A DNA stretch of 64,000 nucleotides from Squalus acanthias. Lineage: Eukaryota. The translations under genes and the position numbers were made by a program. Location: assembly GCA_030390025.1 (NCBI GenBank), contig CM059432.1:41604001-41668000 (forward strand), written 5' to 3'. Under the pieces are notes generated by a model, which searched no databases, was not told the DNA's origin, and saw only the letters and a list, made by a program, of their open reading frames with translations. Shown here piece by piece: positions 1 to 64,000 of this stretch. Position 1 is the first letter of the stretch; every line of letters begins with the position of its first letter.

Positions 1-86
1 TTTCAAATAAAACTGTTGGACTATAACCTGGTGTTGTGCGACTTCTCACTTTTGTCCACCCCAGTCCAACACCGGCATCTCCGCAT
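1..86 (+). mobile_element. Penelope-like pseudo-LTR fragment (family B), cut by window start
   Basis: Near-identical to arms of the inserts at 55404-55597, 55787-55964, 58688-58782 and 61701-61855 (TTTCAAATAAAACTGTTGGACTATAACCTGGTGTTGTGCGACTTCTCAC...CATCTCCGCAT). Confidence 0.75.
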
Positions 87-658
87 AATTGCTTTAGGGA
101 GATGATCACTGTGCAGTAGAGTCAACCGATATCTTAAACAATCTCGAAAAGAAGCTGGTTACATGTTAAGAAGACGACTTTGTGCCTGTTTTAATGAGAA
201 AACTATTTAGAGACCTAGAAGAAGCGGGGGTTGTGACATGTCACTGCTATCTTAATGCGTAAGATCTTTCTTCGATACAGCCATAAAATGCATACGTGCA
301 CGGGGAAAGCATACAGATGATGAGAGAGTTGAAGTGTCTGCTTTTAAAGAAGGTTCCTTTAAGATCCGAGATTGAAATAGCAGTCGAGTTACTGCAGAAG
401 AAATGCCCGAATGTGACAATTAACGAGAATACACTGTTTGATGAAGTAACTGTTAAATGCGTTTGTGACAGGGAAACAGTGTAAATGGAATGACACAACT
501 GCAGCAATCACGGTATGTGGCAGATGGGAATCCTCAGTACCACACGCAAATATAAAACAACTGGCAGAACTGATCCTGTGCCTGCCTGGCAGTAATGCTT
601 CAGTCGACAGGGGTTTTTCTGTCATGAACGGACTTTGGACAGCAGAAAAATCCAGATA

Positions 659-1015
659 CAGGAAACTCTCGTTTAAACGGCACCTAAATATCCGGAATTC
701 TCTAATAACCGGCAGAATTCATACTCTGAAAACTACAGTATACAGTCGTTTATAAGTTTTGTCTTACTGTTAAGTAATTAAAGAGTTATGGATTACCCTC
801 AACTGGCAGTACTGTACTTAATCAAGCATCTTCCACCATCCATTTAACACAACATTCTGTAGGGGAGTACCCAATTATACTGCACATTTCTTGATTTTTT
901 TATTTTTGTTTGTCAAAAATAGCCTCGGTAGATATACCTCTCCGTTATCCGGAATTTTTAATCAACCGGCACCATCCCGGTCCAGGTGGTGCCGGATATG
1001 AAAAAGAGTTTCCTG
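659..1015. mobile_element. pogo/Tigger-type MITE
   Basis: TIRs CAGGAAACTCT...AGAGTTTCCTG with TA on both sides (657-658, 1016-1017); interrupts the hAT reading frame. Confidence 0.85.
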
Positions 1016-1555
1016 TACAAGGTTGAAACTGTGAAAGCCATTCTCACTGTCAAAACAAACTTCACTTTGCCCTGTCTCGAGTTCTGCAACAAACTGAGCA
1101 AGAACATTAAAATTCTAAAACAGATACACTCATCAGAGAAGTACAGCTTTTAATCCAGCGAGCTTCCAGCGGTGCTACCAGTATCAGGAATACGGTGAGC
1201 ACAATTTCTTGTGTGTTTAGGGGTGGAAATTTTTTATCTATAGACAGTTTCCGTCTCCTAGATATTTTTGGGGAACTGTGAAAATTAAGTGAGACTTTTT
1301 TTGTATTACTATACATAAAAACTGTATGAAATTATTTTGTTTGTAGTTTTATAATGCACCACTAGGTGGCGAATGTCATTTGTTAATTCTCATTCAAAAA
1401 ATTGTAACATTTGTTATATCCACATTATCGTTAACTGCGTGATGGTTGATGGAGGTTAATCTCGGCGCGTATTCCACCAGCAGAAGCAACAAAATTGTTA
1501 TGCTGGTTTTCTTGAAACGCGTCCTGGCTACTTTGCGGTGCTTCCACCCTGTGTG

Positions 1556-1732
1556 CATCGTTCCCTCTAAGCTGCGCAGTCTGCCGGTCCAGCATAGCCC
1601 GGGACCAACTTTTCCAATGTGAAGTTTCGCGCATGGGCTGTGCAGCCCGTTAAAGGGGCCGCAGACCCCCAAAAAATTGGGGGAGGGGGGGGGGGGGAGA
1701 GAGAGAGAGAGAGAGAGAGAGAGGGAACATTG
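1556..1732. mobile_element. hAT-type MITE containing a poly-G/(GA)n tract
   Basis: TIRs CATCGTTCCCTCT / AGAGGGAACATTG; 8-bp TSD CCTGTGTG (1548-1555) / CCTATGTG (1733-1740); related copy at 44876-44957. Confidence 0.8.
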
Positions 1733-1799
1733 CCTATGTGTCCCCAGATTTGGTTTAGAAAATACAGTCACCCTATTATAAAGGTCCTGTAAAAGTTTC

Positions 1800-2075
1800 A
1801 GAGGAGGGCCACCAGATTCATACCTTGTTTAAAAGACTTTAGTTACCACAATAGGGTTAGATTCCTGGGACTTCTTACTGTATTAAAAGTGTAAACTTCA
1901 AGGAGATTTGATTCAAGTCTTTAACATAATGAAAGAATTAGATTTGGTCCATAAGGATAGGCTATTTGATTAAGATAGGTTAGGGAGGACAAGGGGACAG
2001 AAGTATATGTTACGTAAACATAGAACTAGGTTAGACGTCAGAAGGTACCCTTGTTTCAGAGAGTTGTAGACCTTA
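1800..2075 (+). mobile_element. Old, degraded CR1-type LINE 3' fragment
   Basis: Degenerate GDLIQVFNIMK / GRTRGQKY-like ORF2 C-terminal sequence. Confidence 0.5.
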
Positions 2076-2189
2076 AAAATCCTTCCTCCACTTTAACAGG
2101 GTGATGCCAAAACATCTTACATCAGCTGTCCAATACGATCTGGGAACCAATCCTCGATTGCCACCATTTACTTAATTCACTAAATCTTT

Positions 2190-2780
2190 TTGCAGGAGAA
2201 ATTTGCATACAATGCCTACAAGAAACAGAGCACTGGAGGGGGAATCCCTGATATCAAGAGCTCACCCCCAACTAGAAGCAGGCCTGAAGCTGATGGTCAC
2301 GCATTCTGCTCTTGCCACGGAAGACAGGGTTACAAGCAGTTTGTGGCTGCACACAGTCATCATGCATCTTGTGAAGCAGCACACAGCCACAACCTTCCGT
2401 GTCTCATGGAATTCCAAGGGAGGGGGGCAATGCTCACCCATTCATAGCTTGTACCCTCTATTCCTGCAGATCCATCACAGCAACAGGAACCAGAGGATGA
2501 GGGAGAGGAGGTAGATGTTAATGAGGAGGAGGAGGAAGTGAGATGGAACTTCTTCCTTATGAGGATGATGGAGGGAGGGAGAATGATGAAGAGGAAGAGA
2601 AAGTTGAAGTTAAGGCCACCTTACTGCAGCATTTGACCCAGTATTCCTCTGCCACAACCCACTCACTCGCACCGAGTCAGTTGCTTTTTCACTTCCATGC
2701 ACCAGTTCAGGTATGTCATGCGCTGGATGGAATTAGATATTGTCAGTAAGGATATATCACAGGGTGACTGACAGAGCATA
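2190..2780 (+). mobile_element. Possible degraded PIF/Harbinger remnant
   Basis: Weak STGGG- and GDRGY-like motifs followed by an acidic GAG-rich tract, as in the clearer Harbinger copies at 35.5-40.6 kb. Confidence 0.3.
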
Positions 2781-3097
2781 ATGGAGCTGAATGAGTGGGG
2801 TGTGGGTGAAAATGTGCCATATTCCCTGTGGAGGCTGAGAAGGCTGCTCCTGGCTTCAGAGTCATAAGAACATAAGAACATAAGAAATAGGAGCAGGAGT
2901 AGGCCAATTGGCCCCTCGAGCCTGCTCTGCCATTCAATAAGATCATGGCTGATCTGATCCTAATCGCCAATCTACTATCACAGAACCATCTCCTGAACCT
3001 AACAGAATTGGACACATGAAATAGGAGCAGGATCAGGCTACATGGCCCCTGGGCCCGCTACGCTACCCACAGGGCCATGACCGATCCGAACCTAGAC

Positions 3098-5905
3098 TCA
3101 TGTCCAAATTCCTGCCCGCTCCCCATAACCCTTAATTCCCTTTACTTCTAGGAAACTGTCTATTTCTGTTTTAAATTTATGTAATGATGTAGCTTCTACA
3201 GCTTTTTGGGGCAGCATATTCCATGGACCTACCACCCTCTGAGTGAAGTAGTTCCTTCTCATCTCAGTTTTGAAAGAGCAGCCCCTTATTCTAAGACTAT
3301 GGCCCCTAGTTCTAGTTTCACCCATCATCGGGAACATCCTCCCCGCAACCACCCGATCCAACCCTTTCACAATCTTATATGTTTCAATAAGATCGCCTCT
3401 CATTCTTCTGAACTCCAATGAGTAGAGTCCCAATCTACCCAACCTCTCCTCATATGTCCATCCCCTCATCCCCGGGATTAACCGAGTGAACCTTCTTTGT
3501 ACTGACTCGAGAGCAAGTATGTCTTTTCTTAAGTATGGACACCAAAACTGTATGCAGTATTCCAGGTGCGGTCTCACCAATACCCTGTACAACTGAAGCA
3601 ATACCTCCCTATTTTTATATTCTATCCCCCTAGCAATGAAAGCCAACATTCCATTGGCCTTCTTAATCACTTGCTGCACCTGCATACTAACCTTTTGAGT
3701 TTCGTGCACCAGGACCCCCAGATCCCTTTGTACTTCAGTACTTTCCAATTTCTTGCCATTAAGATAATAACTTGCTCTACTATTTTTCCTGCCAAAGTGC
3801 ATAACCTCACACTTTCCAGTATTGTATTCCATCTGCCAAATCTCTGCCCACTTACTTAGCCTGTCTATGTCCCCTTGCAGATTTTTTATGTCCTCCTCAC
3901 TCACTACTTTCCCTCCCATCTTAGTATCATCTGCAAACTTTGATATGTTACACTCGGTCCCCTCCTCCAAATCGTTAATATAGATTGTAAAGAGTTGGGG
4001 ACCCAGCACTGACCCCTGCGGAACACCACTAGTTACTGATTGCCAGTCTGAGAATGAACCATTTATCCCAACTCTCTGCCTTCTGTTAGATAACCAATCC
4101 TCTATCCATGCCAGAATATTACCCCCAATCCTGTGATTTTTTATCTTAAGCAATAATCTTCTGTGTGGCAACTTGTCAAATGCCTTTTGGAAGTCTAAAT
4201 ACACCACATCCCCTGGTTCCCCTTTATCCACCCTGTATATTACTTCCTCAAAGAACTCCAGCAAATTTGTCAAACATGACTTCCCCTTCATAAAACCATG
4301 CTGACTTTGTCCTATTAAATTATGATTATCCAAATGTCCCGTTACTGTCTCCTTAATAATGGACTCCAAAATTTTACCTACCACAGATGTTAGGCTAACC
4401 GGTCTATAGTTTCCAGCCTTCTGTCTACTGCCCTTTTTAAATAAGGGTGTTACATTAGCAGTTTTCCAGTCTGCCAGGATCTTTGCTGAGTCCAGGGAGT
4501 TTTGGAAAATTACCAATGCATCCACAATCCCTACCGCCACTTCCCTCAAGACCCTAGGATGTAAGCCATCAGGTCCAGGTGATTTATCCGCCTTGAGTCC
4601 CATTATTTTACCGAGTACCACTTCCTTAGTGATTTTGATCGTGTTTAGCTCCTCCCCTCCTATAGCCCCCTGTTTGTCCAGTGTTGGGATATTCTTAGTG
4701 TCCTCTACTGTAAAGACTGATACAAAATATCCATTCAGTGTATTTGCCATCTCCATATTTCCCACCATTAGTTTCCCGGTCTCATCCTCTAAGGGACCAA
4801 CATTTACTTTAGCCACCCTTTTTCTTTTTATATAACTATAAAAACTCTTACTATCTGTTTTTATATTTTTTGCTAATTTACTTTCATAATCTATCTTCCC
4901 TTTCTTAATCAATCTTTTTGTTATTTTTTGCTGTCTTTTAAAGTTTTCCCAATCCTCTATCCTCCCACTAGATTTGGCTACCTTATAAGCCCTTGTTTTT
5001 AGTCGAATACTATCCTTAATTTCTTTACTTAGCCACGGATGACTGTCTTTTATTTTACACCCTTTTCTTCTCAGTGGAATATATATTTTTTGGAAGTTGT
5101 AAAATAACTCCTTAAATGTACACCACTGATCATGTATCGTCTTACCCTTTAATCTATTTTCCCAATCCACTCTACTCAATTCCGCTCGCATACCTTCATA
5201 GTCTCCTTTATTCAAGCTTAGCACGCTTGTTTGAGATCCAACCTTCTCACCCTCTAATTGAATATAGAATTCAACCATGTTATGGTCACTCATTCCAGGG
5301 GGATCCTTTACTAAGACATTTTTAATTAATCCTGTCTCGTTACACAGGACCAGATCTAAGGTTGCTTGCCCCCTGGTCGGTTCAGTTACATACTGCTCAA
5401 GAAACCCATCCCTAATACACTCAATGAACTCATCCTCAAGGCAGCCCTGCCCAATTTGATTTGTCCAATTAATATGATAGTTAAAATCCCCCATAATTAA
5501 AGATGTTCCCTTATTACAAGCCTCAACTATTTCCTGATTGATACTCCGTCCAACAGAGTTGCAACTGTTCGGAGGCCTATAGACTACGCCCACTAGTGGT
5601 TTTTTCCCCTTATTATTCCTTATCTCCACCCAAACTGTTTCATTATCCTGATCTTTTGACCCAATATCATTTCTCTGTATTACAGTGATTCCTTCCTTTA
5701 TTAACATAGCCACCCCACCTCCCCTTCCTTCCTGCCTGTCCTTCCTGATCGTTAAATAACCTGGTATGTTTAATTCCCAGGCATTGTCAACCTGCAGCCA
5801 TGTTTCTGTAATGGCCACAAGATCATACCCATATGTAGTTATTTGTGCCATTAACTCATCTATTTTGTTACGAATGCTACGTGCATTCAGATAGAGAACT
5901 TTCAA
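3098..5905 (-). CDS. CR1 ORF2: APE endonuclease plus reverse transcriptase, uninterrupted 935 codons (true start uncertain)
   Basis: APE motifs YLNARSI, ITETW, VYRPP, GDFN, LDL, SDH; RT motifs KSPGPDG, NYRPVSL, QHGF, LDFQKAFD, GVPQGSVLGP, FADD. Confidence 0.93.
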   Translation of the reverse strand: MKVLYLNARSIRNKIDELMAQITTYGYDLVAITETWLQVDNAWELNIPGYLTIRKDRQEGRGGGVAMLIKEGITVIQRNDIGSKDQDNETVWVEIRNNKGKKPLVGVVYRPPNSCNSVGRSINQEIVEACNKGTSLIMGDFNYHINWTNQIGQGCLEDEFIECIRDGFLEQYVTEPTRGQATLDLVLCNETGLIKNVLVKDPPGMSDHNMVEFYIQLEGEKVGSQTSVLSLNKGDYEGMRAELSRVDWENRLKGKTIHDQWCTFKELFYNFQKIYIPLRRKGCKIKDSHPWLSKEIKDSIRLKTRAYKVAKSSGRIEDWENFKRQQKITKRLIKKGKIDYESKLAKNIKTDSKSFYSYIKRKRVAKVNVGPLEDETGKLMVGNMEMANTLNGYFVSVFTVEDTKNIPTLDKQGAIGGEELNTIKITKEVVLGKIMGLKADKSPGPDGLHPRVLREVAVGIVDALVIFQNSLDSAKILADWKTANVTPLFKKGSRQKAGNYRPVSLTSVVGKILESIIKETVTGHLDNHNLIGQSQHGFMKGKSCLTNLLEFFEEVIYRVDKGEPGDVVYLDFQKAFDKLPHRRLLLKIKNHRIGGNILAWIEDWLSNRRQRVGINGSFSDWQSVTSGVPQGSVLGPQLFTIYINDLEEGTECNISKFADDTKMGGKVVSEEDIKNLQGDIDRLSKWAEIWQMEYNTGKCEVMHFGRKNSRASYYLNGKKLESTEVQRDLGVLVHETQKVSMQVQQVIKKANGMLAFIARGIEYKNREVLLQLYRVLVRPHLEYCIQFWCPYLRKDILALESVQRRFTRLIPGMRGWTYEERLGRLGLYSLEFRRMRGDLIETYKIVKGLDRVVAGRMFPMMGETRTRGHSLRIRGCSFKTEMRRNYFTQRVVGPWNMLPQKAVEATSLHKFKTEIDSFLEVKGIKGYGERAGIWT

Positions 5906-5924
5906 ATATGTTTTGTGACACTTA

Positions 5925-6823
5925 GGGGTAAAAATTCAGTTGGTTGCGCCTCCCGTTAGCGCCTTAAGAGGGCGCTAATGGGGCGCAAAGCCGCTAACGC
6001 CCGGGCGCAGCGATGTTTGCTCCGCTCGGGAACTTAACTAGAGATTGTGCGGCGGCGCTAAACTTTACCGTTGCGACCACCTGCGCGCGCAGATTGTGAC
6101 GTCATTCCATGGTGCAACGCCCTTGTGGCGCCCCGGAGCGGAAATTGAGTGGCGCCCCCTGCCTTACCGCCTGGCGCATCCAACGACCAGAAGACTGGAA
6201 CGCTATCAATCGCTGTGGGGCTGGGGGGGGGGGGGCGCTATTTAAAGGGGGCCTCTTCCTGTCTTTTATTGTTGGTGGCATTTTTGAACTACGCATTCTG
6301 AGAGAGAGAGGGAGAGACTTCTGGAGAGATTCAACGTTGTGTGAAGGAGTTTTTGGGTACTGAGCAGCACTTTGCAGGTTCATTTTGATTTGCCATTCCT
6401 TGTATTGATTTAGCAGAGACTGTGGGAGCTGCACTCTGAGCTCTTTGCCTGGTATTCTCCATTGTTCTTTCCAGCACATTTGATGTGCAAGTCTCTCCAG
6501 GCCGAGATTCAAGGCTGCAATGAACAGGATGTGGATGGAAAGCAAGATTAACCATCCCCTTTAAGAACTGGCCCGTGCCATTGTGTGTGTGTTCCATTGC
6601 TGACTGACATTACATGAGCTTCGCCAGCGCTCTGAGTTAGCGCCTCACTCCTTGGCCTTTGCGCCTTAAGACAGGTGTGCAGCGCCTGATTTAGCGCTCC
6701 AGTCACCTCCCGGGGCGGTAAAAGTGAAGTTTCCAGTCAGTGCCGATAATTAGCGCCAGGCGCTAATATTTGCGTCCAGACGATATTTGCGCCCCAAATG
6801 GGGCGCGACCTAATTTTTACCCC
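5925..6823. mobile_element. PIF/Harbinger-type non-autonomous element (MITE)
   Basis: TIRs GGGGTAAAAATT / AATTTTTACCCC; TTA TSD at 5922-5924 and 6824-6826; CpG-rich subterminal GGCGC repeats. Confidence 0.9.
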
Positions 6824-6986
6824 TTAGTTCCTGCTTTTGCCCTTTTTATTACTTTACCTTTTACTCCATACCTTCTGCCCCTTCCGGACACACTCTGGTT
6901 TTTAATTTCCCCACTGCTACCTAAGTCTATGACCTTCTCTGTTGTCATTTTTATTATTTGCTCTCTAGGAACCTCCCCCCCACTAG

Positions 6987-7941
6987 TTAGTTTAAAGCTC
7001 TCTCTACAGCCCTAGTTATATGATCCGCCAGGACTCTAGTCCCAGTACTGGCGAAGTGAAGCCCGTCCCAACGGAACAGCTCCCTCCTGCCCCAGTACTG
7101 ATGCCAGTGTCCCAGGAAGCAAAACCCATTTCTCCCACACCAGTCTTTGAGCCACTCATTTAACTCTCTAATTTTATTTGTCCTAGCCAAATTCGCTCGT
7201 GGCTCAGGTAATAATCCAGAGATTAATACCCTTGAGGTTCTGTTTTTTAATTTGACCCCTAGCTGCTCATACTCCTTTAACAGAACCTGCTTCCCTGTCC
7301 TATCTACGTCGTTTGTACCGACATGGACCACGACAACTGGATCCACCCCCTCCCACTGCAAGTTTATTTCCAGCCCAGAGGAGATGTCCTTAACCCTGGC
7401 ACCGGGCAGGCAACACAGCCTACGGGACTCTCACTCTCAGCTGCAGAGAACTCTATCTATCCCCCTAATAATACTGTCCCCTACCACTACAACATTTCTA
7501 TTTACTCCCCCCTCTTGAATGGCCCCCCGTTCTACGGTGCTGTGGCCAGGTTGCTCATCCTCCCTGCAGTCCCTGCTCCCGTCCCCACAGGGAGTAAGAA
7601 CCTTGAACCTGTTGGACAAGAGCAAGGGCTGCGGCTCCTCCAACACTACCTCCTGGATCCCCGTACCTGCCTCACTCGTAGTCACACCGTCCTGTCCCTG
7701 ACCATGGGCTACATCTGAATTAATTAACTTCATAGGTGTGACCACCTCCTGAAACACAAAGTCCAGGTACTTCTCCCCCACCCTGATGTGTCGCAGTGTC
7801 TGAAGCTCAGACTCCAGCTCATCAATACGGAGCTGGAGTTCCTGTAGCAGCAGACACTGGTCACAGATGTAAATCACCGTGAGCCTCAATGGGGTCCACC
7901 GGCTCCCACATCTCGCAACAGTAACACATCACCTGCTCCAT
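6987..7941 (-). pseudogene. CR1 ORF1 (zinc finger, coiled coil, SGNH esterase); one frameshift and one stop
   Basis: MEQVMCYCCEMW...YICDQC, LQLRIDELESEL, VVGDSIIRG, VHVGTND, DGLH; in-frame TGA at 7437-7439. Confidence 0.88.
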
Positions 7942-8879
7942 TCTATGTAATTAATTAAACTTTTTATTGTTAGTTATGGACACTCTCTGCCCGATTATAG
8001 ATGCTAGTATCCCCTCTAATTAATTGGATTTAAATTAAATCAATCCCTCTAAATTACACCAGTTAAATGGTTTACCAACAGTCACTCTGCACCAGAAAGG
8101 CCTTATTAACTACAACCCACAGAGTTTAAGTTTAAAAAGAGAGAAATACTCACCAACCAATTACTTACCTGCTTTCTGGTGACGTCACACCTCGATTATT
8201 TTTACCTCTCTCCCTCCCTCCGAGTTCAGAGACTGGTCCCGCCTTACCTGGTCTCTGGAGCCTTTTAAACCCTCTGCCGCCGCCTCGCCTCACGCAGGTC
8301 CGCCACCGCACCAGGAAGCTGACAAAGATGGAAAAAGGAAGGCACACCTCCCTCCCCGCACTCCCTCACCAAACTCGCAGCTTAGCACTCTGTTCCAAAT
8401 CTGCACTCCGTGACAAACTGCACTCTAGTCTCCCTTATTTATACTGCTGAGATTTAAATAAGTGAGCTCTCTGGCAGTTACAGAACCAGATTAGACCAGT
8501 TAATTAATTAATTACTATCACCTGCTCTCCAGCACAGAGCTTGCTTAGCCCTGCCGAAGCCTGGAAGAAACTTGAAACTTGAAACAGTAAATTTAAATGC
8601 TAATTGCAAGCACACAAGACTAGAATTTATAAAAATGTATAAAAATAAGAGATTAACCTTTAAGATTTACTCCCTCACTCACCAAACTCGCAGCTTAGCA
8701 CTCGGTTCCAAATCTGCACTCCGTCGTGGGACCCACCTGAAAAGAATGGTGCTCAAGGAATATTGTAGCAACATGTAGGCTCGGAGTTCAGTCTCCGATG
8801 ATGCACTGCAAATGACATGTGACTCGAGAGTCTACAGCCAACACCGGGGAGCAATTTCGTCACTGTAGACTTCAATGGG

Positions 8880-9506
8880 ACATGTGGCCTTTATTACAAG
8901 AGGATTTGAGTATACAAGTAAAGACGTCTTACTGCAATTATATAGGGCGCTGGTGAGACCACACCTGGAGTATTGTGTACAGTTTTGGTCTCCTTACCTA
9001 AGGAAGGATATACTTGTCATAGAGGGAGTGCAATGAAGGTTCACTAGACTGATTCCTGGGATGGGGGGATTGCCCTATGAGGAGAGATTGAGTAGACTAG
9101 GCCTATATTCTCTAGAGTTTAGAAGAATGAGAGATGATCTCATTGAAACCTATAAAATTCTTACAGGGCTTGACAGGGTAGATGCAGGGAGGATGTTTCC
9201 CCTGGCTGGGGAGTCTAGAACCAGGGGTCAGAGTCTCAGAATAAGGGGTTGGCCATTTAGGACTGAGATGAGGAGAAATTTCTTCACTCAGAGAGTGGTG
9301 AATCTTTGGCATGCTCTACCCCAAAGGGCTGTGGAGTCTCAGTCGTTGAGTATATTTAAGACAGAGATCGATAGATTTTTGAATATTAAGGGAATCAAGG
9401 GATATGGGGATAGTGCAGGTGAGGTAGAAGATCAGCCATGATCTTATTGAATGGTGGAGCAGGCTCGAGGGGCCAAATGGCCTACTCCTGCTCCTATTTC
9501 TTATGT
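8880..9506 (+). mobile_element. 5'-truncated CR1 LINE
   Basis: ORF2 C-terminus (YEERLSRLGLYSLEFRR...FFTQRVV) and CR1 3' tail CTCCTATTTCTTATGT. Confidence 0.9.
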
Positions 9507-10317
9507 GGCAAGCTTCATTAAAACCAGTAGCAGACCCGACCTAAGTGGCTAGGGACCAGTCAGTGCCTCCACCTTCGCAGAAGCACAGACTGCAGCTCTG
9601 GTGGCAATAGGGGAGAGAATACACAGCACCCAGGATACAGGCTACTGTCTCTCAAGGCTTTGAGGATCTGATAGCTGCCACTAGACCAGCCAGCCCACTG
9701 ATCAGTGAGGCACAGATCCAGGGCCCAGTGGAATGACAACAGCTGGAATAGACTTACCTGAGACAGTAGTTTCTCAGGGCTCTAACCTTCCTCCAGAGTA
9801 CCAAACCAGTGACACGTAGGATGCAACAGTTGGCTGTCCAAGTGCAATCTCTCACACTGCAACTTGCAGCAGCTCCCTCCCAACAATAAGTTTCCATGAT
9901 TCACCTCAGTCCCATTAGCCTTTTGTAACACAGATGCAGCCAACAACCTCTTGCAATACGGGCCCTCAGGTTGCACCTACCAGCCCTAGAACAGGAGAAA
10001 GGCATGGTTACGCACCCAGTGGAAGCAGTGTCAGGAAAAAGTAGGTTGGTTCCAGTTCACTTTGAAATTTGTTGTATTGAATGAGAATGTACACTTACGT
10101 TGTGCTCTGTTATTCATGGCGATGATGGTCATACAGGAAAACATTCAATTATTTTGCACTAATTATTGTTGGTATGAGCATGTGGGAGCAAAGAGGCCTG
10201 CTGTGTTTTAATGCTTTAGGATGAGTAATGGGTTGAAGAACTACATTTGAAGGTGGAATGCGGAGTTCAAGCAGTGGTGACAAAGGTAGACTATATTAAA
10301 CAGAAAAGAATTATTCA

Positions 10318-10690
10318 GTGATCAGTTGTGCTCTGATGCCCCTCTCCGCAGTCACCGAGAGTCATCCTGATGCTTTCCTCCATGTACTTCTATCTCCGAA
10401 GCTGCTGGAGCTCCCTCTCCAAGAATGTCCAAGTCCCGACCTTTTTTCGATGGCAAAGTTGTACAGGGCACAACAGACTACAACAATGCAGGACACAAGC
10501 TGGAGTGTATTGCAGAGCCCCGCCCAACCTGTCAAAGGAACAGAGAACCCAAATGGTCCTCTCTGGCAGAGGCACTGCTTCATTGTAGTAGTTCTCTACT
10601 GCAACTCTTAGTCGGGATCATTATCCAGGAAAGCCCAAATATCCAAAAAGTGCGGCACCCTCTATAGAGCATCTGGGACCTGTGTGAACA
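10318..10690 (-). mobile_element. Harbinger DDE nuclease remnant
   Basis: FDRLGGALQYTP / VSCIVVVCCALYNFAIE, similar to the FRCLDRSGGALQY...CCALHN copies at 36.8 and 39.4 kb. Confidence 0.7.
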
Positions 10691-12340
10691 GGGAAAGCAA
10701 CTGTGTATCTCCTTAACCAATCAGTTTGAAGAATCATTAATAAGCAGTGCAAAGTTTGAACCAGGAAGTGTCAGTTAGAATATTGAATTCAATGTTAAAT
10801 CGGATACGGAAAGCAAAATAAAAGAGGGGCAGAAATATTGGATTAGGAGAGAGAGAGAGAAGACACAGAAGGATGAAGTAAAACAATGTTTTAAAAATCT
10901 CCAACAATAATTAAAATCTTGAGGAATGAGACTCCACACTTCTAAAAGTTAATTTTCAGTGCCAGAGAGATTGTTTGGCAGTAATTAAGGCTTACCATGC
11001 CGTTAAAAGGGTACTTTTAGGGACAAGCCCTAACTTTTTCTGGCGAGTTTAATGCATAGATCAGGTAAGTACAGCAACTTCTCGTTGTTTCATGTATTTC
11101 AATGGTGAGTCTCTCGGCGAGATACCATTATCGCATAGCTTTTGGAGGAGCAGGGCATCTCTGACAGCAACTTCCTGATTTATGAATTTAACTGCACATG
11201 TGCAGTCGCTGGAAGTTGCTGTCCAATTTACACATTAATAACGGTAAGCGCCGTTAGCCTCATCATTATTTTTACCTCAAAATCCAGACCATAAATTTTG
11301 TATTTGGTCTTTTACTAGTGGAGCCAAAACTAACAGCACACAGGACATAGCTAGGAGCAACTCTAGTACTTTAAAAAACTTTTTGAACATTTTAAAATCA
11401 ACCTTATAATAAAGTTAATAACCCATAATCGTTAAAGTGTATTTATTAAAACCACAATAAATAGTTGTCACCAAAGCAGATACAATGATCGACAGCACAG
11501 AGTATACAACAGTCAGTAACTGTTTGAATATAAAACCAGGATACAATACTGTGTCTTTGTCAGCATAACTTGCAACAGGCTTTGTCCATTCACCATGCAG
11601 CAATTCTTTTCTACGAAACCTTTAGATACACCAAGAGCTGTGATGTAACAGATATTTTATTTCCTCAGAGAAACAACAAGGTGCAATCACTGCTCTTTAT
11701 ATGGCTCCACTATGAGTTAATGATGCCAATAGGCTGAACAGTGCAGATAAAATTCAACATGCATAAATGTATATTGCACACAAGAAAAAATAATGGGCAG
11801 TAAAAATATTCTTATGGATGATAGAGTTACACTAAAGGTGAAGTTAAGAACATGAGTATACTCGCTGCTTAACATGTCCATTCACTGGAGCAATTAGATA
11901 GTGTTTGATGTGCGCATGCGCAAACCCGGGTGCTGTGCATATATGTTTGAGCTGCTTTATTAATCATACTGTAACAATAATGACAAATACAATACTGAAC
12001 TGTATAGCCAAAACAATACAGGGCAAAGGATGAGATGCTAAAACTGTACAGTGCTCTGATCAGATGCCACCTCAAGTAGTGTCCAGTGTTGGTGATCAGA
12101 GAAGAGCTTTGAGACTGATACGCAGTGCCAGAGTGATGAGTAATGAGGAAAGACTGGAAACAATGATTTATTTGTCCTTGAAAGGGAGTGTATCAGAGGG
12201 ATGTCACAGAAGTATTAATACACTAAAATGGGACAAAGAAAGTAAATCTGGAACAATTCTTCAAGTTAAACTGGCACAGGATAAAAGAACAAAGGTTCAA
12301 ACAAAAAGCAAATGTAGGACTTTTTTCAGGAAGTTATTCT

Positions 12341-13953
12341 TTGGTAATAATTTTCCAAAATTCCCTGGACTCAGCAAAGGTCCCGGCAGATTGGAAAACT
12401 GCTAATGTAACACCCTTATTTAAAAAGGGTAGTAGGCAGAAGGCTGGAAATTATAGACCAGTTAGTCTAACATCTGTGGTGGGTAAAATTTTGGAGTCTA
12501 TTATTAAGGAGACAGTAACGGAACATTTAGATAAACATAATTTAATAGGACAAAGTCAGCATGGCTTTATGAAGGGGAAGTCATGTCTGACAAATTTGCT
12601 CGAGTTCTTTGAGGACATAACGTACAGGGTGGATAAAGGGGAACCAACGGATGTAGTGTATTTAGACTTCCAGAAGGCATTCGACAAGGTGCCACATAAA
12701 AGATTATTACTCAAGATAAAAAATCACTGGATTGGGGGTAATATTCTGGCATGGGTGGAGGATTGGTTATCTAACAGGAAGCAGAGAGTTGGGATAAATG
12801 GTTCATTCTCGGACTGGCAACCAGTAGCCAGTGGTGTTCCGCAGGGGTCGGTGCTGGGTCCCCAACTCTTTACAATCTATATTAACGATTTGGAGGAGGG
12901 GACCGAGTGTAACATATCAAAGTTTGCAGATGATACAAAGATGGGAGGGAAAGTAGAAAGTGAGGAGGACATAAAAAACCTACAAGGGGATATAGACAAG
13001 CTGGGTGAGTGGGCGGAGATTTGGCAGATGCAATACAATATTGGAAAATGTGAGGTTATGCACTTTGGCAGGAAAAATCAGAGAGCAAGTTATTATCTTA
13101 ATGGCGAGAAACTGGAAAGTACTGCAGTAATAAGGGATCTGGGGGTCCTAGTGCAAGAAAATCAAAAAGTTAGTATGCAGGTGCAGCAGGTGATCAAGAA
13201 GGCCAACGGAATGTTGGCTTTTATTGCTAGGGGGATAGATTATAAAAACAGGGAGGTATTGCTGCAGTTATATAAGGTATTGGTGAGACCGCATCTGGAA
13301 TACTGCATACAGTTTTGGTGTCCATACTTAAGAAGACATACTTGCTCTCGAGGCAGTACAAAGAAGGTTCACTCGGTTAATCCCCGGGATGAGGGGGTGG
13401 ACATATGAGGAGAGGTTGAGTAGATTGGGACTCTACTCATTGGAGTTCAGAAGAGTGAGAGGCGATCTTATTGAAACATACAAGATTGTGAAGGGGCTTG
13501 ATCGGGTGGATGCGGTAAGGATGTTCCCAAGGATGGGTGAAACTAGAACTAGGGGGCATAATCTTCGAATAAGGGGCTGCTCTTTCAAAGCTGAGATGAG
13601 GAGAAACTTCTTCACTCAGAGGGTAGTAGGTCTGTGGAATTTGCTGCCCCAGGAAGCTGTGGAAGCTACATCATTAAATAAATTAAAAACAGAAATAGAC
13701 AGTTTCCTAGAAGTAAAGGGAATTAGGGGTTACGGGGAGCGGGCAGGAAATTGGACATGAGGCTGAGTTCGGATCGGTCGAGGCCCTATGGGTGGCGTAG
13801 CGGGCCCAGGGGCTGAGTGGCCGGGTCCTGCTCCTACTTCTTGTGTTCTTTAGATTTGAGGTGAGGATCAGATCAGCCATGATCTTATTGAATGGCGGAG
13901 CAGGCTCGAAGGGCCGATTGGCCTACTCCTGCTCCTATTTCTTATGTTCTTAT
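12341..13953 (+). mobile_element. 5'-truncated CR1 LINE (same subfamily as 2863-8725), inserted in an older LINE remnant
   Basis: RT ORFs 12341-13408 and 13389-13760 (one frameshift); duplicated 3' module; TTATTC on both flanks. Confidence 0.92.
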
Positions 13954-14460
13954 TCCACACACACAGTGATCAACATGTAAAATGGACATCCAAGTAGGAT
14001 AGCAGATGCAAAATATTGAATCATTTAAGAAACAGATGTTGTGATTGGGGAAGGTGGAGGGAGGAAAAGATAGAAACTTGGTTCTTTCTGAATGTTACCT
14101 TAGATGGGATAAATGGCCTTCTTCATCCATATCCATCGGTTGAGCACATACACACGCGTGTAAACCTTATTAAAAGTTTTGGGTTAATAGAGTTTTATGT
14201 CTCAATTAGGCACTGTAATATTCTGGAGATTTATTAACCTTTTGATGGTTAATCACCTCTCTATGCAATATCAGCACAGCAGTATACAGTGTAGCTTTTT
14301 CTGAATTGCCAGCATAGCTTTACAATACTCCATATACATACTAAGCTACCCTTTCAATATTACTCTAGGTTGTTACTGATGCAAATATAGAAACAGGAGT
14401 TGTAAAAAAACAGCCCAGCAATGCAGTTCCCTTTAATTTCTTTCCTGTAAGAAATACATC

Positions 14461-15621
14461 TGTAAGCTTCGCAAAATTCCCCAGAAACTCATATAAGGGG
14501 TGATTTTTGGATTTTTCCTACGAATTTGGGATGATGGGACCTAAGTGAAGTGATTTGAGGTAAAAACCTCAGTTTTGGACATTTTAAAGATCAGGGAATA
14601 AAAACCCGGAGGAAAAATGACTTTTGAAAATGACTATGGGGAAAAACACCTTTCACAGACACAAGACAGGCTGCGAAGGGGTGTGGCGAGGCAGTGGACA
14701 GCTTTTGGAGTCAAGCTGTCTGGAATTTGTTTGCACTGCAATCCAGGCAGGAGGAAGAACCTCACAACACATCCAAAATTGAATAATTCAAGACACCTTT
14801 TGAAAATCCCCAGGCCCAGTCAAGAAACCCAAAACACGAGGACAATGCAAACTCCAATTAAACAACAGATCGACAGGACGCAAGCCATTTGACACTTAGC
14901 AAAGTCGTTACTGTTGACGAGGTCTTACAATGACCAGGATTTAATTTGGTTTTGACAAGGCCACTTCAATTTAGTATAATTGAAGGCCCATCAAGCAGTT
15001 ACAACAGTTGAAGTTCTCCAGTAAAGAGTTCAAGTTCAACAGAATTCAAAGCCTGTGTTGAACAGAGTTCAGAACAAGCAGGCAGAAGGCAGTTTCCACA
15101 GTTCTGCAAGAAGGCAGTTCTACAGCTCGGAAGAAGACAGTTTAAACAGAGGCAGAGTTACAGCAAGAAGTTCAACAAAGAAGGCCAACAACTTCACAAG
15201 CAGACCGACACGCAAGAAGAAACCAGAGCGACTGCCTCAGTGACCATCGGACACCTCGCAGCAACAAGGGCCTTACGAAACCTTTTACTCAAAAGACTCT
15301 AAACCCTAACTCTCAACTGTCAAGGATTCGTTTGGTGAGCATTATCCCTGGTTCTCCAGAGTCCAACCTAGCTAGTGAAGTGGGATTGGGAGGGGTGAAG
15401 TATTCTCCTAATGTTATTTCCCTTGCTTGTACCTTTAGAGTGATTGTGTTGTGTTTTACTTCCTTGAATAAAAGTCAAAGTTCTTTCATCAAACCTGTTG
15501 TCTACTGCACCTTTATTCACAACCCCTAAATAAGTCCAAGGTCTAGAACCAGGGGCATGGGAGCGATTCGAACCGCTCACTGAGTCAGAGGTGAGGCTGA
15601 CCCCATACACCACCCCCTACA
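14461..15621 (+). mobile_element. Solo LTR
   Basis: TGTA...TACA termini, 4-bp TSD CATC (14457-14460, 15622-15625), AATAAA near 15467; second copy inverted at 49874-55159. Confidence 0.85.
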
Positions 15622-17437
15622 CATCAGAATTATGTTTCAAATAGTATTGTGCACCAAGATATATACATATATACTAAATACAGATCTCCCTTTAACAAAA
15701 GGGGTGAATAAATCCAATTTTAAAAACTACTTATTCATGACTGTAGCTATGTTGTGTAGTTAGCCCACTTTTATCATACACATATATTCACCCGTACTAC
15801 AGTATAAATAGCAATGTAATCTGTAACAAGAATCAATACCTATGAGGATCCATTCAAAAGAAAAAATGGATCTGCCTTCCTTTATTGCTCAGATGGCAAA
15901 AATCAACCATAAAAATACTGAAATGAAACAAATACAAACCATGTATCTCTGTTAAATTCAGGATCCCTGGTTTCAAGCATCTGACCTGTAGGGTGCTTAT
16001 AAATTGCATAAAAGAAATAGGATAGTCAGGACGTTCCCACAAACATAAGATAGCTATTCAAGTGACAAATAGAATCCAGAGCAATATACAATATTACCTT
16101 CCATATTTCACAGCCTAGGATTATTTAGAGGACAGACTAATAGTTAAGTGACCTAAAAGATTAAAAGGTAGTTTAACCTTATTCATACCACATGCTTCGT
16201 AACTGTCAGTTCTTTAGTTTACAACTTATTTTGCTGCAGTGGTGTAATTTGACAACACCAAAATGATAAATCACAGTACTCCAGGCCATTCAAACATCAT
16301 GCTCCACCATCAAAAGTACATTGCCAATCGCCTAAGATTTGCATGGAATGTACACTATCTTCCAAAATGGACTCCAATTTTATATCAGCTCTCATATTTG
16401 CCTGTAAAATATTTGAACAAAGAGCTCAAAACACTCCAAAAATCTAATATTTATTGAGCCAGATATATATATTTTTTTACAGAGGGACAGTTTCCCCCCT
16501 GTAGATCTTAAGTGGATATTTAATAACTTATATTTTTGCTTTATTACCATACACAGTTTTCCTGTGTATGGTAATAAAGCAAAAATTACAGTACACATTA
16601 AAAAAAAACACAATTTTGAGACTTCCTTCACTTATCCCTCTCCTGAGTATATACACGATAAATCTTAGGACGGGAGGTTGAAAACAGAAGACAATACTTT
16701 CCACATACCATTATAAAATTACAATTACAATAATCTTCCAACAGCAGTGTAGTGGATGTTACAATCTTTACTGCAGGAACAATGGTTGTTGTTGACAGAA
16801 ATCCTGTAGTACAATAAAACTAGTGAACTCAATTCTTAAAGAAACTATTTATTAAAATGTTATTTGCCTTAATAATTACTCCTGTAGCACAAAATGCAAA
16901 CTGTAGTGTACTATCAAAGTGGCTTTAAACAAACAACCTGCAGTTATATTTTAAATTCAGATTATAGAAACCCAGTATCTGAACTAGAATATAAAAAAAC
17001 TACAAACACTACCAACTGTTCCATTTCCACCTTCCAAATCAATTATAGGTAACAAAGCAATTGCATTCAATATTACTTTACAATATCTCATTGCATGAAA
17101 CTTATTGTAATTTACAGAAATAGGGCTATAAACATGACCTTATTTTCAATTCCATTGTACCTGGTTACCCTCAATTAAACTAGTTTCCATCGTATACAAA
17201 GCTAAATGTTTAATGATAAGCACATCAGCTTATACCTTCCTAGTTTCTTTACAACAGATATATTGGAGCATTGCAGAGATGTTCCAACTTATTAACTTCG
17301 AACAGCTAACCACCTAGTTCCGCTTCCAGAGTTCAAGCGATCACAAATAATGACATAACTGCACTAATGTTTGGTTAGATCAAAAATAAATGTGTTAATC
17401 ACAATTATGCTACAATTCATTAACTAATTTTTGCATC

Positions 17438-17596
17438 CAAAGCAAAATACTGCAGATGCTGGAAATCTGAAATAAAAACAGAAAATGCTGGAAATGCTTT
17501 CTGAAAGGTAATCGACCTGAAACATTAACTCTTCTTTCTCTCTCCACAGATGCTGCTTGACCTGCTGAGTATTTCTAGCATTTTCTGTTTTTATTT
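17438..17596. mobile_element. Penelope pLTR-derived hairpin insertion (family A) in the PDP1 3' region
   Basis: Inverted 26-bp arms 17470-17495 / 17571-17596; same sequence family as 23112-23215 and 44645-44875; possible TSD ATCCAAA. Confidence 0.8.
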
Positions 17597-17642
17597 AAAT
17601 ATCCAAACTTTTGTTGACCTATGTTCACATAAATGCTACATT

Positions 17643-19268
17643 TTAGTTTTCTGCATTATGCTTGTAATGTGTATTTATAACATGAGAATTAAACTGCACT
17701 ACTGTCACAGTTATATCATCTCTGTACATTCTTGCCAGTTCTTCAGGAAGACTTAGCATCTTGGACAATCGCTCATGATCAATAGCCCCAAACTCATTGT
17801 GACCAACTGCATGCCGTATAAGATGAGTTGCAGAATTTTGATCTTCAAACGCAGACGAAATGCGAGCTCTTCTCTCCATTAATAGGCCATGCATCTGACC
17901 AAGAGTCACTTTGTAACCCCCAACGGAAATAGGTTGCTGTAGGTGGACACCAGTTAGATGCTCCCCAACAATTCTCACAACTTCCTGTCTATGTAATATT
18001 TCCCACAGACCATCTGTGGCTAATACAAGGAATTTGTCCTGAGGCCTTAGTTTATGGTAAGTGATTTCAGGTTCAGCTGTTAGATATGGGGGAGTGTGAT
18101 AATTAGGTGGGATAAATTTTGTACATTCATTCTCATGTAACAGCTCTGGGCCAGACTCCAGTACCCGCTTCTGCAGATCTATGCTCCACTTGAATTTAAC
18201 ATCTCCAAAAGCTCTAAATGGCATTAGCAAGGCAAGCAGACGGTCTTGTTTAACAACAGTTTTTGCTTCAGATTTTGGGTGTTCAGATTTAACCCTTTCC
18301 ACTTCACTCTCATTCTGTGCATTGTGGTCATTGGACAGTGTGAGTGCAGACCAGGTTCCATCCTCTTCTTGAACACCAAGCACAGCTCTGCTGTCTCCAG
18401 TATTTGCAATGTGCAAGTCTACACCATCTATGTGTGCAACGCAAGCAGTTGCACCAGAAAATGCCACTCGCAACTGCCAATAATTGAGAAAGGAGTTACT
18501 ATTACCCACTTGAGCTTCCAATGAAATATCATTATCAAGTCTTTTGAATGAATTTATCAAAGCTTCCATTGTATCAGGTGTCTCCTCATTGTAGAGGTCA
18601 ATTAGCTCTTGCCAGTAGGTTCTTAGGCTATCAAAGTACATTTTCGAAGCCTCCTTACTGAAGTAGTCATTAGGATGTTTGTGCCACTGTAAAAGTGGCA
18701 ATACAACACTGCCATTTTCAACTGCATTCTCTATTTCCAATAAGGTTTCCTGATGTAGCAAAGCAACAGTAATATAGTAAAACAGTCGTTCGCTGACTGC
18801 CTGTGCACAGGCACACCCTGCATGTCCATCTATAACACTCAACAGCATGCCTCTGGTCTGCAGACAGGTAGCTGCACACCTTCGATCTTCAACTGGAGAA
18901 TTAGATGGCAACTGGTTAGTATCAAAACCCAGAACAGAACTAACATTCTTGCCATCAAATTCAGGTACCTTAAAACTGTACTCATTTGCCTTCAGGATGC
19001 TGTTAACTTGAGGAGGAGTAAGGCTGTAAAACTGTGCAACTGTGGTCCTGTAGTTCCTTAATTGGAAATGACCGAATGAATCTTCTGGATTGCCCCATCT
19101 GAGTAAGGATCTTGGAAAAGTCTTCTGCAGGGATCTGCCTGCTGTATGTCGACCGACTTGAGTAGATAGGCAACTATGGAGGATGTGATGGCGGCAAGCC
19201 GTGGCACATACCCTGCTTATCTCTCCATTTCTAAGTGCTGGAAACACAAGCTGCATTGGCACCAACAT
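17643..19268 (-). CDS. PDP1: Pyruvate dehydrogenase phosphatase catalytic subunit 1, mitochondrial (PP2C/PPM family), single coding exon, 541 aa
   Basis: Basic N-terminal presequence, then LTPPQVNSILKANEYSFKVPEFDGKN, EDRR, DGHAG, LQWHKHPNDYFSKEAS, ANTGDSRA, MPFRAFGD, LATDGLWE, RMYRDDIT, matching vertebrate PDP1 as I recall it. Acceptor TTTTGATAG|G puts the exon start at 19316. Confidence 0.96.
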   Translation of the reverse strand: MLVPMQLVFPALRNGEISRVCATACRHHILHSCLSTQVGRHTAGRSLQKTFPRSLLRWGNPEDSFGHFQLRNYRTTVAQFYSLTPPQVNSILKANEYSFKVPEFDGKNVSSVLGFDTNQLPSNSPVEDRRCAATCLQTRGMLLSVIDGHAGCACAQAVSERLFYYITVALLHQETLLEIENAVENGSVVLPLLQWHKHPNDYFSKEASKMYFDSLRTYWQELIDLYNEETPDTMEALINSFKRLDNDISLEAQVGNSNSFLNYWQLRVAFSGATACVAHIDGVDLHIANTGDSRAVLGVQEEDGTWSALTLSNDHNAQNESEVERVKSEHPKSEAKTVVKQDRLLALLMPFRAFGDVKFKWSIDLQKRVLESGPELLHENECTKFIPPNYHTPPYLTAEPEITYHKLRPQDKFLVLATDGLWEILHRQEVVRIVGEHLTGVHLQQPISVGGYKVTLGQMHGLLMERRARISSAFEDQNSATHLIRHAVGHNEFGAIDHERLSKMLSLPEELARMYRDDITVTVVQFNSHVINTHYKHNAEN

Positions 19269-19934
19269 TTCACCAGGCTAAAATGGTGTACAAAGAGACA
19301 AATTTTCCAGCATTTCCTATCAAAACAAGGGAAAAAAATGAATTAGCTCTTTGTTGTACCACGAATTAACCCATTACCCAAATGTGCAAAACAAAGTAAA
19401 AATACCTATTAAAAAATAGTTTTACATGGTTTAATTATTAAAACCATTACCCCGGAAAGCATTTTCACATTTGTTGAAAGGTTTGAGTACTGCAAGACAA
19501 TCAGATATTAATATATAATATACTAATAGCCGCTAGATTGAGCTTCACATTGAAGGAAAAGGTTATGCTTCCTGCAGCTATAGGTTTGTTTCACTTACAT
19601 CAGACATGTAACTAATCACTTAGGAAAGTTGATTTTTTTTAAAAGAGTGACTTCTCAAAAATGTATATTCATATTCAACGAAGCCAATGTGCATTTTATT
19701 GCTCAGTACTTGTACGAGGAGTACACAGAGAGAGGTGGATTTTAAAGAGAAAAACAGACAGCAGTATTCTAGCTGTTAAAACCCAATCCAACTAATACAA
19801 AGTGTCCCAAACCTCTTCCACCATGAATAAAATCATGTTTAGTAAAAATTAAAATCTTAAAGAATAAAGACTACTTCTCAGCAGTTTAATGAATGTCTTA
19901 ATAAAAATGTTTACCGAACTTTCAATTCCAAGCT

Positions 19935-20025
19935 TTCAGTTCTACCTGAAACGTTAACTCTGTTTCTCTCTCCACAGATGCTGCATGATCTACTGAATGT
20001 TTTCAGCACTTGGTTTTTATTTTAG
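19935..20025 (+). mobile_element. Penelope pLTR fragment (family A), hammerhead core partly deleted
   Basis: CAGTTCT..ACCTGAAACGTTAACTCTGTTTCTCTCTCCACAGATGCTGC, shared with 23112-23215 and 44645-44875. Confidence 0.7.
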
Positions 20026-20248
20026 TTATAAGCCATTACTAAACATCTTGGCCTGGAATTTGCAGTCAGCAGTGAAGTGATGGCAATCGCTGCTGACCTC
20101 GAAGAAAGCTGCCCACAAAGATTTCACAATCTCTGTGGCGAAAACTTTAGCTTTCTCAACGTTAATTTGATTGTAGCGCTGCCTATAGGAGATATCCAGC
20201 ATCCCGCAGCAGTGATGTCATCAAACTGACTAAGCAGCCAGCCACATT

Positions 20249-22972
20249 AACATAAGAAATAGGAGCAGGAGTAGGCCACTTTGCCCCTCGAGCCTGCTCC
20301 GCCATTCAATAAGATCATGGCTGATCTTGGGCTCAAAGCCACTTCCCCGCCCGCTCCCCATAACCCTTCACTCCCTTATCTTGCAAAAATTTGTCTATCT
20401 CCACCTTAAATGTATTTAATGACCCAGCCTCCACGGCTCTCTGGGGCAGAGAATTCCACAGATTTACGACCCTCAGAGAAGAAATTCCTCCTCATCTCAG
20501 TTCTAAAAGGGCGACCCTTTATTCTAAAACTGTGCCCCCACGTTCTAGATTTCCCCACGAGGGGAAACATCCTCTCTGCATCTATCTTGTCGTGCCCCCT
20601 CAGTATCTTATATGTTTCAATAAGATCACCTCTCATTCTTCTAAATTCCAATGAGTATAGGCCCAGCCTGCTCAACCTTTCCTCATAAGTCAACCCCCTC
20701 ATCTCTGGAATTAACCTAGTGAATCGTCTCTGAACTGCCTCCAATGCAAGTATATCCTTCCTTAAATAAGGAGACCAAAACTGTACGCAGTACTCAAGGT
20801 GTGGTCTCACCAATACCCTGTACAGTTGTAGCAGGACTTCCCTGCTTTTATACTCCAACCCCTTTGAAATAAAGGCCAACATTCCATTTGCCTTTTTGAT
20901 TATTTGCTGTACCTGCATGCTAACTTTGTGTGTTTCATGCACAAGGACCCCCAGGTCCCTCTGAACTGTAGCATTTTGTAATCTTTCTCCATTTAAATAA
21001 TAATTTGCTTTTTTATTTTTCCTGCCAAAGTGGATAACCTCGCACTTTCCCACAATATACTCCATCTGCCAAATGTTTGCCCATTCACTTAGCCTGTCTA
21101 TATCCCTTTGTAGGTTCTTTGAGTCCTCTGCACAACTTGCTTTCCCACCCATCTTTGCATCATCCGCGAACTTGGCTACATTACACTCGATCCCTTCATC
21201 CAAGTCATTAATGTAGATTGTAAATAGTTGAGGCCCCAGCACCGATCCCTGTGGCACCCCACTAGTTACCGTTTGCCAACCGGAAAATTACCCATTTATC
21301 CCAACTCTCTGCTTTCTGTTAGTTAGCCAATTCTCTATCTATGCTAATATATTACCCCCAATTCCGTGAGCTCTTATCTTATGCAGTAACCTTTTATGTG
21401 GCACCTTATTGAATGCCTTCTGGAAATCTAAATACACCACATCCACTGGTTCACCTTTGTCCACCCTGCTCGTTACCTCCTCAAAGAACTCCAGCAAGTT
21501 TGTTAAACATGATTTCCCATTCATAAAACCATGCTGATTCTGCTTGACTGCATTATGATTTTCCAAATGCCCTGCTACTGCTTTCTTAATGAAGGACTCC
21601 AGCATTTTCCCAACGACAGATGTTAGGCTAACTGGTCTATAGTTTCCTGCTTTCTGTCTCCCTCCTTTCTTAAATAGGGGTGTTACATTTGCGGTTTTCC
21701 AATCCGCTGGGACCTCTCCAGAGTTCAGGGAATTTTGGTATATTGCAACCAATGCATTCACTATCTCTGCAGCCATTTCTTTTAAGACCCTGGGATGCAG
21801 GCCATCTGGTCCAGGGGGCTTGTCATCTTTTAGTCCCATTATTTTACCGAGTACTATTTCCTTAGTGATAGTGATTGTCTTTAGTTCCCCCCTCCCTATG
21901 GCCCCTTGATTATCCATTATTGGGATGTTGTTAGTGTCTTCTACCGTGAAGACAGATACTAAATATTTGTTCAGAGTCTCTGCCACTTCCCCGTTTCCCA
22001 TTATTAATTTCCCAGTCTCATCCTCTAAGGGACCAACGTTTACTTTAGCTACTCTCTTCCTTTTTATATACCTGTAGAAGCTCTTACTATCTGTTTTAAT
22101 GTTTCTTGCCAGTTTACTCTCATAATTCATCTTCTCTCTCTATTAATTTTTTAACCATCTTTTGCTGTTTTTTAAAAAATTTCCCAATCCTCTGGTCTCC
22201 CACCAATCTTGGCAACATTGTATGCCTTCGTTTTCAATTTGATACCATCCTTTACTTCCTTAGTTAGCCACGGATGGTGCTCCCTTCTCTTAAAATCTCT
22301 CTTTCTCACTGGAATATATTTTTGTTGAGTTATGAAATATCTCCTTAAATGTCCGCCACTGCATTTCAACTGTCTTACCCTTTAATTTATTTTTCCAGTC
22401 CACTTTAGCCAGTTCTGCCCTCATTCTACTGTAATTGCCTTTGTTTAAGATCAGGACACTGGTTTGAGATACAACTTTCTCACCCTCCAACTGAATTTGA
22501 AATTCAACCATGCTATGATCACTCTTTCCTAGAGGATCCTTTACTATGAGATCATTTATTAATTCTGTCTCATAACATAGTACCAGATCCAAGATAGCCT
22601 GCTCCCTGGTTGGTTCCATTACATACTGTTCTAGGAAACCATCCTGGATGCACTCTATGAACTCCTCCTCAAGGCTACCATGGCCAATTTGATTTGTCCA
22701 ATCAATGTGGAGATTAAAATCACCCATGATTATTACCGTACTTTTTTTTAACAGGCCTCCATTATTTGTTGATTTATACTCTGTCCAACAGTATTGCTAC
22801 TGTTCGGGGGCCTGTAGACTACGCCCACCAGAGATTTTTTCCTTTTATTATTTTTTATCTCCACCCAAACCGATTCTACATCTTGATCTTCAGAGCCAAT
22901 ATCACTTCTCACCACTGCACTGATCCCATCCTTTACCAACAAAGCCACCCCACCTCCCTTTCCTTTCTGTCT
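20249..22972 (-). mobile_element. 5'-truncated, frameshifted CR1 LINE in the PDP1 intron
   Basis: APE/RT fragments in ORFs 20406-21257, 21339-22130, 22290-22727 and 22748-22948; CR1 tail at about 20249. Confidence 0.92.
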
Positions 22973-23111
22973 ATTGAAGAATTCACAGACAGAAATAAAC
23001 AGCCTTTATCCTTCACTTTTAACATTTTTTAGAGAGTGAAATAAAGATTGGGACATACACATGGGGTTAAGGTAGAAGCTGAAATATCAAACAAACTGTA
23101 ACATATATTTA

Positions 23112-24035
23112 ATATAAAAACAGAAAATGTTGGAAATACTCAGCAGGTCAGGCAGCATCTGTAGAGAGAGAAACAGAGTTAACGTTTCAGGTCGATGACC
23201 TTTTGTTAGAACTGGAAAAAGTTAGAGATTTTAATCAAGTGCAGGAGCAGGGGGAGGGGAAGAAAGAAGAAAAGGGAAGGTCTGTGATAGGGTGGAAGGC
23301 AGGAGAGATTAAATGATTAAAGGTATGACTGTACAAAACAAAAGGAGATGATAATGGGACAAGTAAAGAAACAAAAGATGAGTCTAGAAGAGGTGTAAAT
23401 GGGAATGGCAGAATCAACAACAGCTGCCATGTGAAAAAATAGGGGCAGAGATTATGGTCTGAAATTGTTGAACTCGATGTTAAGTCCAGAAGGCTGTAAA
23501 GTGCCTAATAGAAAGATGAGGTGCTGTTCCTCGAGCTTACATTGAGCTTCATTGGAACAGTGTAAAAGGCCGAGGACAGAGAGGTCAAAGTGGTAGTGGA
23601 GTGGAGAATTAAAGTGACAGGCAACCGAAAGCTCGGGGTCATGCTTGCAGACTGAACGGAGATGTTCCACAAAGCGGTCACCCAATCTGCGTTTGGTCTC
23701 CCCAATGTAGAGGAGACCGCATAGTGAGCAACGAATACAGTACACTAAATTGCAAAAAGGACAAGTAAATCGCTGTTTCACTTGGAAGGAGTGTTTGGGG
23801 CCCTGGACAGTGGGAAGGGAGGAGGTAAAAGGGCAGGTGTTGCATCGCCTGCGCTTGCACGGGTGCCCTGGGAAGGGATGTTGGGAGTGATAGAGGAGTG
23901 GACCAGGGTGTTGCGGAGGGAGCGGTCCCTTCGGAATGCTGAAAGGGGAGGGGAAGATGTGTTTGGTGGTGGAAAATGATCCATTGACTGTGGAGGCTGG
24001 TGGGGTGAACGGTGAGGACAAGGGGAACCCTATCG
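23112..24035 (-). mobile_element. 5'-truncated Penelope-like retroelement: GIY-YIG endonuclease C-terminus plus 3' pLTR (family A)
   Basis: ORF 23452-24021 reads CKRRRCNTCPF...NLVYCIRCSLCGLLYIGETKRRLGDRFVEH...EQHLIFLLGTLQPSGLN; downstream pLTR has a degenerate hammerhead (about 23177-23213). Confidence 0.88.
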
Positions 24036-24308
24036 TATTATTTTAAAAATCTAGGAATTATCATAATGGAGAAATTTGACATTCCACAAATATAAAATTA
24101 GTTTTTTATGGTCAGAATGGTTGTTCAGCAGTAGTTATTATTCAGATCGCCGTTAAAAACCCAGTTACACCTCATTGAACAAGGTTTAACATTTGTGGGG
24201 GGGTTTTAACAGCGATATCAGAGCGGAAAAGGGGAACTTTTCGTCAGTTCAAGTGATTTCACCAATTGCCGGCTATGGGGAGTTCCACAGTGCAGCCTAT
24301 GTGGGAGT

Positions 24309-27300
24309 ACATAAGAACATAAGAGCGAGCAGGAATAGGCCATACGGCCCCTCGAGCCTGCTCTGCCATTCAATAAGATCATGGCTGATCGTCGACCGCA
24401 ACTCCACTTTCCCGCCCGATCTCCATATCCCTTGATTCCCCTAGAGTCCAAAAATCTATCTTTCTCAGCCTTGAATTTACTCAAAGACTCAGCATTCACG
24501 GGCCTCTGGGGTAGAGAATTCCAAAGATTCACAACCCTCTGAGTGAAGAAATTCCTCCTCATCTCAGTCTTAAATGGCCTACCCATTATCCTGAGACTAT
24601 GCCCCCTAGTTCTAGACACTCCAGCCAGGGGAAACAACCTCTCAGCATCTACCCTGTCAATCCCCTTCAGAATCTTGTATGTTTCAATGAGATCACCGCT
24701 CATTCTTCTAAACTCCAGAGAGTATAGGCCCATTCTACACAATCTCTCATCATAGGACTGCCCTCTCATCCCAGGAATCAATCTAGTGAACCTTCGTTGC
24801 ACCGCCTCCCAGGCAAGTATATCCTTCCTTAGATAAGGAGACCAAAACTGTGCACAGTACTCCAGGTGTGGTCTCACCAAGGCCCTGTACAATCGTAGCA
24901 AGACTTCCTTACTCTTGTACTCCAACCCCCTTGCAATAAAGGCCAACATGCCATTTGCCTTCCTTATTGCTTGCTGTACCTGCATGCTAGCTTTCTGTGT
25001 TTCTTGCACGAGGACACCTAAATCTCTCTGAACACCAACATTTGAAAGTTTCTCACCATTTAAAAAATATTCTGTTTTTCGTTTCTTCCTACCAAAAAGT
25101 GAATAACCTCACATTTCCCTACATTATACTCCATCTGCCACCTACTGCCCACTCACTTAGTCTATCTATATCCCTTTGCAGACTCTTTGTCTTCTCCTCA
25201 CAGCTTACTGTCCCACCTAGCTTTGTATCATCAGCAAACTTGGATACATTACACTCGGTCCCTTCATCTGGGTCATTAATATAGATTGTAAATAGCTGAG
25301 GCCCCAACATTGATCGTTGCGGCACTCCACTAGTTACAGCCTGCCAACCTGAAAAAGATCCGTTTATTCCTACTCTCTGTTTTCTGTCTGTTAACCAATC
25401 CTCTATCCGTGCTATTATATTACCCCAACCCCATGAGCCCTAATCTTGTGTAATAATCTTTTATGTGGCACCTTATCGAATGCCTTTTGGAAATCCAAAT
25501 ATACTACATCCACTGGTTCCCCTTTATCTACCCTGCTATTTACATCCTCAAAAAGTGTAATAAATTTGTCAAACATGATTTCCCTTTCATAAAAGCATGT
25601 TGGCTCTGTCTAATCATGTTATGATTTTCTAAGTGACTTCCTTAACAATGGATTCCAGCATTTTCCCGACGACTAATGTCAGGCTAACTGGCCTGTAGTT
25701 CCCTGTTTTTCTCTCCCTCCTTTCTTGAATAGCGGTGTTACATTTACGACCTTCCAATCCGCTGGGACCTCTCCACAATCTAGGGAATTTTGGAAGATCA
25801 AAACCAATGCATCCACTATCTCTTCAGCCACCTCTTTTAGAACCCTAGGATGTAGGCCGTCGGGTCCAAGGGATTTGTCGGCTTTTAGTCCCATTAGTAT
25901 CTCTAGTACTTTTTCTCTACTTATATTAATTACGTTAATTTCCTCACCCTCATTAGACCCTTGGTTCCCTACCATTTTTGGTATGCTTTTTGTGTCTTCT
26001 ACTGTGAAGACAGATACAAATTATTTGTTTAACGTTTCTGCCAGTTCCTTATTCCCCATAATAATTTCTCCTGTCTCAGCCTCTAAGGGACCAACGTTTA
26101 CTTTTGCTGCTCTTTTTCTTTTTACATACTTGTAGAAACTCTTACAATCGGCTTTTATATTTCTTGCTAGTTTTCTCTCATATTCTATTTTTTTACCTTA
26201 TCAATTTTTTGGTCAACCTTTGCTGGTTTCTGAAACTCTCCCAATCCTCAGGCTTACTATTATTCTTTGCAACATTATAAGCTTCTTCTTTCAATCTAAT
26301 GCTATCCTTAACTTCTTTAGTTAGCCACGGTTGGATCACTTTTCCTGTGGAGTTTTTGTTTCTCAATGGAATGTATTTTTGTTGAGACTTATGAAATATT
26401 TCTTTAAATGCTAGCCACTGCTTATCTACCGCCATACCTTTTAAATCTATTTTTCCAATCTACCTTAGCCAACTCGCCCTTCATACCTATGTAATTGGCT
26501 TCATTTAAGTTTAAGACTCTCGTTTCGGACTTAGGCAAGTCACTCTCAAAATTAACGTAAAATTCTATCATATTATGATCACTCTGCCCCAGAGGATCCT
26601 TTACTATGAGATTGCTAATTAACCCTGTCTCATTACACAATACAAGATCTAAAATAGCCTGTTCCCTGGTTGGTTCCATGACATATTGTTTTAGAAAACT
26701 GTCCCGAATGCATTCCATAAACTCATCCTCCAGGCTGCCTTTGCCAATTTGATTTATCCAGTCTAAATGAAGATTAAAGTCCCCCAAGATTATTGCATTA
26801 CCTTTGTTGCAAGCTCCTACTATTTCTTGATTAATATTCTGTCCAACGGTATAGCTACTGTTAGGGGGCCTATATACTACTCCTACCAGTGTTTTCTGCC
26901 CCTTGTTATTCCTTATCTCCGCCCATAATGATTCTACTTCCTGATCTTCCGAGCAGAGATCCTTTCACAGAATCACAGAATCCCCACAGTGCAGATAGAG
27001 GCCATTTCGGCCCATCGAGCCTGCACCGACACATATCCCACCCTATCCCCGTAACCCCACGTATTTAATCCCCCTAACACTAAGGGTCAATTTATCATAG
27101 CGACCAACCATCAAACCAAATCAACCTAACCCGCACATCTTTGGACTGTGGGAGGAAACCGGAGCACCCGGAGAAAACCCACGCAGACACGGGGAGAATG
27201 TGCAAACTCCAGACAGACAGTCACCCGAGGCCGGATTTGAACCCGGGTCCCTGGCGCTGTGAGGCAACAGTGCTAACCACTATGCCACCGTGTTGCCCAC

Positions 27301-28052
27301 TTTCTCGCTACTGTCCTTATGTCATCCTTTATTATCAGGGCTACTCCCCCTCCTTTTCCATTCTGCCTGTCTTTTCGAAATGTCAAGTACCCTGGAACAT
27401 TTAGTTCCCAACCTTGGCCACCTTGCAACCATGTCTCTGTAATGGCTATTAGATCAAACCCATTTATCTCTATTTGTGCCACTAGTTTGTCTATCTTGTT
27501 ACGAATGCTTCATGCATTCAGATGAAGAGCCTTTAATTTAAATTTTTTACAATTATTCTCTGCTGCACTGCTACCATTAAACTCTGTCCCTTCCTGTCAC
27601 ACTCTGCTTATTTTTACCCAAATTGCTACACTGCTCTATTGCCTTGACCTTTCTTTAGATTTCTAAATTTCTCCTTACCTGACCCTCCCCCCCCCTTTTT
27701 TATTTAGTTTAAAGCCCTATCTACAGCCCCAGTTATTCGATTCGCCAGGACGCTGGTCCCAGCCCGGTTTAAGTGGAGCCCGTCCCGACGGAACAGCTCC
27801 CTCTTTCCCCAGTACTGGTGCCAGTGCCCCATGAATTGAAACCCCTTTTTCCCCACACCACTCTTTCAGCCACGCATTTAACTCTCTGATCTGCTTGACC
27901 CTATGCCAATTTGCATGTGGCTCAGGTAGTAATCCAGAGATTATTACCCTTGCGGTTCTGCTTATTAATTTAGACCCTAGCTCCTCAAACTCCCTCAGCA
28001 GAACCTCATTCTTAGTTCTACCTATGTCATTGGTTCGTACATGGACCACCAT
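24309..28052 (-). mobile_element. CR1 LINE (ORF1 3' part plus degraded ORF2) in the PDP1 intron
   Basis: ORF1 esterase fragment VVHVRTNDIG (27717-28052), APE/RT fragments, tail CATAAGAACATAAG at about 24310. Confidence 0.92.
26967..27299 (-). mobile_element. tRNA-derived V-SINE (HE1-like) inserted in CR1
   Basis: A box GGTGGCATAGTGG, B box GGTTCAAATCC, V-domain GGAGTTTGCACATTCTCCCCGTGTCTGCGTGGG, CR1-like tail (GATTCTGT)n, TSD CTTTC. Confidence 0.9.
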
Positions 28053-28199
28053 AACTGGTGAATGAATGACCGCAACTTCAGGATTTCCGTGTTTATCTGT
28101 GCACGCACTGAATCCTGCGGTTACGCCAAGTTTCAGAGGGGTAATGAGGGCGAACGCAGGCCCTTGTGGGTTTTTTAAAATTCCTATATTCAGCTTAAT

Positions 28200-28870
28200 T
28201 ACCGCAGGTGCTCAGTTTGCAGTGTCCTGTTTTGCTAAGGTTGTGAAGCCAGCGGTTGGCAGCTCGAGGAGCGGCTCCGCCCTCCAGCGCGCCGCTTCCG
28301 GTCCATTTGTTCCACACACTTCCCGGCAACGCCACCACCGGCCCAACGTACAGCTGGTCAACCTGATTCCCAACCTGCCAGCGGCAGCGCATGGGCCGGC
28401 CCTGCCGTTCCCCCTTGTGCACACACAGCACTGGAGCTCGGCTTACCGCCGCCCGGCCCTATAAAACTGCTGGCAGCGTCTGGGTGCGGTTCCCAGCCTG
28501 CGCCGCCACAGGCTGATCCGCAGCGGTCACCGCGCACGGAGAGTCTCACCGGCACGACCGTATCACCCGATTCCCACCCGCTAAGACGTCACACAAAGAA
28601 CTGATACCAACCCGCGTGTCACACCGGACACTGGCTCGACCGCCTCGCGCTCCCGCTCGTTACAACCGAAAGAAACGGTTTCTCAGCCGCGAGTACGCGA
28701 CCAACGTTTGACACCGACACCAGCCCCTTCTCCCGCGCGCTGATTGGCTACCGCGGGGGCGCGGTGGACGTTTTTCGACAGAGACGGCACGCTCAAGGCG
28801 TCAAAAGTTATCGGGGCTGTGCGAGTTTCTATTGGCTGAGAGCGGAGTGTGAGAGGTTGTCGACATCTGC
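28200..28870 (-). promoter_or_regulatory. PDP1: CpG island: probable PDP1 promoter and non-coding exon 1
   Basis: Dense CpG in non-repetitive sequence; donor GCG|GTAAGC at 28447/28446; two CCAAT boxes on the minus strand (about 28743, 28831); CRE-like GACGTCA at about 28585. Linkage to PDP1 is inferred. Confidence 0.7.
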
Positions 28871-29499
28871 AATGTTAGGAATCAGGTGGGGGTGGTCTGT
28901 TTTACCTGCAGGAATAGGCAGTAATATTTTAAATTTTAGTACTAATATTTATGTGCTTCTAATTAGTTATGGCTTCAACTAATCAAAACACAAAGACCCC
29001 AGAAAAAAGGCAAAAGATTGCATATTAAATAAAGGAAATTAAAAGGAAAGCCAAGTTTATGGGTAGAAGTACAAAAATAAAATACTTTAAGTACCAGGTC
29101 CAGAATCCAAAATGAAATTAGATTTTTTTTTTTAGCTCTTTTGGAAAGGGAGAAAGTAACTCTAGCAGCTAAACTCCAAATCCAGTTTCTGCTCTGTCGG
29201 TCTCCTGAACAGTATTCCAGGCTATAGTATCTCCAGGCAGTAGCATCTTAGCTTTGTGCAAATGTGCAACCCTCTTTTCTCTGGGTCCAACAATGGGATT
29301 TTAATGGTCTCTCACTGGCTGGTCGGTATGGTGATGATCTGTTAGTGAGTGACTGATGAGGAAGGAACTGTGACCATAACTGTGGCAGAGTAGTAATTGT
29401 GCCCCACTTTTTTTTTACAGCGGTGGGTAACAAGGAATGAGAGTGTCCTGTCTTGGAGAGGCAGCACACTTGATTAACATATTTAACTCAGGTTCCCAC

Positions 29500-29985
29500 A
29501 GTGCAATTGGGAGCCGGATTTAAATTTAACTGCTGCATCACAGGTTTCCCAGGGCTCAGGAAACCTGGCAGCAAAAGGGGAGGGGGGCGGGAGCGGGAGC
29601 TTCCGGCTCCAGAAGGTACGTGCATTTGATTGCACTCCTTGTGTGGCAGGAGGAGCAGGGTCCAGACCCCTCCCTTCTGATGATAGCAGCCTCTCTCTAG
29701 CCCCATCCACGATCAGCAACCACTCCTCCAAGCTCCGATCTGCAGCCTGCCCCGTGATCCGACCTCGCCCCTCCAGCTCCAATCTGCAGCCTGCCCCGCG
29801 ATAGCCGGGGGCCATCCTCCTGCCGCTAGTTTTCCCGCCCAGCAGCTGGCCAGCCTGTCAATTTAGCCAGCTGCTGGGTGGGAAACTGAGAAAAAAATGA
29901 TAATGAGGTCTTGCCGTTAAATTCAGCAGGACCTCCGCGTCCCTGGCCTTGCCAGGTTTCCCCTGCTCCCCGCAAATATCCGGGT
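29500..29985. mobile_element. GC-rich non-autonomous DNA element (Harbinger-like family)
   Basis: Shares TTTAAATTTAAC...GGTTTCCCAGG and CCGTTAAATT blocks and CGATC repeats with 34233-34969 (inverted). Confidence 0.5.
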
Positions 29986-30146
29986 CAGTGTGTGCATGCC
30001 TAAAAAATCTCTTCAAAATAGCTGTAATTTTTAATTATGAATGCTGTTGTTAACTTGATGGTTCTTTGCGGTTTGTATTTTCACCTATTTGTAGTGGTAA
30101 CAGTACCGATGCTACCAGGTTTCAGATGCTCAGTCTAGTACTTCCA

Positions 30147-32290
30147 CTAAAAGGTATGAAAGTGGATATACAATGGCTAACATTCAAGGAAATAATGCAT
30201 AATTTGCAACAAACATATATTCCTCTAGGGCATAAAAACCCAAAAGGAAAAGTGATCCAACCATGGTTAACAAAAGAAATTAAAGCTAGTATTAAGTCAA
30301 AGGAGGAAGCTTATAAAGTTGCCAGAAAAAGCGGTCAGCCTGAGGATTGGGATCTTTTTAGAAATCAGCAAAGGGGGACCAAGAAATTGATAAAGAAAGG
30401 GAAAATGGAATATGAGCACAAACTAGCGAAAAATATAAAAACGGATTGTAAAAGCTTCTATAGGTATGTGAAAAGGAAAAGACTGGCGAAGGTAAATGTA
30501 GGTCCTTTACAGTCAGAGATGGGAGAATTTATAATGGGGAATGAGGAAATGGCAAAGAAATTAAATAAATACTTTGTTTCTGTCTTCACGGAGGAAGACA
30601 CAAGAAAACTCCCAGAAATACGAGAAAAACAAGGGTGTGGCGAGAATGAGGAACTTAAAGAAATTATTAGTATAAAAACAGTACTAGCAAAATTAATGGG
30701 ACTAAAAGTTGATAAATCCCAAGGACCGGATGACCTGCATCCTAGGGTTTTGAAAGAGGTGGCCATTGGGATAGTGGATGCATTGGTTGTCATCTTCCAA
30801 AATTCTATAGATTCTGGAACGGTTCCTGCAGATTGGAGGATAGCAAATGTAACCCCGCTATTTAAGAAAGGAGGGAAGAGAGAAAACGGGGAACTACAGA
30901 CCTGTTAGCCTCACATCAGTAGTTGGGGAAAATGCTGGAATCTATTATAAAGGATGCAATAACTGGGCACTTAGAAACTAATAGTAAGATTGGGCAGAGT
31001 CAACATGGATTTATGAAAGGGAAATCCTGTTTAACAAACCTATTGGAGTTCTTTGAGGATGTAACTAGTGGAGTAGAAAAAGGGAAACCGGTAGATGTGG
31101 TGTATTTGGATTTTCAGAAGGTCTTCGATAAGGTCCCACACAAGAGGTTGGTGAACAAAATTAGGGCACATGGAATTAGGGGTAATCTACTAGCATGGAT
31201 TGAGAATTGGTTAACAGACAGAAAACAAAGAGTAGGGATAAACGGGTCTTTTTCAGGATGGTAGGCTGTGACTAGTGGGGTACCGCAAGGATCGGTGCTT
31301 GGGTCCCAGCTATTCACAATCTATATCAATGATTTGGATGAGGGGACTAAATGTAACATTTCCAAATTTGCTGATGATACAAAGCTAGGTGGCAGTGTCA
31401 GTTGTAAAGAGGATGTGAAGAGGCTTCAAGGGGATCTTGACAGGCTCAGTGAGTGGGCGAGAACATGGCAGATGGAATATAATGTGGATAAATGTGAAGT
31501 TATCCACTTTGGTAGAAAAAACAGAAAGGCAGAGTATTTCCTAAATGGTGAAAGATTGGGGAATGCAGATGCTCAAAGGGACCTGGGTGTCCTTGTACAT
31601 GAGTCACTGAAAGTGAATGTGCAGGTGGAGCAAGCCATTAGGAAGGCAAATGGTATGCTGGCCTTCATTACAAGAGGATTTGAATACAGGAGTAAAGAAG
31701 TCTTACTCCAATTATATAGGGCCTTGGTGAGACCACACCTGGAGTACTGTGTACAATTTTGGTCTCCTTACCTAAGGAAGGATATACTTGCCATAGAGGG
31801 AGTGCAACGAAGGTTCACGAGATTGATTCCTGGGATGGCGGGACTGTCGTATGAGAAGAGATTGAGTAAACTAAGCCTGTATTCTCTTGAATTCAGAAGA
31901 ATGAGTGGGGATCTCATTGAAGTATACAAAATTATTACAGGGCTTGATAGGGTGGATGCTGGGAGAATGTTTCCCTTGGCTGGAGAGTCTAGAACCAGGG
32001 GCCACAGCCTCAGGATAAAGGGTAGGCCATTCAGGACTGAGATGAGAAGAAATTTCTTCAAAGAGAGGGTGGTGAATCTTTGGAATTTTCTACCCCAGAG
32101 GGCTGTGGAGGCTCAGTCATTGGGTATATTCAAAACAGAAGTCGATAGATTTCTGACTAGTAAGGGCATCAAGGGATATGGCGATAGGGCCGGTGAATGG
32201 AGTTGAGGCAGAAGATCAGCCATGATTTCATTGAATGGCAGGGCAGGCTCAAAGGGCCGAATGGCCTACTCCTGCTCCTATTTCTTATGT
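30147..32290 (+). mobile_element. 5'-truncated CR1 LINE
   Basis: RT ORF fragments 30066-30908, 30923-31264, 31268-32206 and CR1 tail; very similar to the inverted copy at 48983-56648. Confidence 0.93.
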
Positions 32291-34232
32291 ATGACACTAC
32301 CCAGAAGGCTTAACAAAGGCGAGTGGTTAGTAGAACTGCTTACCTATCAAACAATTTTCACTTCTTTTGGTATTTATACCAGTAGCTGAGACAAAACAAG
32401 CAAAAGACTGATCTAATCTATGGTACAGTGTTATTGAAATTATTTTTAAGATACTTCTCCCATCACATAAAGCAGGAGTCCTGTGGGTAGATCTTGACTT
32501 TGTGCGATAGTGTAAAATGGATGATACCGAGTTGGCAGCCTTTTTTATATCTCTCTTGATTTTTATTTCCATTGACCGCATCTCGTAGCAGCCAATTTAG
32601 GCCCAAACTGAAAATAGTTCAGGCTTCCTGACACGGCTTTGGGGAGCAATGTGGCTGATTCGCCAACTTCACACCCTTTTCAGGCAGACGATTAGCCCCT
32701 ATTTAACCTGTGGTTAACTCATGTCATGCCTGACCTGGAAATGTTTGAAGCTGATCCCAGGCACAAAGAAATAGCTCTAATCCTGGTAATCTCTCATTAG
32801 CACAAAGGTTCACTCTTCACCAAGGAAAAACAAATAAAATTTGTTAAAATAAAATAACAAAATTACATAGCATATCATAGTTCTTAATTTACAGTATTGT
32901 CAGAATAAAAAATTAACAACCTTGAAATGTATTTCCTGTTGGTGCAAAAGTACCATCGCAGTCCTCAAAGGGTTAAATAATGGATTGTAAGAAAGAATGG
33001 CCATAAGCAGCGATAATAAGAAACTCCATAGTTTCATGTGGATGGCTTTACCTTTGGAGTGCAATGCTTTTAGTGCCTCTATATATAGAACATTTGATTT
33101 AGGGCCAGCACTGAAATACTCTAATGTCACATGAGCCTTTTCTTCAGAAAGACATGTGCACTAAAGTGCAAAGGTTGCACAGTGGGCTGCTATTACATGT
33201 AATAGATTGGAATATACATGACATATATAACACAGCTTACACAACAAAGTTGACTAGCATTACTAAGTAAAGACTAAAGCAATCTACAGTATCACACTAT
33301 TGCCAGAAATGTTCAATAATTATATAGCATGACACTGGACTACATAGTGTCTCCACAAATTAAATTTATTGTGGGGCCAAGGTGTAATAGGAGTATGGTA
33401 TCTGGGAGCATCTTAAGTGATGGAAGGAAATAATGCCAAGAAAGAAAATCAATTCCTATCGTAACTTCAGACCATCTGAACCCAAGGAGACCATCATGGC
33501 AAGTCAAGCTGGTGCCATTTAACCAGAATCATGTGACACACCGTGCAAAGCAAAATGTCAATTAGACAGTCCATTCAAAGGTCAAGGGGAATGGGCGGGG
33601 GCTCCTAATAAACAGCATAAGGGATTAAGATCATCTGAGATCCCAGTAATGTCCTTGACTCTTTAGGCAGTATAGCTGAATTTAGGGATAAAGAAATGGA
33701 AGGGGCTGCCAGCTATTCCATATAAACATAAATTTGAGGTGGATGCATTCCAGTGATGTAATTGCTCTGGAGTGTGATATATTTAGTGCAGGATCTTGAA
33801 CTGGATCTCTGTCAGTATTTATTTTGTCTGTCAGCAAATAAGAACATAAAAATATTCATCATACTGCAACACATACACAGTTCATACTTTCAGAGTAAGG
33901 CAGGGGTGATTTATCGGTGATTATGTTACAACTGCCCAATTGTTATGGCTTCATGACTCCCCTGACAAAGGGGAACAGCTGAAAGATGGGATTGGAAGGG
34001 GAAGACTGTGGCTGGAATTTTAATGATACATATCCATAAATCTTAGAGAGGCAGCTGTGTCCATGCATAAATCCATAGGATATGCTTTTATTTGCACCAT
34101 ATCATGTTGTGGTGGTGATGATGATAAATCTAACAATTCAATGATTTAATTAAAAAATAACAGTCATTTTGCCTCAGCCAAACTCATGCTACCGATTCAC
34201 TTGAGAAAAACAATTACTAACAGCTTCAATGA

Positions 34233-34969
34233 CCCCGATCTTATTTTAGAAGTGGGGAGCAAGCGGGCGGGGCAAGTTTGCGGCTCAGGTACTACCAAAT
34301 TTAACGGCAGGACCCAATTACCATTTTTTGGCTCCGTTTTCCAGCCATAGCCAGCCAGATTGAGAGGCTGTCAGGCGGGTAGGCCTTTGGCAATAGGCCA
34401 CAGCTAGGGAGAGGAGGGAGGGAGAGAGGGAGAGGAGGGAGAGAGGGAGAGGAGGGAGGGAGAGAGGGATCGGAAAGGCCAGAAAGTGGGGGGGTGGGGG
34501 GATTTGAGATCGGAGGCTGGGGTCGGGTGAAGATTGGGGTCTGGAGCAGAGGAGAGATTGGCGGCCAGAAGGGAGATCGGAAGAGTCTTTGGGGGGGGGG
34601 GGAAGGGGGGGATTGGCGATCGGAAGGGTCGGGGGGGGGGGGGGGGGGGGGGGTGGGGGAGGGGTGAAGCAAGTGAACTGGATCCAGCTGGTAAGTGGAA
34701 AGGCACCGACCTCCTGGATCCAGCAGTCCTCGCCTCCTGAGGCCTGGGAAACCGGCCGACCATGGTTAAATTTAAAATGTTGTTTAAGAGACACGCAGCC
34801 TCATTATAATATTTAAATGACCTACCCGCCTCCTTGAATGGGTTGGTTGCCCACCACATATCCTTTAAAATTGGAAGTGGGTGGGTTGGGGCCGGGTTTC
34901 AGATTTTTAACATTTTTACATCCCTAACCGACGCAAAACCACCCGTTTTTAGGGGTTAAAATTTCCCCC
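34233..34969. mobile_element. GC-rich non-autonomous DNA element with purine-rich low-complexity core
   Basis: End GGGGTTAAAATTTCCCCC resembles Harbinger-type TIRs; GGAGA/GATCGG repeats and poly-G at 34385-34665. Confidence 0.5.
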
Positions 34970-35153
34970 AATGTCTTTGTTACACAAAATAAAATCTAGC
35001 CTATTTGAAAGCAAAACTAATTGTTTTTAAGCTGTATCAATAACATTCGGTGTAACTTTTGCACTCGCTCTCTGTGCAGTTTATAACCCAGAACACATGT
35101 GGCGCCAATTGGGTAAATTACCATAACATTCACAAATTATGAAATTAACTTTG

Positions 35154-35473
35154 TATTTCTCTGTGGACATAAATGGAAAGACCATGTGCTTAATTTGTAA
35201 GCAACAGTCAGCTGTGGCGAAAGAATACAACATTTGAAGATACTATGAAGCAAACCATGGTGAGAAATATGAAAAGTACACAGAAAAGTTCCGTGAAAAG
35301 AAATTCTCTGAATTAGCACCATTGTTTAAAAAGCAGCAATCAATGTTTACTAATGCTCGAGACGTAAGTGATGCTGCTGTTAAGGAGAGATGAAAAAACT
35401 GTGTCATTGAAATGTGTCACCATTTTTGGAGGGAGAATTTTTGAACAACTGCATGCTAAAAGCTACTGAAATG
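35154..35473 (+). mobile_element. hAT (Charlie/Buster, GTF2IRD2-like) transposase N-terminal remnant
   Basis: Manual translation: YFSVDINGKTMCLICKQQSAVAKEYNI*RYYEANHGEKY...KKQQSMF...DAAVK, then PFLEGEFLNNCML. Confidence 0.75.
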
Positions 35474-35484
35474 GAGCAGCGCAT

Positions 35485-37060
35485 GGGGCAATTAAAATGG
35501 TTGAAAATATGTTCGCATCCGGAAGCCGGCTTCAACGCGCCGACTTCCAGGTTTAACTCTGTAACTCTGGTGCGTTCGGCTTGTTGCGCATAAGAGGTGG
35601 GTTAGCAATTTAAATATGTTAATCGCTCAATTCTAGTGATATTTCAACCTACATTCAAAATTAGCACCGCATCCACGGGTTTCCGGGGCTTCTTGAGACT
35701 CACCATTGAAATCAAGGAGAGAACAGAACGGACATTCATGGGGCTCATTAAATCTCAGGCAAATACAGCAATAAATACTCAGTGCTCACAGCTGCTTTCT
35801 TACCGACCACTGGGAAAGGGTTTGTTCAGAGTACTTGTGGCGAGAGGTTAGTTTCTGCACTTTGCAGATATCAGAACAAGATGGGTGGCGCCTTGGCTGC
35901 CTTAGATTGGACCTTGGATGAGGAGCAAGATGACCATCAGCAGCAACAGCCTGTTGTGCAGAGATCTGCAGGTGGTGAGCAGAGAGGAGAGCAGCAGCAG
36001 CAACAGCCTGCTGTGGAGAGACCTGCAGATGTCGAGCAGGAAGGGGAGCAGCAGAGGGGTCGAGGTTGTAGGAGGCACTACCCACATAACAGGATGTACA
36101 GGCAGAGGCTCAGCTTCCTTGACCTCTGAAGAACAGTACCTCCAGCGGCGGAGGTAGTTGCGTCAGGTTGTGGCAGATATCTGCAGCCTCCTAGAAGACG
36201 ACCTGCTCCCTGCTGAACCTGGTGCCCACATATTACCAGTGGCTGTGAAAGTGACCACCGCACTCAATGTTTTTGCCTCCGGATCCTTCCAGGGTGCTAC
36301 TGGAGACATATCCAGGATCAGATGGCAGCACACAAATGCATAAGGAGGTCACTGATGGGTTGTTTGCCAGGGCCGGCAATTATGTCAACTTCGCCTGTGA
36401 GGACGCCAGTCAGAATGAGTGGGTGCTCAGGTTTGCGCCTCTGGCTGGCTTCCCACAGGTGCAGTGAGTCATCGACTGCACGTGACATTCCATGCATCCC
36501 CATATCAACCAGGAGTATTCGTAAACCGCAAAGGGTTCTACTCCATCAATGTGCAACCACAAGAAAAAGTTTATGTAGGTGTGCGCCAGATTCCCGGGGA
36601 ACTTCCACGATGCTTTTGTCCTGCGGCAGTCCAAGCTCCATGACCTCTTTGGACCGGCAAGCAGACTTAAGGGGTGACTGCTAGGAGACAAAAGATATCC
36701 CAATCAAACTTGGCTGATGACACCCGTGAGAAACCCAACAGCAGTAAAATGAAAGCCATTTGACAACCAGATGAGTCATTGAGCAAGTGATCGCTATGCT
36801 CAAGATGCACTTCAGGTGCCTGGACAGATCTGGAGGTGCCCTTCAGTTCTCACCAGCCAGTGTCTCCAGAATGATCGTGGTATGCTGTGCTCTGCACCAC
36901 ATTGCGCAGCAGCAAGGATTGGAGCCACAGGAGGAACAAGGCACTGAGCACACATTGTCTGCAGACGAATCCGAGGAGGAAGAGAAAGATGGCGACCCCA
37001 ACACAGCGCCAGCTGCTCACATTGCTGCCTGGGATGCCAGGGATTCCCTTCGGTTCAGTT
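35485..37060 (+). mobile_element. PIF/Harbinger transposon with degraded DDE nuclease gene
   Basis: [63 protein letters not shown]...VCCALH in shifting frames. Confidence 0.85.
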
Positions 37061-37368
37061 AGTTACCACCACTAGACCCATGTAGCAACCACATCCAACA
37101 GCCACTCTCATTCCCTCCCCGCCCATCCCACTGACACAAAGCAATCTTGCAACCAACCAACCACCCATTGCACATCCAACAATTCATGTATTCCCATTCA
37201 TCAACAAGCAACTGCATTTCCGGGTTTCCTGACGAATTAACGCAAGCAGGTATGATGACATCATGCATGGATCCAATTCAGCTCAGGTATTTAAAAGGAG
37301 CAATGCAAAGATGACAGTTGAAGGTTGGTGGAGGTTGGAGAGACATTAGTTTGGTTGGAGACATTGCT

Positions 37369-37880
37369 TATAAGAACAGAAGAAATAGGAGCAGGAATAG
37401 GCCACTTGGGCCCTCGAGCCTGCTCCGCCATTCAATAAGATCATGGCTGATCTTGGGCTCAAAGCCACTTCCCCGCCCGCTCCCCATAACCCTCCACTCC
37501 CTTATCTTGCAAAGATTTGTCTATCTCCACCTTAAATGTATTTAATGACCCAGCCTCCACAGCTCTCTCTGACAGAGAATTCCACAGATTTACGACCCTC
37601 AGAGAAGAAATTCCTCCTCATCTCAGTACTAAAAGGGCGACCCTTTATTCTAAAACTGTGCCCCCGCGTTCTAGATTTCCCCACGAGGGGAAACATCCTC
37701 TCTGCATCTACCTTGTCGTGCCCCCTCAGTATCTTATATGTTTCAATAAGATCACCTCTCATTCTTCTAAATTCCAATGAGTATAGGCCCAACCTGCTCA
37801 ACCTTTCCTCATAATTCAACCCCCTCATCTCTGGAATTAACTTGGTGAATCGTCTCTGAACTGCCTCTAATGTAAGTATA
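37369..37880 (-). mobile_element. 5'-truncated CR1 LINE
   Basis: Near-identical to the 3' end of the CR1 at 20249-20760. Confidence 0.9.
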
Positions 37881-37889
37881 GTGGGAGAA

Positions 37890-40590
37890 CATAAAATGCA
37901 GTCTCAACCTACGAAAGCTGCCCCTCAATTCAGTGATGCCTCACTGGAACTCCTGCTGCAAGGAGTTAGGGCCTTAGGGAGGTGTTATTCCCTGCTGACG
38001 GGAGGAAGAGGCCAGCCTCAGACACCAAGAAGGCATGGCTGGTGATTGCAGGTGGAGGTGAGCAGCAGGAGTGCGGTGGCATGGTCCTGGATTCAATGCA
38101 GGAAGAGATTTAATGACCTCATGAGGGCAGGAAAGGTGAATACAATGCCACATTCAACTACATCCTGGTGTGTGTCTTACCCAAACCCTCACTCTGCCTT
38201 CCCAAGCCTTCCTCACACCAACGTACCTTGCAGGTGCACCCAGCCCTCTATCGATGCATTTCCTCATATCCCCATCTGACCATCCTTCTGACACTCACCT
38301 TCATCTTAATGCAATGTAACGCCTCTCCCTCAGTCCATTCATTACATGACTCCAGCCGCGATGTGCTCGCTTACAGGGATGATGTCGCAAGCCATGGCTA
38401 TGATGTATTCGTTCATGGAAAGGATCGTCATCTGCATGGTGCATCAAACGCAGCATTCAAACGAATGCATGCTTGCTCTCACTAACAGCTTGCACACTCT
38501 GAATGCCACCTTAACAAGAATGGATAAAAACCTAGACTTGGCCGTTCAGCGCCCCACTGATGTGCAGCCAAGTGCTCTCCAGCTCATTGCTAGCAGGGAA
38601 GTGCGGGTGGGCCATGAGAGGGATGATGGTGAAAGGGGACATAGAAGTGGGGACTCTGCTCAAAGTGCTTCCACTTCTTACCCGTTGCCCACCCCCACCT
38701 CTCCCCCAAGTCAGAGCCCCACATGCTGCCTCGTCTCCTGATGGCAGTCTGCCCCTGCACAGGTGTAGGAGGAGCAGTCCTTGGTGGGGCCCTCATGGGC
38801 TCCAAAACCCAGAGGATGTCAGCCGAAAGCATCTCAGCAGTCAGAGCAGGGAAGTTAGCAGTCTGCCTCTACCTCTGCTGAAGCCACAGGGGTTGCATGA
38901 CGTAGAAGTGGAAGGAAGAGGAAAGTGAAAGAATTCTAGATGCACATGGGTGTGTTAGGCAATGTTGCACGGTCAAGATTATGTTGAAATATGGAGGCAT
39001 ATAAAATTATTTCTTTGCACCACTTTCCCGTCTTGCCCATTTTTTGCCTGCTGCCTGGCAAGTGGTCTTGTCACTTGTAATGAATGGGAAGACATGACTT
39101 AACTGCAAGCAATGGGTGTCTGTGTAAGGACTGGTGGGGAAGTGGGTTCAGCATCTGGGTGCTAAATGGGTGCACTGATGCAACCTAAGTAAATTGTGCC
39201 GTTAAGAGGCCATCCCAGGCAGCAATGTGTGCTGCTGCCGGTGCCATGTCCACATCAAGTTCCTCCTCCTCCTGTTCCTCCTCCGAAGAGACTCTGCAAT
39301 CTATGACTTGCTCCTCCACCAGTTCAAATCCTCACTGCTGCGCTCTGTTGTGCAGAGCGCAGCATACCACGATCATTCTGGAAACTCTGGCTGGTGCATA
39401 TTGAAGGGCTCCTCCAGATCTGTCCAGGCACCTGAAGCACCTCTTCAGCATCCCGATTGCTTGCTCGATTATACATCTCATCGTCATTTGGCTTTGATTG
39501 TAATGGTCTTCAGCCTCATTGCTTGGCCTCATGAGTGTCATCAGCCACGTCTTCAGTGGATACCCCGTCTTCAAGCAGCCAGCCGGTAAGTCTGGTCGGA
39601 GGTGTGAAGAGCTGAGGGAGGGTGGACTGGCACAAGACGAATGAATTATGACCACTCCCTGGGAATCTGGCACACAATACACCTGCATGATGATCTTTTT
39701 GTGGTTGCAAATGAGCTGCACATTGATGGAGTGGACGCCCTTACACTCCTGGGTGATATGGAGGTGCCTTGATCGCCACGTGTGCGGTCGATGATGCACT
39801 GCATGTGTGGGAAACCAGCCAGAGCCGCAAACCCGAGTGTCTGCTCATTCTGACTGGCTTCACTGATGGCAAAATGTACATAACTGCCTGCCCTGGCAAA
39901 CATGGCATCAGGTCACTTGTGGGCAGCCGACTGCGAAATCCTGCAAATATCTCCTGCAGATCCCTGGAAAGAGCCTGGGATGAAGAGGTTGAGGGTGGTG
40001 GTCACTGACAGCCACTGGTAATGTGTCCACCTGGCAGCAGGTCTTCTTCCAGTAGGCTACAGATGTCTGCCACAACCTGACACGATAGCCTGAGCCTCCT
40101 GAGGCTCTGGTGTTCAGTCATGTCCAGGAAGCTGATCCTCTACCTATATACCCAGTGTTGGGGGTATCGCCTCCTGCGAACTGCACTCCTGTGCTCAACC
40201 CCTCTCTCCTGTGGAGCGGCAGGTCGGTCAGGAGAAGGCTGCTGCTGCTCCTGTTGGTGCTCATCTTGGTCCTCATGAGGTCCAAGATGAAACAGCATAA
40301 GCGGCACCCATGCTGATCTGATATGACAGATGTAAAGTGGAGATCAGACGCACAATCTTCCAATGTAGAAAGAGTGACCTCCAATGTACGGAGAGTGACC
40401 TCCAAAGTTGTAGAAGTCATCAGCAAACAAGTGGTGAGAGCAAAAGCCTTTCCCTTAGGCAAGGAAGCAGGTGTGCGGTCTCCGTACTTATCGGATGTTT
40501 TGCCCATCATCTGTTCAGCCCCCTCAATTGCCACTGTGCTCTCGCCTTGCTTTCACTAGCAAGGTCCAAGAAGCCTGGAATCCCGTGCAT
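37890..40590. mobile_element. PIF/Harbinger transposon with convergent Myb/SANT-like gene (+, about 37897-38930) and DDE nuclease gene (-, about 39190-40320), both degraded
   Basis: EVSSRSAVAWSWIQCRKRFNDLMRAGK followed by donor AAG|GTGAAT; minus strand [52 protein letters not shown]. Confidence 0.85.
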
Positions 40591-40619
40591 ACACAGTAAA
40601 ACAGGCTCTTAATTGAGTA

Positions 40620-41155
40620 AGGAAATCTTGCTATAATTGCACAGGGCCTTGGTGAGACCACACCTGAAGTACCATGCACAGTTTTGGTCTCCTTATCTGA
40701 GAAGAATATACTTGCCTTAGAGGGAATGCAACAAAAATTCATTAGATTAATTCCTGGGATGAGAGGGTTGTCCTCTGAGGAGAGATTGAGTAGATTGGGC
40801 CTATACTCTCTGGAGTTTAGAAGAATGAGGTGTGATCTCATTGAAATATACAAGATTCTGAGGGGGATTGACCAGGGTAGATGTTGAGATTATTTCCCCT
40901 GGCTGGAGTCTAGAACTAGGGGACATACTCTCAGGATAAGGGGTCCGCTATTTAAGACTGAGATGAGCAGGAAATTCTTAACAGAGAGTTATGAATCTTT
41001 GGAATTCTGTACCCCAAAGGGCTGTGGATGCTGAATCGCTGAGTATATTAAAGACTGAGATAGACAGATTTTTGGACTCTAGGGGAATCAAGGGATATAG
41101 AGATCGGATGGGAAAGTGGAGTTGAGGTCGAAGGTCAGTCATGAAGGCTCGAAGG
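40620..41155 (+). mobile_element. CR1 3' fragment
   Basis: ILALEGMQQKFIRLIPGMRGLSSEERLSRLGLYSLEFRR. Confidence 0.85.
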
Positions 41156-41167
41156 GGTGTATTTTTT

Positions 41168-41485
41168 CAAATTCATTCTTGGGATGTGGGATGTCAGCAT
41201 TTATTGCCCATCCCTAATTGCCCTTGAGAAGGTGGTGGTGAGCCGCCTTCTTCAACCGCTGCAGTCCGCGTGGTGAAGGTACTCCCATAGTGCTATTAGG
41301 GAGGGAGATGCAGGAATTTGACCCAGCGACGATGAAGGAATGGCGATATATTTTCAAGTCAGGATGGTGTGTAACTTGGAGGGGATGGTGTCTCCATCCG
41401 CCTGCTGCCCTTGTCCTTCTAGGTGGTAGAGGTTGTGGGTTTGGGAAGTGTTGTCGAAGAAACCTTGGCAAGTTGCTGCAGTGCA
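41168..41485 (-). mobile_element. Non-LTR retrotransposon 3' end (CR1/L2-group family with GGGCAATTAGGGATGGGCAATAAATG tail)
   Basis: Same family as 60345-60945 (+) and 63745-64000 (-). Confidence 0.75.
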
Positions 41486-43135
41486 GGGATATACAAGAAT
41501 GGATTAGGAAAAAAAAGGAGGCTTTTGGCAGATACAAAGGACTAAAAACAGTGGAAGCCCTAGAGGAGTATAAAAAGTGCAGGGGGGTACTTAAAAAAGA
41601 AATTAGGAGAGCAAAGAGGGGGAATGAAAAAACACTGGCGGGCAAAATAAAGGAAAATCCCAAGGTGTTTTATAAGTATGTTAAGGGCAAGAGGATAATC
41701 AGGGAAAGAGTAGGGCCCATTAGGGACCAAAGTGACAATCTGTGTGTAGAGCCGGAAGATGTAGGTGAGGTTTTAAATGAATATTTTGCATCTGTGTTCA
41801 CTATGGAGAAGGACGATGTAGGCATAGAAATCAGGCAGGGGGATTGTGATATACTTGAACAAATTAGTATTGAGAGGGAGGAGGTACTAGCGGTTTTAGC
41901 AGGCTTAAAAGTGGATAAATCCCCAGGCCCAGACGAGATGTATCCCAGGCTGCTGTGTGAGGCAAGGGAGGAGATTGCAGGGGCTCTGACACAAATTTTC
42001 AGAACCTCTCTGGCCACAGGGGAGGTGCCAGAGGACTGGAGGACAGCTAACGTAGTACCATTATTCAAGAAGGGTAGTAGGGATAAACCAGGAAATTACA
42101 GGCCAGTGAGCCTAACATCAGTGGTAGGGAAATTATTGGAAAAAATTCTGAGGGACAGAATTAGTCTCCACTTGGAGAGGCAAGGATTAATCAAGGATAG
42201 TCAGCATGGCTTTGTCAAGGGGAGATCATGTCTAACCAATTTGATTGAATTTTGAGAGGGGGTGACTAGGTGTGTGGATGAGGGTAGTGCAGTTGATATA
42301 GTCTACATGGACTTCAGTAAGGCATTTGACAAAGTCCCGCATGGGAGACTGGTCAAGAAGGTAAGGGCACATGGGATCCAGGGCAATTTGGCACATTGGA
42401 TCCAAAATTGGCTTAGTGGCAGGAGGCAGAGGGTGATGGTCGAAGGTTGTTTTTGTGACTGGAAGCCTGTGTCCAGTGATGTACCGCAGGGATCGGTGCT
42501 GGGTCCTTTGCTGTTTGTAGTGTACATTAATGATTTAGATATGAATGTAGGAGGTATGATCAGTAAGTTTGCAGATGACACGAAAATTGGTGGAGTGGTA
42601 AATAGCGAGGAGGGAAGCCTCAGGCTACAGGACGATAGACGGGTTGGTCAGATGGGCAGAACAGTGGCAAATGGAATTTAACCCTGAAAAGTGTGAGGTG
42701 ATGCATTTTGGGAGGACTAACAAGGCAAGGGAATACACAATGAATGGTAGGACCCTAGGAAGGACAGAGGATCAGAGGGACCTTGGTGTGCATGTACATA
42801 AGATCCCTGAAGGCAGCAGGACAGGTAGAGAAGGTGGTTAAAAAGGCATATGGGATACTTGCCTTTATTAGCCGAAGCATAGAATACAAGAGCAGGGAGG
42901 TTATGATGGAGCTGTACAAAACGCTTAGTTAGGCCACAGCTGGAATACTGTGTGCAGTTCTGGTCACCACACTATAGGAGGGATGTGATTGCATTGGAGA
43001 GGGTGCGGAGGAGATTCACCAGGATGTTACCTGGGCTGGAGCGCTTCACCTATGAAGAGAGACTGGACAGGCTGGGGTTGTTTTCCTTAGAGCAGAGAAG
43101 GCTGAGGGGGGACCTGATTGAGGTGTACAAAATTA
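41486..43135 (+). mobile_element. CR1 LINE internal RT region, truncated at both ends
   Basis: ORFs 41290-42255 and 42262-42681 with KSPGPD, NYRPVSL, PQGSVLGP, FADD. Confidence 0.9.
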
Positions 43136-43410
43136 CAACTCCCCCCCATCTTACTAGTTTAAAGCCTTTGCCACGTCCCTGTTTATCCTTTCCGCTAGGA
43201 CACGGGTCCCATCCCGGTTCAGGTGGAGCCCATCCAATCGGTACAGCTCCTTCCTGTCCCAGAACTGGTGCCAGTGTCCCATGAAAAGGAACCCCTCTTT
43301 CCCACACCAGCCCTTTAGCCACATGTTAATTCTCCTGAACCGTCTGCTTTTATGCCAATTTGCACGTGGCTCGGGCAATAATCCAGAGATTATTACCCTC
43401 GAGGTAATAA
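43136..43410 (-). mobile_element. Inverted CR1 ORF1 C-terminal fragment
   Basis: SRVIISGLLPEPRANW...FMGHWHQFW...DGLHLN...KALN*. Confidence 0.8.
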
Positions 43411-43414
43411 TAAC

Positions 43415-44315
43415 TGAAGTATACAGGTGATGTTCCCCAGGGGTCGGTGGTAGGACCACTGCTCTTTTTGATATATATTAATGACCTGGACTTGGGTATA
43501 CAGGGCATAATTTTAAAGCTTGCAGATGACATGAATCTTGGCATTGTAGTAAACAATGTGTAGGATAGTAACAGACTTCATTCAGGAGGACAGAGATAGA
43601 CTGGTGAAATGGGCAGACACATAGAGGATACTTAATGCAGAGAAGTGTGACCTTATACATTGTAGTAAGAAGAACGAGGAGAGGCAATATAAACTAAATT
43701 ATACAATTTTAAAGGAGGTGCAGGAACAGAGAGACCTGGGGTGTATGTACACAAATCTTTGAAGGCGGAAGAACATATTGAGAATGCTGTTAAAAAAGCA
43801 TACGAGATCCTTGGCTTTATTAATAGAGGCATAGAGCACAAAAGCAAGGAAGTTATGCTAGACCATTATAAAACTCTGGTTAGGCCACAGCTGGAGTATT
43901 GTGTTCAATTCTGGATATCACACTTTAGGAAGAATGTCAAGGACATAGAGAGGGTGCAGAAGAGATATCCTAGTATGCTACCAGGGATGAGGGATTTCAG
44001 TTATGTGGAGAGACTGGAGAAGCTGGGATTGTTCTCCTTAGAGCAGAGAAGGTTATGAGGAGATTTGATAGAGGTGTTCAAAATCATGAATGGTTTCGAT
44101 AGAATAAATAAGATGAAACGGTTTCCAGTGGCAGAAGGGTCGGTAACCAGAGGAAACAGATTTAAGATGATGGCAAAAGAACCAGAGGCGACATTTTTTT
44201 TTATATACAGAGTTGTTGTGATCTGGAATGCACTGCCTGAAAGGGTGTCGGAAGTAGATTTAATAGTAACTTTCAAAAGGGAATTGGATAAATCCTTGAA
44301 AGGAAAAAATTGGCT
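43415..44315 (+). mobile_element. Older degraded CR1 3' region
   Basis: [33 protein letters not shown] motifs. Confidence 0.85.
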
Positions 44316-44644
44316 GTAACTAATTGTAACACCGAAGTTCTGATTGGTCCCCTTGGAGGACAAGACACACCCAGCAGATTGTCTAGGATGTGTAATTAGA
44401 TCCTGCCTGCCTGAGTAATCAAGTACTTTGCAAAGTGTAATGTGATCCATTCATTGTGACAGCCAGCTCCAGCGCTCAACAGTGCTAACACTACTGCTTT
44501 CAGAGAAGAGGCAGGGCTCACCCTCCCGGGTTTGCAGCACTCGCACTGCTGAGTTCAGATAGGAAAGGGTGAGGCCATGGAGGGATTTTAACATAAGGAT
44601 GAGGATTTTAAAATCAAGGTGTTGGTGGACAATGTTTCCCCAAT

Positions 44645-44875
44645 ACAAAAGCAAAATACTACGGCTGCTGGAAATCTGAAATAAAAACAGAAAGTGCTGG
44701 AAATACTCAGCAGGTCAGGCAGCATCTGTGGAGAAACAGAGTTAACGTTTCAGGTCGGTGACCTTTCATCAGAACAGATCTGACGAAAGGTCACCGACCT
44801 GAAACGTTAACTCGGGTTCTCTCTCCAGAGATGTTGCCTGACCTGCTGAGTTTTTCCAGCACTTCATTTTTATTT
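44645..44875. mobile_element. Penelope pLTR hairpin insertion (family A) with hammerhead motifs on both strands
   Basis: Long inverted arms centred at about 44777; TSD CAATGTT(T/C)CCC at 44630-44640 and 44876-44886. Confidence 0.85.
44741..44775 (-). ncRNA. Minimal type-I hammerhead ribozyme motif (family A)
   Basis: GUU-CUGAUGA-A-AGGUC-ACC-GACCU-GAAA-CG-UU-AAC: core CUGANGA/GAAA, 5-bp helix II, 3-bp helix I, palindromic ACGU in place of helix III. Confidence 0.7.
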
Positions 44876-45544
44876 CAATGTTCCCCCTAATTTTTTTTTG
44901 GGTGCGCGGTCCCTTTAACAGGCTGCACGGGACCTTCAGACAGCTGCGCAGCTTAGCGAGCACAGGGGTGATGGGTGAATGGGACTTGCTGCGTGTTAGG
45001 ATACGTGCAGCAAATTTTGGATGAGCTCAAGTTTATTGAGGGTGGAATATGGGAGGCTGGCCAGGAGAACGTTGGAATAGTTGAGTCCGGCAAATAACAT
45101 ATAAATGTAATGTTATGCATGTTGTAGGACCAACACAGAATACGCTCTAATTTTTAAAATTTATTTATTGCCCATCCCTAATTGCTCGAGAGCATGGTAG
45201 TGAGCTACCTTCTTGAACTGCTGCGGGCGGGGGAGGAGAGGGCGAATGTGGTGTAGGTGTAAAGGGGGTGGGGGGTGGGGGGTGGAAGACCGTGATCCAG
45301 GCCTAACAAAGGGTGGGAGAATGTAATTTATCTGGATCACGTTCTTGCTCTCATCTACCCCACCCCTTCCTTTAGACCTGGATCACGTTCTTCCTCCTCC
45401 CCACTGTTCTCACTGTTCACTCCCAAACAAGTTTCTGACCTTCTCTCTCCAAGCTCCTGACCTCCTGCTCCCTCTCCAAACTCCTCTCGCCCCGTCCGAT
45501 CCCCTCTCTCTCTCCCCTCCCCCTCCGATCTCCTCCCTCTCTCC

Positions 45545-47500
45545 CTCCGATCCCCTCTTCGCCCCCCCCACTTCCTTCGATCCCCTCTTCGCCCCCCCCA
45601 CTTCCTTCGATCCCCTCTTCGCCCCCCCCACTTCCTTCGATCCCCTCTTCGCCCCCCCCACTTCCTTCGATCCCCTCTTCGCCCCCCCCACTTCCTTCGA
45701 TCTCCTCTTCGCCCCCCCCACTTCCTTCGATCTCCTCTTCGCCCCCCCCCACTTCCTTCGATCTCCTCTTCGCCCCCCCCCACTTCCTTCGATCTCCTCT
45801 TCGCCCCTCCACTTCCTTCGATCCCCTCTTCGCCCCCCCCACTTCCTTCGATCCCCTCTTCGCCCCCCCACTTCCTTCGATCCCCTCTTCGCCCCCCCAC
45901 TTCCTTCGATCCCCTCTTCGCCCCCCCACTTCCTTCGATCCCCTCTTCGCCCCCCCACTTCCTTCGATCCCCTCTTCGCCCCCCCCACTTCCTTCGATCC
46001 CCTCTTCGCCCCCCCACTTCCTTCGATCCCCTCTTCGCCCCCCCACTTCCTTCGATCCCCTCTTCGCCCCCCCACTTCCTTCGATCCCCTCTTCGCCCCC
46101 CCACTTCCTTCGATCCCCTCTTCGCCCCCCCACTTCCTTCGATCCCCTCTTCGCCCCCCCACTTCCTTCGATCCCCTCTTCGCCCCCCCACTTCCTTCGA
46201 TCCCCTCTTCGCCCCCCCACTTCCTTCGATCCCCTCTTCGCCCCCCCACTTCCTTCGATCCCCTCTTCGCCCCCCCACTTCCTTCGATCCCCTCTTCGCC
46301 CCCCCACTTCCTTCGATCCCCTCTTCGCCCCCCCACTTCCTTCGATCCCCTCCGCCCCCCCACTTCCTTCGATCCCCTCTTCGCCCCCCCACTTCCTTCG
46401 ATCCCCTCTTCGCCCCCCCACTTCCTTCGATCCCCTCTTCGCCCCCCCACTTCCTTCGATCCCCTCTTCGCCCCCCCACTTCCTTCGATCCCCTCTTCGC
46501 CCCCCCACTTCCTTCGATCCCCTCTTCGCCCCCCCACTTCCTTCGATCCCCTCTTCGCCCCCCCACTTCCTTCGATCCCCTCTTCGCCCCCCCACTTCCT
46601 TCGATCCCCTCTTCGCCCCCCCACTTCCTTCGATCCCCTCTTCGCCCCCCCACTTCCTTCGATCCCCTCTTCGCCCCCCCACTTCCTTCGATCCCCTCTT
46701 CGCCCCCCCACTTCCTTCGATCCCCTCTTCGCCCCCCCACTTCCTTCGATCCCCTCTTCGCCCCCCCACTTCCTTCGATCCCCTCTTCGCCCCCCCACTT
46801 CCTTCGATCCCCTCTTCGCCCCCCCACTTCCTTCGATCCCCTCTTCGCCCCCCCACTTCCTTCGATCCCCTCTTCGCCCCCCCACTTCCTTCGATCCCCT
46901 CTTCGCCCCCCCACTCCCTTCGATCCCCTCTTCGCCCCCCCACTCCCTTCGATCCCCTCTTCGCCCCCCCCACTCCCTTCGATCCCCTCTTCGCCCCCCC
47001 CACTTCCTTCGATCCCCTCTTCGCCCCCCCACTTCCTTCGATCCCCTCTTCGCCCCCCCACTTCCTTCGATCCCCTTCGCCCCCACTTCCTTCGATCCCC
47101 TCTTCGCCCCCCCCACTTCCTTCGATCCCCTCTTCGCCCCCCCCACTTCCTTCGATCCCCTCTTCGCCCCCCCCCACTTCCTTCGATCCCCTCTTCGCCC
47201 CCCCCCACTTCCTTCGATCTCCTCTTCGCCCCTCCACTTCCTTCGATCCCCTCTTCGCCCCCCCACTTCCTTCGATCCCCTCTTCGCCCCCCCACTTCCT
47301 TCGATCCCCTCTTCGCCCCCCCACTTCCTTCGATCCCCTCTTCGCCCCCCCCACTTCCTTCGATCCCCTCTTCGCCCCCCCACTTCCTTCGATCTCCTCT
47401 TCGCCCCCCCCACTTCCTTCGATCCCCTCTTCACCCCCCCCCCCCACTTCCTTCGATCCCCTCTTCACACCCCCCCCCTTTCTTCGATCCCCTCTTCGCC
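45545..47500. repeat. Minisatellite, about 29-30 bp unit ACTTCCTTCGATCCCCTCTTCG(C)7-9, roughly 65 copies
   Basis: Directly visible tandem array; the top strand is almost entirely pyrimidine. Confidence 0.97.
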
Positions 47501-50500
47501 ATCTGATTCCCTGACCTTCACCGCATGGAGCCATGGAAAGCGTTGTTGGGTACTGCACATGCGCAACCTGATGCAATTTTAACTTTGAGTTGCGCTGAAT
47601 TCTGGACCTGCCAGAGAAAACTGATGGCAATCAGGAGCGGTGCCAGAAGACACCCAGGAAGGTAAATTTTAATTATTTTTTATAATTTCCTTGTGGGCCT
47701 GGAGGAGCAGAAGGAGGGCTAGAAACAGCCTGCTTTGCAAACTCTGCTCACAGCTGATTATGTTTATGGTTTATGAAAGAGGGTACTTTCATACGGTTCT
47801 AAAGGAGTGACTGGAAAGGTTTGTTATAAAACATCAACGGACATTCAAATAGAAAGCACCAAGAATTCAGCGTCTAACAGTCACATAACTGAACAAAGAA
47901 CATCACCAGAAATCATTCCCAAAACACGATAGGAAATTACCCAAAGAAATCATTTTGCTGGTGGGATAAATAAATCCGTCTAGTTCAGGAGGACCCTCAA
48001 GTGCAGGCTGTGATCTGTAATGATTTACTCACCCAGTTATCAGCCAAGACTGCAGTGGAACCTGAGCCTCAGTATGTGCCTCTTGGCTCCGCTCGAAGGT
48101 GACTGGCTGAAGGTCAATCAATTTACCGGCATAAACACAGGCGAGCGCCCGGTACAAGCGAGGCCCCACCCGGCTCTGGGTCCCCTGCCCTTGGACAGTG
48201 GGGTCTTTCCCGGCAACAATTCAGGCAATCAAACACGTTCAAATTTGCCCTCACAAGTCACAGATCCGGAGCAGGTCAGGCTGGGTTTGGGTTCGTGTCT
48301 CCACTTGATCCGTAGCGCGGGTTGGAGTAGCGGGGAAGAAAGTACACAGGCACAAGTGGCAGGTGCGAAGCTCTACTTTTCTCCTGGGTTGCTCGCAGCA
48401 GCGTCCAGGAGGTTTATGTGTCACCCAGGAGAATCCTGGACAATCCAGGAGGGTTGGCAACTCTACCCGTCTTACACATTTTCTGAGAAAACCTTTAAGT
48501 ATATAGCAGTTAGCCTGTCACATAATGCCACCCACAGGCTCAATACCACTCAACATTTTTAATATATAACTGGCCAATCCCCTGTAGGTCGCTGGAGGAT
48601 GTCAGAGCAGTGTCGACGGCTAAAAGAAGCAGCTGTACTGATAGAACCAATGATGCAAGTACTTTAAATAAAAGGGGCTGGGAGAGAGTAGATTGGGTGG
48701 GGGAATCGGAAAGAGATGGGGAGGGGAGGAGATGGGGTGTGTGAAGAGGGTATGTGGAGGAATGGGGAAAAGAATCATAGAATAGTACTGCACAGGAGGA
48801 GGCCATTCTGTCCATCCAGTCTGCACCAGCTCTTTCGAAGAGCAATCCAGTTAGTCCCACTCCCCCGCTCTTTACCCATATCCCTGCAATTTTTTCTCCT
48901 TCAAGAATTTATCCATTTCCCTCTTGAAGGCTACTACTGAATCTGTATCCTATCAGGCAGTGCATTCTAAATTCTAACCACTCATAAGAACATAAGAAAT
49001 AGGAGCAGGAGTAGGCCATTCGGCCCTTTGAGCCTGCTCCGCCATTCAATGAGATCATGGCTGATCTTCTGCCTCAATTCCATTCACTGGCCTTATCGCC
49101 ATATCCCTTGAAGCCCTTACTAGTCAGAAATCTATCAACTTCTGTTTTGAATGTACCCAATGACTGAGCCTCCGCAGCCCTCTGGGGTAGAGAATTCCAA
49201 AGATTCACCACCCTCTGTGTGAAGAAATTTCTTCTCATCTCAGTCCTGAATGGCCTACCCTTTATCCTGAGGCTGTGGCCCCTGGTTCTAGACTCCCCAG
49301 CCAAGGGAAACATTCTCCCAGCATCCACCCTATCAAGCCCTGTAATCATTGTGTGTGCTTCAATGAGATCCCCTCTCATTCTTCTGAATTCAAGAGAATA
49401 CAGACCTAGTTTACTCAATCTCCTCTCATACGACAGTCCCGCCATCCCAGGAATCAATCTCGTGAACCTTCATTGCACTCCCTCTATGGCAAGTATATCT
49501 TTCCTTAGGTAAGGAGACCAAAATTGTACACAGTACTCCAGGTGTGGTCTCACCAAGGCCCTATATAATTGGAGTAAGACTTCTTTACTCCTGTATTCAA
49601 ATCCTCTTGTAATGAAGGCCAGCATACCATTTGCCTTCCTAATGGCTTGCTGCACCTGCACATTCACTTGCAGTGACTCATGTACAAGGACACCCAGGTC
49701 CCTTTGAGCATCTGCATTCCCCAATCTTCACCATTTAGGAAATACTCTGCCTTTCTGTTTTTTCTACCAAAGTGGATAACTTCACATTTATCCACATTAT
49801 ATTCCATCTGCCATGTTCTCGCCCACTCACTGAGCCTGTCGAGATCCCCTAGAAGCCTCTTCACAACTGACAGTGTAGGGGGTGGTGTGGTAGGGGTCAG
49901 CCTCACCTCTGACTCAGTGAGTGGTTCGAATCGCTCCCATGACCCTGGTTCTAGACCTTGGACTTATTTGGGGGTTGTGAACAAAGATGCAGTAGACAAC
50001 AGGTTTGGACGAAAGAGTTTTGACTTTATTAAAAAGAAAAAGGTAACAAACTTAAAACACTCTTAATGCTTAAACACAGGTTGGGGAATACATTGGTACA
50101 AGCGAGGGAAATAACCTTAGAAGAATACTTCACCCCTCCCAATCCCACTTCTGGACTCTGGAGAACCAGAGATAATGCTCACCAAACGAATCCTTGACAG
50201 TTGAGAGTTAGGGTTTAGAGTCTTTTGAGTAAAAAGTTTCGTAAGGCCCTTGTTGCCGCGAGGTGTCCGATGGTCACTGAGGCAGTCGCTCTGGTTTCTT
50301 GTGTGTTGGTCTGCTTGTGAAGTTGTCGGCCTTCTTTGTTGAACTTCTTGCTGTAACTCTGCCTCTGTTTAAACTGTCTTCTTCCGAGCTGTGGAACTGC
50401 CTTCTTGCAGAGATGTGGAAACTGCCTTCTGCCTGCTTGTCCTGAACTCTAACTCCAGCCCTGACTTCTTGCTGAAAAACAGGCTTTTCGATTGAACTGC

Positions 50501-51009
50501 AGAACTGCCTTTTGTTGAACTTGAACTGTAACTGTTGATGGGCCTTCACTTATACTAAATTGAAGTGGCCTTGTCAAAACCAAATCAAATCCTGGTCATT
50601 GTAAGACCTCGTTAACAGTAACGACTTTACTAGCGTGTTAACTGGTTTTGTAAATGTGTGAAGTGGTTTCCGGATAGCTCCATCCTGTCAATCTGTTGTT
50701 TAATCGGAGTTTGCATTGTCCTCATGTTTTGGGTTTCTTGACTGGGCCTAGGACTCCTATCTTTATGCATGTCTTTAATGGGTTCTGTAAGTGTCAAATG
50801 TTTTTTTTTTTGGGATGGTTTGCATCCTGTCGATCTTCTTGGCTGATTGGTTTTTGATGGGATGAGACAGTCAAAATGTTAATGCTTGCTGGGGCTTGAA
50901 TGAGGTCATCCCGATTCCCCAGACAATGCAATTTAACTGCAATACCCAAAACTGCTTTTACAGAGGTCGACCCCATCTCCTGTGCAGCCTTTTCTCCCTT
51001 ACAGGTCCA

Positions 51010-54000
51010 GACATAGAACATAGAACAGTACAGCACAGTACAGGCCCTTCGGCCCTCGATGTTGTGCCGAGCATTGTCCGAAACCAAGATCAAGCTATCC
51101 CACTCCCTATCATTCTGGTGTGCTCCATGTGTTTATCAATAACCGCTTGAAAGTTCCTAAAGTGTCCGACTCCACTATCACAGCAGGCAGTCCATTCCAC
51201 ACCCCAACCACTCTGAGTAAAGAATCTACCTCGGACATCCCTTCTATATCTCCCCCCATGCACCTTATAGTTATGCCCCCTTGTAACAGCTACATCCACC
51301 CGAGGAAATAGTCTCTGAACATCCACTCTATCTATCCCCCTCATCATCTTATAAACCTCTATTAAGTCGCCTCTCATCCTCCTCCACTCTAAAGAGAAAA
51401 GCCCTAGCTCCCTCAATCTTTCCTCATAAGACCTCCCCCCCAAACCAGGCAGCATCCTGGTAAATCTCCTTTGCACTCTTTCCAATGCTTCCACATCCTT
51501 CCTATAGTGAGGTGACCAGAACTGCACACAATATTCCAAATGTGGTCTCACCAAGGTCCTGCACAGTTGCAGCATAACCTCACGGTTCTTAAACTCAAAC
51601 CCCTTGTTAATAAACGCTAACACACTATAGGCCTTCTTTACTGCTCTATCCACTTGAGTGGCAACCTTCAGAGATCTGTGGATATGAACCCCCAGATCCC
51701 TCTGTTCCTCCACGTTCCTCAGAACCCTGCCGTTGACCCTGTAATCCTTATTCAAATTTGCCCTACCAAAATGAATCACCTCGCACTTATCAGGGTTAAA
51801 TTCCATCTGCCATTTTTCGGCCCAGCTCTGCATCCTATCAATGTCTCTTTGCAGCCTACAACAGCCCTCCACCTCATCCACTACTCCACCAATCTTGGTG
51901 TCATCAGCAAATTTACTGATCCACCCTTCAGTCCCCTCCTCCAAGTCATTGATAAAAATCACAAACAGCAGAGGACCCAGCACCGACCCCTGTGGCACAC
52001 TGCTGGTAACTGGTCTCCAGTCCGAAAATTTTCCATCCACCACCACCCTCTGCCTTCTATGAGATAGCCAGTTACTTATCCAATCGGCCAAATTTCCCTC
52101 TATCCCACAACTCCTTACTTTCTTCATGAGCCGACCATGGGGAACCTTACTAAAATCCATGTATACGACATCAACTGCTCTACCTTCATCTACACACTTA
52201 GTTACCTCCTCAAAGAATTCAATCAAATTTGTTAGGCAAGACTTACCCTTCACGAATCCGTGTTGACTATCCCGGATTAAGTTGCATCTTTCCAAATGGT
52301 CATAAATCCTATCCCTCAGGACCTTTTCCATTATCTTACCAACCACCGAAGTAAGACTAACTGGCCTATAATTACCAGGGTCATTCCTATTTCCTTTCTT
52401 GAAGAGAGGAACAACATTCGCCACTCTCCAGTCCTCTGGCACTATCCCCGTGGACAGTGAGGACCCAAAGATCAAAGCCAAAGGCTCTGCAATCTCCTCC
52501 CTTGCCTCCCAAAGAATCCTAGGATATATCCCATCTGGCCCAGGGGACTTATCGACCCTCAGGTTCTTCAAAATTGCTAAAACATCTTCCCTCAGAACAT
52601 CTACCTCCTCCAGCCTATCCACCTTTATCACACTCTCATCCTCAAAAACATGGCCCCCCTCCTCGGTGAACACTGACGAAAAGTATTCATTCATCACCTC
52701 TCCTATCTCTTCTGACTCCATGCACAAGTTCCCACTACTGTCCTTGACCGGCCCTACCCTCACCCTGGTCATTCTTTTATTTCTCACATGAGTAAAAAGC
52801 CTTGGGGTTTTCCTTGATCCGACCCGCCAAGGACTTCTCATGCCCCCTCCTAGCTCTCCTAAGCTCTTTTTTTTAGCTCATTCCTTGCTACCTTGTACCC
52901 CTCAATCGACCCAACTGAACCTTGTTTTCTCATCCTTACATACGCTTCTTTTTTCCTCTTGACTAGACATTCAACCTCTTTTGTGAACCATGGTTCTCTC
53001 ACTCGGCCATTTCCTCCCTGCCTGACAGGGACATACCTATCAAGGACACGCAGTAATTGCTCCATGAAAAAGCTCCACTTTTCGTTTGTGCCTTTCCCTG
53101 ATAGTTTCTGTTCCCATCTTATGCTCCCTAATTCTTGCCTAATCGCATCATAATTACCCCTCCCCCAATTATAAACCCTGCCCTGCCATATGGCCCTATC
53201 CCTCTCCATTGCAATAGTGAAAGTCACCGAATTGTGGTCACTATCTCCAAAGTGCTCTCCCACATACAAATCAAACACTTAGCCCGGTTCATTACCCAGT
53301 ACCAAATCCAATGTGGCCCCACCTCTTGTCGGCCTATCCACATATTGTGTCAGGAAACCCTCCTGCACACACTGTGCAAAAACTATCCCATCCGAACTGT
53401 TTGACCTATAAGGTTCCAATCAATATTTGGAAAGTTGAAGTCACCCATGACAACTACTCTGTGACCTCCACACCTATTCATAATCTGCTTTGCAATTTCT
53501 TCCTCCACATCTCTATTACTATTTGGGGGCCTGTAGAAAACTCCTAACAACATGAACGCTCCTTTCCTATTTCTAACTTCAGCCCATATTACCTCAGACG
53601 GCAGATCCCCCTCAAACTGCCTTTCTGCCGCTGTTAAACTATCCTTGATTAACAATGCTACTCCTCCACCTTTCTTACCACCTTCCCTACTCTTACTGAA
53701 ACATCTATACCCCGGAACTTCCAACAACCATTCCTGTCCCTGTTCTAACCATGTCTCCGTAATGGCCACCACATCGTAGTCCCAAGTACCAATCCACGCT
53801 CCAAGTTCTCCTACCTTATTCCGGATGCTCCTTGCATTGAAGTAGACACACTTCAAGCCACCTTCCTGTCTGCCGGTATATTCCTGCGACCTTGATATCC
53901 TCCTCAGTACCTCCCTACACTCACCACTGGCTCCTGGACTACAGCCCTTTTTCCCATCCCCCTGACAAATTAGTTTAAACCCCCCCGAAGAGCTGTAGCA

Positions 54001-55010
54001 AATTTCCCTCCCAGGATATTGGTGCCCCTCTGGTTCAGGTGCAAACCGTCCTGTTTGTACAGGTCCCACCTTCCCCAGAATGTGCTCCAATTATCCACAT
54101 AACTGAAACCCTCCCCCCTACACCATCCCTGCAGCCACGTGTTTATCTGCACTCTCTCCCTGTTCCTCAACTCGCTCGCACGTGGCACCGGCAACAAACC
54201 AGAGATTACAACATGGTTTGTACTGGCTCTCAGCTTCCAACCTAGCTCCCTAAATTCCTGTTTTAAATCCCCGTCCCTTCTCCTACCTATGTCATTGGTA
54301 CCGATGTGTACCACGACTTGTGATTGTTCCCCCTCCCCCTTGAGGATTCTGAAAACACGGTCCGAGACGTCACGGACCCTGGCACCCGGGAGGCAACATA
54401 CCATCCATGAGTCTCTTTTGCTGCCACAGAACCTCCTATCTGTCCCTCTGACTATTGAGTCCCCAATAACTATTGCTCTCCTGCTCTCCCCCCTTCCCTT
54501 CTGAGCCACAGGGACGGACTCAGCGCCGGAGATCCGGTCACCGTGGCTTACCACTGGTAGGTCGTCCCCCTCAACAGTATCCAAAGCGGTATACTTGTTA
54601 CTGAGGGGAACGACCACAGAGGATCCCTGCACTGACTGCTTCCTCCTAACCCCTCTCACCGTCACCCATCTATCTTCATTCTTTGGAGTAACTACATCCC
54701 TGAAACTTCTATCTATGACCACCTCTGCCTCCCGAATGATCCGAAGTTCATCCAGCTCCAGCTCCAGTTCCCTAATGCGGTTTTCGAGGAGCTGGAGATG
54801 GGTGCACTTCCCACAGGTGTAATCAGCAGGGACACCGACGGCGTCCCTCACCTCAAACATTCTGCAGGAGGAACATTTCACTGCCTCCCCTGACATCCCC
54901 CCCAGCTAACTTGCGGATTAAACTAGAACAAGAAAGAGCTTACCTGATATTCACTCACCCCCTTTAGGTTAGAGGAGGTGGAAGGGTGGGGGACACTACA
55001 AGTGTAGTGT
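51010..55010 (-). mobile_element. Near full-length CR1 LINE (distinct family, TTCTATG tail) nested in the LTR
   Basis: Tail CATAGAACATAGAAC at about 51011; ORF2 in several frames (51090-52841, 52859-53278, 53383-54090); ORF1 53970-54896. Confidence 0.92.
53970..54896 (-). CDS. CR1 ORF1 protein (zinc finger, leucine zipper, SGNH esterase), intact 308 aa
   Basis: CSSC...CGKC, LENRIRELELELDEL, IVIGDSIVRG, VHIGTND, DGLHLN. Confidence 0.88.
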   Translation of the reverse strand: MSGEAVKCSSCRMFEVRDAVGVPADYTCGKCTHLQLLENRIRELELELDELRIIREAEVVIDRSFRDVVTPKNEDRWVTVRGVRRKQSVQGSSVVVPLSNKYTALDTVEGDDLPVVSHGDRISGAESVPVAQKGRGESRRAIVIGDSIVRGTDRRFCGSKRDSWMVCCLPGARVRDVSDRVFRILKGEGEQSQVVVHIGTNDIGRRRDGDLKQEFRELGWKLRASTNHVVISGLLPVPRASELRNRERVQINTWLQGWCRGEGFSYVDNWSTFWGRWDLYKQDGLHLNQRGTNILGGKFATALRGGLN

Positions 55011-55491
55011 CTTTTAAACATGTCTTTTAAAATGCCAAAACTTGGTTTTTGGTCTTAAATTCCTTATGTTAGGCCCAAATGCATTTTTATCACTCTGGGG
55101 TAGTTCCAAAGTCCTTTTTCCTTAGGTTTTGGGGATCTGCAAATTTTGGAAACCTTACAACTGCCACCTAGCTTTGAGTCATCAGCAAATTTGGAAATGT
55201 TACATTTAGTCCCCTCATCCAAATCATGATATAGATTGTGAATAGCTGGGGCCCAAGCACCGACCCTTGCGGTACCCCACTAGTCACAGCCTGCCATCCT
55301 GAAAAAGACCCGTTTATCCCTACTCTTTGTTTTCTGTCGGTTAACCAATTCTCAATCCATGCTAGTATATTACCCCCAATTCCATGTGCCCTAATTTTGT
55401 TCATGATGCGGAGATGCCGGTGTTGGACTGGGGTGGACAAAAGTGAGAAGTCGCACAACACCAGGTTATAGTCCAACAGTTTTATTTGAAA

Positions 55492-55528
55492 TCACAAGCT
55501 TTCGGAGCGCTGCTCCTTCGTCAGGTGA
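55492..55528 (-). ncRNA. Minimal type-I hammerhead ribozyme motif (family B)
   Basis: UCAC-CUGACGA-A-GGAGC-AGC-GCUCC-GAAA-GC-UU-GUGA. Confidence 0.75.
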
Positions 55529-55531
55529 AGT

Positions 55532-55569
55532 TCACCTGACGAAGGAGCAGCCGCTCCGAAAGCTTGTGA
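55532..55569 (+). ncRNA. Minimal type-I hammerhead ribozyme motif (family B)
   Basis: UCAC-CUGACGA-A-GGAGC-AGCC-GCUCC-GAAA-GC-UU-GUGA. Confidence 0.75.
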
Positions 55570-55786
55570 TTTCAAATAAAACTGTTGGACTATAACCTAA
55601 TTTTGTTCACCAACCTCTTGTGTGGGACCTTATCGAAGGCCTTCTGAAAATCCAACTACACCACATCTACCGGTTCCCCTTTGTCTACTCCACTAGTTAC
55701 ATCCTCAAAGAACTCCAATAGGTTTGTCAAACAGGACTTCCCTTTCATAAATCCATGTTGACTCTGCCCAATCTTACTATTAGTTT

Positions 55787-55964
55787 TGATGCGGAGATGC
55801 CGGTGTTGGACTGGGGTGGACAAAAATGAGAAGTCGCACAACACCAGGTTATAGTCCAACAGTTTTATTTGAAATTACGAGCTTTCGGAGCTGCTGCCCC
55901 TTTGTCAAGCTCGTAATTTCAAATAAAACTGTTGGACTATAACCTGGTGTTGTGCAACTTCTCA
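55787..55964. mobile_element. Penelope pLTR hairpin insertion (family B)
   Basis: 13-bp TSD TTACTATTAGTTT (55774-55786, 55965-55977); inverted arms; degenerate hammerhead. Confidence 0.88.
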
Positions 55965-57259
55965 TTACTATTAGTTTCTAAGTGCCCAGTTATTGCATCC
56001 TTTATAATAGATTCCAGCATTTTCCCAACTACTGATGTGAGGCTTAACAGGTCTGTAGTTCCTCATTTTCTCTCTCCCTCCTTTCTTAAGTAGCGGGGTT
56101 ATATTTGCTATCTCCAATCTGCAGGAACCGTTCCAGAATCTATAGAATTTTGGAAGATGACAACCAATGCGTCCACTATCCCGATGGCCACCTCTTTCAA
56201 AACCCTAGGATGTAGGTCATCCGGTCCTTGGGATTTATTGACTTTTAGTCCCATTAATTTTGCTAGTGCTGTTTTTTTACTAATAATAATTTCTTTAAGT
56301 TCCTCATTCTCGCCACACCCTTGGTTTTCTTGTATTTCTGGGAGATTTTTTGGGAGGACAGAAACAAAGTATTTATTTAATTTCTCTGCCATTTCCTCAT
56401 TCCCTATTATAAATTCTCCCGTCTCTGACTGTAAAGGACCTTTGCCAGTCTTTTCCTTTTCACATACCTATAGAAGCTTTTACAATCCGTTTTTATATTT
56501 TTCGCTAGTTTGTGCTCATATTCCATTTTCCCCTTTCTTTATCAATTTCTTGGTCCCCCTTTGCTGATTTCTAAAAAGATCCCAATCCTCAGGCTGACCG
56601 CTTTTTCTGGCAACTTTATAAGCTTCCTGGCAACTATATAAGCTTCCTCATTGTGTAAATACGTTTTTCCTCCTGTTGCCTCTGGTTCTTTTGCCAATCA
56701 CCTTAAATCTGTGCCCTCTCATCAACCCTTCAGCCATTGGAAACAGTTTCTCTTTATTTACTCTATCGAAACCCTTCGTGATTTTAAACACCTCTATCAA
56801 ATCTCCTCCTTCTCTGCTCCAAGGAACAATCTCAGCTTCTCTAGTCTATCCATGTAACTGTAATCCCCCATATCCGCAGCTCACTGGTGGCATGTTAATG
56901 AGGCCCTGGCCTCAAAATGGCTTGGGATTCACACCAGCACCAACGGGCGGGCAGAGTTGCTGCTCTGCCGACTTTGTCCCCCTTTTGGGCGCTAACTGAA
57001 AATTGCCCCCACTGAATTTAACACAAAAAAAAAATCAATCAATGGATAAAGTCCTGGTGACAGAATAGTTTTTTTTTCCATGTATGGTGCACTGGATGCT
57101 TTTCTATACATTTAAATTAAGGAACATTTGTTATGTGAAAGATTCATAACATGAAGGTTACATACCAAGATTTGGAACAATGGTGAACTGCTGGCATAGG
57201 GCATAAGTGTAATGATCCAAGATTTAGTTGAGGATCCAAAAGCAATTTATGCTCTAGAA

Positions 57260-58530
57260 TAGGGTGACCATATTTTCAAAACCGAATCCGGGGACACACA
57301 GGGTGGGAGCACAGCAAAGTAACCAGGATGGAAAATGTAGGTTGCGCAGAGTAGCGAGGCAAAATATTTTAGCAGCCTATATTTTAAACAGTTGCACATA
57401 TATACTACAAATGTGCACATAATTACCTCGGATGTGACGTCACACTATTGAAGCACATTCAGACACAGTTTATAAATAATACAACACTGATCAGGAACGT
57501 CAGTTTTTCATACCCACTGTCTATACTGTAGGCATACACAGACCCTTAATTCTTAATTTCGATATATATTGAAATGCTTTGCCAGGCAAAAAGGTTTTTC
57601 AAAGTGAAATAAAGTTGTTGAATGTAACAAGCAGTCTTTCACTGATAAGGCAGGAAACATGGTTGTGACTGCAGGGGGTAGTCAGACAATAGAGAAAAAC
57701 AAACCTCCTTAGATTTTGCAGACATCGTGTCTCTGATGACTTTTTGGAGGTTAAAGGGGAGAAGTCAAACTTTTGAAGTTTTGGAATGCAGAATACGACG
57801 TAACTCATGAACTGTAACCAAATGGTTTTCTGCCACTTTTGTAAACTTTAGGAGTGAATGAACAATTTTGGGCTGTGATAAAGACAACTAATGGATAGCT
57901 ACACAGGATGTGAGAGTGTGAACGTTTGACTACTCAAACAGCTCAGACCAACATTAAAAAGAACATTTCACTATCTCTGAATGATTGATTTACTGCAAAA
58001 GGCAAGGAAAGCTGTATAAAACACAGTGGCTAAAGAATATCAGCACTGCAGTCAGAAGAAGGTGGTTTGGCCAGTCATTTCGCCTACAAGGATCAGGCTG
58101 CAGTCGGAAGGAGGGGCCTGGCCAGTCTTTTTGCTTACGAGGACCTACAATCAACGTTGGACCGATCATCGGCGGGTGGTTGTATGTATGATTTCTTGTA
58201 ATATTATTGGTGAACTGCTCGAATAGTGGTTGGGGTTTTGAATCTGTCTCAGGAACAATAAAAGGTTAAAGACAGAACCCGTGTGTCTGGTGTAATTTCT
58301 CATAAGTCTCAAGTCCGAACTCTAGAACCTGTTGGATGGGGCGAGGGGTAATTCCACACGTCTTACAGTACGGTCTATTCAGAAAATCTTTCTTCATATC
58401 ACGTCCCATGTCATCTATTTTTCACAGCTTTATTAATGATTGCTGTGCTATCTCTGCGTTTAAAGAAAACCGGCATGACAACTTTGTTGCTTCTGCTGGT
58501 GGAATATGTGTAGAGATTAACCTCCATCAA
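57260..58530 (-). mobile_element. hAT element end related to 95-1775 (internal extent uncertain)
   Basis: TAGGGTGACCATATTTTC...CCGGGGACAC terminus; about 58470-58537 is the reverse complement of about 1439-1506. Confidence 0.55.
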
Positions 58531-58634
58531 CCATCACTAGTCTTTGATGGTTTGCTCATGTTCCTATCTTTAGTTTGCACACGAATGACCGCAAAGTACA
58601 ACCAAGCAGCATCCAACCGTTAGTTCCAAGCTTT

Positions 58635-59075
58635 CTGTACACTGACCGACACCCAGCTCTACCTTTCCACTGCCTCTCTCAACACTGAGAGGTCGCACAA
58701 CACCAGGTTATAGTCCAACAGTTTTATTTAAAATCACAAGCTTTCGGAGCTATCGATCGCCCCTTCCTCAGGTGCATCATGATCTCTCAACACTGCCTTT
58801 GTGTTGTCAGATTGTTCGTCTGACATCCAATCCTGGATCAGCCAAAAATTCCTCCAATTAGGAATACCTAAGCCATTGTTTTCAGCCCCACCACAAACTT
58901 CATTCCTTGGCCACCGATTCCTTCTCTGTTCCCTGGCCACTATCTCAGATTTATCCAAATGATTTGCCACCGCAGTATCCCTGAACTGAGCTTCCAACTC
59001 CATAATCCTCTCCATCACAAAGACCACCCATTTCCACCTCTAACATTCCTCTCTCTGCTCCTGCTTCAGCCCACC
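58635..59075 (+). mobile_element. L2-like LINE RT remnant
   Basis: Degenerate YADDTQLYLST and LSDCSSDIQSWISQKFLQL-like sequence. Confidence 0.6.
58688..58782 (-). mobile_element. Short Penelope pLTR insertion (family B) with hammerhead at 58735-58774
   Basis: 13-bp TSD TCTCTCAACACTG (58675-58687, 58783-58795); CAC-CUGAGGA-A-GGGGC-GAUCGAUA-GCUCC-GAAA-GC-UU-GUG. Confidence 0.85.
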
Positions 59076-59580
59076 TTCCCTCCTATAGCTTTCAGAATTT
59101 TCTCGTATGTATTATGGAAATTCCAATGTTCATGCAAACATCAGGTAGATGGAGCTCACAGACTTGTTTGTCACAAAGATGAAGACCATCTGCTCATCTG
59201 CCTCTGCCACCCCCCCTGCAATCCCCTTGTCCACCAAGCCAAATCTCACCCAAGGCTCCCTTGTGCCCTAGCCCTGAACCCCTGTCTTTCTCTAGTTCTC
59301 CCTGACCTCCTGCTCTAACTATGTGAATGAAACCCACTTCCTGGCTCGCTTGACCCCATTCCTATTAAACTGTTAGCCACTAATGTACTACTAGTGTTTA
59401 TTTCAGTATCACTGTACAAGCTAAAAACAAAGACGAAAGGGCCTAAAAAATGAATCTGTGAGCTGTAAAGATTGATTAGATAAGAATAATCTACATATGC
59501 TAGAAAATTGAAACAAAATCAAACAACTCAATCAGCATCTATGAAAATAACTTTTTTTGGGACCAGAGTTCTTTAGGATC

Positions 59581-60025
59581 AGTGTCAGCTGTGGCTCAGT
59601 TGGTAGTACACTCGCCTCCGAGTCAGAAGGTTGTGGGTTCAAGTCGCACTCCAGGGACTTGAGCACATATAGCTAGGCTGACACTCCAGTGCAGTACTGA
59701 GGGAGTGCTGCATTGTCGGAGTGTGCCGTCTTTCAGATGAGACGTTAAACCGAGGCCTTGTCTGCTCTGTCAGGTGGACGTAAAAGATCCCATGGCACTA
59801 GTTTGAAGAGTAGTAGGGGAGTTATCCCCGCTATCCTGGCCAATATTTATCCCTCAGCCAACATAACAAAAAAAATTATCTGGTCATTATCACATTGCTG
59901 TTTGTACGCAAATTGGCTGCTGTGTTTCTCACGATACAACAGTGACTGTACTTCATTGACTGTAAAGCGCTTTGAGACGTCTGGTGGTCGTGAAAGACGC
60001 TATATAAATGCAAGTTTTTCTTTCT
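59581..60025 (+). mobile_element. tRNA-derived DeuSINE (SacSINE1-like)
   Basis: A box TGGCTCAGTTGG, B box GGTTCAAGTC, Deu-like domain (GATGAGACGTTAAACCGAGG...AAAGATCCCATGGCACTA...CCTGGCCAATATTTATCCCTCA), L2-like tail GTAAAGCGCTTTG...CGCTATATAAATG. Confidence 0.85.
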
Positions 60026-60344
60026 TTCGAACTATGGGTTGAATAAAGCACCTCAATTAGTAAGAATATCCCCACTTGGTAGTTTAGTCTTCGGTGTCTT
60101 GGGGTGAAATATTAAAAGTGTAGTGAAATAGGTACCTAGTGGGAATCGCAGATGGAAATCCCGAGACAATAAATATTGTTCACCCATATTACAAAGCCTC
60201 GCTTCAGCAGATAGGAAGGGTGATCTTATCTTTGGCAGCTGGCTTTGTGTTGGGGCTGAGAAAACGTGTCTGAAGAAGCCCAAGTCATAATAGTGATTAG
60301 CAACTTAGCAACCAGTAACGTAACTGGACCAGCCACATAAATAC

Positions 60345-60945
60345 TGTGGCTATAAGAGCAGGTCTGAGGCTCGGTATTCTGTGGCAAGTGTCTCACCTCC
60401 TGACTCCCCAAAGCCTTTATCATCATCTACAAGGCACAAGTGAGGAGTGTAAAGAAATACTCTCCACTTGCCTGGATGAGTGCAGCTCCAACAACACTCA
60501 AGAAGCTCGACACCATCCAGGACAAAGCAGCCCGCTTGATTGGCAACCCATCCACCACCTTAAACATTCACTCCCTCAACCACTGCCGCACCATGGCTGC
60601 TGTGTGTACCATCTACAAGATGCATTGCAGCAACTAGCCATGGATTCTTTGACAGCACCTCCCAAACCCACAACCTCTTCCACCTAGAAGCACAAGGACA
60701 GCAGGCACAGGGGAACACCACCACCTCCAAGTTCCCCTCCAAGTCTCACACCATCCTGACTTGGAAATATATCACCATTTCTTCATCATCACAGAGTCAA
60801 AATTCTGGAACTCCCTACCTAACAGCACTACGGGAGTACCTTCACCACATGGACTGCAGCGGTTCAAGAAGGCAGCTCACCACCACCATCTCGAGGACAA
60901 TTAGGGATAGGCAATAAATGCTGGCCTTGCCAGCAACGCCCACCA
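60345..60945 (+). mobile_element. Non-LTR retrotransposon 3' region (CR1/L2 group)
   Basis: VRSVKKYSPLAWMSAAPTTLKKLDTIQDKAARLIG...HSLNHCRTMAAVCTIYKMH; tail shared with 41168-41485. Confidence 0.8.
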
Positions 60946-61059
60946 CCCAAACTTGTCACTCCAGCCACGTGAGGCAGCTAGATGTTAAGTAGTTATAAAC
61001 ACCGGTCATCGAAATACTAAGTGTTAAATCAAGTGGTTTCAAATTCTAACACACTCTCC

Positions 61060-61690
61060 CTCTCTCCTCTCCCACCCCCGGGGGGCTAGACCTGGATCCG
61101 CTGATATTTTGGGGATTGTGGTGATAGCGAGTCCGGGGAGGGAAAGGAAAAGCGACGCGGCCGCCGAGCCTGGGATGAGAAGTCGCTCCCGGGCCTGGCT
61201 TATAGCCGGGGAATGGAAACCTGTGACGCCGGGTGAGACGATTAGGTATCCGGGGTGGGGGGAAAAAACCTAAAACGAAATGTGAAGTGCGATGTAATGA
61301 GCCGGCCGAGTCCATGCTGCTTTAGACCTCGGAGCCAAGAGACCGCGACCTACCCGGAGCAGCAGATACAGACCGGTAGTAATTGTTGGTCCTTATCTTC
61401 CTGGCGTTGTTTGGCGAACTCCTGCCGGGTGCAACTGCAACTTGCGCAAGGCGCTCGGATTCTACGCATTTGCGAATGTTTAAAACATACTGGTTAAATA
61501 AACTTACTTTCTTAAATTTGGCGCGCTATCTTTACTCCATCCCGCCTCTGCCCGCACTTTATTGGTTTAATGTATTTGTGATGTAGATACAGCTCAATTT
61601 CCCCCTGCTTTGATTGGTCAGTTCCCCCATCAATCACCCCAGTTTGATAACATGTGGGCGGCGCCTCCAGTACGTCACGACCAAGCTTGT
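61060..61690. promoter_or_regulatory. CpG-rich promoter-like region, gene unidentified
   Basis: High CpG density; CCAAT boxes (ATTGG at about 61561 and 61613), GGGCGG at about 61656, CRE/ATF-like TACGTCA at about 61671. Confidence 0.45.
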
Positions 61691-61700
61691 TGAAAAGTCA

Positions 61701-61855
61701 AAAGTGAGAAGTCGCACAACAGCAGGTTATAGTCCAACAGTTTTATTTGAAATCACAAGCTTTCGGAGCTGCTGACGAAGGAGCAGCGCTCAGAAAGCTT
61801 GTGATTTCAAATAAAACTGTTGGACTATAACCTGGTGTTGTGCGACTTCTCACTT
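61701..61855. mobile_element. Penelope pLTR hairpin insertion (family B)
   Basis: Near-perfect inverted arms; 14-bp TSD TTGTTGAAAAGTCA (61687-61700, 61856-61869); hammerhead core CTGACGA..GAAAGCTTGTG on +. Confidence 0.88.
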
Positions 61856-62081
61856 TTGTTGAAAAGTCAGATGGGACATTGTTTGCCCGGGGACACAGTG
61901 TCTAATCTGGCGACCGTTCCCGAAGCAGTTCTATAATGAAGACTCCCAATCTCAGTGCTGTAGAAACCATCCTGTTTATATTGCACTTTAAAACATAAAC
62001 AATTATTTTAAAGTTGATGTTTACAGTTGCATAGCTGGCAGCAGTACATTTCCCAATGTTACCTCTCCAGTGCTTTGAGGT

Positions 62082-62520
62082 GCCTGCTGTACATCGTTCG
62101 CATGCCTGATACGAGACTCCCAAAACAAGCGCTCTACTCGGAGCTCCGACATGGCAAGAGAGCCCCAGGTGGGCAGAGGAAATGCTTCAAGGACACCCTC
62201 AAAGCCTCCTTGAAAAAGTGCAACATCCCCACTGACACCTGGGAATCCCTGGCCCAAGACCACACAAAGTGGAGGAGAAGCATCCGGGAAGGCGCCGAAC
62301 ACCTCGAGTCTCTTCACCGGGAGCAAGCGCAAACAGCGGAAGGAGCGCATGTCAACCCAAGCACCCCACCCACCCGCCCCTTCAACCACCGTCTGCCCCA
62401 CCTGTGACAGAGACTGTAGGTCCCACATTGGACTCATCAGTCACCTGAGAACTAATTTTTAATGTGGAAGCAAGTCATCCTCGGTTGCGAGGGACTGCCT
62501 AAGAATAATAATAATAATTT
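62082..62520 (+). mobile_element. RTE (BovB-like) LINE 3' end
   Basis: VRMPDTRLPKQALYSELRHGKRAPGGQRKCFKDTLKASLK, C-terminal CPTCDRDCRSHIGLISH zinc finger, (AAT)n tail. Confidence 0.88.
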
Positions 62521-63424
62521 CCCAATGGTTGGGGAGCGCTCATGCAAGTCAGTAGCTATAAAGAACAGCCAGAGGTGGCAGCTGAAACCACTTTTTTTTT
62601 GGTGGTGCACATCACAACCTGCACCTGCAGGGCTGCTTTGATTACATTGTAGCTTGACGCCAACTGTAGAGATGCAAACTCAATATGCAAAAATCACCCC
62701 GGATTAATAATGTTTACAAAGTATTGTGGTTGAACAGCGGTTTCAGTAATTTTCTGATGAAAACTGAGAGCATATGTATATAGGTTACTGTCATCTAAAG
62801 AATGAACAAATTTATATAACGCGTTTATCAGATTGTCCCAAAGCGCTTCACAGCCAACCTAGGAAACCACATCTTAGTCCTGTCCTTTTATGCTCCAATA
62901 GAAACACACTCAGTTTCTGCTACAAAGTGGAATCCTACCATGAAATAGGCGAGATGGACAAAAACAGGGCTCATAATTCTACTTGCCTCTAAGAGGAATG
63001 GTTATACCAGAACCTACTAAGTATTTAGGAGTTGCTAAAGCTCCGTTTCCTTCTTATCATAGTGAGAATTTTTTTCAGCAAAATACAGCAATGATGACGC
63101 ACTATAACAGCAGGAATACAGGATTTATTTCACTCACTGGGAAAGACTGGTAACCCTTGCTAGGAACAGTTAGGTTTAAAGCATGCTTGACTAACCATAA
63201 AAACAAAAACAAAAAACTTTTTGTGCCACTAAGTTCTGAGAATTGGTACAATTTTCGATTTTAGGTATTCAATGCCAGCATGAAGCACTCAGGTCAGAAG
63301 TAGCAGTCTAAGCCTCCCTTTATTCTTCCCTAACAATATTAAAATGTCTGCAAATTCCTCTTTTAATAAAAAATGGAAATGCCTGTTTCTCTGTGCAATC
63401 AACAACCCGCCATCTAGTGGCAAA

Positions 63425-63675
63425 AACTTTGAGGAAAAACTTTTTTACACAGCGAGTGGTTAGGATCTGGAATGCACTGCCTGAAAGGATGGTGGAGGCA
63501 GATTCAATCGTGGCTTTCAAAAGGGAACTGGATAAGTACCTGAAGGGAAAAAATTTGCAGGGCTATGGGGAAAGGGCAGGGGAGTGGGACTAGCTGAAGT
63601 GCTCTTGCAGAGAGCTGGCACGGGCTCAATGGGCCAAATGGTCTCCTTCTGTGCTGTAACCATTCTATGATTCTA
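63425..63675 (+). mobile_element. CR1 3' fragment
   Basis: RKNFFTQRVVRIWNALPERMVEADS...GYGERAGEWD*, tail ATTCTATGATTCT. Confidence 0.85.
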
Positions 63676-63744
63676 ATTTTGCTGTACCTCTGATTGGTAT
63701 CTGATTGGGATGGGGATGTACCAGATTAGAGTCATGTCCTTTTT

Positions 63745-64000
63745 TAAAATTCATTCTTGGGATGTGGGCATTTCTGGCATGGCTGGCATTTATTGCCCAA
63801 TCCTAATTGCCCTTGAGAAGCTGGTGGTGGAGTCTTCTTCTTGAACCAATGCAGTCTCTGCTGTGAAGGTACTCCCACAATGCTGTTAGGTAGGGAGTTC
63901 CAGGATTTTGACCCAGCAACGATGAAGGAATGGTGATATATGTCCAAGTCAGGATGGTGACTTGGAAGAGAACTTGGAGGTGATGCTGTTTCCATGCACT
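63745..64000 (-). mobile_element. Non-LTR retrotransposon 3' end (same family as 41168-41485)
   Basis: TTCATTCTTGGGATGTGGGC...GCATTTATTGCCCAATCCTAATTGCCCTTGAGAAG. Confidence 0.8.

Follow-up and report, generated by a model that had tools for sequence, protein, structure and literature searches.

The stretch of DNA analysed here (the window) comprises 64,000 nucleotides of the Squalus acanthias genome. At positions 55404–55595 it carries an insert of 192 bp between two copies of a TSD, made of two head-to-head arms with one minimal hammerhead per strand. The insert and its host are composed as follows:

55390..55403, plus strand: left copy of the TSD, 14 bp; its last 2 nt also match the element at the start codon
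55596..55609, plus strand: right copy of the TSD
55404..55531, minus strand: long arm, 128 nt; it begins at the A of 55531, the putative transcription start, takes in the hammerhead and stops just short of the ORF start codon (3' site B)
55404..55442, minus strand: tail spanning the interval from 3' end site A to site B; only one arm has it
55492..55528, minus strand: minimal type-I hammerhead; loop II has 3 nt, and cleavage is predicted between 55496 and 55495
55529..55531, no strand: head-to-head junction with a single T/A common to both arms, an uncommon class (3/66 loci)
55532..55569, plus strand: minimal type-I hammerhead; loop II has 4 nt, and cleavage is predicted between 55565 and 55566
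55531..55598, plus strand: short arm, 64–67 nt, ending ~20 nt before site A would normally be reached and overlapping the target by 3 nt
55157..56623, minus strand: decayed LINE ORF2 that hosts the insert (tblastn against the window's own LINE ORF at 3098–5935), interrupted by the insertions at 55404 and 55787

The host LINE is one that we take to be CR1-like. An earlier sequence-only reading had proposed a two-arm insert with a TSD and a motif on each strand, and both motifs lie where it placed them, with a TSD of 14 bp. Its insert size of 194 bp has to be corrected to the 192 bp between the copies; its TSD range of 11–14 bp includes the length found, and the range itself arises because the element also matches the target at both edges, by 2 nt (left) and 3 nt (right). 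The empty-site form was found in contigs from two public runs, where 206 nt are skipped and 14 letters are common to both edges. The insert had also been called palindromic. Head-to-head arms are indeed present, but they are not symmetric: the minus arm measures 128 nt and the plus arm 64–67 nt, positions 55404–55463 are unpaired by the other arm, and loop II reads AGC in one arm and AGCC in the other. A one-sided tail between the two 3' sites has already been described (in passages of PMC8557442 and PMC11167929). Both motifs hold stem I, CUGACGA, a bulged A, stem II, GAAA, GC-UU and GUGA (minus 55528–55492, plus 55532–55569). An Rfam scan of the insert matched no hammerhead family. The sole Rfam match, MIR841, is a generic hairpin microRNA model that scored 65.8 bits against a 200-bit cut-off, and it was rejected.

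Related pieces lie elsewhere in the window:

55787..55964, no strand: second, independent head-to-head insertion of the same PLE (Penelope-like element) family, with a 13-bp TSD; neither hammerhead is complete
61699–61859: palindrome of the same PLE family, one hammerhead truncated and the other mutated
58680–58774: solo arm of a younger subfamily, beginning at stem I
1–86: arm of the same PLE family, cut off by the window edge

The insertions at 55404 and 55787 are 190 bp apart within one LINE ORF2. LINE-like flanks were also seen at many of the loci fetched from the genome (L005, L006, L009, L010 and others), in a raw tally. At 44642–44875 there is a head-to-head insertion of a second, sequence-unrelated Penelope-like family, again with a minimal hammerhead per strand. 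It has a different stem III palindrome, a one-arm tail and a 12-bp near-duplication at 44630 and 44876, and is alike in design. It may also be noted that the minus strand holds one long open frame at 17643–19277, presumably resembling pyruvate dehydrogenase phosphatase, and that 45300–47650 (~2.3 kb) is made up of short tandem repeats rich in pyrimidines and has a strong GC skew.

A near-intact parent copy (L046) was found in the genome, organized as pLTR-ORF-pLTR with a 2.9-kb inverted copy. Its ORF, whose frame shifts near the end, gave an RVT_1 match above the cut-off (E 2.2e-9). The GIY-YIG match was weak (PF01541, E 7.5e-4, 20.2 bits against a cut-off of 22.6); in the translation, nevertheless, the VVY and YIG motifs enclose two cysteines, and two histidines follow (CCHH). 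A C-x4-C-x2-C linker is present in the translations of L046 and of a further copy, L047, and a CX2-5CxxC linker before the endonuclease is given in the available text of PMC8557442 for the Neptune and Nematis clades. The family shows the hallmarks of EN+ PLEs (pLTRs, an inverted 5'-truncated copy, a one-sided tail and a TSD), and the long arm of the window insert stops at the start codon matching the L046 ORF. Judged by these sequence features, the insert is the 5' stub of an EN+ Penelope-like element of the Neptune/Nematis type. The Penelope origin that had been proposed for it is thus borne out by the RT, the GIY-YIG domain with its inner cysteines and the pLTR architecture of the parent; the proposal that an ORF-less insert was placed, with its TSD, by the element's enzyme also agrees with the sequences.

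The 27-nt arm core has 47,397 exact matches in the 3.7 Gb genome. For an unbiased sample, 93 of the 100 matches listed first, mostly on the first contig, were examined with their surrounding DNA; five extra loci entered the long-arm set and one further tally only. The sample held 105 arms, forming 38 head-to-head pairs with a spacing of 32 nt to ~3 kb. Seventeen of these pairs were tiny and only 7–8 kept both hammerheads whole, the others being cut into the motif or reaching ~3 kb. Hence, the window insert represents the short end of a continuum. When exact patterns for this subfamily were searched genome-wide, both hammerhead 5' halves were found head to head, 0–12 nt apart, at 1,236 loci, and the reversed-pattern control gave 0, so that the arrangement is not due to chance. 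The younger subfamily contributed 542 loci with the two 5' halves at most 12 nt apart. For closer analysis 66 palindromes were parsed, namely the window locus, the first 50 and the first 15 listed; a broken or overly short arm excluded 4 of them from the end counts and 6 from the arm alignment. These loci were mostly picked by exact patterns and mostly from the first contig, and they favour young copies. A TSD was called in 52 loci, and its length was 12–13 bp in 41 of them.

The 3' ends of the arms fell at two sites, about +78 to +91 (A) and +116 to +136 (B) counted from C3. One arm ended at A and one at B in 59 of 62 loci, compared with 31 expected if the two were independent (p 8e-15). Among the 105 arms of the unbiased sample, 22 had 5' ends at −9 to −4 from C3, 7 at −18 to −10 and 21 at −3 to +27. 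The mode, −7, is the A of an initiator-like motif. Ends called at −57 to −68 were partly artefacts of a short reference and were pooled as long. Genome-wide, junctions of 0–12 nt (1,236 loci) exceeded those of 13–42 nt (510 loci). A second cluster of 5' ends, ~10 nt upstream at −16/−17 from C3, includes the 5' pLTR of L046 (L046:3578) and may mark an alternative start site.

In 53/53 long arms, which had been chosen for a TATA-like run within a 40-nt range, a TATA-like box precedes the arm start by 30–34 nt and is external to the insert. The initiator-like motif follows the TATA-like run in the long arms, and the insert is without the TATA part. The same two motifs are reported for rotifer pLTRs in the accessible part of PMC3846280.

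Of 106 arms in this subfamily, 65 had G as the base preceding the start A, 28 had C, 7 had A and 6 had T; of 22 arms in the younger one, 9 had G, 9 had T and 4 had C. The template base at this position is C or T, not G. From the sequences, we read this G as a copied cap, a reading weakened by the G-rich partner arm and by picking loci with exact patterns. The two commonest junctions (16/66 and 15/66) are those where the terminal C can pair into the partner, and the T:A-only class, to which the window locus belongs, accounts for 3/66. The start was kept by both arms in 18 of 59 loci, by the long arm alone in 28 and by the short arm alone in 9.

Two other origins for the 5' ends were considered and rejected. 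Stubs made from cleaved RNA would end at the predicted cut site, where 0/51 ends fell exactly and 1 within 2 nt. For a splice acceptor at stem I, as in the D. virilis case, the aligned long arms have no AG immediately ahead of the cluster of ends.

Both arms of the window insert show the features of the minimal type-I hammerhead (CUGANGA, GAAA, NUH, a bulged base, G10.1-C11.1 and the palindromic 15.2–16.2), and the earlier description of a minimal type-I motif with a palindromic stem III region therefore stands, its core and its 15.2–16.2 features being present in both. Across 90 arms N7 varied, H17 was U or C, and 11 core sites showed 9 changes in 990, of which 6 were U4C. In stems I and II of 19 hand-picked variants, 97.9% of cells were paired and 6 cells were changed on both sides, values reached by 0/500 shuffles; the pairs with a two-sided change numbered 2, compared with 1.2 in shuffles (135/500 match). 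N7 and loop II vary among these variants, and the core is kept. Since the 19 rows are related, this covariation gives moderate support for selection, which would act on the hammerhead in the active lineage and not at the window locus. Copies with the U4C core (L061, L084, L023, L045 and L085), some with a compensated stem II pair, apparently carry an inherited variant.

Loop II is where the arms most often disagree. Genome-wide, 1,636 pairs in this subfamily were AGC/AGC, 299 AGC/AGCC and 138 AGCC/AGCC, while random pairing predicts 1,538, 495 and 40; an AGC partner was present for 52% of the AGCC arms. One-base loop indels separated 12 of 47 arm pairs, and other indels were near absent. An AAAGC background occurred in both arms at 12/20 mixed loci, compared with 0/20 double-AGCC loci (p 4.5e-5), and the extra loop base of the 20 mixed loci was on the long arm in 12 and on the short arm in 8. 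Age was considered as a cause of the loop mismatch and rejected: mixed loci had 0.64 other differences per locus and the remaining loci 0.77 (14 and 31 loci, L104 and L117 excluded; p=0.78, a weak test). In the younger subfamily loop II is 4–9 nt long, with variants one base apart and flanks nearly fixed (L046, L047, L068, L060, L020). One arm of L117 combines the core of one subfamily with the loop II of the other, a sequence combination that suggests template switching inside the ribozyme.

The remaining markers agreed between arms. Two flanking markers were discordant in 2/47 and 0/16 pairs, against 50% and 43% expected, and the loop types of the younger subfamily in 0/13. This agreement from arm to arm points to one source RNA. 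Recurrent gain of one base while one arm is being copied would then be the simplest reading of the loop II differences; they may otherwise come from two RNAs of one lineage being paired at random, or from a later hot spot in the DNA.

The insert is a promoter-less stub of an EN+ PLE. On the comparison of copies described above, we consider it likely that it formed when reverse transcription was primed by both nicked strands on a single RNA whose 5' end had not been cleaved. This scheme builds on the observed parent element, the TSD, the rule of one long and one short arm, the clustering of 5' ends and the diversity of junctions, and from these we infer the following steps. Transcription of the pLTR would begin at a TATA/initiator start that precedes the core by 7 nt, making the ribozyme the first 45 nt of a capped RNA. 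The endonuclease would make a staggered cut with the nicks 12–13 nt apart. One 3'-OH would prime at site B, at the start codon, and the other at site A, ~40 nt upstream, a few matching bases helping. Both cDNAs would run off the cap, often with one C gained, and their 3' ends would join through 1–2 matching bases, usually long onto short, followed by fill-in. The longer inverted copies would result from the same process when the copied RNA extends further upstream. The two hammerheads would be passengers in the product, both being retained because the RNA starts just before them and stayed uncleaved. Alternatively, the fixed 3' ends could come from endonuclease cutting of an intermediate.

Some observations do not fit this scheme. 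The window locus is itself atypical, in that its short arm ends at +62 and not at site A, and its junction lies outside the cap class. The scheme does not account for the −16/−17 group of 5' ends. The arms differ at several inherited markers in L075, L063, L091, L107, L117 and L173, which speaks against one template there; for these six loci the sequences would require two templates or later conversion. A literature search over openly accessible main texts showed no paper linking the head-to-head junctions of PLEs with the cap or with start sites coupled to a strand.

A bolder form of the scheme is offered tentatively, as somewhat less than an even chance. An RT dimer would make two passes over the same capped RNA, which stayed uncleaved, starting from a separate fixed site for each cut strand, would jump from the cap to the other cDNA, and would add a base at the 3' edge of loop II in about 1 of 10 arms. 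If this is true, Penelope integration has left a fossil record in the stubs, antisense self-priming would be replaced as the model for head-to-head repeats of PLEs, and the extreme variability reported for PLE hammerheads would be explained.

The alternative that fares best is double priming on two joined RNAs, possibly held together through the self-complementary stem III, so that each arm derives from its own RNA. Such an origin would suit the frequent difference in loop II (299 mixed loci, with AGC partners for 52% of the AGCC arms) and the loci that differ at more than one inherited marker, and it would be in keeping with a proposal in the available text of PMC4209133 that minimal hammerheads act as dimers and with the dimer predicted for the PLE protein in that of PMC11167929. 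Random pairing, however, predicts 495 mixed and 40 AGCC/AGCC loci, not 299 and 138; two other markers are nearly always concordant, as are the loops of the younger subfamily, and two RNAs alone do not explain the strict long/short rule. We regard this route as unlikely for the family in general, and it probably accounts for a minority of loci.

A single priming event, after which the first cDNA folds back and is DNA-copied into the second arm, would also give markers mostly common to both arms, and would suit a full 5' end that is more often on the long arm (28 loci, compared with 9). The terminal base on both arms (18/59) or on the short arm alone (9/59) is impossible by such copying, and the extra loop base is on the long arm in 12/20 mixed loci. 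The steric limit of a hairpin loop is ~3 nt, and the two commonest junctions would require loops of 2 and 1 nt. Folding back is thus improbable.

The sequence-only reading had interpreted the insert as an ORF-less ribozyme unit that is transcribed and mobilised whole in trans, and that acts as a two-way cleavage or dsRNA module. More than 1,200 loci do retain both hammerhead 5' halves, compensatory changes in the motif occur across subfamilies, and the hairpin, if read through, is predicted at about −130 to −150 kcal/mol. The copies nevertheless do not behave as descendants of one unit. The 62 loci with both ends callable showed 58 distinct junction/end signatures, and the exact 54-nt centre of the window insert was found at one other locus only, where ends and flanks differ. 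With nearly all signatures distinct and the TATA-like box outside the insert, the palindromes are not copied as units, and mobilisation of the unit in trans was not upheld. In the unbiased sample, moreover, the tiny pairs with both motifs whole were only the 7–8 of 38 mentioned above, and the covariation is a property of the active lineage, not of the window locus. After insertion, core decay was no slower than that of the flank: among inserted palindromes, 3 of 640 core sites and 14 of 1,920 flank sites had changed (p=0.59, at low power).

Folding predictions bear on the proposed cleavage module. For a single arm, the predicted pair probability of stems I and II is 0.8–1.0. For read-through RNA of either strand the predicted equilibrium pair probability of the same stems is 0.0, the long hairpin being predicted to remove both ribozyme folds; transcription of the site would give a long dsRNA hairpin. 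Minimal hammerheads are reported, in a review passage, to cleave weakly and as dimers, and the Anolis hammerhead requires the protein of its element according to the available text of PMC11167929. From the predicted loss of the fold, together with weak or dimeric cleavage and the need for a protein in Anolis, a bidirectional cleavage module is unlikely. The claim of such a module is not supported by the modelled pairing in both strands or by a core that decays like the flank. The reading as a ribozyme unit is largely refuted, and we give it very little probability.

For head-to-head PLE palindromes a published proposal, made on rotifer elements (accessible part of PMC3846280), is that an antisense transcript primes itself. 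This would suit a TATA-like run readable both ways, but it predicts neither a junction pinned to the sense start with a cap-like G nor outer ends at two sense-RNA start sites (found in vitro), and is scarcely credible here.

The window locus itself is ordinary, one among tens of thousands of dead stubs, and its value lies in the statistics of the family. The results bear on two questions, how PLE head-to-head repeats form and what role PLE hammerheads play. The copies predict a start at −7, read-through of the cap, strict A/B pairing, an uncleaved template and an error hot spot in loop II. They also carry a warning that paired opposite-strand hammerheads in such genomes are integration products and not a new ribozyme device. 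Thousands of perfect hairpins of 60–130 bp could, where read through, add to the dsRNA load of the host.

In the twin priming of L1, both cut strands prime on one RNA, giving an inversion flanked by a TSD. The L1 cDNAs cover adjacent parts of the RNA, whereas those of the PLE stub cover the same part, and the RNA must therefore be read twice.

The inverted-pLTR insertions of Neptune and Nematis, as described in the available text of PMC8557442 and PMC3846280, are alike in having an inverted 5'-truncated copy at the 5' end, a one-sided tail of 30–40 bp, a TSD, a pLTR hammerhead, and TATA and initiator-like motifs. The dogfish stub differs from them in holding the 5' UTR alone on both arms and in junctions that cluster at the putative start. 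The explanation given for the rotifer elements (PMC3846280, in the same passages), antisense self-priming, does not fit the Squalus acanthias copies.

The closest in vitro counterpart is the Anolis Poseidon element PAc. In the portion of PMC11167929 that describes it, nicks and their extension occur on both strands, the tail is delimited by two internal start sites, RNA that has not been cleaved serves as the main template, and RNA ends at the cut site are absent. PAc belongs to a different clade, and its start codon lies inside the ribozyme, whereas here it lies ~90 nt after it. That portion accounts neither for head-to-head products nor for a link between each strand and its own site, and it reports that no difference in start site was seen between the strands.

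The metazoan PLE hammerheads of PMC4209133 share the short stem I, the bulged base before stem II, G10.1-C11.1 and the palindromic 15.2–16.2. The passages available from that work report high motif variability and dual motifs on opposite strands 100–700 bp apart, attributed to truncated PLEs. In contrast, the motifs here are 3 nt apart and fully paired to each other, and the variability resides mainly in loop II, often unlike between the arms of one insertion. The non-LTR retrozymes (bioRxiv 10.64898/2026.07.22.740005, in the text available) are likewise ORF-less and PLE-derived with a type-I hammerhead. They are, however, head-to-tail tandem repeats with a ribozyme per unit, whereas the window insert is a single inverted pair, rebuilt at each site, in place of at least two head-to-tail units with a hammerhead each. 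Further background is found in portions of PMC2377424 and PMC6765202. The architecture of the stub is, in sum, already published, and the mechanistic clues come from the statistics of its copies.
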